Part shown: positions 1 through 64,000 of the stretch, piece by piece
Position numbering within the stretch: position 1 is the stretch's first letter
Layout: each line of letters begins with the position of its first letter
Assembly (NCBI GenBank): GCA_000165425.1
Contig: CT868208.1
Span: 434,001-498,000 of the forward strand
Length of the DNA stretch: 64,000 bases
Direction: 5' to 3'
Source of the DNA: Paramecium tetraurelia
Taxonomy: Eukaryota
Translations under genes and position numbers: made by a program
The notes under the pieces: model-generated
What the model was told of the DNA's origin: nothing
The model's input: only the letters and a program-made list of their open reading frames with translations
Databases searched by the model: none

Positions 1-1349
1 TTCGCAATAAAAGTAAATAGAATTGATTAGACAACTTTGATAAAATTAGGACAAATTGTTTCTGTATTACCCAACGTATTGAAAGAGGATGAGATATCCC
101 ATTATATTTAGATTATTAATGATTTTCTATATCATTTTATGTATGGTTCTTTAGTAATCTCAACAGATTTTGTAATAAATTAGTTATTATAAAATGACTG
201 TTTAATTATTTTGTTTAACATAAAAACAAATTTATTAGTTGTAAATTTTTGTGAATTGTTTAAAAAGCTATTAATTAGTTTTCCTTTTGGAAACGTACCA
301 GATTAACTTATTTAATTAGCAATAATATTTATTACTCAAAATATGTAAAGCAATCATCAAGACATTTTGGATTTGTATTTAAAATTACTTTATGAATACA
401 ATAAAGGCGTTAATCATAATACCACAGGTATTTTATTACAAGAATTATTCTTGAAAAATGAAAATATGTTGTTGTAAAATCTAGAGAATTAATCAATTAA
501 ATGCTTCATTTTATTAATGATAAACGAAATGATACTATTAGATTTATTACCCATATCCAATAATTTATATTAAATGTTGGCTTCATTAATGATCAAAGCA
601 TAAACAATAAGTGATATTGAATAATCAGTAGAAATGAAAAATAATTGCCTTAATGTGTTGGAAACAATAATTTTATAATAAATAGGTAAAATAGATGTTA
701 CATGCTATGGAACCTTGATTATTTATTTAATAAAAGAATTTTTAGGTTTTCAGTAAATTTAACTAAAATCATTTCAATTTGTTGAATTAAAAACTCGAGT
801 GACTAACATTTTGAATATATTTTTCTTTAAAGAGGAAGCATATTTTTTGGAATTTATAGCATCAAATTTTCAAAATTATGATTAATATTTCATTTAATGG
901 CAAGAAAATTCAATCAATATCATAAATAAGGGAAATAAAAAATTAAACACAATTACTACTTTATATTTTTTAAAATACATTTCTCAACCTACATTATAGA
1001 GTTTTATAGAACCTATATTAAAAGAAAGTTTAGTTGAAATTTAATATTTTATTGATTATTAGAATGAAGAATTTAGAGAATAATAAATAAAGAATCGATT
1101 ACAGTACCACAGTTTTGAGAAAGTAAGATTAAGTAAGAATAGAGAAAGCTTAAGAAAAGAGGAATTGTTTGAAAGGAACTTACATTATAATAAACTAAAT
1201 ATCCAATAATTAGTTTTAGCAACTATAAATGTAATAATTATATCTATAACTAGTAAGTTATGACTTAATTCAAACTGTAAGGAATGTAATAGATCATTTA
1301 AGATTAATATTTATTAGGCTAATTGAACTTATTAGTTGATGAATGCTGA
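1..1349 (+). CDS. Hypothetical helical protein, 3' part (5' end outside window)
   Basis: Frame 1 appears open from base 1 to 1230 with TAA/TAG=Gln. A probable 23-nt intron at 1231-1253 leads to TGA at 1347-1349; without splicing the stop is TGA at 1261. Confidence 0.6.
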
Positions 1350-1387
1350 TATACAGATGTATTTAGTTATTAAACCAATGAAATTGA

Positions 1388-1823
1388 TCATTCCTTTTTC
1401 TCTTCAGCTCTTACTTTGCCTTTTCCATTTGTTAATCTAACATTGAGTTCAGCTGCTCTTCTAACAAGAGTTGCTCTTTTTCTGGCTGAAAGGTTGTGAG
1501 CTAATTCACCTGCAAATGTTCTATTATTTGTTAATAATAATTCAAGATCCTTTTCATTAGTTATAAGCAATTTTCTGAAACCAGTTTAATCCAAATATCT
1601 AAAATGAGCATAGAATATAATACCTAGTCTTCTTATCACCTCTATAACCAGCTTTGGGCATAGGTCTATTGCCTCTAAATCTTCTTCTGACTCTGTTATC
1701 AATACCTCTTGGTCTTCTCCAACTTGGTCTCAATTTATGAGGGTAGTCCTCTGATTCAAATCTAACAAATCTCTTTGTTCTCTTGTGCACAATTCTTTTA
1801 TGAGCAAGTGATTTGACGACCAT
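1388..1823 (-). CDS. RPL32: 60S ribosomal protein L32 (eL32)
   Basis: [71 protein letters not shown] 25-nt GTA..TAG intron at 1599-1623 joins the two ORF-track pieces. Confidence 0.97.
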
Positions 1824-2165
1824 TTGTTTATAATTAAATAAAAGATTTTAATTCAAAAATTAACATTATTTTGTAAATAAGTATTCTAATGGTATTTGAT
1901 CATTTTAGACTGTGTTCACTTGCAATAACTAGAGAAGAGACTGGCCATTGTCTTTACTATAGTGGAAATACAAGAAAAGTGGAAACTACTGTAAATATTA
2001 ATGATTTTAATTACATTATAATTATAATCTTTAATAAGAAATGAGACTTCAAGAGATATAAATTAAAGATCAATTCAAGGATTTTAATAAACCAATTATT
2101 TCCCTCCAAAACTTAAAAATTTGAATAATTAGATTACCAACAAATTTAGGTTATTTTGAAAAAGG

Positions 2166-3008
2166 TCAAAGAAAATGAATTGTTTACATGTACTGCACCG
2201 ATTTGGTGATTTTAATCATAAATTGTAATTGAAATCATATTTTTCACTGCATATTGTTTGAAGTGACTTATTATTTAGCACCTCTGAATTTTCTTTTGAA
2301 GATCCTCTTTCTTCTTATTGATGGAATTTGCTAACTTTCTGTTGATGTCAATTTTTATATCTTCTGGTTTATTTTTTAGATAACCTACTTTTTGGTTGAA
2401 TTCATACATTTTTAATTTGTATTGGTATATTTTCTGTATCTTCAGAATAAAAATTGGTTATAGCTTCAAACAATTCATATTTTTAATAGTAAAGGAAGTC
2501 TGAATCAAGAGTGACAAACAAAATAAGATCAGAATGAACTGCCTATTGATTGTAATAGTCAGTTATTGTGGTGATATTTACATCATAGTCCACAAGTGTC
2601 AGAATACTCATTTCCATTTCCAATATTTATTTAGAACTAAATTCAAAGTTACATTGTGATGCACAATCGTCTATGTTCATATTGATTTAGGTTTGACATT
2701 CATTAAACTTATATAAGATATTAAAAACTAGTTTACTTTGACTGCAATCATTAATGAGGCTATTCCCAATAATTTTAAATTATCTGGTTGCATCGAGTTT
2801 TGAGAAGCATAAATCTTTATTAATATTGCAGCCAATTCTATTGTTTTCGTATTAAGGTTATTTTTCTCAGAAATCTAAAATACTACTAATAACAAACCAT
2901 AAAGATCCAATGGATCAGAATTTCAAGTTGCACTATCTTTTGATGAGATATTGGTTCTGATATTTTAATATCTCTCATCCTTAGATAGTCATTGCAGTCG
3001 ATATCCAT
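2166..3008 (-). CDS. Cyclin-family protein (cyclin N-terminal box)
   Basis: EILIHWIFM-ISEKNNLNTKTIELAAILIKIY..LKLLGIASLMIAVK-FNE..QILEMEMSILTLVDYDV is a typical cyclin box. Two tiny introns. Confidence 0.85.
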
Positions 3009-3182
3009 AACTATTTATAAAATATTATAATTTGAAAATATTCACATCCAAAGAAGTGAGGTATATTGTAAAAGTTAATCACAATTGCAATCCCATTACT
3101 AAGGAATCTGAAAGTATCGAGAACTTTGATCCTTTTGATTCTAAAATGACCAATGCAATTATATTATATTATTTATTTAATA

Positions 3183-4317
3183 ATGGACAATCCAGACAAC
3201 TACATTGTGAATATTTTCAAAAACGAAATCCAAATCAAAAGAATTCGAAAGGGTACTTCTTAATTTTATCCCTAGAATTGAAATAGTTAGAGGTCCTAGA
3301 CAGCAAGGAATTCAAAATTAACCTGAAGCAATTGTCTAATAATTTACAAATCATCGTACTAATCGTTCACTATGTAGGTTGAAATGCAACCAGTTGTACC
3401 CTTAAATTAAGGCAAACCAATCAAATTTTGCTTATACCTTGATAATAAATTCCCTTTCGTATTTCCCAGAGTTCATCTTCTTAGTCATGTACTAATCAAA
3501 TTTTATCACCCTAGTTAACTAAGCCCACTTTTGCTGATGGAAGAGACTATATCGAAGATGTTTTACATTAATAATGGAGCCCATCCATTTTGCTCAATGA
3601 AATCATTCAAAAATTTCCTAAATTTCTCGTAACTCCATGAATCTTCTATAATTAGGATTAAGTGAGACATTATAAAGATGATAGAGATCATTTGCTTTCT
3701 TTGGGCAAATATAATTTAGATTAGGAATACGAGGGATCATTGGGGTTGGAAGATGTCGAATACTTTTAATGCAAAGAAATACTAAGTGGAAGATCTTACC
3801 AGAAAATATTATAATTAAGCAATAGCTACATCTTGATCTTGGAATACTAAAATAAAGTCTTGATTCTCTAAAGCTTTTAACCTACTAAAGACTTAGTTAA
3901 AGTTGAAAAGATAGAGAATAGTGCCCAATTAACATGGAGATCTGATGACAATTTCAGACTCCAAACAGTAACCCCTTCAAACATCGATTAATTTATGGAT
4001 TCAATCCTTCTCTACAAAACTGGTGCTTCCGGTAAAAAAATCTAGGAAGAAGAAGTAACCTTACAAAAGTTTGAGAATTTTTAAATCTAAAAACTCCTTG
4101 ATTCAGTAAGTTACTATGAGAAAAATCTAGAGCAGGAACTCAACCCTTAGACATTGAATTCTCTTATGGACTCATATCAATAAGTAAGCATCTATCTAAC
4201 TAGGCTATTGAATATTTTTCTGCAGTTTCTGATGAAGATTTTAAGGAATATGTTATGCGTCTTTAAAATTTACTAGGGAGAGAGGATGTCTAAAAAATAC
4301 TATCCAATAAATTGTGA
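3183..4317 (+). CDS. UBC/RWD-like domain protein, multi-intron
   Basis: MDNPDNYIVNIF..KFCLYLDNKFPFVFPRVHL..PTFADGRDYIEDVLHQQWSPSILLNEII resembles a UBC-like fold. Several tiny introns; ends LSNKL-TGA. Confidence 0.65.
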
Positions 4318-4517
4318 TCATGCAGTTTTTGTATATGATTTAATGTTAAAATCAGTCAAAATTTATTAATCATTATAAAATTGATTTATTCGATATATTT
4401 TACTTTCCAGAGGAAAAAACGTGTTATCAATATCCATTTTTATATTTAGGATATAAAGTTGAAAGACACTTTTGTTTTAATTAAATATTACACAAACTTA
4501 ATAATTATTATTACTTA

Positions 4518-6123
4518 TCATTCGTCCAAATCGAATTCGAGTAAGATAAATAAAGATGGTAAAAAGGCTTAAATTAACTCTTATTACATATTTGGAATCA
4601 ATTCGGTATAATTAGGCCCATATTATTTTGCAATATCTTCAAGAGAATTTTTTTCTCTTAAGCTTTTAAAGGTGTTATAGATAGTTAGAAACTCATTTAA
4701 TCCCAATTCCCTTTCCAAAGCTGATCTGATTTTTTCAGCTCTCTCATAACCAAGTTTTGGATTTTATTTTTTAGCTATTCATAAGATAACCTTTAATCTT
4801 ACTATTCTATTGCTAAGATTGGACTAATTGTTCATTCAATTTTTCTTTGGCAGAATTTAATTGCTATTATTTCTGTTCTATTTGAGACATGAAAGGAAGA
4901 TAGATTTCTACAGGAACATCTTTGGTTTTAGCTATTTTCTTATCCCCCTATTATTAATCTTATTTTTTTGGTTGGCCAAATGACTCAATAATTAATTCCT
5001 AAGGCTTCTGTTATTACTACTAACATTTCTATATAATTTACTAGCATACTTTTTTTTATATATCTTATTTCATAAATTTTTATTACTCTTCTCTTGTTAA
5101 TTTCTTTTACTATTTGTATTCATCCTTTTTTATAATAACCTAATGTTACTATTTCTCTAGATTAACAATATATCATACTTTACATCAGTAATGCTGCTGG
5201 CTTTGTTATTGGTTACTATTTAATATTTAATTATTTAATCCTATTTTAGATTATTTGATTTTCTAAGTAATGATTAAATAATACATAAAATCTATTCAAT
5301 TGATGGTCTTTTATTTTGATCAATCTATAACAGACTTTAAATTAAGTTTTTCATATTTTATGAATAGACTTACGCACTTATTGGTTGAATTTTCCCTTTT
5401 ATAATTTTAGTAGCCAGACCTGGTAATGATTCAGCTTAAAATGGGTATTTAAATGTGCACATTTCGTATAGTAACACTCCTAAAGCCCAGATATCACTCT
5501 TATAAGAATAAGGCTAGTTTTATATTATTTCAGGGGACAAGTAGTAAGGAGTTCCTATAAAAGTGGTTGCAAGAGTCTACTCAACAGATCTTGCAATCCC
5601 GAAGTCCCCTAATTTCAATTTGTCATCTTGCAAAAATACATTCTCCGCTTTTATGTCTCGATGGATAATTCTCTATGAGTGAACGCATTAAATTGCTAAA
5701 CATAACTAAGTAAACCAATCAACAATTTGTGTTTCAGGTAATGGCTATTGTCTTGACTTTATGTATTACCCTAAAGTGCCATCTAGTAATATTATTTATT
5801 GATTAATTACTATTGGCATATTCCATTATTATGCATAATCTATTTTTGCTATCTACAAATGTTTCTACGTATTAGATGATGTTCTCGTGTCTCAGATTTT
5901 GCAGTATTAATGCTTCTTGTTTGGCTGAAGGTGATTGAGGCAATACCTTCATAACGTATTTAATTTGATTTTCGTCGTCAGAAGTCACAAGGTATGCTTT
6001 CCCATAAGCTCCAACCCCCAATAACCTTTATTTTTTGTATTGTTTTATTATTGTTTCATCGATTTACATTTCATGGGACATACTAGTAATATCATCAATA
6101 AGTATATGACTATCATCATCCAT
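4518..6123 (-). CDS. NIMA-related (NEK) Ser/Thr protein kinase
   Basis: [58 protein letters not shown], followed by a C-terminal extension. Tiny introns. Confidence 0.92.
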
Positions 6124-6167
6124 TATTATAAAAATATATAATATGATCAAATTGTAAAATATAATAA

Positions 6168-6665
6168 TCAACTCATTGTTGTTTTTCATAATTTTTGAAG
6201 GTTAAAAATGCAGACAAACTAAACAATAATTCAAAGACAATAAATATTAATGCAATTACATTTATTATTATCTCCAAAATTACAACATAAGTTTATAAGA
6301 CGATGAAAAATATGTAGAAGAAAATGCATGGAAAAATAAGTAATACAAACCTAAATATTAAAGTAAAATACCATAAAATTTGAGATGGGGATTCAGTTTT
6401 ATTTCCTATCGATCCCAATATCAATCTTGGAAATTAACAGAATGCTAACAAAAATTGCAAAAATATTTCTATTCCTATTTTATTTGGTGGATAAAACAAT
6501 CCATATCCCTTATAAATAAACACTATGATTTCAATTATGAAATAGATGTACTAGATATAGTAATGAGTTGCATACTGTGAAAATATAATCAAAATATAAG
6601 AAGGTTTGAAGAGGTATTGAAGCTAAAGGTCTTTTCTCATCATTAATGTTTGCAGCCTCCTTCAT
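6168..6665 (-). CDS. TMEM216: TMEM216/TMEM17/TMEM80-family ciliary transition-zone membrane protein
   Basis: After removing 25- and 21-nt introns: LASIPLQTFLYFD..YKGYGLFYPP..RLILGSIGNKTE..FFIVLQTYVVILEIIIN. Four hydrophobic segments with TMEM216-like motifs. Confidence 0.8.
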
Positions 6666-6846
6666 TTGAGTATTTGAAATTAAATAATTATTGTATAAAT
6701 TAATTATAATAAACAATAACAAACCTCATAAATCTCCTAAATCTAATAACACTGAATAAGAAACTAAATAGAATATCAAACTTAGAGAAACTACATCCCA
6801 TAATCCCTAATTTATGATTAAAATAGTAAATTATATATATATATAC

Positions 6847-8704
6847 TCACGATAAAAACAATTTTGCTTAATTCTTATAAAGCTATAATTTTAATATCTT
6901 TTCTGGATCATCCTCTTAAAAGTACACTATTGCTCTTTCAACCCAGAAATCTTTTTTTTTTTTGGATGGCTACAAATTCATCATAAAATGAAGCTTAAAA
7001 TAGGTGTTATATTTTACTTTTTTTGCATTTTTCACTAAAGCTTTAATTACTGGCATTTCTGTAAGATCCTAAGCAGTTTTCCCAGCCACAGTTTTAATCG
7101 ATGGATTTGCTTAATAAACTAGTAATACTCTAACAGTATCGCAATTGTTATTTTTAGCAGCTATATGCAAAGGAGTCCTACCCACTATTTTAATACTATA
7201 ATATATACTCATATCTCTAGCATCTAGATCCGCACCATTCTCAACTAATAATTTAATAACTTCAATTGAATTATTACTAACTGCATGATGTAGAGGTGTT
7301 TTCTATTAATTATCACGATCGTAAACATGAAAACGACAATCTCTTAACATACTCTCAATTTCTCTTAAGTTGTCTGCTTTTACTTACCTAAAAAATTCAA
7401 CACTATTAGGCCTTTCATATGCTTAGGATGGGAAAACTTGATTATTCACGACATCGTTTAGAGTAATATTGAATCTCTTTAATTTATCCATAAAATTTCT
7501 AAGGGCTTTCATTACTCTTAATCTAAGATCAGCCTTTGCTTCCTCATCTAATCTTTGTGTTTTTGGACTCTAAATCCTTGCTGACGATTGAGACTTTAGT
7601 GTTCTTAGAGTCTTTAATGTTCGATATGCAGATGGTTATTGTTGTGATGGTTGTAACGCCTTTTTATTCTTTCTAACGTGATTCATAGTGTATTTGACTT
7701 CTCTGATGTCATCTCTAAACTTTTTCACATTTGCAATCATCCCATTTATTAATTTTTACTCATCCTTTATTAATTATTCAGTCTATTCTTTCATCCTTCC
7801 ATCAATTTTATCTTGAATGATTCTAAATTATTTAAGAATAATTACTAAAAAAATTAGTCCATTTATGATTTAGGAATAAAAACATCAAAATCCTAATTCT
7901 CATCTGTCTTTTATCTTTAAGATGCTACTTAATCTATCATCATCTCATGTTTTTAACCATAATTTCTTTTGAAAACAATATTTTTTTCTTAATTTGGTTT
8001 CCTATATTTAGAGAACCTAATCTAATCTATAAATTTATTTTAAAGATTATCGAATTCCCCCTCATCATCGGATATAAATAATGCCTTTGACATTTCCTTA
8101 GCAGATTGTTAAAGTGCTTAGGCTGACTTCTCCATTTATATAATGGATTCGTAACTATTTTTTTCTAATTATCCATTTAAAAAGTTAGCTACTATTTTCC
8201 CAGTTGCACTATGAGATTATTGCATGATTGCACATAAAAAGTGAGTCTATTGTAATAATTTTTCTTTGGATTCATCACCCTTAAGTGGATTCGATTAGGC
8301 AATACTATTATTATTTAGGTTTCTCAGATTGGATATTTTATTGACTCTTCTCAAAGGAGGTTTGTTGGGTGGCAATTAAACCGTTTCAAGTTTGTTCCTG
8401 TAAGATGGATGAATATTCTTGTTAAGTCGAAATACTGGATCTGGATCAGAAGGGTGAGTATGCATTTTTGGTGAATTAATTGGAGAACAATTCTCACTAA
8501 TGAATTCTGTGTTAATAGAGGGACTCACTTATGACTTGTATAACAAAGTGGACGTTTTGGATATGTTGGGATAGCTTATTGTAAGTGTGCTTATTACAAT
8601 GTGGATGATGTCGTATTTCTAGTGGTTCTTTACTTTTATGCGGCCTTGAGTTCTGATTTTAGTTTAGCTTACTCTTATGCAAGCATGTGCCCCAATTTAA
8701 TCAT
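6847..8704 (-). CDS. Ankyrin-repeat protein with long low-complexity N-terminus
   Basis: C-terminal ankyrin repeats (RTPLHHAVSNNSIEVIKLLVENGADLDARD; GRTPLHIAAKNNNCDTVRVLL). Frame is kept by tiny introns such as 8575-8597. Confidence 0.85.
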
Positions 8705-8747
8705 TTTTTTATAATTATTTCTAATAAAAATGAGTTTTTAATTATCA

Positions 8748-10950
8748 TCAATATAATTCATATCTTGAACTTGCACTTCCTGGTGTTTACAATCTAATAT
8801 TACAAAATTGATATACATTGTATGTGGATTAACAATCTGTTGATACTTTTGACTTTACACAATTGGCTTATTTGGTAACTTCTTAGCCAATAAATCCAAA
8901 TCCAAAATGTCTTATTCTTAAATCTCTTCATCATCAATATAGATCTAGAAGTCTCTCCAAAAAAATGGATTCAGTTTCATATCTTTAATGACATCCTCTG
9001 CACTTTAAACTAAATCTTAGCTTAAGCCCCACAATGAAATCTTGCCCTTCTTACCTCCAACCAACAAATATTACCCATCATTTGAGAAGTCTAACGAAAC
9101 TATACTGAATATTCTGTTAATTTATTCAGCCACTTAACCTGTTCCACATTCATATATTCTTATATTTGTTGGAAGCATCTTTTTATTTACCTTAGCATTT
9201 TTAGTCAAATATTCTACTGAAGGAATCTCTATAAATTATTTATCTGATGCATTAACTAATGGCAAATGAGCAATAGCAAAATACAACCCAGATTTATCAA
9301 TCTTTAAATGTCTTGAAAAAGGAGGAACTGTTATTTTGGCTCTCTTCTCTGAACTTTAGATTTTGTATATATAAACAAATCCATAATTAGATAGAATTAG
9401 AATATAATCTTTTGAAGGGTGTAAATCAAATCCAAATATTGTGCCTTCAATTGTATATATACTTAGAGCTAAGGCTGATAACTAAGAATTTGCTTTATCA
9501 ATTTGATGTCTCCTCACAGAATTATGATTATAGATAGTCAATGAATTGAATGATTTATCATTCCTTGGAATATAGGAAGTTGAATATGCTTGGGTATTAA
9601 CTTTAACGATGTCAAATTCTAATTGAAAGAGTTTGATTCCCACATAGGATATGTTTTCAAGTTTATCTTCCAACTTCAGCACTGGCTTGAGTTGATTTTC
9701 ACAATCTAATATAATTGTAAATCCGTTTTTGAAGGCTACTCCCAAATACTGATAAGCGGGACTGAACTGCATTTCTTTAATTCCTAGGTTTTAAGTTAAA
9801 GCAATTTGCTACGGAATTACACATTATTTAAAGAGAAAACAAATAATTATCCTTTATTATCTCCTAAATAGATATCATCTCTATAATTGTCAATGACGCA
9901 GCATTTAATTTTAGTCTGAAATTATCCAATGTAATATTTACTCATTGAGAATTTATCTCCACGAGAATTAGAAACTCCAAAAGAGCCATCATTTGAACAG
10001 GAATAAAATTAATTGCTTTGTACAGGATCCCAAGAAACTTGGTTGATTCTCCCTCCATGGCCATTTTATTAATTTAAGATTATTCTTTTATTGATATCCA
10101 TGGTGACTAAGGTAGAATCATTTAAGGAGAATACTAGAATTTGATTAGAGTGCTTTAATTATACACAATAGCAAGTATCATTTGCATGAATCTCTGTTAC
10201 AAATTTAAGGGTCGATATTTCATATATAAATATTTTACCACTCCTTGTGGATAAATATAAATATTATTCAAAGCTTGTAGATGCAGCAAATTCTTAATCT
10301 GGAGCTTTTAATTAAGATATTAGATCTCCTTCTGAATTCAAAATGTATAAATCTCCTGTGACCAATATTAGGATGATTAAATTCAATGATTTGTTGGTGT
10401 CCATATGTTTGATATTCTTTAATGTGATTCTATTTGTAATTTGAACACTATTCGATACTAAGTTCCAAAGAGTTACCTATCCATTACACATGAAGCATAA
10501 TTTAGTTTTTGGTTTAGTTAACAAATACGAAAATCCATTGCAAGGGTTCAGATTATCTAAATCAGTAATGAAAACTAGTTTATATTATTGAATGTCATAA
10601 ACAAGTATTCGATGACCTGTATTAACTTCGATCAGAATCAATTAATTATTAATGTTCTCCATAAATATGTTGACGGTTTTCTTATCTGTGTCAGGTAGAT
10701 AGTCATCGAAAGTTCGATTAAAGGAGTCAAATTCAGAAATTTATAGATGATTCTTAAATCCCATACTTACAGATGCAATAAGATTCTATCCACAAAAACA
10801 GATTGCCATAATCTAATTAACATGGCCATGCATTTAAACTTTAGAATTATTTGTAGTATCAAGCAATAGCAAGCTGTTTCCTTGTTCAAAAGCAACTAAA
10901 TCATTTTTTACATCAAATGAATTTGTGCCCCCCAAAAAGTCTATAATCAT
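8748..10950 (-). CDS. WD40-repeat beta-propeller protein
   Basis: HGHVNQI.., HGGRINQVSWD..SCSNDGSFGV, SLDFSNDGQYLLVGGKKGKISLW. Open frame in the ciliate code. Confidence 0.8.
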
Positions 10951-10997
10951 AGGAAATAAAATTTTATATATGTTTTATTTTAATATATTTAATTTGG

Positions 10998-13900
10998 TCA
11001 AAAACCAGGTGGCTAATATGATCCAAATTGTTAACCTCCATAACCCATAGGAGCTTAATTCATTTAGGAATTTGTGAAACCGGAAGGCTATCCAAAGCCT
11101 GAAGGTTATCCATAACTTATATTGCTGTTATTCATTTGGCTTGGTGGACCCAACATTAATTAGCCTTAGTTCAATAAGAAATCTTAAGCTATTGGTAGAG
11201 CTTATGATTATTGTTATTGTGCTGTTTGAATTTCCTATTTTAATAATTACAAAATTGTACCTTCTTTTCTCTGTCTTCGTGCTTCTTTTATACATACTCA
11301 ATTTTGTGAGTCAATTCCCAAGTGATTTAGATGAAGTATGGCATAGCAAATTCCATAAGGCCTGATCTCCAAGTCAATTCCATAACTTAGTCTGGTTTCA
11401 ATAAATCATAGCATGTGTAAAGACACACTGTAAAGAATTCACTTTCCTTGTTTTATATGAAGAATTCCAATAATTCATAAACTAACTTAACATTCTAAGA
11501 TTCCTAAGCTGTTTCGACTGAATCTCTGTACATTTAGTCCTATTTACTCAGGTTCATAGATAAATCATATTTCTAAATCTTTCTATATAAATAAGCAGCG
11601 ATTCTTCTGAATTCAACCAATTCGTGAGATTAGGTCTTTTAAGCCAAAGCCAATTAGTCAAAGTTTTCATAGTTCTTGACTGATTCTCTAAGATTTTCAT
11701 AGTCCTCAATATCTAAATAGAGTTGATTCAAGGCATCGTTAACATCTTTGTTATTGGCATTTTGAATTTGTTATAAAAATGGTAATGTCAAAGCCAAATA
11801 GCCAGTGTTCTTCATCAATTTAACAAATTTGCTTAAATCAATCTTAGATTGAATGCTTCTTAATAAATCATTAATTTATTCTGGTTATTCTTCAAGGTAA
11901 AAGAGAATACATTTGTAATACAAATCTGTATTGGTTATCTTTTAGAGTAACATAACTAGAACATCATGTGAGAAGGCAGTTGGTGAATGCTCGATCATAA
12001 TGTTGATAGCATTATCTGGTTAATCATAGTGTTGATGTAAGTAGACAGCTTCACTCCAGAGACACATCTTTTCACAAGTTCTTAAGACTTTCAAAATGTT
12101 CATCTTTTAGAAGTATTATCTGCAGTGTTCCATGACTTTCTTCTATTTGTAATGGCAATAAAGAACTGCTAATTCTGTGAAGATACCAACATGTGCTCTT
12201 TACATACCTAAGGCATTCTCCAATAATATCATCATTTCCTCTTATGCATTGTATTCTTCATATTATTTGATCAATGACTCCAACATATCTGGTACAATGA
12301 TAATATTCTAAGCAGCAATGGAAGCATACTTGAATTCTGATGCCTCAACACAAGCAAAGCATAATTCTTTCCATGTCTTGGAAGTATTGGCCTTTTAAGC
12401 TGCTTCAATAGCTTTGTTAAATTATTTTAATCTAACCAAACAAGATGCTATTCTTGCATTATTTTTAAGGGCAGTGAATAAGATCTTAGCTGCTTCATAT
12501 AATTATTGATCATAGCATCTCTCTCCTACCTTAATTACATCTGCTGAGTTGCTTGATTAAATCAAAGATTCAATATCTAAGTTCTTGTCTAATTTGGCAT
12601 AACAATAGATTAATGAATTGTCAATGTTGACATCCTTGACTGTTTATCTGCACATTAAGAGATATTTGACTAATAATTCATATTTCTCTTCTTATTCAGC
12701 AACATTAATAATATTCAAGAATGCACTTGAATCATTAGCCTTGATGTAGCAATCAATGGATTCATTTGTTTATCCTTAATTCAAATAAGCTTCAGCCAAT
12801 AATGACCATACTTCTGGGGAACTAGCATACTAAGCATATTCATGAGCTCTTGGAATGCTGCCCAAATTTCTGAGTAACACATTAACAGCATCAATGTGTA
12901 AATTAAATTTCTTAAAGACAGCATAAGCCTCTTCAAACAAGTTATATTCTTCATTCAAACAATGTTAAGCAATAATCTATGGATCGAATTTATCCAATCT
13001 ATTGATGTAATCCAACACTTTGCTTGTGTCACTTTGAATGGCTGTGATGATTAATAAATTCTATAATTATTTGTATTACATAAATTCAGGGTTATGTAAA
13101 ACCAATTTCTCTAACAAACCCAATAATTCATAAGGAATCTTGGCCAACACAAATGCTTTGACAGCTGCTTAAACTTCATCAACATTCTTTGAGTCCTATA
13201 ATGCTTAAATGACATAGTCAATTAAATTTTTTCTGTGTGGATTTGTCTCTTATAATACTCCAGCCCATAAATCAACATCCTATCTTTCTACGAGATATTT
13301 GGCTTAGACTCTGTACATTTCATTTTTGTTTGTTAAATTAATTAATTCTTAATCGCATTGTCCCCAAGCTCTCTTATAAGCTAGAACTGCTAATTAAGGA
13401 TCTCTTTCCTCACAGAATTTACCAACAGCCTTGGCATCATAGAATTGATTATTGATCAAGAAACCATCAGGATCTTATGATGTATCAATCTTGATTTTAG
13501 CTAATGCATTGTGAATAGCTGGAATTTGGTTACCTTCTGTAACTCTAGCTTCAAGCCATTATTCCAAGACTCTAAGTTTATTTCTTTTTTCGAATTCATC
13601 AACAGTTGGCTCAATTGGACACATTCCACGAATGTTATACAACAATTATTTCAAGTAAACTTCATCGCATTCCAAATCAATTAATGTACCAAATACACCA
13701 GGAGCAGCATTAGGATTAACTTTGAAGATATAGATTTCAATATATCTAGTGAATCCATTTTTATAAAGATATCTGGTCAATTCATCAACAAATCCATTCA
13801 TATCACATAAGAATATCAATGGTCTTGGATCAGATAACTTTTATTCCTTTAAGTAATTTTTGACTTTATCAGCATCATAACAATCTCCTTTTTCTGTAAT

Positions 13901-16247
13901 AACTCTTTCTAATTCTTTGATTTAATTGCATTTAGCAGCAGCTTCGATATATTTATAATAGATATCCTTATCAGATGTTGTGTTAATCAAAGATCCCAAA
14001 AATAGGTAGACTCCTTCAAATGCACTAACAGATTCAAAGACCTTAATGCAAGCTGGGATTGTTAATCTTTAATTATTTTAAACTGCGACATTGACAACAA
14101 CTTATAAATTCTATCTATTGTGTCTTAATAAATCTGAAAGGCATTATAATGTCAATGCAGGGTCAACTCTGGATAAGAAATTGATAAGGAATTCAGGAGG
14201 GAGAGCATGAGTATTAAGAATAACTCTTTTAACATCCTTGGGATCAGAATAATTTTCAAGTGCTCTTTGATAAAGTCCTTTTTATTCACATAATTGGGCA
14301 ACTCTAATTCTATCAAATTGGGTCCAAATGTTCATTGATAAGATGGCATCAGCAACTTATGCAGCAGCCTATAAGTTCAAGCACAAGACCTTAGTTTAGA
14401 GTGGTCCATCTTCTGCTCTATTGTTTTTCATGCATTCAACCAAAAAGGCTGTCATTTCTGGTAATCTCTAGAATTATTCAAATAATTCAGCAATTTGATG
14501 AACATTGATGCTTTGGTCTCTTTGATATAAAGATTTGGCCATAGCCAAGGCTTGTTCTGGAGATTACATCATCATATTTCTCAACATAGCCATGTAATCT
14601 GTCGATACTCCAAATTGTTATTATAATTGCATAGCCAATTCGATCTATCCAGTTTCCATATAGCATTATGCTAATTTCTAATATGATTTGGATAATTTAT
14701 AGATTTGAATAGCTAAATTGACATCATATTTTTTTAAGAGATCTCCTAATTCATCTGATGGTTCTAATTTATTTTATGCAATCCATTATTCAACGAATTG
14801 TTTTCTTCCTTGTTATAAAATTGGTCCACACAATTCAATAGCTTCAAATTTATTTAATGTTCCCTTTTCTAATAATGTTTGGAAATAGACGATGAGTGGT
14901 TATGGTTATCCTGGTTGTTGTTGCATTTATTTGAATTTAGCAATACTTTCTGGGTTTCTAAGAACTGTTCCAGGAGCACTGGCAGCAATTTTAGCAGCAC
15001 TCAAAGCATCTCCAGATAAGATAGCCTTATTGAATTAATCAACAAACATATTATCTGCTCCAGGAAGCTTATATCTACTGGCCAAACGGAATCCCAATTG
15101 AATAACCTCTGGAATATGTCTGCAAGTGTTAATTAAGTAAGACACCAATTAGTCATCATTGACAGATATTGTGTAGACAATACCTTCCTTACCAATAATA
15201 TGATATTATCCTTGATTAATGTTTGGGGCACCTACAAAGACATTCTCGTTGCAGATTCTCTATTGGATTATAAAATATCATATTATACCTCTCTGAATAT
15301 CAAACTGGCAGTGCTTAATTCATAGACAGTCAAAAATGAATATTTGCTTATTACATAGATCAATCCATATCTTTGATTAATGTGCATTAAGACTGGGAAA
15401 TCTGTTGGATAATTTGGATCAGTTTAAACTTCAACTTATCTTTTGTATTTTTAGAATCCATTGGGGGGTACTCCAATTTCTGAGATATGTAATCTGCTTG
15501 TTGTTTCACCAGACTTTCTCTCCACAAAACAGAATAAACTGCTTTTGTAGTCATCTGTGTGAATCAAGGCATCTCCAAAACAGCAACAATGTCCTTCTAA
15601 GATTTATTACCTTGCCTATTCAATCAAAAATAATTGAATGTGACCATTAATTGTTCTACCTCCATCTGGTGTTGAAATACCATATAATGCACACCATTTT
15701 TCATTTCCTTCCAATCCATATCCTATGATTTACACTGGATTCTCTGATGACAATGCTCCAGATCTTGTTTTATTATTATTTAATACGATACCTGTCCATC
15801 ACTTTAACTTGTTGCTCATTAGGATTTGTGATATTGATGTGATATACTGCTGTTGGAGTAACATATGCTAATTTTTATGGGTTGACCCATCTCCAAAACA
15901 CTATAGTCTCATTCAATTCGACATTCTTTATTCTCTATTTCTCATCCAAATTGAAGATTTAGATCACAGTTGAATTTGGCTATTCACCTGCAGCTCTAAG
16001 AGCGATGATATTCTTTTCTGTGGTGCATTAAAGCAGAGTCTGCCTTGTTTGGCTTACGAGAAATCAATTGCTTTGTCTCAAAATTGAATTGCAATAATTG
16101 AGTATCTCCATTCGGGGCTGTCTCTCTGATTGTGATATATTTATCTGATTCGAAGAATATTTAACCAAACTTGAAATTGGTTTGACTAACACCCAATTAA
16201 GAAAATCGGTATGCCTCTTAAACTCTTATTGGTCTTAATGGATTCAT
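10998..16247 (-). CDS. CHC: Clathrin heavy chain (apparent single-base frameshift near 16020)
   Basis: [18 protein letters not shown] / [69 protein letters not shown]. About 1700 codons. Confidence 0.96.
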
Positions 16248-16755
16248 AATAAAATAAAAATTTAAATTCACATCTCCACATCATATCGTATTTGAATTCA
16301 ATAATTAATTAACATAATTTAATAATCATAATAGGAATTACGCAAATATTTTTAATAATCTGTTTACAAGAAGCATTCATTCAAATAGGGATCTAAAACA
16401 CAAATGTCTCATTCTGCATATTAATAATCAAGATTTACGTACTTCACCTTTGGATAGGTATAATTGTAACTTAAATTTTATATGTCTTGTAATATATAAT
16501 CTAAACTGTATTTAGTTAATAAATAATTTTGTTTAAATTGTTTAATTTATCAATTATTATGATGCACACGTATAAAATATACTATTTATATAAAATTTAT
16601 TTAAGTTTCTATAAGATAAACAATAATTATGATGTAATGTTTTTTGATGATATCTTATTTGAGTGAAATAAAAGATTAATGAACTTAATTTTAAGTCATT
16701 TCAATATGATATTGTATGCTCATTATCAAGATTTATGAGCATAATTTTTATTAAT

Positions 16756-18031
16756 ATGAATAAAAGTTTTAAAAGTTACCCTTCCTTTGCTGCCTTCTAG
16801 ATAGAGTAAGCAAAATCAAATAGGTAATTTTGATAAGTATAACAGTTTGAAAAAAGATTACTCTACGTTTATCATAACTCAGTTTATGATTTGACGGATT
16901 TCATAGATAAACATCCTGGAGGAAGAGGTCCTTTAAACACATACAAAGGTAGAGATTTAGAAAATGTATATCATAATGTTTAGATTATAGATATTTTTCA
17001 ATCCAGCAATACATAAACATAGCTAATCAGCATTTAATACATTTGAGAGGTATAAATGTGGAATAATTGAGAACAAACCAATTTAATAATAACAACAATC
17101 CATGTTAGGCTCAAAATCAACAAATGTTTCGCAATCCATTATAACAAATAAGTCTCAAAAAAATACACCTTAAAAAAATGATTCTGATAAAAAACTTCAA
17201 TAAAAATCATAATCTGTTAAACCTAAGGCTCAACAACAAGAAGATAGACTAAATCAATCTATGAGTAAATTAAATCAATCAATGACTAGCAGTGTTAAAT
17301 CTTAATTTTTACTCATACCAACATAATAAGAATTACTGATGATACAAAAACAGAAATAGCAGAAACTAATTAAATAGTGGAAATAATCTGAAGTTGAAGA
17401 GTTAAAAAGACAATAAGCCGAAGTTGAAAAATTAAGAGTTGAAAAAAATGAAGATCGAAAGACTTAAAGTGAAATTTTAGTTTCTACTCGTAAAAAATCT
17501 ACAAACCCTTATTATTCAGCATGGCTTGAAAAACAGCAACAGCAGGAATAATAACAGAAAGAAGAATCCAAGATTTCTAACATTCTACCTGCCTATCTAA
17601 CATAATCTAGTGATTAACAAGTAGAAGATCCAAGATTTCAACCATTTACTTTTGATGCAGAAAAAAAGAGGCAACATGACTCAAAGTTATCTTAATCTGT
17701 CATCGTATAAAAAACTTAGAAGAAAGTTAATCCTTATTACGAAGAATGGAAGAGAAAGTAAAGCTTAAAAAGTTAAGAATCCCAAAAGGAATTAACTTTT
17801 TAAGAGAACAATCAATTATCAAAACAGCAATCTATTATTTTAGAAGAGAATGAATCTTAGATTTCTGGATAGCCTTCTTCCATAAATAATAGTTTCCAAA
17901 GATCATATTCAATGAGTTAGAGAACAATCGTATAAGAAAATCCTTAATTGAGTGTACCTATTTTTGCTCCGAAGTTTATCTCTCCTATCAAGGCCAAATT
18001 CGTAATTAGCTCTAGCATGTAAAAGCTATGA
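16756..18031 (+). CDS. Cytochrome b5-like heme-binding domain protein with long Gln-rich tail
   Basis: VYDLTDFIDKHPGG..YKGRDL..HKHSQSA, with both candidate heme His present. Two introns; no C-terminal TM anchor. Confidence 0.85.
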
Positions 18032-18111
18032 AGTAGATGAATGTGGGTATATAAAATTTTTTTTAACTACTTTTTATAATTTTAAGTTTATAACAATTAA
18101 TATCTAATCCA

Positions 18112-19330
18112 ATGAATAATCCCATTTTTAATACTGCAAGGATATTTTTGCAAAACAAATATCACTTTCCCACTCCCTTGGAATTATTCAAACACCTTAT
18201 CACTAATTCAAGTTATTTTCAGACATTGTCATTGAAAAATGACTCCAATGATGAGCTTTTATATAAACTGATTTTCATTGCAGGATTTCATGAAAGAAGA
18301 AATTGCGGAAGTATTGTTAAGGAATTTTCTTAAAATTGCTTGATTTAAATTAGAGATCGAATAGAGGACATGTCTCTGGATATACCTACTTTAATTTAAG
18401 CTTTTTTATCTATGAGCAATGTTTTGCTAGATGATGAAAAAATTGTTTCAACTATTTTGAAATAATTGAAAGACCAAGAAGATTAAATCACTCTTAAATA
18501 GTTTCATTCTATCTAGCATTGCTTATACAAATTGGGGAGACAGAATAATTATTGGTCATCTAAAGCTTGTGATGCTATGACCAATAATTTAACTACAATT
18601 ATAATCCAAGACTATGTATAATACTTGCATATTGCTAGCAATTTATATTAATTTGGTTTGTTTTAAGAAGAACATCTCATTAAACTTTTGGATATTTTAT
18701 ATTACAAACTTGGAAAATAATAAAAACATATATACTCTTCTAAATTTACATTCTAATTTGCCTAAATGATGTTTAACATCTATCCTGAAATTATCAATTA
18801 ACCATTAAATTAACTCTCTTGTAAGCCGCATACTCCTTTTGAAATGTATTTCTAGTTTCTGAAAAGGGATTATTAAATTTGTAGATAAATCCTTCAAAGA
18901 AAAAACCTTGGAGTTACAATAGATTATTTTGAGAATGAAAATTTTCCATTCCTATTAAGATTAAGATAAGATTCTATTAGTCGAACCTAAACTCTTTTAG
19001 AAACTGAAATTATTGAGATTCTAAACAAATTGTAATTAAAATTCCTTAAATTTTAAAAAGTTCTTATTTATGACGTTGATTTTAAAGTGATGGACAATTA
19101 TGCAATTAATTGTAATGGGCCACTACATTTTATTTCAACTTTGGATGGAAAAATAAAATAAAAATCATTCAACACAATGATGCAATATAGGTATTGTCAT
19201 ACATAAATAAAGACATTTGAAAGCTCTGGAAACTCCAAATGTCATAGATTTTGATTTTTTCGATTGGAAACAAGAAGACTCTATGGAATTCAAAATATCA
19301 AAAATAAAGACACTCTTGAATTTGATTTGA
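18112..19330 (+). CDS. RAP-domain (FASTK-like) helical protein, probably organellar
   Basis: C-terminal YDVDF..AINCNGPLHF..QYRHLKAL..VIDFDFFDW is a RAP-domain pattern. One intron near the 3' end. Confidence 0.7.
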
Positions 19331-19408
19331 TATCAATGAAGAGAATATAAATATACATTTATAAATCAGTATTTAGTTTTATAAAAGTAAAATAACAACG
19401 TGTTTATA

Positions 19409-20223
19409 AAATAATTATTAATTAAATAAATATTTAGATCAAATATAATGTGAATCAAAAGTAATGGAATTATTATGATTGGGATTATGTTGTGATTTAT
19501 TATGATTTGGATGATAATTAGATTGATTAGAGGATTAAAATAATCTGTGAAAATATAGAAAATAAGTTACTTTTAATATGATATTTTAGGTTCAATAGAG
19601 ATTTTGGTAGGAATATATTTGGTTAGAATAGAACTCTTTCTTTATGCATTTAATATTTTTTTTCTGATTAATTCACTAGTGGCAGTTTATTTTTTTGGAA
19701 TAGTTTTATCTGGTATTTTAACAATAATAGATTTTATTGATTTCTTTAATGTAATTTAATGTAAAGGTGTAGGTATTTTAAATGGAGGATGAAAGAAATA
19801 TTAAGCTGAATTAATAAAAGATTATTATTATTATTGTTATTATTATTATTATTATGAACTTTTTATTATTTTACCTGAAAATGTTCTAATCAATCTTCTA
19901 TTTGTTGAAATACTTACTTTTCCATCATCTTCCATTTATAATTTTAATATTGAATAAGATTATTTTAAATCATAATCATTGCTTACAGAAACATTTACCA
20001 TCTTTTTATTCTTTCCTCTATTCATTATTATTTATTTTGGACTACTTTATATACTTAAACTAGATTAACTTCTATATTTCTAAAATAAAACTGGATCCAT
20101 TTATCAACTATTCTTTATTATTTTTTTCTTTATTTATATTTAATCAATTTATTTTTTTATTATCATCCTCCCTATCCAACATCCACTAATCTATCTACTA
20201 CTTTCTATTTCTATTCTCAAAAT
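19409..20223. repeat. Left arm of perfect 815-bp inverted repeat
   Basis: Reverse complement of 24488-25302, checked block by block with no mismatch or indel found. Confidence 0.97.
19439..20100 (-). CDS. Orphan basic Gln-rich protein, copy A (inside inverted repeat)
   Basis: MDPVLFQKYRSQSSLS..polyQ..HPPFKIPTP..; 26-nt intron; ends DSHYI-TGA. Identical to 24611-25272. Confidence 0.7.
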
Positions 20224-20551
20224 TTTTATGTATTCCCATAAGTATATCGGAATATTTAAAGCTCGAAATTACTTTAAATTAAGGGCAATTATATTATTTA
20301 TAATGAATATAATATTTTTATTCTTTACGCTAAATTATTAGGATAATTTATTTATAAACAGTAATAGCAAAATTTTGTTAGTGAGAATATTACTAATATT
20401 ATTAAGAATAGAACTTATAAAGCCATCTTAAAAGGAATAGTAAAAAATCTATTCTCTATTAAGATTTAAATAACGTATTTTATCTTAATAAATATTCGAG
20501 ATTTCATGGTTGATAAATATTTAATATGCTTATATATTTATTTATTCTTGT

Positions 20552-21120
20552 TCATCTGAAGACTTCGTTTAAGTATTTCTTCTCATCAAACAATTTTTCA
20601 ATAGATAATTCTGGAATCTCCACTTCTTCCCATTTACCTTCTCTATCAAAAAGGTAAAATTCATTTTGTTAATTGTTGTAATAAATCATATCGTAGTCAA
20701 CTCGAATAGTGTGCTCAAATAAATTAAATCTAGCACTTTGATTATAATCACCAAAAGTAGCAGGGATAATGTTTTAAGGAACAACCTATCATAATGATTT
20801 AATCAAACATATTTAGTATAAATTCCTGAATGAGCCAAGCATTTCAATTACAATAGATTAGATTCTTTAGTATATTACATTCCAACAACAAAATGTTTGC
20901 CATGATCAAATAAATACCTCTCAAGAAAGATGGGAACTAATTAAAAGTATTCTTTGAAAGGTACATAAGATTATGAAAAATTATTTAATTTTTAATCTAG
21001 CAATGTGTTTATAATAATAATACCTGAAATTGATGACTTATATAAAGGAATCAATGTATTTTGATTAATAGAGGAAATGCTGACTTTATTAATGAAATGA
21101 TATCTGAACAAGGATTTCAT
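20552..21120 (-). CDS. Hypothetical protein, possibly mitochondrial
   Basis: MKSLFRYHF.. basic N-terminus; two tiny introns; ..EFYLFDREGKW..NEVFR-TGA. Confidence 0.7.
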
Positions 21121-21157
21121 TATTTAATATTAATAATATAAATATTTATAATTCTTA

Positions 21158-24098
21158 TCAATACTTTATATTGATTTGGAAATGTAGTCTATTTATTTAT
21201 TATTTTAAGTGTTCTTCCAAAGATCCGCACTCTCCATTTAAAATCTCTTAATAAATATCTAGAGCTTATTAGAGTTACCCAAGCTTTTCATTTGTTTCTG
21301 CTAATTATATTTCAAATTAATTAATTTCCTCAGTAAGCATATCTTAAATCTTAGCCCAGTTTATGGCCTTTTGTAATAATTCTTTAGCTGTTAAATATTC
21401 TTCGATATTATAAAACTCTTTGCTTAAGCGAACCATTAAATTTACTTATCCAGCCTAATTACATACTATAGATTAAATACATCAGTTTTATTCATCTCTT
21501 TCAAGGCTGAATTAGCATCTCTGAACCTTTTACCATCCTTTAAACAATTTAAAGCAATATATCCCCAGACCGTATCATTTGTAGGTTCATAAAGATTAGC
21601 CATTCTTAAGGCATCTTCTGCCTCTTTATACTTTCCGCATTCATGAGAAGATATACCCAATCCCATCCAAGACAATGATGAATTATCCTTAATTTAACAA
21701 GCTTTTGTGAATACTGCTCTAGCATTCCCAAATTATTTTTCATTTATATAAATTGAACCCAACATCAAATACATACTAAAATAAATAATCGGATCCTCTC
21801 TTAGTTAGGGATTTGGTAATACGAATTTAATCTATTTTTCACATTTATCAAAATCTTGACTCTTAAACAATACTTTTATGTATTCAATACGTATATCCAA
21901 GTCTTCAGGATTAAATTCTTTAAATATTATGTGATTATACCTAGCATATTTTCAATTAAATCCAAGCACTGAGCATATTCAGACTTATATAAGTATATCT
22001 TAGCTCTTAACATAGTAATTTTATTATGAGATTGATCATTTAAAAGACTCAATGATTATTCAGCCAACTCAAAAAGGCAAGCATTCTCAAAGAATTCCAC
22101 CAGTTACAATATCATCTGATCCTATTATTATTCAGTCAATTATGGTTAATTATGAGCATTCTCCCAAGCAATTCTTTATTATTCTCTTTGTTCTAAAATT
22201 GCTTTATCTTTTTCAGGTTTATCTGGAACTGGAATAGGAATCTTAATCCAAGGAAGATCAAATAGCTAAGGATCTTCATGATGCATTCCTTCTTATTTAA
22301 TTAGATTCAGTTGTCTAAGCCATATTCTCTCTGCTTTTTGCATCATGAAATCTGCTAATTCTTAATCTTATTATTAAATAATAAGATTGTAAAAAAGATG
22401 ATAAATTAGATTATTTGGATCTTAATCTAATAATAATTCCAAAATAAATTTAGCTTCTGAAATCTTTTCTCTTTTTTAATATAAACCAGCTAATAGTAAT
22501 TAATTTTATTGATTATGACCATCAAAAGATAATGCTTATTCTACAAGTGTTACAGCCTATTCTATTTTTGCACATCTAAGACAGAAGAATGCAAACTTCA
22601 TTAAAGCATCCTGATCTTTTGGGTTAATTATATTTAAATCTCTTAAATGTTTTTCTACCTCTTCAGTTCTATTTAATATCTCATATTCTTAACATAATCT
22701 CTCAAGTTATTGTTTTCTAGTTTCAATTTGTTTTTTCTACTATGATTTCCTAAAATCCAACATCTTAGATAGTTTTTTTCTTTGAAAGTAAATGAGAGAA
22801 ATCCTCTTACAATGCTTCTTTATTCTCTCTCACCATATTAATTAAGACTTATCTCATTTCCTCCATTAAAAACACATAAAGTTCAGAATAAAATTAATCA
22901 CTTTATGTTGTTGAAATGCCTGTTACTGAACCAGACTTATTAAACTTATCTCTACATAACTTTACAATACTCTTTTTTATTCTTTCCTTTAAAATTTTGT
23001 ATTTTCCTGATATATTAAAATCATATAAAAAATGTTCCTTTCTCTATTAAAGAGACTATTTCTTATGTGTCATTAACATATTACTTTATTTTTCATTTTG
23101 ATATTTGTTTAGGTCTTTCGAAAACATATTAGAGTATTCCATAGCTAATGATTCTATTATGACCTAAAGATCACTCCTCAACTCTTCAATACATTACTAA
23201 CTTAATGGGATTGGTCGAGGTTCCGGAGCCAAAGGGATCAAGTCTTAAAAGGTAGGTTATGGTTCAAACCTTACAGGGGTTATTGGTTGAGATAAATTAA
23301 TCTTTAGATACATATACATTGTTTCTATATTAGGCTTTGGTGTTTCTGGAGGAGATTGCTCATCCATATACTAAGTAAACTTTATTCTTTAAATGGTTTC
23401 AGTTTATCCTGGAGTTTAAAATGGCAAATAATCAATCCAGGCTTTAAATACAATGATGTTTAAGTCGTTGATATTTAAAGTCTTTGGTTTAGTTTTTTTA
23501 AGTTTTGCTACTTCTTCATCTCCTGGAATGGGAGATTTATACAAAAATATCCATTCCCCTTAATCAACTCTCACTCTCTCTTATTGTATCACTAGCTTTT
23601 ATCCAGTTAATTCTTAAGAAAACTAATTTTGATCAAACTTAATGCTAGGACTTTTGAATTGATCTTCTTAAGTTTTATAAAATTATTCCTCTTCTGTCAA
23701 AGCATCCCATTCTGCCTTAAGTCTTTATTATTCTTCAAGTTCCATTTATTCTCTGAGAAGCTTCTCTTTCTCCTCCTCTGGTGTTAATTTAGGAGGCTAA
23801 GAGTATTAATTCATATTACTTCAATTTTAGCATCTTTTTTTGGTTGCTTTTTTGCTTTCTTTGCAGCTTCTGCTTCTTCAATTTCTTTTTTCTCCTTCTC
23901 AGTTAGCTCTCTTGGTAATACTTTTCCACCTGACAATCTTTAATCAAGAAATGCAACTGAGTATTAAAATAAATTTGGATTTGACTCATCAGTTACTCTC
24001 CATTCCTCAGGAAACGAAAATACACCATTTAGAACAAAATTCATCTTGATATTTGTTTTTCTTGCTGGCAATCTTTCAAGAAGTTTTAACTCATTCAT
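21158..24098 (-). CDS. CFAP70: CFAP70/TTC18-like TPR axonemal protein
   Basis: FLYDFNISGKYKILKERIKKSIVKLCRDKF resembles the conserved CFAP70 block. C-terminal TPRs (SWMGLGISSHECGKYKEAEDALRMANLYEPTNDTVWGY). Confidence 0.78.
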
Positions 24099-24487
24099 AA
24101 TTATTATTATAAATAAAGAAAAAATTTAAATAAGAAAATTGTTTAATCCTTTATTTGTTATAATCCATACTCAAAGAATTTATTTGCTAAATAATTTGGT
24201 TTAGTAGAATACTACAATTTAGTAAATAAGTAAGTTAGTTTTAATAAAATTTATGAAATGAAAAATGAAAATTTCTATTGTAAATAAAATCTATAATATA
24301 ATAATACATATATATTTTGATTGAAATTAACTCAATAAAATCGAAAGTGGAGGTCTAAAACAAAGACCAAGAGAATAATTTTTGAGATAATCAAAAAAAA
24401 GATGATTATATTAATTTATTTCTACCTCAAAATAATTGAAGTATTTTCTTAATGAAACTTCCTTCAATTATTATCTTAAATTTTTGG

Positions 24488-25302
24488 ATTTTGAGAATAG
24501 AAATAGAAAGTAGTAGATAGATTAGTGGATGTTGGATAGGGAGGATGATAATAAAAAAATAAATTGATTAAATATAAATAAAGAAAAAAATAATAAAGAA
24601 TAGTTGATAAATGGATCCAGTTTTATTTTAGAAATATAGAAGTTAATCTAGTTTAAGTATATAAAGTAGTCCAAAATAAATAATAATGAATAGAGGAAAG
24701 AATAAAAAGATGGTAAATGTTTCTGTAAGCAATGATTATGATTTAAAATAATCTTATTCAATATTAAAATTATAAATGGAAGATGATGGAAAAGTAAGTA
24801 TTTCAACAAATAGAAGATTGATTAGAACATTTTCAGGTAAAATAATAAAAAGTTCATAATAATAATAATAATAACAATAATAATAATAATCTTTTATTAA
24901 TTCAGCTTAATATTTCTTTCATCCTCCATTTAAAATACCTACACCTTTACATTAAATTACATTAAAGAAATCAATAAAATCTATTATTGTTAAAATACCA
25001 GATAAAACTATTCCAAAAAAATAAACTGCCACTAGTGAATTAATCAGAAAAAAAATATTAAATGCATAAAGAAAGAGTTCTATTCTAACCAAATATATTC
25101 CTACCAAAATCTCTATTGAACCTAAAATATCATATTAAAAGTAACTTATTTTCTATATTTTCACAGATTATTTTAATCCTCTAATCAATCTAATTATCAT
25201 CCAAATCATAATAAATCACAACATAATCCCAATCATAATAATTCCATTACTTTTGATTCACATTATATTTGATCTAAATATTTATTTAATTAATAATTAT
25301 TT
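24488..25302. repeat. Right arm of perfect 815-bp inverted repeat
   Basis: Exact reverse complement of 19409-20223. Paired coordinates sum to 44711 at both ends. Confidence 0.97.
24611..25272 (+). CDS. Orphan basic Gln-rich protein, copy B (inside inverted repeat)
   Basis: ATG at 24611, open frame with a (TAA)n poly-Gln, intron 25141-25166 (GTAAC..CAG), TGA at 25270-25272. Confidence 0.7.
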
Positions 25303-25436
25303 ATGTTGAATTTTGATGTTTCTTAAATAATCAGAGATATATATTTATAGTATTAATTATTTCGATTCAGTCCTAATTGAAAATTTACTTTAGGAATTTT
25401 TTAATTACTATACTCTTTTGTAATAAAATAATATTA

Positions 25437-26495
25437 ATGATTATAAATAAATTTTTTTCAGCATTTTCACAACTCATTAGCAAGGCTTCCAATGCAGTCA
25501 AGTAGCCTTAATTAAAACAAAATTTAATTCAACCTGAACCTATGAGATTAAGTAAATACCTGGCTTAAACAAGTGTATGCTCAAGAAGAGAAGCAGAAAA
25601 AATGATAGAATCTGGAATGATATTGGTTGATGGGAAAAAAGTCGAAAGCAATATACCAGTTACTTCTGAAAATAAAATATAAGTATTCACAAAAAATGGA
25701 GAGAAGATGCCAACTAAGCAGTCAACTGTAATCAGCCTTTATTATTAAAGAAAGTTTGGATTTTCTACAAACCTGTTGGCATGATATGCTCTCATAATGA
25801 CCCTTTCAAGAGACCATCATTTTATGATTTTGCAAAACTTAGATTAAAAACAGATTAGCATATTATTTCTGTGGGAAGATTAGATTTTAATTCTGAAGGA
25901 TTGATTGTAGTTACAAACGATGGAGAACTGGCTAGATGCATGGAATTACCTGAAACAAAGTTACAACGTATATATAGAGTCAGAGTTTATGGTACTTTTA
26001 CAGAAGAGAAATTGAAAAAGATAAGAAATGGTATCACAATAGCTGGTGTAAATTATGGTCCATATTGGGTTAACGTTGAGAACAGGTACAAAAGCAATTA
26101 AATTTAGGTAGTCAAGAAACACTTGGTTAATTATGAGATTAGAATAAGGTAAAAATAGAGAAATCAGAAAAGTAATGTAGAAATTTGATTTGAGAGTTAA
26201 TAGACTGATTAGACAAAGTTATGGTCCTTACAAGCTCATGGGTTTGAAACCAGGTGACTTTTATGAAGCTTAAATTGAACCTGAAATAAAGAGAAAACTC
26301 TACCTTCACACTAGGAAAAAGTTATAGAATGTATAGGAATAGATTTAATTGGAATAATCAAAACTTAATATTAAAGCCTTAGATGAGCAAGGCAAGAATG
26401 ATAAGTTGCTTGAGAAATAAGAAAATGATAAAATTGATAAGAAGAATTTAATTGTAAATTAATCTAAGAAAGTTAATTCAAAAAAAACCGTTTGA
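25437..26495 (+). CDS. RsuA/RluB-family pseudouridine synthase with S4 domain
   Basis: MRLSKYLAQTSVCSRREAE (S4), YKPVG, VGRLDFNSEGLIVVTNDGELA (catalytic GRLD), GKNREIRKV. Tiny introns. Confidence 0.92.
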
Positions 26496-26558
26496 TTTTT
26501 TTAATAAATATTTTAGCAATTATAAAGTTAATTTAAATAGTTTAACCCTTATAAGGGA

Positions 26559-28350
26559 TCATGAGAATTTATACATAGAAAGTTGATTAGTTTTTATGGT
26601 TTCGATTTCCGAAAGTGCATTTTCTAATCTTTCTCTTAACGCATCAATTTCAATACTGCATAGAACTTTTTCATATTAATAGTTAAGTTTATTAAAGTCT
26701 TAATACTAATAATGCAATTTCTTAGTTATATATACAATATTTTTACATGAATTTATTCTTACAAATCTTTTTTCTCTTTAGACAGCATTGCTACTTATTT
26801 TGTCAATTGGTTAATAGTTTCTTAGTTATCAATTTATTCTTTATTCCTTAAATCAGATTAGTACTTAAAATTATCGATTTCTTTTTGTTGCTGTTGCAAT
26901 TTTTAATCTAATCGAATCTTAATGAATTATGAAAAAAGATACTTTCTGTTATGATTATTATGATAAATCATTTAGTAGCTATTATCTTTCTTGTTAAAAT
27001 TATTGGATTTCTTTAGACATTAATTAAAACTTTTATGTAATATCATCTTAGAATTCTTATTCAAACTTTCCTTGTTTTGCTTTTGCTTAATTTAACTCTT
27101 ATTCATAATTCTCTCTAATGGATAGCATTTATTATTGCAATTAGTCATATTTTAACTATAATTAAGAGAACTAAATATTTTATGATTTAATCTAATTATC
27201 TTTTTCTTTGGAGAGATCTTTCACTTTATTTATTTAATTGAGCATATCCTATTCATATATAGTGTAGGAGAGTTTATCATGATTCTTCTTTTCTTGTAAT
27301 TAGTTATTCAAATGTTTATTAATAGAATTTAAATTTTCAATTTCATTTCGTTACTCTATAATTTTCGTTTCATATATCGAAATTTATGACTAAAGTATTT
27401 CTAATTGATTTTAAAGTTCATGATTATAAGTATCCAACTTCCGAACATCAATACTTAATATTTCTAGTTAAGTGTTTCTTGTTTTTAAATCATCAATTTC
27501 ATTTTCTCTCAAATTAATAATTTCTTTAAGTTTTTCTAGTTCTTATTCATTCACAACTCTTTTTTTCATAATCTCCTATTATGTTCTCATTTCATCCATA
27601 TCAATTTTAATTCTTTGATATAGATTATTCATTCGTACCAATTCTTTTTATGCTTAATCCTTCTAAGCATTAGCATCAACAATCTATGTTTTTAATTCAA
27701 ATTAATCCATCTCTAATTAATGACATTTCTTCCTTGTTTTTTCAGTTTCTCTATTCGATGTATCTAATTCCCTTTATAAATGTTTGAGTTCATCATTTAA
27801 GCCATTCAAAGTAGCTTAATAAAATTGCTTTAATTGTTAAGATTGATTATGCATTTCCATTTTATAATGGTTTTCCGCATCTTACAATTATTTAACTTTG
27901 TCATTTTCACTTAAAATAAACTTTTATCTCCATTAATCACTTTCATTTCTAATAACTCTAATTCTATCTTCAACTTCCCCTATATAATCGATCATCGCTT
28001 TTTGCCGAATATATTTCTGAGAATTACTATTATGGATGTTAAAGTTCAACAGCAGAAGTTGGCAATTTCAATTCTTTTTGTTATGGGAAAGTTTATATTT
28101 GCTGAATAGTTTATTGCGGTATATAATTATTTGGTGATTACTAAGTTCTATAAACAGTTTGGCCGGATTTTGGCGCAACATTAACTGGGGACATATTTTA
28201 TCTGATTTTATTAGCATAAACGATCTATTCATTTACAGGAACAGGAACTGCTTGATGCACAATTGCATTCAATGCTGGTTTCTATTATTAAGGTTCAGAT
28301 GAAAAAGAATTTTTGTTTGGTTAATATGCATTTGGTGAAACCGATCTCAT
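26559..28350 (-). CDS. Coiled-coil protein (frame break near 27970-28030)
   Basis: MRSVSPNAY.. N-terminus followed by a long heptad-rich frame. An in-frame TGA at about 27970 requires a +1 shift or an unusual intron. Confidence 0.65.
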
Positions 28351-28457
28351 TAATTATTTATTATTAAATTTATTCTCAAAATATAAACAATAAATTTATT
28401 ATATCTAATTTCTTAACGTACTTTTTTTTTAATATTACTATCTATTTATTTTGATAT

Positions 28458-31400
28458 ATGCTTAATATGAAAGGGTTTATTTACTTCATAAACAAGAAAT
28501 ATTTGGATGAAATATAATTTATTAAATTAGATTGTTATCAATCACCTTTAAAACTATAGTTATTATTATTCAAATAATTTTTAGATTGAGGAATGATATA
28601 TTAAAAGCTGATCTATTAACAAAAATGATCTTACAAAAGTAACCTAATTTTGTGAGGATAAAATAAGATATATCTTTTATTGCTTGAATTAAATGAATTC
28701 GGTTATATTAAGTTTTCTTACACATGATTTTTAGAATAAATCTATTAACCTCTTTTAAGAAAGAGGAAAAGAATCCCAATATAAACTTTTCTACTTAAAT
28801 TATACTATCTCCTTCTTTAAGTGATAAACAGAAATAGATGATTCTAAAAAGTATCTTATCAAAATCTACAAAACCTAAATTACATATTATTTTAGCCAAA
28901 AAATAACTCTGATCTTTACATTATGACCAGCATTAGGTACTATTTGGCATTATTTGAAGATGATGTAGTCAGTATTAAAAGAAATAGTGTTATGGTATAT
29001 TTTATTATAAAAATTATTCAAATATCTACAAAAAATCTGAAGAAAAGTTTCAAACTTAGAATATACTTAATAAGCAACAGTCTCTATAAAGGAGTTCTTT
29101 TAGTAATAATAAGATGACTTTTATAATATAAAAATTTATCGAAATAATATTACTTAGTTTTTATATTAAACAACTTTCTATTTTTTTTCATAATATATTA
29201 ATTTTAACAGAATAATTCAGGTATTTAAATTTGTAATATATAATGCTCTAATCACCTAAATATGCAATTTCAACTGCTAAATCTTAGTAGAAAGTGTTGA
29301 CCTTAGAAACCAACACCTCTTAATTTGATGCCACTTCAACAATTATCTAATCAATGTATTTACAAATAGATGAATTGATTGAAACAATAAAAAAGAGAAA
29401 TCCAAAGTACATTAAATAATAGAAAACTGAAGAGAATAGCATGACATATCAAGATTAATTAAACATGTTTAAGGCTGATGAAGAATCAACTAATTTATAA
29501 TAGTATTATTTAGCGATTGAATCAGAAGAAATATCAAATGCCTTATATGCCCAACCAAATGATGTTTTACTTTAATAGGCACAGATGAAAAAAACTTTAT
29601 AAGCTCTTTAAACAAAGATAAATCAAACTAAACAAGTAAAATTGTTTTTTATATAAAAGACTCTTAGTATAACCGAAAATGAGTATAGAGAACTTGAATC
29701 AAAAGCACAAGCTATCTAGGAAAAACAATAAAATTATGCTTCAATCTTATTAAAACTCAAAGAAAAATAATAGATTAATGATTCAGTTAACAAATTACTA
29801 GATTAAGTAGGTTAATAGTAATGGTTAAAGCTACGTTAGTTATTTGATGTAGATATGATTAAGCTTAGTATTCCTTTTGAAAAGCTGATTAGACTTTAGC
29901 AATTATTATTGAAGGAATCAGAAAATTTGATACAAGTTGGAAAGCATTAATGTGTCTTGGAGGAGAAGAAATAATTTCTAATTGAGATTCAGTTATAATC
30001 ACCATTAATTAATCTAGTATTGTCATTTGATTAGATCCTGTTAAACATAATTCATCAACCAAAAGATTAATTAATCTCCAAGTAAGGATTATTAGTGTAA
30101 ACCGTGAAATGTCTTAATATTCTGCACTAAAACTTTTGCTGCATTATTCAAAGCTTGACTAAGTAAAATTATTCTTAAAAACAATTTGAGGAGTCTCAAA
30201 AGGAATTAATGTAGGTAACTGCTTAAGCTAAGGCATTTTCATTGAACAAAACTTAGTTGTTAATCGAAATTGATAAAATGAAGAAGCAACTAAAAGAAGT
30301 GTAATAATAACTATAAAATTCTTAAATGACGACAGATCGAAATATTGAAAATGAAGTCTAAAACCTGTTAGCAATGTATTTGAAGGATAAAGAAATCTTG
30401 ATGAGGGAAATAAAATTTAAATATGGTAAATAATATCATGACCATATGATTTTGGATGTCAAATAAGAATTCAAGAAAATATGTTTGGGATAGTAATTTG
30501 AGTAAACAAAAAAGATTGAATAAGCCTATAATAGAATGGATGAAATCTAAAAATAAATTATTAAAAATAAGGATAAAATTATTGAGTTATTGAAATAGTT
30601 GAAAGAGTATAAAAATACCTTTCAACAATCTAAAACGGAGGAATCGTAGATAGATAAAAAGGAATTCCTTCTACAACTATAAAATCTAAAAATTATTTTA
30701 CTTTAGCTTGAAAATAAAATATAGAAAAAAACACAACATAACTCAGAATAGCTGTTATAAGACCTATAGGTAGAAATAAATAAATTAAAGGAATTTATTG
30801 ATCAAAATTTTGTTGTTTAAAAACAAAGAAGTGATTCTATCGATACTATAAAAAAAACATAAAAGTTTGAACATGGAAGATCATAATCATAAATACCAAT
30901 AATTTCAACTTTGGGATCTGAAATTTCTGGTCCAATTTAAAGTCCAAAGAATATATAATATCCAGTTTAAAACGCTCAAGAGATATTTGATTCATCAGAT
31001 GATCCTATTTAAATTGTCAAGAAGCCATTTTCTGAATGGAATAGTTATCAATTAAGCTTTAATTAGAATTAGCTGAAATCAATATCTGGTATAAGTGGAT
31101 AAGAATAATCATTTATCACATAAAAAGAAAGTAGCTTACATGGTTCCATCCTAGAAGCTATGTCTAGTAATAGAAATAAGAAACCAGAGATTCATCTCAT
31201 AGTATTCTTACAATTGAACGAAAGTACCAAAACCTATGATCCAACTAAAAATGAAGATCCAACCAAATATGGTTATAGGCTGTATAGAATTGATAATCAA
31301 TTTAATGTAAACAATTAAATTATGAAAAGATCTTTAGTTCGGAAGAGAATGAGAATATGAATAGTTACTAAAAGTTTGAAAGGCGACTTGATGTTAAATA

Positions 31401-31634
31401 ACTTATTTTGGTAAGGATAATATTTAATTATAGGATGATTGCAGCCAAAATGCTTTGAAGTTTAGGATGATTTATGAACCTTCAATGAGAGGAATAGTTT
31501 AAGATAGTTTGGCTCTAAGACATTTAAATATGCAACATCTGCCATTCAAATTATAAGGAAACACTTTAATAGTAAATGGGTTATGCTTAAACGAGCAAGA
31601 CTTAATTAAATTATAATTATTATTTAAGTAATGA
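28458..31634 (+). CDS. Large coiled-coil protein, 5' structure uncertain
   Basis: Long open coiled-coil frame from about 29200 to TGA at 31632. The 5' exons (28458-29200) could not be joined cleanly. Confidence 0.55.
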
Positions 31635-31657
31635 ATATATTATTAAACAATTATTGA

Positions 31658-31704
31658 ATTACGTGTCCATATTATTATTAAAATATTATTGTATTACGTG
31701 TCCA
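31658..31704 (+). promoter_or_regulatory. Doubled 12-bp motif ATTACGTGTCCA upstream of SRP54
   Basis: Exact copies at 31658-31669 and 31693-31704 in a 105-bp AT-rich spacer; the second ends 35 bp before the ATG. Confidence 0.5.
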
Positions 31705-31739
31705 GATAATTATTTTTTTAATAATAATAATAAATATAT

Positions 31740-33357
<1,618 letters not shown>

Positions 33358-33752
33358 TCTAAGATTATTAAAAATTGTAATTCAAACAATTTTATTCTCA
33401 TAATTTATTATTTATCGATTTCATTTAATCTTTGAGTTATAATAATAGCATTTAATTGCTATAGTCTCTGAATAATTTTAAAATCAGCCACTTTCAGGGT
33501 CTTAATAATTCATCAGAATGATATAGGTTTATTAAAAGTTTTTAATGAAGTAAAGAAGAGAGAAAGTTATATAAAATCAATCAATCTTCCGAATTGAAGT
33601 GTTTAAATAAATGAACAGATTTTGTTAAAAATAATTCCTTTATAATAACAAATAACTTGTTATTAATATACATACATAATAGTCATTGATTTTTTTGACC
33701 TAATTTTTAATTTAGGTTTTATTGTAGCATTTAATTTCTTTTTTAAAGCTCT

Positions 33753-34134
33753 TCATGAATTTTTTATAATTCTTCGTAATGATTTTACAAAGTTTTTAAC
33801 TCTCTTTCTTATTATTTCAAATTCTATTCGTAATCTATTTATGGCAATTGATCTAATTCACGCATTAATCTATTAATTTCAAATTCTTGTGCATTTATCT
33901 CTTCAATTGCATCAGATTGATTTATTTCAACGCAACTCTTATCTAATTTTTTTAATTCTTCTAGTCTTAATAATTTTTTGTATGATTGTTCTAATTTTTA
34001 ATAATCAGATTGAGGAATTTATGGTTCCTTTTCCTCCTTGTCTTCCTCTATCACTATGTCATATGTTTGAGTTGAAGTGGATAAATAAATAGTTGAGTTT
34101 GATTGTAAATTATTTGGAGGAATTTCCAATCCAT
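33753..34134 (-). CDS. Small hypothetical coiled-coil protein (possibly decayed)
   Basis: MDWKFLQII.. open frame with acidic coiled-coil character. Start codon uncertain. Confidence 0.4.
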
Positions 34135-34549
34135 TATACTCCTTAATTTTCTAAGAAATTGTGTAATTTTATAAATCTATGTTTTATAAATTTACATCAA
34201 TTTGGTTATTAGATTTTGTTTGATTCCTTTAATTTTTAAGTTTTTTTTTATTATCTTCCTTTTTTAATTTTTTTAGTTATTTCTAGTCATTTAATATTGT
34301 TATTAAATTCATTTATTAAATTTAATGAAAAAAGAAATCAAATTAATCGAGTAATTATTTTTAATTCTTATACTTCTTTCTGTCAAAGAAAATTGATTAT
34401 TGAACATCAGTATAAAAACTAAAATCGAAAAATTTTAATATAAATTTTAGATGTTAGGGCTAAAATGAAGAGGATTTAGCAAAAATAAAATAAATCATTT
34501 GATTCAATAGAATGATTCATTTGAAATTATACTCTCTATTTCCTCACAT

Positions 34550-35061
34550 TCATATGTTTATTACTTTTACAATTTCTCCTGATCTTATTAGATTAATGAG
34601 ATCACCTATTTACTTTAAATACTTTAGTTTGTGCTGAAAAAGCTTAGTTAAGATTTTCGTTTCTCCAATAGGGAATTTATTTTTATCGAAACCTATGAAT
34701 TTTTAATTATCATGTCTGGAGTATTATCCGAAAAATCCCTTTCAATTTCTAATTAAGTAGAAGCTCTTCTTTTGCATTAATTTCTTAAATTCGAAAAGAA
34801 TCGATCTTATTTCGCTTTAGGATCTGTTTTCATTTTGATGTTCAAAGAACTCAAATAATCAACTATTGATAACTCAATTTGGAGATTTTTTTTTTTTAAT
34901 TCATTATCTTCTTGGCATTCTCTGATGTTTAATTCCAATGATCTTCCTGAATACCCTCCATAGTAATCTTCTTATTAATCTACATTGATGTTTTAATATG
35001 ATATCTGAGAAAGATTAAGCTCTTTTAAATTAACTGGTTATTACTATTAATCGAGGTCCAT
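34550..35061 (-). CDS. Hypothetical protein
   Basis: MDLDQQQQPVNLKEL.. open about 170 codons to TGA in the ciliate code. Confidence 0.55.
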
Positions 35062-36828
35062 ACAAATATATTTTATTAATTTTTAGATGTCAAAAATATC
35101 TGAATTATCCATTCATACATTAGTAATAGTAGATGAGTAGATTCTAATATAATACAACTTTGATTCTTATAATGGAGACTCATTTATTCATACTCTAATC
35201 GAATCTAATTAAATATCGTTCCTCTATAACCATATACAAGTAAAAGCCTTGAAGGATGCTTTAGAATTTGAAATAATTTCATCTTGATCTTGTTAAAAAG
35301 GCAATTCTCTTTAAAGAAAAAGAAATTGAACTGAAATTTTTTAGTATAAAACCAAAAAATAATTATCATAACTGATTTACACGTATTAATAATCTGAACA
35401 TCATAAAGTGCTGATGAAATATTCTATTCATATTATTTATTTATAAAGGCCAATAATCAATTTGGCTCTAATATCAAGGACAAATAACATATTACCTTAA
35501 AAATTAATTATTCATCAGATGAAATGAGATTAAAATTATTCTTTAAAGTGGCCAAAAATTCAAAGTTATATAAAAAGAGTTATTGAATAGCAATCAAACT
35601 AAGCTATAAAGAATCTTCATTAACAATGACATAAAGCAGAACATCTAATCAACTTGCTATGAATTTTAATAAACATTTCAAATTTTGTTAACAATTTATT
35701 ATTGGAAATTCTTCAAATCAATAAGATAATAATTATTAGATTCTCAGCCTTTAAGAACTTTAATACTCCAATATATTCCCCTTATATATATTGCATTTTT
35801 TCCAAATTTCAAGCATAATTATTCTAACTTAAAAGTCTTAAATCTCCCATCTTTTGATATTTACTTATATAGAATTTTAGAATGAATTGATTTTGAATAA
35901 CATATTATTATTAATGCAAAGAATTATGATTGAAAATTTCTCTTAATTGAAATTACAAAAAATTTTGTTATAGTTTTTGCCATTTTAATTCACAGGTGTA
36001 AATTCGAGTAAGTTGAACTTAGATTTTGATCGAGGTTTATTGCGACTATCACTTTAATTGGTACTACCTAAACCTAGTTTGAACTTTTAAAAAGCTGATA
36101 TGAATAAAAACTTTTAATTAAATTTTCATTTTTGTTTTAACAATAACTCTTTATGTGAGTAAGAATTAATTGCTTATTGAGTACTTTTATTTTCTATAAA
36201 TTAGAAATCTTGTTACTATTTAAAATAAGAACGGCTTGATAATTCAAAACCAATTTAGTACCATATAGAGAAGACTAAAATTTATGAATGTATGAATAAG
36301 ATTGTAAGGGTAACAAAAGTCATTTATAAATAAAAGACAATTTAGAAGAAGGTTAATCTAATTTAATCAAATTTTGATATTATTTCATATTTCCACTTAC
36401 AAATTAAAAACAATCAAAAAATCTACGTGATACTTAAAAGTTTATAGAATAAGAGATAAAGTTTTAAATATCGATAGAAATCGTCTCTATATGTCATTAA
36501 TGTTCTCAACTGTTAATTGTATTTTGAATCATACTATTTATTTGTGCCTCAAACAAGGCAATTAAAATCAAATATAAAGTAAAAATGAGATTTAATATTG
36601 TTTGATGGACTTAGATGGTATTAAGTCATTAAAAAAGGCAGTAAGGATTTAAAAGACGATAATATGGGAGATTCGATTGAATCTAAAGGTGTATTTATGA
36701 GTAATTGAATCATAGCACTGGTTAGAATATAATATTTTTTCGTATTATTTATTTTACTATATAAGGGTTGAGTATATAAGAAATTAAATTTAAAAAAATA
36801 AATTGAAGTATTTAAAGTGTTTAAAATA

Positions 36829-39550
36829 ATGCAAGAATTTGTCGAATTAATTTAGGCAGCATTTTTCGCAAAGGAAAATAATTAACGTAGTTAAGCTGAG
36901 TAGCAGCTTGTGAATTTGAAGCATCAATTACCAAATGAGTTTTTTTAGAAGTGCAGCTCTGCATTCATATCTCCTCAATTGGATTCTCAAACCAGAGTAG
37001 CAGCAGGGACATTGCTATAGAGATGTATAACATATGAGCAAGGATGGCTGGCAATCGGGTTAGATGTAAAGCGAAAAATCAAAGATGAGTTGCTTTCCCA
37101 ACTAATTTCTAGTGATTAAAATATTAAAAAGTCTGCAGCAAGCGTAAACTTTCCATAATAATTTAATAGTGCTTATCAGGGATTTGTGCAATTGAATTGC
37201 CAAGATAAGAGTGGCCTGAAATCATCAGCGTATTAGTATAGAATACTCGACATGATTCAATAGAAGTGAAAAAAGCGGCAACTATAACTCTTGGTTATAT
37301 TTGTGAAGCTTTGAAAAATTAGAAGTAATCAATAGAGAAGACAGAGAGTGAAAAAGTATTGTACGGAATATGTATGGGATTACAAGGAGAGAAATAAATC
37401 AAGTTGATTTCAATCAGAGCATTGAAGGACAGCTTGCAATTCATGGATCAAGTATTGGCACAATAATAAGTCAGAGATCATGTGACCAAGTTGTTGGTTG
37501 AATAGGCTGTATCTTAAGATGCTGAAATAAGATTGGCAGCATTAGAATGCTTGATTGACTACACCAAAGCAATATTCGATTATTTAGGTACGAATTCTAA
37601 ATATAAATTTAGAATAATATATTTTGGGTTTATGGAATTGTACATAAGAAAGCATTTATCATTAAGATTTTGCCATAGTGACAATGGAAATATGGTAGAG
37701 CATTGCATCTGAAATAAATGAGAGATCTGCTGTCAGTAATAGAACTAATTTGGGATTCAGAAAAACATAAAAGGAAGCATTGCAAATAATTTCTTAATAA
37801 CTAATCTAAGCTGTCCTTTAAAACTTGCTGATCTCTGATGAGGATGAGGAGGATGACGAAGAATAAGGAATTTAAGAGGCAGCATATAAGGCAGCATCTT
37901 CAATTAGTGAGGCTTTGGGAAGTCTAAGTTATCAACTTTACTTAAGATTTATTGAGAGTAATTGAATTATTTAATCTATTATAGATACACTCCAAGCACT
38001 AGAATGGTAAAATAGAAAGGCTTCATTATTAGCATTTTCATCAATGGTTGAGACAGCCGATGTTTTGGAATTGTTCTAATTTTCTAATTCAGCAATTGGT
38101 GAATTTATCAAAAAACTAGCTGATTCTCATAAATAGGTTAGATATGCTGCTGGTAGAGTGATCACAAGAATTGCTGAAAATTACCCATTAGTTATTTTGA
38201 AGCATCAATATGCTGATGACTACATTAATTAATTTTCATAATTTTTGTAAGGAAATACAAAATTGACTAAATATTTATTATGGACTCTTGTTAACCTTAC
38301 AGAAGCTTTCAGAGATGATGCTCAAAATTAATTTGGCAAATATTACGATTTTTTAATATCTTAATTTGCTGCTGTTGTTGGAAGATAAGATTTTTAGAAT
38401 GGAACTCTCTTAGATATAGCCTGGGTTGGTATCATCAATTGCTTGTAATGTGTGAAAGAGCCTTAAAAAATAAAGACATACTTGGAAGCATTTGGTTAAT
38501 AAATGCTTGCAGTATATTCATAAAGTGGGTGGTAAAAGGAGGCCAATATATCAGGATTATTGTCAGCAATTCATATTTGTTTCTTGAGATTAGTAGTGTT
38601 GGGAGATTAGTGTGATATCCAATTGATGAACAATTTCTATCAACTTATCGTTGATTACTTTAAAAAGATCTAAACAGTGACATAAGATGGTTTCTATGCT
38701 ATTAGTGCTATTGCTCAATGTAATTAAATATGAATATATTATATAGATAGCAAAATCAATTTTAAATCCCTCTTAGAAGATTTCATGTAAAATTATTTGG
38801 AAATTGGTTTGTAAAAGAAATTAGAAATCGAGACATTCAAAGGAGCCATTTTGTGTTTGGCTGACATTGCCAGATCCCTTTAATTTAAAGAGTTCAGTAA
38901 ATACTTACGCATTTTAGAATATCTGATTACTTGTGTTAATGTAAATTGATTTTGTAATATTCCATATAGGACTAACAAGTCAACAGAGTGGCCAAGATTG
39001 CTTTGTTTGTTTGCATAGCTGACATAGTCCTGATAGCTGAACAAGATGCTGAACCCTACTTTTAAGCCATTTGGCAATTAGTAAAGAGTGGATTCGGCGC
39101 TTCGATCTACTTCACATAGAATAAGGACATGACACAATTGGAATATTATGAAAATCTAAATGATGCCTTGTTGAATTGTTATCTGTGCATGTTACATGCA
39201 TTCAACTTGAACAAGGTACCCTACCTTCCCATCTATCAAACCATATAAGAATTGTGCATGTTCATTTAAGCAACATCTGACAAGTCATTGACACCCACAG
39301 TGGTATTGATTATTGTTAGCAATCATAGGAATACATTCGTCTTTGTGTGACTTGTCTCCTCGATTGTGTGGCCTATTATAAGCAAGTAAAGGGACAAGAG
39401 AATATGTCTTAAAAAATACTCACCAGTCCTCTTCTCATCAGCCTATTGGATATGTTAAAACAATATTCAAACTAATAAGAAAATCAATAATTAATTATGT
39501 ATGCTAATGATTTGTGCAAATCATTCCAATTGCCTTAATATTTGAATTGA
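36829..39550 (+). CDS. Importin-beta (karyopherin beta-1-like) HEAT-repeat protein
   Basis: N-terminal IBN_N-like RSQAEQQL..RVAAGTLL, IELPRQEWPEII, TLGYICE, acidic loop DEDEEDDEE, WQNRKAS. Multiple tiny introns. Confidence 0.88.
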
Positions 39551-39694
39551 GATCATCATTATATATTATTATGTTTAATTGAGATGTGTTGTGTTCATTC
39601 CGACAGAGTAGAATGCTCTATAAATCTATAATATAATTTATAAGCTCATTAGTATTCATTGCCAAATTTTAAATATTTTTCAAAAAAATACATA

Positions 39695-40847
39695 ATGAAA
39701 GGAGGTAAATAATAAAAGAACAAATCAATCTGGGATCAAGTCAAAAACGAAGAAAAGGACTTCTACTTCAACTTTTTGGCTAAAAAATACAGGAATCTCT
39801 AAAAGAAACTCAAGGATATTGCTGACCTAGAGGAATTACAAAAAACTAAAGAATTGAAGCAAGAATAGATCTAGAAGATCCAAGGCAAAGATGAAAACAA
39901 TGAAAGAATTAAAGAATTAGAAGGTACACTCTCGAATTGGCTCAACGCTAAGAAAGAAGCCGAACAATAAGGATCCATAATCACTATTGAAGCATATATT
40001 ATAATTCTTTAAAATCTCGCCTAAGATCCATAATTGGTTGCTTTGTTAGCCCAAGACCATGAATCCACACATGAATTAGCTAAAAAATTGTAATCTAAAA
40101 TAGTTGGATAAGGCAAAACAGATTAACCATGGAAAGGATTGAAAGTATTTGAATTACTACTAATATTTAGTTAAATGTTCAAGTCTAAGAATAAGTCCAA
40201 GAACCTAAACAAACCTAAGATGTAACAGAAACAGAACCTATCCAATAATAAGTTCAATAAGTTATACAACAATAAGAATAACATACCCATTCAAAATAAA
40301 AACCTTCAGAGGAAGTCTAACATTAATCCAAATAGCCTGAATAGCCTGAAGTCTAAGAATCTTAAGAACAACAATAATTCAATGAATAACAACCATCAAA
40401 TGAACAACCCTAAGAAGATACCTAAAATTAAGACTAAGAACCCAAGCAAGATCAATAACCATAATAAAGACATCATCAACATCATGACGATAGAAGAAAC
40501 TACAAAAAGAATTACAATAACAATAATTATGATAGAAGAAACAACTACGATAGACCATACAGAGGAAACAAATAACATTATCAAAATAGAGATAGAAATT
40601 ATCAATAGGAATAAATCTGGGAAGAAAAGGTTGACAAATAGGCCCCTTAAAATTAAGAAGACTAATAACAAGAAGAAGATGACTACATTACCGTTAGAAG
40701 CAAGTATCATTTACCTTTATGCCATCTAGAAAACCATAGAAACCATAGAGAGGAGGATAAAGAAATTATGACAATAGAAATAATAATAAAAACTATGAAG
40801 GCAACCAATAAAGAAGATAGAAAAATAATGAGGAAGGTGATTAATGA
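39695..40847 (+). CDS. Coiled-coil/low-complexity protein with Caprin/PYM-like N-terminal hairpin
   Basis: KKYRNLQKKLKDIADLEELQKTKELKQEQIQKI, then Q/E/P-rich and R/N/Y/G-rich regions. One intron near 40144. Confidence 0.7.
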
Positions 40848-41584
40848 GAGTATTTAAAAATATATATATATTTATGTATCAGTATCTATCATTTAATATT
40901 ATCCTTATCTAATACATTATTAAATGAAAAGATAGAATTGTAAACGCATTTATTTTTTAACTTATAAATTGTTGATTCCAATTTACTTTTTAGATAAATC
41001 CTCAAAAGTTACTAGCATTCATTTTTATAAAATATATACATCTTTTAATTAATGTAAATTCTATTCTTTATATTCAGCGATTATATATTATATTATCTTA
41101 TGATAATGTACATTTTTCAATAAAATATATTGGTATGAATTGATTAAATTTGGATACTCATAAGTAAGGTTTTCAATTTAAATTATTTATTACTAGGTTT
41201 GCTTACTATCAAGTAATTATAATCAAAAAATTCTTTAAATAATTTCAATTACCATATCATGATAATATATTATTCACTTATATACTGAAATTCTACAAGA
41301 ATTTTTAATATGAATTAAGATTCATGAAAAGATTTATTTAAATATTCATGCTTCCAGTGTATTGATGTTTGTTATAATATTCGAAAGGGGGATAACTTAT
41401 AAATCTGTTCAACCTTTGTAAATCATTCTCAGCGATTAACATATCTTTTTCAACATCTATTATTATATTTTCAATAATTTCTGACATGTCCCAAATCAAA
41501 TTAAATATTAAATTTTAATGTTTTTGTATTTCGATTTATATTGTGAAGTGAAAGCGAAAATAGAAATTTTATTATATTAACAAA

Positions 41585-42309
41585 ATCAATCTAATTTTTC
41601 TTGAGGAACTCCTCCCTTTCTTATTACTCTAATGATTTCTATATAATTCTAACTTTACTCTTTTGATTCTAATTTATCCTACTTTTCTTGCTTACTACCA
41701 TAAATGCATAAGGATGTCAAAACCACTATAAAGTCAACAACGACGTAAAAAGGTACCTACATGAAGGAGGTGATTAATTACCATTTTTAATCAGAATATC
41801 TTCTTAAACATTTTTTGAAATGTTCAATTTCTTTCGGAGTGTTGTAAGGTTCTAGATGTAGATATTTGTTATCATCTACTAATTGACTGAAATTACCGAT
41901 GTTGGTAGATTCTAGAAATTAATTAATGATTTTACGATTATAAAAATACATCTTATTATCAGTATCAAATATTCAAAGGTCGAATATTTGCTTATACCGA
42001 TCCTATCACCAATAAGTTCTTATTTATAACTTTGCTATTGTAAACCGATGCGTTTCTATTGCACCAATGCTTAGAGTGCCATTATAAGTTGATACCATTT
42101 CTTCCGAAATTTTAACTATTCTATGACAACCTTTACACCCTGAAGTCCAAAAGAATATAAACCATGGTTTTCTAATCCTTCATTGCCTAAAAGAGTGACT
42201 GCATCCCAGTTATTGTCATAATTACAAGTGTCTATTTTGGGAATTCTAAATCTGGCCTATCCTGGGAGCTGCAGAGTACAAAAATAACAAAAAGAAGCTT
42301 AAATTTCAT
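41585..42309 (-). pseudogene. Decayed thioredoxin/PDI-like membrane protein gene
   Basis: The signal peptide MKFKLLFVIFVLCSS, the segment NWDAVTL and the active-site block PWFIFFWTSGCKGCHR lie in three different frames. Further shifts and TGA downstream. 3' limit approximate. Confidence 0.7.
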
Positions 42310-42343
42310 TATTTTATTTTATTATTTCTAAATAATATATATT

Positions 42344-42709
42344 TCATTCTCTTGTTGCAACAAAATAATTATTTGCTTATTCTTTGGCATTGTTAGTCCA
42401 AGCAATCTATCGATTGTGTATTATAAATTTGTTACTTCAGCCAATAATACAGTGCCAGCCAAAGTTAAACAGATGGGGGCGGCATAAGTGACTCTCTTGG
42501 GTGTGTAGACTGGAGCATAATGTTCAATGTATGATAGTCTTGGTGCCTTTGTGTAAATCAAATGGCTGAATCATATAAATATTCATATACTCAAGATATT
42601 AAACTGATCTGCCCACTAATGATTTGTTAGTAAAGTTTGTGAATACCAAACCAGCTCCGGTTACTGCATTACAAATTGATTTGTAGAGTTTGAATGAATT
42701 TGGATTCAT
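42344..42709 (-). CDS. Small (~100 aa) hydrophobic protein
   Basis: MNPNSFKLYKSICNAVTGAGLVF..; two introns (25 and 29 nt); ends VATRE-TGA. Confidence 0.75.
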
Positions 42710-42760
42710 TTATTATTTAGATATATATAAAATTAATTAATAATTTATTCTTTAATTCTT

Positions 42761-42842
42761 AGGTCCTTGGTCTCAGACTGAGTGGACTAGAACCCAAGGT
42801 TGGTAATTGTGAGTTTGGTTTGCCTTAAATGTGGCAATTACT
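42761..42842. ncRNA. Candidate structured ncRNA or regulatory element (two hairpins)
   Basis: About 44% GC island in very AT-rich flanks. Stems CCTTGG/CCAAGG and GTAATTG/CAATTAC. Confidence 0.35.
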
Positions 42843-42901
42843 TATTTAATCGAATAACCATAATTTTATTTCATAAATTAGTTAAAAAAATTTGAAAATA
42901 A

Positions 42902-44102
42902 ATGGAATATAAACGTTTGCTTGATATTTGTGAATAATTACTAAAGCATTCAGGTAGTTTTTCTTCTGATAGTGATTGGTAGCGTTGCCTTTGGATATGC
43001 TGGAAAAATATTATTTACTCAAAGAAAAGACACTCTCCAATGTTATAGTTAATCCATAAGCAAATCAAAATGCCTTGGTTGTGAAGATCATCCAATTATT
43101 TGCGTAATGTTTCAATTAGATGCTTACACAAAGAGATATTAATATAACCAATACAGAAACAACAATCAACCATTTATTAGTAACATTATATTTGATGTAA
43201 TCAAGGACACTTACAATGCGAATGATTTGAGATCTGAATTTTCTACCACATTCCAAGTATATATAGCATAATTGAATCCCTAGTTATTGTTACAAATAAA
43301 TAGTGATCGAAAGGAATTGGATGCCACAGTCACTTTCTTATAAAATGAGATAAGGAAAATCAAATTAGAATTGAACATGTCGAATTCTCGGTTGGATCAA
43401 TAGAAGAAATTGACTAATTCGGAGGACAAGGAGAGGAGCTTAAAAGTATCGAGAAATTTTAAAAACTATAGTTATAGAGACAAATCGATGAGTTGAAGGA
43501 TGAATTGCAAACAAAAATAGAAGAACATGAAGAGCAAGTTCATCAATTGCAGTTTAAATATGATGAATAAATAAAAGCTTTGATGAAGAAGAATAAGGAA
43601 ACCTTTTAATCAGAGTCAAAATATCAATAATTAGAAAAGGAATAGAAATAGTATGAGGAATTCTTCGATAAATTTGCTGAAATGTCATTGCCATATTTAG
43701 AAAAATACGAAAGAGATTTTGAAAAACAATAAGCCAAATCCAAAAGATATTCAGAGCAAAATATTAGTGAAAATGAAATACTCCTAGATTTTCTCTTCTA
43801 TTTGCTCTAGAAGTATGTCCCCTTGTAAGAAGACTTGAGGGAGGTCAGGAAGAGTAGTGCTAAGAAGAGCAATCAAGCAAGTCCAAAGGTATCGAGAGAG
43901 AGCAATAAGGGAGAATCTTCTGCCACAAGAGATTTGCATTTTGAACAATACAAAGTACAAAACAATAATCAGATTGATGATACTGTCAATAAATTAAAAC
44001 AAGAGTTGGAACAATCAAGAAAAACACTTGAGAAATATGAATTAAGTCGAAATAAATTATAGGTAATATTTATAAATAATTAATTAGAATTAAATATCGT
44101 GA
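42902..44102 (+). CDS. Coiled-coil protein
   Basis: MEYKRLLDICEQLLKHS.. multi-intron; ends NQIS-TGA at 44100, followed by a short AT-rich spacer. Confidence 0.75.
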
Positions 44103-44144
44103 TTTATTTAATATATTTATATATAATTTAATAAATATCTTTCA

Positions 44145-47100
44145 ATGTCTTTGCCATAAGGAATTCCAATGAATGCTGTTTATAAGCAAGTAGTTATGGA
44201 GCATAAAGAAGATGAAAGAGTAGAGCAATTGGAAGCACAAATTTATAACATGGAAAAAGATCATAGTATGTGGAGAAAGAAGTATTTTGAGCTAGAATCA
44301 TTATATGATAAGTGTCGATATGCTGCTGAAAAAGTAAACATTCATTTCTTAATTTTAGTCAGTCTAATTAGAGGATAGAATCAATCTATTGAGATAGGAC
44401 AATTCACAAATATCAGCCTTGCTTAGAGAAAAAGCTACAGAATGCGAAAAAATGAGAGTGAGATTGACACAATTGGAAAATGAAAATTTTGAGCTAAATA
44501 CAGTTAGATTGTAAGTAACCAAATTCAATGATCTTCTGTAATAAAAGACCTAAGATATCGAACTATTAAGAAAGAAAAACTCAGAAATTTATGCTAGAGT
44601 AATTGAATTAGAAGGAAATGAATTAGTTATTAGGGATTACAAGTCTTAAGTCAACAGTTTGACAAAGGATTTAGATGTTTGGAAAAAGTTGTATGAGGAT
44701 TAGTAATAGGAAAGAGTCAAGCTTTTAGAAATCATCAGATAATTTGAATAAAATAATCCTTTATCAGGATCAATTAAATCATCCTAATAATAGGTTAGTG
44801 AAGTCATTGAAAGAAGAGTTGTCACTACTTCAGAAACGACTAATAATACTCAATAATTATAATCATCACTTTTATAAAACTAAGCAACTATATCTGATCT
44901 AGAAGATAGACTAGGATTCTCAGAGAAGTAATACGACAAATTGAAGTAGGAATTAGAAGCCAGAATTAAAATGAATAATGAGCTTAAAATTAAGTAATAT
45001 CATAATTTAATTATAGAATAACATAGTAAGAATGTGAATTAAAGAATATTAATTATTTGAAACTAGATAATCAGAAATTAAAGGATCAACTTGATTAAAC
45101 TAAAAGAGAACTTGATTAATTTAGAAAATAATATTATACTACTTTAAGTAAATTATAGATTGCTGAATAATAACTCAATGAATTATACAATCTAGAAAAC
45201 AGACTCTAATTACTATAATAAGAGAGAGACACCTTAAACAAATCATTAAAATAAAAGAATGAAGACATTGGATAATTGTAAGACAAGGTTTCATCATTGT
45301 TATCTTAAATAGAATAATTGAGACTCAATGATTAAGCCAGAAATGCTGCTGAAAATGAGGTTATCTAACTCAAAACTGAATTAAGCAAACTCTAAGCTAA
45401 TCTTAAATAGAAAGAATAAACAATCTCAGATTTACATGGAAGAATAAATGACTTATAAAAACAATTAACTAATTCTCAATCTGATTTTAAGAGATTGTAA
45501 GCTAAGGATTACTCAGGATTATAGGATCAGGCAAAATTAGTTAATGAATTACAGTAAAAGCTACTATAATTGAGCTAAGATAATTCTAAATTCTAAAGTT
45601 AAGCATTCAATTTGGAATCCAAGAACAATTCGCAAGTTCAAGATATTTAAAGATTGAATTCTTTATTGTCGACTAAAACTTAAGAGCTCTCGGATGCAAA
45701 TAAGAAAATTTACGATTTAGAAAATGATAAAACAATCCCTGATCTTAAGTTTTAGAACTCTTAATTAATTGCTGAATTGAGAGAATAAGAAACTGAGAAC
45801 AAAGGTTTGTAAGAGAAACTACAAATCTTGGAAAATTAAATCATTCAATTAAATACTAAATTGACTACTGCTGAAGCTTAGGCTAATTGTAATTTGAATG
45901 AGAAAAATAAGGTTGATTAATTGTTGACTTCCTATTTGCTTCAATTATCATAATTAGAAAAAGAGTAATATATTAATTTAATACTTTAGAGTAGATCAAC
46001 TCAGAGTCATAGCCCAATAAGTAGCATAATAGAGTGCCATAAATAAGTAATAAGAATAACTCGTATAAGCATTATAGAAATAATTAAAAGACTAAACCAG
46101 CTAATTCAATGAATTGAGTAAAGAGAATGAGAAATTATATGTTGATAATTCTCAACTATCTACTCGTATTTCATAATTAAGCGAATTGCCAAACAAGATC
46201 TAAATTTTGGATGAGGGACTTCAAAAACTTTAATAAGATTATAATAATGAATTATAAGCCAATGAGACTCTAAACAAACAATTGAACGATGCCTTAAAAG
46301 TGAAGAATGATTTAGAAAATAAAATAGCTATGTTATCAACTGAAGTTGAAAGATTTTAGTATAAATTAAATAGCAGATAAAATGAGGCTGAGTAATTAAA
46401 GAAACAAATAGTAGATTTGGAGACTCAAATAGCTTAATTGAAATAATTGGAATCTGAAAATTAGGTGTTGGCAGACAAGATTGCTCATCTTGAACAACAA
46501 ATAATTAATGAAGCAAATAAGAATTTAGAGCATCTATTGAGGGTCAGTTAGGATGAAACTAAATCGTATGTTTTGGATAATAATAAACTTAAATAACAAT
46601 TAGATTAAAGGGAGCAAGAAAATAAGTAAAAGGATGAATCGTATAAATAATTAGAATAAAAATATTAATAACTTCAAAGTTCAAATAAGAATTTAGAAGC
46701 TTAGAACACTCAAATTGCTGAATTATAAAATGTAATTGCAGGATAAGAGAATGATATACAAAAATTCTAAGATCTTATTGAAGAATTGAGAGATAAAAAC
46801 AATGATTTAGTAGCAGAGTATAATTATATTATGATTATTTAGATCTCAAAAGTTATCAATTGAATTGACTTAATAGTAAGTATAAATTGCGGATTTGAAA
46901 AATTAAATTGAAAAACTCAATACTCAAGTTAATAACAATTAAAATTATGACTAATTAATAGAAGAATTGAAGAAGAAGATTGAGAAATTACAAGAAGAGA
47001 AAGTATAATTTAATTATATTATATCTTAGTACTAATTAGAAAACAAAGTAGCCTTATTGTCAAGTGAAATAGAGAGAATGAGAGTTAAATATGATGCCTA

Positions 47101-47409
47101 AGGAAACAAATTGAATATTTCCGAAGAGTAGAAACAAGGCTTAACCAAGGAGTTGGAATAAGTACATAAATTATTTGAAGAATCCTAAGATGTATCTATA
47201 TGTTGTAAAGATTAAAATAGGAAATTGATAAATTGTAGGAATAATTGTCAAAACAGAAAGAATTAGAATAGAAAGAATAAGCCTTAAGCTTAACTTTGGT
47301 AAATGCATTCAATGAAATCGATGCTTTGAGATAATAATTGTCGAGAGTTTTTAATGAAGCTAATGAATAAAAGAAGGCCAATATAGCGTTGGCTACATAA
47401 TAATAATGA
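44145..47409 (+). CDS. Very long coiled-coil protein
   Basis: MSLPQGIPMNAVYKQVV.. about 1000 heptad-rich codons with a recurring LENKIAMLSTEVER / LENKVALLSSEIER motif. Several introns. Confidence 0.85.
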
Positions 47410-47442
47410 GTATTATAAAAATAAATATTAATAATTAAAAAA

Positions 47443-48143
47443 ATGCTCTAAAAAGCTACAATCAGATTTTATTTATCACAAGCAAGTAATATAGAATATA
47501 AAAATAAGGAAAAATTCCAACAATTTGGGATGTGAACCCTTTCGTTTACTAAAGATTGTCTAATGCTTTAATAGGAGCTTACTCAAACAGATAATTTGGA
47601 GTTTTAATAAGAGAAAATCTTGAACAGATAACTGATCATCAAGTAGCATATGCATTTCAAAGGTATGATTCTAGTATTTAATTATTTAACTAGAATCAAT
47701 GAATTGAATTTGGATGCTGATCAAGACTTCTATGAATATGTTGTACCAGCATTAAAGGAATTTGTTTCAAATTTAACAAGAGATCATTCAGTCTCATTTG
47801 CAACTATTATTGGAACTTGTGGTAAAATAAATGTCAAGGATGCTTCCCTTTGGCAATTATTTGAAAAAAAAATCGTGGCTGATCGAATATACAGGTATTG
47901 TAGAATTAGATTTAATAAAGATATATTCCTTTGAATGACTTAGTCAGTATGACTTAATAAGTTGCATTAAGTGATTATGGATCTGAAGGATTTTTTAATA
48001 CAATGGAAAAACAAATAGGAAGACATAGATTAGCATTGAGTGACGAATAAATTAAATTGACTCAAGAAGCTTTTGAAAGAAAAAGATTAGCAGCTCCAAT
48101 CATTAAGCAATTAAAATAATCAGCTTAAAAACAATTAGCATGA
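47443..48143 (+). CDS. Helical-repeat protein, possibly mitochondrial
   Basis: MLQKATIRFYLSQA presequence-like start; three tiny introns; open to TGA at 48141. Confidence 0.75.
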
Positions 48144-48186
48144 TTTATTAGATAAAAATAAAATATTATATAGTACAAATTAATGC

Positions 48187-49692
48187 TCAATATTCAAGAT
48201 GGTGTTTTAGCTTCTCTTCTAACCAATTATAAAATTCTACGTGTTCTAAATAATAAGGATAAAAGGGAGACTTTTCAAAAGTCTTGGCAAAATTAACTAT
48301 TTTTTATATCAAAATATGCGCAAACTAATAAAAATAACATAAATTGTACTTTTCTTCCAACATAAGCTAAAACACTATTAGGAACCATGGAAATTTTGGG
48401 ATTCACATTTGTGCAAGCTCTAATGGAACATGAATCCTTATCAATAGGGGTAATTTCAAAAATGTAGTATTTGATATACATTCTCACAAATTTGGATTTC
48501 TCTGGGATAAAAATTCCATTCTTTTCTAAAAATTCTTTATCTTAATCCACTGACCTTGACAATAATGTGATTGTTCCATTAACTTATAATCTATCATAAC
48601 CTTCTCCAACAAAAACACATTCTCTATCTGGAATCAGAGGGAAATACATTTCTGATGTGCAAACCTTACACGCTCTATTCAGCACTTTATTAACATAAGT
48701 TCTCTTGCAGAAGGGAACCCATAAATAATTTAAATTCATTTCGTTTACTAAAGCCAACACTCTTATGGCGTTTACTGGTATCTTAGTTTCCATAAGCATA
48801 GAGGCAGTAGATGTGTTTTCTGGGAATTTGTACTTCACAGAGATTCCATTACTCAAACCATCAAATATCCAGCCATCTGAATCTAATTCTTTCACATTTT
48901 CGATCATATAATTATATTGCAAAATTATTTAGTCTACATATTCAGCATGAGGTAGATAATTTATATCAGATTTAAATTTATCTTATGCCAATTTTGCATA
49001 TTGGTAGGCCTTAATTATTAATATACATATTTACTTGATCAATCCTTGTTTAATCAAACTCGTATTTACTTCTATTAATGAGTTCTGATAACTCATCCTA
49101 GGCTATTTCGATATATTTTTTTGAAGGAGGGGATTGGATTAAGGATTATTCTTCTTTCGATTATAATGGGTAAATATTATTCTCATAAAATTATATCTAT
49201 TAATCCTCGCAAATATCAATGTTTTAAGTCAGCATCTAAGTTTCAGCTTGTTTTTATTATAGTTACTCCTCTCTCTATATAATAAACTCCCTGCCTATTC
49301 TTGATGCTTTATAATTGATACTTAAGCTTCTTACTTCCTAAATTTAATTAGCTAAATATCATTTGACGTATTTACTTTCTTCATCAGCAATTCTAAACAT
49401 AAATTCTTAGACTTCAGGATTATTCATCATTGTGTTCATTAATTTCTTAATTTAGTTTTTTTCTTCATGTGACGTATTTGTCTACTCCAATAAACTAGTT
49501 AGTATTAAATTGATTTCATTATATGTATTAAGCTTCTCAATATCGTTTAATGAGCTTGAAATTAATTCAGAAAACTAAATTGGATTTGTTCAAAATTCTT
49601 ACAATTATTTTTATTTTTTCAAGCTGTTCATTAATCTCCTTAAGTTTGACTGCACATTGAAGCTTCTCTTGAAAGTTTACATTCATTTGCAT
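48187..49692 (-). CDS. START/SRPBCC-domain lipid-binding protein
   Basis: DGWIFDGLSNGISVKY..WVPFC..FPLIPDRECV..NPKISMVPNSVLAYV. N-terminal helical extension; introns include 49575-49602 and 49338-49367. Confidence 0.85.
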
Positions 49693-50095
49693 TAATTATA
49701 TTAATTTAATATATATATATATGAATAAGTTTATTTGTTATGTATGCTACTCGTAACACTCAAAAATCATAAAATGATCGATGAGCTGACTCTGAGCAAT
49801 TGATCTCTGCTAATTAGACCCATAAATAAGTTATCTAAACTCATTAACCTAAAACTAATTAGCCTTTTATTGTGTATTAACTTAATGTTCACAAATTAAT
49901 TCAATTATTTTATTATTATTTTAATCTTCATATTTTCCAATATAAATACCCACTTATTAAGAAAAAATCAATATAAAAATTGAGATTACACTATTAAAAA
50001 TATCAATTAAAAATTGATTTACATTTTGTTTTAATTTCTATGATTTAATAAATTTATATATTATGTGGAGATGATTTGAAAAATTTATTTGATAA

Positions 50096-52177
50096 TCATA
50101 TTGTAATTTTATTATAAATATCTCTGCTTTTGTTTAATTTATTAACTGTCAAGATGCTCTGGAATTATTCTACTAATTCCTGAAGAGCCACCTTCTTATT
50201 ATCTTGCAATTCCTTCATTAAAGTATCAATCAAATGTTCTGATACTTTTGGTCTCTCTTTCAATTTAAGTTGAGGTAACTTCTCCTTATTCTCAAATTAA
50301 TCTTTGTAGCATTCAATTGATTTTTCTATCTTCTTCTATATATCTTTATTATTTTAATCACTGCTCAATTTATTCAACAACATCAATATTTCTTCCCATT
50401 AGTTTTTTTCTTCCCCTTGTATACGAGAAGAGAGTTGTGACTATCTGACTTTCTTATTCATACTGTCTTCAAATAACCTTTTGAAGACTGGATTTACTAT
50501 TTATTTTGGAGGACTCCTTGAAACTTACCTTAAAAGTACAGAATTTTCATTAGCCAAATGATAGGATGTTGAAGCACCTCTCTTCCTTTGAATGCCAGGA
50601 GATGGCAGACAACGAGGCTAATCATTCTTAACATTGTTTAAAGGAATAATTTAAAAATCTGGTTTGAAGTGAATTTATGATTGAAGTTTGGGAAGTGTTC
50701 CAGTTTTTTCAAATTTAATTCATTTCCCAATTTCTCAAATGCAAATTTATGGTATTTTCAATTATTAGATATTTTAGAATATTGCATTTTCTCCTCTGCA
50801 TATAGTACATAACTGATATTCGAATGAGTTTTCTGTCTAAGTCAATTAACAAACCTATTAGAATTTATACATCTTTATAGCTTAATTATTTTCAAATTCT
50901 AGTTACTCCAAACTTTCAGCAACCAACCTTGTTTTGTTAATAATGTTATTTTGTTCGCTGAACTCTCGAATTTTCAAAAGGGAATTTTCAGTATTAATTA
51001 ATCTTGTATTAATTTAAGCCTTCTCCAATTGAAGTTTTTAAAGCTATTGTTTCAACCTAATAATTTCTTCATCCTGCAATCTCTAGGCTTTTGTTAAGTT
51101 TTATGATTCCTATATCAATTATTAGTGTAGAATTCTCAAGGAGGCCACCTTGGATTTCAAGATTTCATTTATTTTAATAAGTTAATCGAACTGCTAATTA
51201 ACCTAATTGGTGTATTGCTCTAAATTTAATATCACATTTCTGAAATATCCTTTGTAATTAAATTATTGGATTTCCTAATCAGAATTTGCCTTAAATAATT
51301 TAATGACCTAATTGACATAGGCCCACTACCTTAAAGCCTGTCTAGCTCCCCTTTAATTACAATTACATTCAATTTCTGGATCCTCCTTGATAATTAGACA
51401 AATAGGCTCTGATATTGTGTTGAGTTCCATGGAGCCTAGTTTATTCATTTCCTATTTTAATGCTTGATAATGCAAGTCTTATTATTATCTTAGGTGAGTT
51501 TTGAATTGAGTGTATTCTCTTTCAAAGGATTTTGAGCACATCATCATTTTATCAATGTAAGAGTAGTTTATTCCATATTCAGGTCTTTGGTTCTCAAAAA
51601 CTTCAAAGAAATAATAACCTCCCTTCATATCCTGTATGATCTTCCATAATTCATAAGGACTCATTTAATCCAGATAATCTTTAAAATTTTCGGGATGCTA
51701 TTTTTTATTGTTAAACCTCTTTTTTAATAATTCCTCTTTTTCATTTAGATGATTTAACAATGACTAAATTAAACTATCTTCATAAGCAGTTGGTTTCCTT
51801 CCTTTCTAAAATAATAATAATATAAAATCACCTGTACGATAGTTTGTTCTTTATTGAAAAAATTTTGTTTCTCTTCATCTGAGTTTTCGAAACAATCATC
51901 TCCAGTTAAATCGAAATTCATTCTCTAGCATTTTAAATACGAAATATACCTAATAAATCTATGACACATCGATATTGGAAGGTTATTTCTTGACCTCATC
52001 TAAGAATCTGACACAACTCTGTTTATAATTTTTGTTGGGAAATGTGATGTATTTGAGATCGAGATCTGATAATGTGTAAATAACTGCATTCATCATTAAC
52101 ATATACAAGCTGTTCTCAATGTCTAGACCTTTTTTGACATTATCCTTTATTGACTGAATTATTGGAGATAATTTCAT
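50096..52177 (-). CDS. Hypothetical coiled-coil protein
   Basis: MKLSPIIQSIKDNVKKG.. open in the ciliate code with at least one intron; TGA at 50096-50098. Confidence 0.75.
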
Positions 52178-52343
52178 CTTTCAAGTGGACTTCTATTTAT
52201 TATTTATATTAATAAAATAACTTAATCAAATGAAATTCAATGATGTTAATAACATATTAAATACCTCAACTTTGCTTATAATGTTAACAAGATGAGTTTG
52301 GTATCAATCATATTTTGAATGAAATAATATTAATTTTGATTAA

Positions 52344-53192
52344 ATGTTGAGTCCTGAATAAATATATTCCATAGTTTATAAAACAGATTCGGGAATTGAA
52401 GGATATGCAATTCCTAGATTTTACCATGACCCAGCCGAAATGATGAGAAATCGAGATTTGTTGAAACAGATAGAAAAAAGTAAGTTTCTCCATGTCACAC
52501 ACTATTAGAATAAGCACATAAAAGATATGAAACCAAAAAAGGCAGTTATTTAGACGACTACACAAAAATGTTTAAAAGTTTTCCCAGTCCCTTATAATAT
52601 TAATCATACAACATTGAAAAAATCCCAGAAAAAAAAGTTAAATATCCAAATCGCCTGACATTGTTTGATCAATTATAAAAGGAGTAAAAAAGGATTAATA
52701 ACCCTTCAGTTGGAGCCTATAATATCGAAAAAACGTAAGAGCAAATAGAGAAGGAGCTTAAGGTGTTAAAGACTCGCAAGGTCAAAGAGCTTTAAAGACC
52801 CAATCCCTATGAAGATGCCATGGCTCACAGCATTATGGTTCCTGGCCCTGGAAATTATAATCCACATGTGAGATATTCAACAATAATAAAAGTCGTTCCT
52901 ACCGAAAATCAAAGTCAATAATACAAAACCTGAAGATTGGAGAAAAAAACATAACATTGAAAAAAATAAAAGTCTTGCACAACTTCCTCCTGTCGGAACC
53001 TACACTCCCATCCTAAGTGATTCATTTGCAAAGATATAATGCACTGCTCCTGTCAAAAGATCCTATTGGGGAAGTGAAAAGCGATTTAAAGGATTATTCG
53101 GTAGTTCTTCTATTGGACCAGGTCCTGGTACATATGCTCAATTAAGCAAATTGTTAGCAAAAGGAGTTGAAAAGTCTATTTATCAAGAATGA
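52344..53192 (+). CDS. SHIPPO-rpt/ODF3-like protein
   Basis: Repeated PGPG-x-Y type motifs: PSPYN, PSVGAYN, VPGPGNYNP, PPVGTYTP, GPGPGTY. Confidence 0.8.
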
Positions 53193-53305
53193 TTTATATA
53201 AAATTTTTAATTTTAATAAATAATTATAAACCTGTTGAAAATTTATATATATTTGTTATTATTAAATGAAGATATTCTCTATGTATGATATTCGATATTT
53301 AAATT

Positions 53306-54933
53306 ATGAAAAATTAAAGATTGTAAAAAAAATTGAATAATTGCCAAATTATCATAAATAGAATCAAGTCCAAGTTTAGAATGAGCACAATTTTGATAAT
53401 TTATTCATTTTTTATACTTGCTTTTACTTTTGCAAATCTTCTGATATGTTTAACATTGTAAATCAATCTAACAAGCAATCAAGTTGAAGAAATCTCAAAT
53501 TAGTAATTAACTTTACAAAATTCCAAGTGAATTTCTTATTTAATTTAGAGCTTTAAACTTTCAATCAAAGGAGACGACTCATTTATTTTAGATTGCATTT
53601 CAAATGGCAATATCGAAAATGGAAAAATTGGCCATTCTTAACCTCAAAACCTCGATCTAAGATGTAGACGCAAGTCAACGCATTTCAAATTGCCAATAGG
53701 CTTAGTAATATGATGAACCAATTTAGAAAGTCGCCATATGTCTCTCAAATTTGAAAGTATAAAACGAATCAACCAATAGTAGCAATCATAACAAAAAATT
53801 TATCTCATTCCTAAATGTTTTTGAAGGTCTTTAGAATATTTTTGACCTTCCTATTATTTCTAAGCAGTTATATTTTGTTTCTCCTCATGATCACTTCTTA
53901 ACAGCTTATTATCCAACAAGATAGAAAAATGAAACCAAAGAATTGGTTGAATATGAGTGGTTTATTAACTATATAACTGAGATTTAGAAGAATTCAAATC
54001 CTTCCTTCTTTAAGCTGATTCCTTATATTAACCTACCAAATTATGATTATTTATTGGCAGGATTGACTATGTTAATGATCGACAAAAATTATTAAATCAA
54101 CGGAATTGCAGTGTAGATTTTGAATTTTCCTTAACTTACTAAAATCCTTTTTATTGAAACTCTAAATATAATTATGGTGTACGATGATGGTAAAATTATG
54201 TACACCCAAACCTATGTATACAACGGTTTAGAAAAACAAATTAGATACATTTATAATGAAACTATCAGTGGTTTTAACTATTCAGATTGGGAACTGATCA
54301 AATCTTCACTCAATTTTAAATACCCTATCTACATATACAATAGCTTATTAAATTAGAATGTATATCTTAAAGCTAAATAAATACCAAATACTCCTTTGAT
54401 ATCGCTGATGTATTAATTGATATTAATCTAGATTAACTAATTTAACTTATGAAAATGAAATTTCCAAACTATTAAACGAATAAATAGATTCAATTCTAAA
54501 TTGGTAATTAACTTTAATCACTTATACTTCATCTATAAGCATCCTAATAATATTATTAAGTTTAATTCCTTTAAGATCTTTATTTAAACCGACTTAGGTT
54601 GTGATAGAGATGATGATGAAATATTTACTGGGAAGATTTGATTATAAATTGAAAGATCAAGTTATAAGAGAAAATAAGATCTCACAATTAAATAATGCGA
54701 TTAATTAATTATATTAAGCTTATCAGAGGTTAGATATTACTTTAAATTAATCGTAATACGTTAAAAATGAACATTGCATACTCATTGAAAAATTCTATTA
54801 TGAATAGAAGAAAGGAAAAATGCAGAATTTTTCATTCGAAAACATTATAAATCAGAAAGAATAACTAAGTCTTTCTGAATTTAAAAAATTTATTGCCATG
54901 TAACACGATGTTTAGGTTGAAACCATTATTTGA
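53306..54933 (+). CDS. Two-TM membrane protein with Cache-like extracellular domain
   Basis: N-terminal TM, then YEWF..PYINL..GIAVQILN..MVYDDGKIMY (Cache-like), a second TM, and a HAMP-like LFKPTQVV..EINQLYQAY-type segment. Introns restore the frame. Confidence 0.65.
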
Positions 54934-55669
54934 AATCAACTTGTTTATATATTCACTTAATGTTTATTAATCTATAAAACCTGCTAAAAGAAAAATTCAT
55001 GATTAATTCTTTTTTTAAATTATAGATTTTTTTAATATCATATACATTGTATTAGTGAATCATCTAGCAACCATTACCGAAAGTCAAAAATTATTAAATC
55101 TAAAAAAGATAATTTTAGATTCTTTATATGCTATTTGAAAGCGTTCTAAATTAATACCAATAAATCAAAGATCAAACTAATATTTATTTAAAATTACTTT
55201 ATCGATTTTTATGAAAAATATTTGACCGAAATAATTAATTTTTATATTTATTTTAGGCATATTGGCTAATAATTACTAAAATTAAATATATTTTCAATAT
55301 GAATTGTTGAATAAATTATTATTAGTTGCATTACTATGCAGCTTACAACCATGACCTTTGGTTCTGATATTCAGTATAGCATCATAAATTCATAATGAAT
55401 TTCTAATACATATTCATTCTAAAATTTAAATAATAAATACTTTTAGTTATTTAAATATCGACCATTTTAGAATTACCAAATAATATTATCAAATTATTAT
55501 TTTATGATTTTATTATAAATCAAGATATGATTGTAAATTATTAGATGAAGAACCATTATATAAAGAAAATTTCCAATTAGCATAACTCAGTTACAATATT
55601 ATTAATAAAATTAGATACTAAATCATTTTAATAGAAATTAACAATATTTTAATATACAAGTAAAATTAT

Positions 55670-56324
55670 TCAATCTAAATTATATTTTAATAAATGCAAT
55701 AACTAATTATAACACTTATCTAGATTTTCCTAAAGTATTTAAAATAATTAATACTTGATTTAGAGGACAAAATGTAGGCATGAAGGAATTAAAATTTTAA
55801 TCAATCCAAAAGTAGGCAAAGTATAGTTGTTTTTTGTCACCTTTCTTGGTTGAAGTACTTTATTCATTTTCAATGGAATTAGGTTACCAAAATTAATTAC
55901 TTTAAGTTTGATTCAAGTTTTCAGAAGGACTCCACCTTTTCAAAATTGGTAAAGCTGAATAAGATCTCTATTTTTAATGTTATTCATCTTCAATATTAAT
56001 TTTTTTTTTTTATTTTTAACATTTCTTGGCATCATCATTTTATCTTTACACATCCATTTTTTTAACTAATTTTTAGTACAAATTCTCCCTTATATATTTA
56101 ATACAATAATTATACTTGTTGTCATTCTCAAAGTTTTCAATTATTCTTATATATGAAGCATTCTAAGTATTTTATGGTTTGTTATAGGCTAGACTAGGCC
56201 TTTGTTCTTTTAATTGACTATTCTGAATAGATTATTTTTCAATTGATTAGTTCTTGGAAATGAAGTTTTATTTAGATGTAGCAAAGGATTATTGAAGTTG
56301 TTGGTGCTATTTTGAGGGTTTCAT
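55670..56324 (-). CDS. Hypothetical low-complexity protein
   Basis: MKPSKQHQQLQQ.. open with two probable introns. 3' end uncertain. Confidence 0.5.
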
Positions 56325-56472
56325 TTTTAAAATAATTAGTTCAAAATCAAATTTATAAAAGTTAAGTTGGAAATTAAAATGAGTAATTTATTTCAATGAA
56401 GTCTTTATCAGTAGATTAAAAGAAGAAAAACAGAGGATCAAATATATATTAATATTGATTTTATTGTTTAAA

Positions 56473-57596
56473 TCATACGTGCAAATCCCTTCTAGTTGGG
56501 AATGGTTTTAGAAGCTTAAAGTTAACTTATGTTTCAGGTTTATTTTAAAGTATAGCTTCTATTTTTGCTTCAACCTCAGGTGTGATCAATTTTATAGCTT
56601 ATATTGACTTAATGGTTTCCTCTAATTACTCAACTCTAGAAGCTGATGTTAGGGCAGTGCTAACATCCTTATTTTTTAAAGCCCAAGCCAACGATAATTA
56701 GGCTTATGAAATATTCAGTTCTTTGGCTAACTCACCTAATTTTTTTAATTATGACTAAACTTTAGCGGCATCTTTTTATAGATAAAATATAATACATTCA
56801 GGATTTCCTAATGTTCTCTCATAAAAACCTTTCAAGTAAGGATTATCTGTATTTTTAAATCTACCATCTGCAAAAAGATCATCGTTATATTTTCCTGTCA
56901 AAATTCCTTAATATAATGGTGACCAAATGGTAGATCCATAACCTTAAGCAAAAACATTATTATAGCCCCATTCAAACTTATCTCTAACCAACATGTTGTA
57001 TTGCGGTTGTTCTGCAACAGGTTTGATTAGTTTCAATCTATCGCAAATACCTTGAATAATTTAAAGATATTACCGATTGCTTCTAAAATTTATTGAGCTG
57101 TCCATTCACTTGTTCCCCAATAATGAGCCCAACCATGTCTAACTACCCAATCAAAGGCTCTACAAACTTCTTCCAAAGGAGTTTGTGGATCATACCTATG
57201 TGCAAAGACAATGTCAACATATTCTAAGTCCAATCTCTTGAGTGAATTTCTGAGACCTACATAATGAAATTGAGTCGTACCTTCAATGATATGTTTTCTT
57301 GAAAGAAATCTGGAATTTGGAAAATCGTCTTAGGCTGTTCCAAAGTATATCTTTGTGCTGACTACGTAATCTTGTCTTTAAACATTGAGTGTCTTGAGAG
57401 CATTCCCTAATTGTATTTCCGCTTTTCCTTTTCCATATCCTTCTGCTGTATCAAAAAAGTTGATTCCCAACTCCCAAGCCTTCTATATAATTTTGATATT
57501 CCTCTCCAAAGTTTCGTTGTCGTCTGCATTTAACCAATTTCCAAATCCGATGGCAGACACTTTGAGTCCTGTTGATCCTAGTCTTCTGTATTCCAT
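56473..57596 (-). CDS. Aldo-keto reductase, Kv-channel beta-subunit-like
   Basis: [61 protein letters not shown]. Confidence 0.95.
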
Positions 57597-57716
57597 TATG
57601 ATATAAATATTTTCAATAAATTATTGTTTATGAAAGAGATTGCATTCTGAATTCTTAAATAAGAATAAAATGATATTATAAATAATACTTTACTAAGTGA
57701 AATTAATTAAATGTGT

Positions 57717-60700
57717 TCAATTTTCAGCAATTATAGCACACTTTATGATGTCAATGCATTTGTGTTCAGTCTCGAAGTGATTAAATATTGCTAAGGCCTA
57801 CATATAATTGCATAATTACATCCAAATATTAGGAGATCCCATTTAGTTCTTTTATTGAACTTATGAAAATGATGTCATCCAGGATGTCTTGAGCATCAGA
57901 TATCGTGTACTTGTAGAAGATATTCTATTTCACATGCTTACCAAGTTATTAGTACACGTAATTCGTCAAGTGTCCGACTATTGATTTTATCACACTTGAA
58001 TGATAGTAATCAAACATTTTTATTATTTAAGGATCTTAACTTATCAATCCCTAAATAATAGCCTTTACTTCAACAGCATCAAATTAATTCAATCCAATAA
58101 TCTCCTATACACACCTAAGGTACTGCTTATACAGCCATTTGCAATGATTCCCCTAAGAGAAGAAAAACAATCCCTTTAAGGGATGCTTGTTGTCTTCAAA
58201 CCAATTCTTTAAGCTGATTTCAGCTAAATCCATCATATTTTAAGCTTTTTAAATCTAATTTAAAAATTAATATGACTCACATTATATTAGATACATAACT
58301 GAAACAATAGGATGAACCATATGCTGTTTGATTGGTAATATTTTTAAATATCCATCAATCGCTTTTTGAGCACTTTATGAAATCCAATTATTTATTAACT
58401 TTTTGTTCAATCCAGATTTGCAGGCTTGAAAGACACTCAGTTAAAAATCCAATATCTTCAATTTGTAATCAATTTCAGTCACATCAGCCAAAATATTCAA
58501 TTTCAGAGAATAATACACCTATTGTTTCTTCTCTTCATTTTAAATTTTCTACTTGATATCTTCAATTTAATTTGCAGGATCATCAATAAGCTACTATATC
58601 AATGTCCAATCCTCAACAGACTACAGAAATTTAAAGTATTCAGCAAATATCATTTAAAGTTATGAAACATGTAATCTATTGTCTAATCCTAATTGCAATT
58701 AGAATAGCAGATTTATCTTAGGCAAGTTCTACTCTAAGTTGATTAGAATTCGAATGTGATTCAAAATGGCTTCATTCATGAAATCATTATTGAATAAATG
58801 AATGTAATCGGAATCCTCACTTTCATCTATTAAGTACTCATATTCCATTATTTTTAGCTGTTTTAGAGTTGAATTTATTGGGTATTCTCGGTGCTAAGAA
58901 TATTAATTAACAATACCAAGGCATCGTTCACAATCGAAACTATGATCTTTTCCTATTTAAGGAATGTATTAATATATTGAAGAACTTTGTGAGAGTATTT
59001 TAAGGCATTCTCGAAGTCAATCAAATTGATGTAATATTTGCATTAGAAATGAGCTAAAATAGCATAAATCAAAGTTCCCTCTCTGTAATCATTTAATTTA
59101 AGTCTATATGTTAAATAGGCTATTATAAATACATAAATTGTTGTTTTGGCTCCATCTGACCAGTCATCGAACTGACAACTTCCAAATAGCATTTATATAA
59201 ATCAAAATATCTAATTAAACTAGTTTGATTCTTTAATTGCGAAATAGATTCTGATACGATTTCCTAAATCAGGAAATAGTCCTGATTCATCAGGATATTG
59301 AATAATAAGTATTAGGAATGAAATTTAGGATCATCAAAATATTTAAAGTCGCTTGTGTATTCATACAAATATCTTTATGGGTATGGTATGTACTGATTTG
59401 AGTCTTTGTATAGACTCTCTATTATCTATAGATCTTGTTCGAAACCTGGATGGGTTCTATGGAAGATGAAGGCTTAGGACTCTAACAATCTCGAAGTAAA
59501 ACTATAAATCAAATCCACAATCTCTACTTATTATAAATAGAGAAAGGAGTGTAATAAGCCCAGAATTATTATAGATGGTTAGATTTCGTCTGTTATGCTA
59601 TCTTCTATCATCTGTATTGATTTTTTTAGACTAGTATGCTATTTAAGACTGCAATTCAAAAATTAACAAAATATTTAGTATTATTAATATTTAGGCAGGG
59701 AGGAATCTATCAAAAATTAACCTGCCTATTTATTATTTATTTGGGTGCATTTAAGTATTTAACAGTAGAATTTTGGTTTGGATAAGAATTTCTTTATTTA
59801 TTACACAGCATAGTTGGCAATCTCAGATTCTCCTTAATCTAGATTTTCTATATGTTTAGGGGAATAGGCAAAGCAAATAGATAAAAAGTAGAACATTTAC
59901 AGTTCCTCTAAACATTACTAGAAAAACCACGAGTCCTTCCTTATTTTAAATTGGTTATGATATTCTTGCAATAGTCTTACATAAGAGATTTTGTTTGAAA
60001 ATCTAATTGATTTAGTTTTAATCTATTTAGGTATGGAATGACTAATAGGTTAAGAGTTATCCAAATGCAAGAGTTATTAAATTAGTTTAATTTGAACTAG
60101 ACAATTATAGGAATCAAGTGTAATAGGTAATTTGAAATTAATTTTAGAGAGTAGAAACCTCCTATTTTCAAGTGTTCGTTGCAGATTAGAGAAGATGAAT
60201 ATCTATCTTTTAATGAATTCATCATCATTAGAATTAAATAGATGCAAATACTTATGGCTCGATATTTCTTACCATTTCATAATGCTGACACACAAATACT
60301 TTCCAATCTCACACTTCATTTCTTACTGTAAGTCTTGTTAAGGAATATCTTCTTTTCTTAACAATTTTAATTAATTTTGATAAAATTTAAATACTGGTTC
60401 ATATATACTATTTAGTTCCTAAAAGTCGTTGTAATAATATTAAAATTATTCATTTTTACTATCATAAAGATTTATCAAATATAAAAATTTCAAGTAAAGC
60501 ATCTAAGTACAATACAGCTGATCTCCATTAATCAAACAGCCGGTTCTTGTATCTGTGTTATCTAAAGCTATTTGTTCCTCTTCTACAGGTGAAGTTTATT
60601 CAAGATTGATTAATCCTGGACTGTGGTCAAGTGGAACATTTAAACATTAAGGGGCTGGTTCTCTTAATACTAACTTTTCTTAATTAGATATAACATCCAA

Positions 60701-63700
60701 GTATTGAATTCCTGCCATAATATAATTTTGATTGAAATAGTAATCGATTGCTTTAATGGTTTAAAATTAATTTAAATATCTTTGCAATTAGGTCTGATAT
60801 TGAACAATCACGAGAATATAGTCCTAGTTCTTTCTTAGTGTATTTATGAGATTCAACCTTTCAAATGAACTTATAGATGATTACTTTTCAGACGTTTATT
60901 TCAATTTCCTTTTCAATACTATACATTATTCAATTTCTGATAGATTCTCTAATTTCACATTCAAACTTAATTGTCTAAACATTACTCTGATTTATGCACT
61001 GCACCTTTTTAACCCATCAATCAATTAAGATATCTCATTTTCGAAATCTTTTCTGACTGCAAACAAAGCACAAATCTTAAAGTAATAAATTAGTAAAGTA
61101 TCCAAAACCTTTTTGATTTCATTCGATCTCAAAATGTAATGACTAAGGTTTTTAGAAAACGAATTTACAAAAAATGGTAACAATTCTTAGGTAGTTTCAT
61201 ATTGAGTGATTCTTAGGTATTCTTCTACTTCTTTTATTAGAATTAAGCATTTATCGAATTACTTGATTCTAAGGTGGAAATTGATTTGATGCTTCATATT
61301 TTCCATGTAGATTTGATAAGATTGCTCTTTTTAAGCATATGCTAATTAAAAGTCAATCTCCCAAAAAGATTTCTGATCCAACATCATGTCAAGAATTTGG
61401 ATCGGAGTTTTGTCAGCATGAATGATTTCGATTAAGAAGTATTTTAAGGGATGATCTAAATTCTACAACGCTTGCTCAAAATCTTCTATTGGCTATAGAT
61501 AGATCATTTCAATAACAACTTAAACTAATTGCCATACTTAATTGTTGTCCTAATTGACTGAATTCAAAATCATGTATTCATTTTGAATAAGTATATAATT
61601 GTAAATCGACAAATTCATTATATGATGTTTGGTCATTATCTTTAAATTAGCAAATATAAATTGTCTCAACTCATCCAATGTGTAATATAAGGCGTATTTC
61701 TTTCTGAATTACAATACTTAATATAAACTCTTACACTCTGAGCATTGATATAATGATATGCAATACCCTTTGATAAAAAAGTCGTCAATTTAATCAAGTA
61801 TATTCAATTATTTAATATAGTTCTAACTCTCCCCAAGATACACTCCCAATCCATCATTATGATATTGCTGAAATTGCAATTACTAACCATGTCTAACTTA
61901 AAAAAACTACATTAGATATTCTTTATCCTCCACGCTAACTATCCAAAGTATGTCATGCAAGTGTTTCTTCATTTTTATATTGGGAATCTAATTTATTTCA
62001 TCAAGAAAATATTGCATTGCATATTCTTCAACTTTTAAGGAATGCTGTTCAAATATATAAGTGTCCTTAGCTTTATCAATGACTTACTTATAAACTTCTG
62101 ATTTCAAAGACTCTAGATAATAGGTTTTTTAAATTGTTCTACTGCTTGTAGATGAGAATACAAATTGCTTTTTTTACCTAGATAAAATTATCAATTATAA
62201 TATACTCGTATTCTAATTTGTTGAATAAATCAATAAATTGAGTGAAATTGTATCTCTGAATGCATGAATACTAAACAATAGTTCCAAATTTCTTATGAAT
62301 GTCTGATTCAAATTGAATTTCCTCTAACTTTTTACTAGCCTCATAGTACTCTAACGCATATTAAATAGATTGCTTCCTTAGAGTTTATTTTCTAAATCCT
62401 CTAAAAAACAAACCTTTGTATCTAAATATTTATACTTTTCTACAGTTTAACCAAGATCTCTTCTCAATAAAGTTCTGATATTTATAAACTAATTCATTGT
62501 ATTCTTTGACTTCTTCAGATGTGAGAGTATTACCAAATTATTGAAATTGTTTTCTAAATTTGAGCATAGCCTAATTTCTATAGTATTCGTGTTGTTTGTC
62601 AAAACTCTTTTTCAAAATTAAATACCTCTTGTAATCCAAATTATGAAATAAATGGGATTTCCTTTAAATATAACTTTGAGCAATAAATAATCTATAATCG
62701 GTCCAAAACATATTATAATTAGAGAGAAGATTCAATCTAAAGAAAAATCTCCAAATTTTGGTTCTGACTTGAATGAGTTACTTTTCCCCCTTTGAAGAAG
62801 ATTGAATTCTAAAAGCCCAATGAATGGATCTATTTGAGTAGTATTTGAACAGGAAATCATAATTCAATTTCTAGACTTATTTTATTTTTTTCATGCTATC
62901 CTTTATTTTCGATTTCATATTTCTTCGAGTGTATGTCTCTTGTTTTACAAACTCATTGACAGGGACAATTATTTAGTTACTTGATTAGTCAAACGAATCT
63001 GCCTATATTTTCTTTTGAGTATTTTAATTGGTCGTAAGAAATTGCTGCTGCTATTACGACTTATTCTTAAGATTTAATTGATTCATCTTGAAATTAAACA
63101 TTTCTTCTTCATATACTAATCTCTTAGAAATTTATTTACTATTCTTAGTGTAATAGTCAGCAATTTCATCTTCAGAACTAATCGTTTCGAAACGTTCATA
63201 TTTACGATAGATAGATGATCCAAACACTTTAAAAAGTGGACATCTTTACAATTTGTATTTGTTATCTTGCTGGGACAATCTGTTTAATTTTGATTTGCTT
63301 TAAATATTGCTTTTAAATATATATTGGCTTCTTTTCACAATTTGATCCAATATGATAGGAGAATTACCGAATATGGAATTAGTAAGGTATTTAATAAAAA
63401 AGTTATAAAACAACAGTGCTAAAAATAGAATGATGACTTGATCTTTCATTGTTTCGTAATAATACATGCAAATCAACCCTGTATTACTTAGGAGTGTCAT
63501 ATAATTAATCAACTAAAAAAAGTCATCCCAAATCCCTAAAGAACCATCTCCTTTTGGCCAAGGTCTTTGAGAAATGTAGAGTAGTCGTAATTTAGATATC
63601 TACACTTGTAAGATAGTCCAAATCCAAAATAAGGTTACGCTAAATGGAAATAAACAACCGAATATATTTATTAAAGTTAATTACAAAAAAAAGTCCATGT

Positions 63701-64000
63701 GCTCATCTATGTTTCCATATTTTTCAACACTTTTTTAAAAAGGAATTCTTTGTTCTTAAATTTCAATAAAATCACACAAGCTTTGCTGGTTGTTTGGGTA
63801 TAACTTTTAAGGGTTCTTCACCATATCGTTTTGGAATGTCATTAGGAATTTAATCACTTACATCAAAAACATCAACATCATCGTAGTCCCAAAATAATAC
63901 TCAACATTATGTCTACAATTTTCTTCCTTGCAATACAACTGCAAAGGGGAATTCAGAAAACTAACCATCAACAATGGGACAACCTGAGAGGAACAATGTA
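57717..64000 (-). CDS. Giant anoctamin (TMEM16)-domain protein with long C-terminal extension; 5' end outside window
   Basis: 63300-64000 encodes LLYISQRPWPKGDGSLGIWDDFFQLINYMTLLSNTGLI, a late anoctamin TM motif. The frame continues through in-frame TAA and tiny introns to TGA at 57717 (sampled at several points, not every codon). Confidence 0.75.

What the first reader, a model, noticed from the sequence alone, without database searches (positions are those of the whole stretch)
19409..25302. Perfect 815-bp inverted duplication of a whole gene, bracketing a 4.26-kb two-gene cassette (candidate invertible segment or fresh inversion)
Seen: 19409-20223 is the exact reverse complement of 24488-25302, including non-coding flanks, the intron, homopolymers and the TAA tract. 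Each arm holds a complete gene with 123 bp upstream and 30 bp downstream, and both copies point outward. Between them (20224-24487) lie the CFAP70-like gene and a small hypothetical gene. No transposase and no clear target-site duplication. Established: whole-genome-duplication paralogs in Paramecium lie on different chromosomes and have diverged introns, so this is a different kind of event; inversions made by staggered breaks leave inverted duplications at breakpoints; long inverted repeats allow flip-flop recombination. Inference: (a) a very recent staggered-break inversion, (b) a segment present in both orientations among polyploid macronuclear copies and homogenised by gene conversion, (c) a foldback-type element with gene-sized arms, or (d) an assembly artefact.
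Basis: partly seen in the sequence, partly recalled or inferred. Interest (0 to 1): 0.85.

Follow-up and report, generated by a model that had tools for sequence, protein, structure and literature searches.

The report
Identical inverted gene pair in Paramecium
Two letter-perfect, back-to-back copies of one small gene really do bracket two other genes in Paramecium tetraurelia, and a distant sister species seems to carry identical copies around the same gene, so this is probably an old duplication kept uniform by copying between the arms, not a fresh accident or an assembly error.

Summary
The 815-bp arms are exact reverse complements and real. In 4 of 4 laid DNA runs from 4 studies, contigs break exactly at the arm ends and arm depth is 1.7-2.0 times that of neighbours. 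Deposited models match P. tetraurelia scaffold_30. The spacer holds a CFAP70 homolog and a homolog of complex I subunit NDUPH2.

New evidence: in P. sonneborni (median dS 1.0 away) one identical protein, 88% like the arm protein, carries accessions on both sides of CFAP70 on one scaffold (CAD8062775-777 and 781, against 780). Identity within species and 12% difference between them points to an old duplication homogenised by germline arm-to-arm gene conversion, like primate X palindromes, rather than a fresh inversion.

Against: the sonneborni evidence is accession order only, its copies lie on the paralogon lacking the left neighbour, and no ortholog was found in three other aurelia species. 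Flip-flop is untested because no long reads were offered. No transposase, target duplication or recombinase was found.

The parts
19409..20223 (-). Left arm, 815 nt, exact reverse complement of the right arm
   Evidence: contig breaks at 19409/19438 and 20194, depth about 2x
19439..20100 (-). Arm gene, left copy: 211 codons from the first ATG, one 26-nt intron (19545-19570). Deposited model CAK75680 starts at the second Met (186 aa). Basic (pI 10.3), Q/N-rich, no Pfam family, mostly disordered in a low-confidence model
20224..24487 (.). Single-copy spacer, 4,264 nt, the segment that a crossover between the arms would invert
20553..21120 (-). Homolog of Tetrahymena mitochondrial complex I subunit NDUPH2 (start and introns inferred from the sequence)
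   Evidence: 7tgh_P2, E 2.8e-10; frames; ohnolog contigs with 36 differences in 409 nt
21158..24098 (-). CFAP70-like TPR protein gene (955 aa in sister species). Split into two deposited models by one extra base near 22725 that all four runs lack
   Evidence: table 4; 9ijj_k, E 3.1e-26, octaurelia ortholog as query
24488..25302 (+). Right arm, 815 nt
   Evidence: contig from 23943 runs into it
24611..25272 (+). Arm gene, right copy (intron 25141-25166); deposited model CAK75684
18112..19330 (+). Left neighbour outside the arm: RAP-domain protein (CAK75679), used as synteny anchor
25437..26495 (+). Right neighbour outside the arm: S4-domain RNA pseudouridine synthase

Best explanation
A real, gene-sized inverted repeat (a mini-palindrome with a 4.26-kb spacer). 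It arose once by local inverted duplication of a small gene, probably before subclades A and B of the P. aurelia complex split, and is kept identical by occasional germline arm-to-arm gene conversion. The arms lie 4.3 kb apart, can pair when a break is repaired, and overwrite each other. The homogenised tract matches the selected unit: gene plus 123 nt upstream and 30 nt downstream. A crossover in the same pairing would invert NDUPH2 and CFAP70 without cutting any gene, so the spacer may have toggled over evolutionary time, as a neutral by-product and not as a switch. The likely gain is restored gene dose, since no ohnolog of the arm gene was seen. Shown: two identical copies; purifying-type conservation of the protein; identical-protein models on both sides of CFAP70 in P. 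sonneborni. Inferred: shared origin, conversion, dosage, toggling.
For: (1) Two copies are real in 4 of 4 runs. (2) P. sonneborni: one 164-aa sequence carries CAD8062775, 776, 777 and 781, and CFAP70 is CAD8062780, all on one 814,876-nt scaffold. This mirrors tetraurelia 680 / 682-683 / 684. (3) The protein is 88% identical between the species, like its neighbours (RAP gene 86.9%, CFAP70 89-93%). That fits vertical descent, not recent transfer. Median dS between the species is 1.007 (PMC8354472 S6 Table), and they sit in the two deepest subclades. (4) Zero differences in about 390 non-coding and third-position sites bound the last homogenisation at under 0.8% of that divergence. (5) Recent single-gene duplications are rare in aurelia, median 28 per genome, and favour genes that lost their ohnolog (PMC10195154 section 12; sonneborni was left out of that count). 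Two independent duplications of the same gene around the same neighbour are therefore unlikely a priori. (6) With a mutation rate near 2e-11 (PMC11334263 passage), a conversion rate of only about 0.5-1e-8 per site per division suffices, in a genome with 420 cM/Mb (PMC13085455 abstract and section 9).
Against: (1) For P. sonneborni I saw only accession order and protein identity, with no strand, no DNA and no arm boundaries. Three consecutive models on one side differ from tetraurelia. They could be a tandem expansion or gap-filling stutter, since the assembly used Newbler at 99% identity plus GapCloser, which can also erase small differences between copies. (2) The sonneborni copies sit on the CFAP70 paralogon that lacks the RAP-gene ortholog, which lies on the other scaffold (CAD8066734 beside 8066732). 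The tree cannot say which paralogon is orthologous, because the two sonneborni CFAP70 copies group together at 99/100 and 98/100. (3) No arm-gene ortholog was returned for P. octaurelia, primaurelia or pentaurelia (0 of 3; 2 hits among 114 candidates of 96-308 aa), although octaurelia is the sister species (dS 0.214). (4) No decayed homology beyond the arms: none of 12 flank tests beat shuffles, best 46 of 500 reaching the score. Sharp ends fit a young duplication equally well.
Confidence: 0.6

Rival explanations
1. A young duplication private to P. tetraurelia, made by a staggered-break inversion of the spacer or by inverted copy-and-insert repair. The arms are identical because little time has passed. 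The sonneborni copies are a separate expansion of a duplication-prone gene.
For: Sharp ends with no residual flank similarity. No ortholog found in three subclade-A species. The sonneborni copies differ in number and paralogon. With the low mutation rate, identity can last up to about 9e7 divisions without conversion. Inverted duplications of unique sequence mark 17 of 29 Drosophila inversion breakpoints (PMC1885836 abstract).
Against: It needs the same gene to be copied to the far side of the same CFAP70 cassette twice, in genomes with a median of 28 recent single-gene duplications among about 40,000 genes. It also does not explain why not even one copy was found in octaurelia. Whether the spacer is inverted against an outgroup could not be read from accessions.
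Confidence: 0.25
2. An actively flipping segment: recombination between the arms among the many macronuclear copies, or during macronuclear development, keeps both orientations at visible frequency, as in plastid inversion isomers.
For: Perfect 815-nt arms 4.3 kb apart are a substrate for homologous recombination. A flip breaks no gene. The germline recombination rate is extreme.
Against: No direct evidence. All 24 runs offered were short-word contigs that cannot phase across 815 nt. No recombinase or transposase family in 45 window ORFs plus 10 local proteins. Somatic events are not inherited and cannot explain identity over evolutionary time. The conversion rate needed is far too low to imply frequent flipping.
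Confidence: 0.09
3. A foldback or other mobile element with gene-sized terminal inverted repeats that captured NDUPH2 and CFAP70.
For: Terminal inverted-repeat geometry. The arm protein has no known family and a patchy distribution.
Against: No target-site duplication: the left flank ends TTTATA and the right flank begins ATGTTG. Depth is 1.7-2.0x, so there are no further near-identical copies. No transposase. The spacer genes have ohnologs or orthologs in place.
Confidence: 0.04
4. Assembly artefact: one real copy placed twice.
For: Perfect identity. The reference does carry at least one error nearby, at 22725.
Against: 4 of 4 runs from 4 studies branch exactly at both arm ends, three of the four junctions are covered by contigs, and arm depth is doubled.
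Confidence: 0.02

Closest known systems
Primate X-chromosome palindromes, including P24 around FLNA-EMD (PMC8327919 and PMC3961182, passages read)
   Same: Inverted gene-bearing arms around a unique spacer with its own genes. Divergence between arms within a species is lower than between species, which is read as ongoing gene conversion. Spacer inversions are common and mostly harmless.
   Different: Arms here are 815 nt, one gene unit, against large (many-kb; size recalled) arms. The setting is a ciliate germline chromosome, not a sex chromosome. The age, if real, is far greater (dS about 1). Orthology of the arms between species and spacer inversion are not shown here.
Staggered-break inversions of Drosophila (Ranz et al. 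2007, PMC1885836, abstract read)
   Same: Inverted duplication of a unique protein-coding gene at both ends of a segment, with no repeats or transposons at the ends.
   Different: There the outgroup has one copy and the segment is inverted. Here a distant species appears to have copies on both sides, and inversion against an outgroup is untested.
[quoted passage not shown]
   Same: Same organisms; ectopic homogenisation of duplicates is known in them.
   Different: Ohnologs lie on different chromosomes and here differ by about 9% in DNA (NDUPH2 homolog). This pair is local, inverted and 100% identical, non-coding parts included.
Plastid inverted repeat with flip-flop isomers (search listing only; mechanism recalled)
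   Same: Inverted repeats in a highly polyploid genome, homogenised and able to invert the region between them.
   Different: Plastid repeats are tens of kb and both isomers are abundant (recalled). Isomers were not tested here, and the macronucleus is not inherited.

Membership tests
Gene-bearing palindrome kept by arm-to-arm conversion (primate X/Y type) | Inverted arms over 99% identical around a unique spacer | tested here: met
   815/815 in the assembly; 400 of 815 bases confirmed as one contig at doubled depth in 4 of 4 runs
Gene-bearing palindrome kept by arm-to-arm conversion (primate X/Y type) | Arms more alike within a species than between species | tested here: inconclusive
   Protein level only: identical within each of two species, 88% between; sonneborni DNA not seen and possibly collapsed
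Gene-bearing palindrome kept by arm-to-arm conversion (primate X/Y type) | Orthologous inverted arms in other species | tested here: inconclusive
   Accession order suggests it in 1 of 4 other aurelia species; none found in 3 of 4; strands unknown
Gene-bearing palindrome kept by arm-to-arm conversion (primate X/Y type) | Spacer inversions within or between species | not testable with these tools
   No long reads offered; accession steps could not be calibrated
Gene-bearing palindrome kept by arm-to-arm conversion (primate X/Y type) | Large, many-kb arms (recalled) | tested here: not met
   815 nt; so it works like these palindromes but is not filed as one of them
Staggered-break inversion | Inverted duplicate of unique sequence at both ends | tested here: met
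Staggered-break inversion | Outgroup has one copy | tested here: inconclusive
   sonneborni has at least four models, three others none found
Staggered-break inversion | Inner segment inverted against the outgroup | not testable with these tools
   RAP-to-CFAP70 accession gaps are 3 (tetraurelia), 2, 6, 6 and 12, but step sizes are unknown
Foldback / TIR transposon | Target-site duplication | tested here: not met
   flanks
Foldback / TIR transposon | Transposase in or near the element | tested here: not met
   no such Pfam family in 45 ORFs and 10 local proteins; ORFs were hand-picked, not every frame
Foldback / TIR transposon | Dispersed near-identical copies | tested here: not met
   arm depth 1.67-2.0x; germline-limited copies not excluded
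Site-specific invertible switch (Hin/Fim/Flp type; features recalled) | Dedicated recombinase nearby | tested here: not met
Site-specific invertible switch (Hin/Fim/Flp type; features recalled) | Inversion changes a promoter-gene link or a coding end | tested here: not met
   each arm carries the whole gene with its flanks, so a flip rebuilds both copies unchanged
WGD ohnolog pair | Copies on different chromosomes with diverged silent sites | tested here: not met
   same scaffold, 4.3 kb apart, no differences

The most novel reading that the evidence does not exclude
A gene-sized palindrome has been kept letter-perfect by conversion since before the P. aurelia radiation. It was carried through the last genome doubling and kept on different paralogons in the two subclades. 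It also inverts the NDUPH2-CFAP70 cassette often enough that both orientations coexist among strains or among macronuclear copies of one cell: a recombinase-free flip-flop in a ciliate nuclear genome.
Probability: 0.12. Interest if true: 0.78.

Novelty: new member of a known kind. Interest (0 to 1): 0.5.

Why it matters
Local single-gene duplications are rare in Paramecium, and a 2023 review says almost nothing is known of the rate and pattern of gene conversion within its chromosomes (PMC11334263 passage). If the sonneborni reading holds, this is a compact case of concerted evolution over dS about 1, and it gives a lower bound on the ectopic conversion rate (about 0.5-1e-8 per site per division). 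It can be tested with data that already exist: Nanopore reads of unrearranged P. tetraurelia DNA and a strain 51 x 32 cross (PMC13085455 sections 25 and 9). It also warns that 'recent duplication' counts based on low dS may include old, converted pairs. The mechanism itself is known from other organisms, and no functional switch is expected.

Tried and rejected
Rfam and tRNA scans: 0 hits. Function of the arm protein: Pfam 0 families for both species; PDB profile search gave 2 weak hits at E 0.12 and 0.89, the first on poly-Q; ESM Atlas gave no usable hit twice; the AlphaFold2 model had mean pLDDT 52 and pTM 0.21, so I ran no fold search. Function stays unassigned. Metagenome scans: arm protein 0 of 592 stretches; CFAP70 alignment 1 of 167, a 50%-identical 1,979-nt contig with no flank. 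Pseudouridine synthase as a right-side anchor: no named aurelia representative among the best 150; the four I looked up were unnamed singletons. Calibrating accession steps with intronless neighbours: of 16 window ORFs looked up, 2 were in the collection, both singletons, so orientation in other species stayed open. Decayed homology beyond the arms: not above shuffles. Two joints (19422 to 21121 in 1 run; 19974 to 24093 in 4 runs) have only 20-21 letters on the short side in AT-rich DNA; I treated them as chance or ohnolog matches and did not test them. The sigma-70 promoter scan does not apply to a eukaryote and was ignored. The Caceres 2007 FLNA-EMD paper was not held; it is cited only through other papers' passages. 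Literature: searches listed no paper whose title or abstract start describes this locus, and six gene identifiers gave 0 papers. Subscription journals, newer-annotation identifiers and the paper lists behind Table S4 of PMC10195154 (counts only) were not covered, so the pair may be among the counted duplications.
Full report
Observation. The window holds one long repeat. 19409-20223 is the exact reverse complement of 24488-25302, 815 of 815 bases, with 4,264 bases between. Read with the ciliate code, each arm holds a whole gene of 211 codons with one 26-nt intron, 123 nt upstream and 30 nt downstream, both copies pointing outward. The protein matches P. tetraurelia scaffold_30 models CAK75680 and CAK75684, one identical 186-aa sequence that starts at the second Met. 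Gene order is: RAP-domain gene (+), arm gene (-), NDUPH2 homolog (-), CFAP70 homolog (-), arm gene (+), pseudouridine synthase (+).

Is it real? Of 24 runs listed, 20 from 12 studies hold 0.95-0.96 of the sampled words. I laid 4 of them, from 4 studies, on 17000-24515. In all four the left-flank contig ends at 19438, the arm contig starts at exactly 19409 and has no other letters over 19409-19808, the spacer contig starts at 20194, and a 575-nt contig from 23943 runs into the right arm. These are the 30-base overlaps of a de Bruijn graph that forks at both ends of a repeat. Arm depth is 1.80, 1.67, 2.00 and 1.97 times the median of six neighbouring contigs. So there are two copies, not one and not many. 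Limits: contig depth is a rough measure; only 400 of 815 bases are shown identical in reads; the fourth junction lay outside the stretch; contigs cannot phase across an arm, so orientation is untested. All four runs also lack one base near 22725, which explains why CFAP70 is deposited as two models.

How old is it? The arm protein had one other hit among 114 candidates: P. sonneborni, 164 aa, 88% identical. That single sequence carries four accessions, CAD8062775, 776, 777 and 781 (at most four are shown). A CFAP70 ortholog is CAD8062780, on the same 814,876-nt scaffold. If accessions follow gene order, as they do for tetraurelia here (679 to 684 match the window), identical copies flank CFAP70 in a second species. 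P. sonneborni lies across the deepest split of the aurelia complex (PMC8354472 passages), at median dS 1.007 (its S6 Table). The 88% identity resembles that of the neighbours (RAP gene 86.9%, CFAP70 89-93%), so recent transfer is unlikely. Identity within species and 12% difference between them is the signature of concerted evolution used for primate X palindromes (PMC8327919 passages). Zero differences over about 390 non-coding and third-position sites put the last homogenisation under 0.8% of the tetraurelia-sonneborni divergence and under 3.6% of the tetraurelia-octaurelia divergence.

What speaks against that. I saw no sonneborni DNA or strands. Its three consecutive models may be a tandem expansion or a gap-filling artefact, and its assembly method can merge copies over 99% alike (section 27). 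Its copies lie on the CFAP70 paralogon without the RAP ortholog, which sits two accessions from the other CFAP70 copy. The CFAP70 tree (11 rows, built twice with either half of the window model) groups the two sonneborni copies together, so paralogon orthology is unresolved; this agrees with the open question of one or two genome doublings (PMC10195154 passages). No ortholog was returned for P. octaurelia, primaurelia or pentaurelia, assembled by the same method (only 96-308 aa searched). Loss, gaps or odd models could explain this, and I could not tell which. The accession gaps between the RAP gene and CFAP70 in those species are 12, 6 and 6; numbering may be interleaved between submissions (recalled) and my calibration failed. 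The flanks show no decayed homology, which fits a young event too.

Mechanism. Most likely (0.6), a small gene that had no surviving ohnolog was copied in reverse to the far side of its neighbours. No second contig at 90% or more covers 19510-19760 and no paralog was found. Such genes are twice as likely to be re-duplicated. Since then the two arms, 4.3 kb apart, have served now and then as each other's repair template in the germline. With a mutation rate near 2e-11 per site per division, a conversion rate of about 0.5-1e-8 keeps them identical, which is modest for a genome with 420 cM/Mb. The conversion must be micronuclear, because the macronucleus is not passed on. A crossover would invert the spacer and rebuild both copies unchanged, so inversion should be neutral. 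There is no recombinase or transposase family in 45 window ORFs and 10 local proteins and no target duplication. Shown: two identical copies, gene content, sonneborni accession pattern. Inferred: shared ancestry, conversion, dosage benefit, toggling. The arm protein's function is unknown: basic, low-complexity and mostly disordered in a poor model.

Rivals. A young, tetraurelia-only duplication by staggered-break inversion or copy-and-insert, with a separate expansion in sonneborni (0.25). Frequent somatic flip-flop (0.09), a mobile element (0.04), an artefact (0.02).

Comparison and novelty. It works like the gene-bearing palindromes of primate sex chromosomes and the FLNA-EMD segment, whose orientation recurs, but its arms are one gene long, and cross-species orthology and inversion are not shown, so I do not file it as one of them. 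Gene conversion among aurelia ohnologs is known. Seven searches listed no paper describing this locus, judged from titles and abstract starts. The scan's own notes had nothing on this genome or sequence; a word search gave eight notes on other genomes, none used. Papers seen: PMC8354472 (passages, section 27, S6 Table, supplement search); PMC10195154 (passages, section 12, supplement search); PMC13085455 (abstract, sections 9 and 25, passages); PMC11334263, PMC3464196, PMC3961182 and PMC8327919 (passages); PMC1885836 (abstract).

Verdict. A real feature and a new member of a known kind. It is more interesting than a fresh duplication if the sonneborni reading holds, and existing data can decide it. 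Interest 0.5.

Noticed in passing
window 22725: One base of the reference is absent in 4 of 4 runs at full depth. This is a likely sequencing error that splits the CFAP70 gene into two deposited models (450 and 464 aa, against 955 aa in sister species).
   Followed up: yes
window 20553-21120: The 'hypothetical' spacer gene is a homolog of Tetrahymena complex I subunit NDUPH2. Its ohnolog is seen in reads with 36 differences in 409 nt.
   Followed up: partly
P. sonneborni CAD8062775-777: Three consecutive accessions with an identical arm protein on one side of CFAP70: a tandem triplication or an assembly stutter.
   Followed up: no
P0022 and P0024: The two P. sonneborni CFAP70 copies group with each other, not with subclade-A paralogons, as expected from conversion or a separate genome doubling.
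   Followed up: partly
window 18112-19330: The RAP-domain gene has one close ortholog per aurelia species and an older paralog at 44-46% in four other species, not returned for tetraurelia.
   Followed up: no
window 19974 and 24093: A joint with a 21-letter short side appears in all four runs at single-copy depth. It is probably a chance or ohnolog match in AT-rich DNA.
   Followed up: no
window 31638-31714: 35-nt tandem repeat, 2.2 copies, 88% matches, just upstream of the SRP54 gene.
   Followed up: no
window 39551-41100: One gene reads in two overlapping long frames with a switch near 40150-40170, which suggests another single-base error or an unspliced intron.
   Followed up: no
window 1391-63998: Ordinary neighbours by Pfam: ribosomal L32, a protein kinase, an ankyrin protein, a WD40 protein, clathrin heavy chain, SRP54, importin beta, an aldo-keto reductase and an anoctamin.
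   Followed up: no
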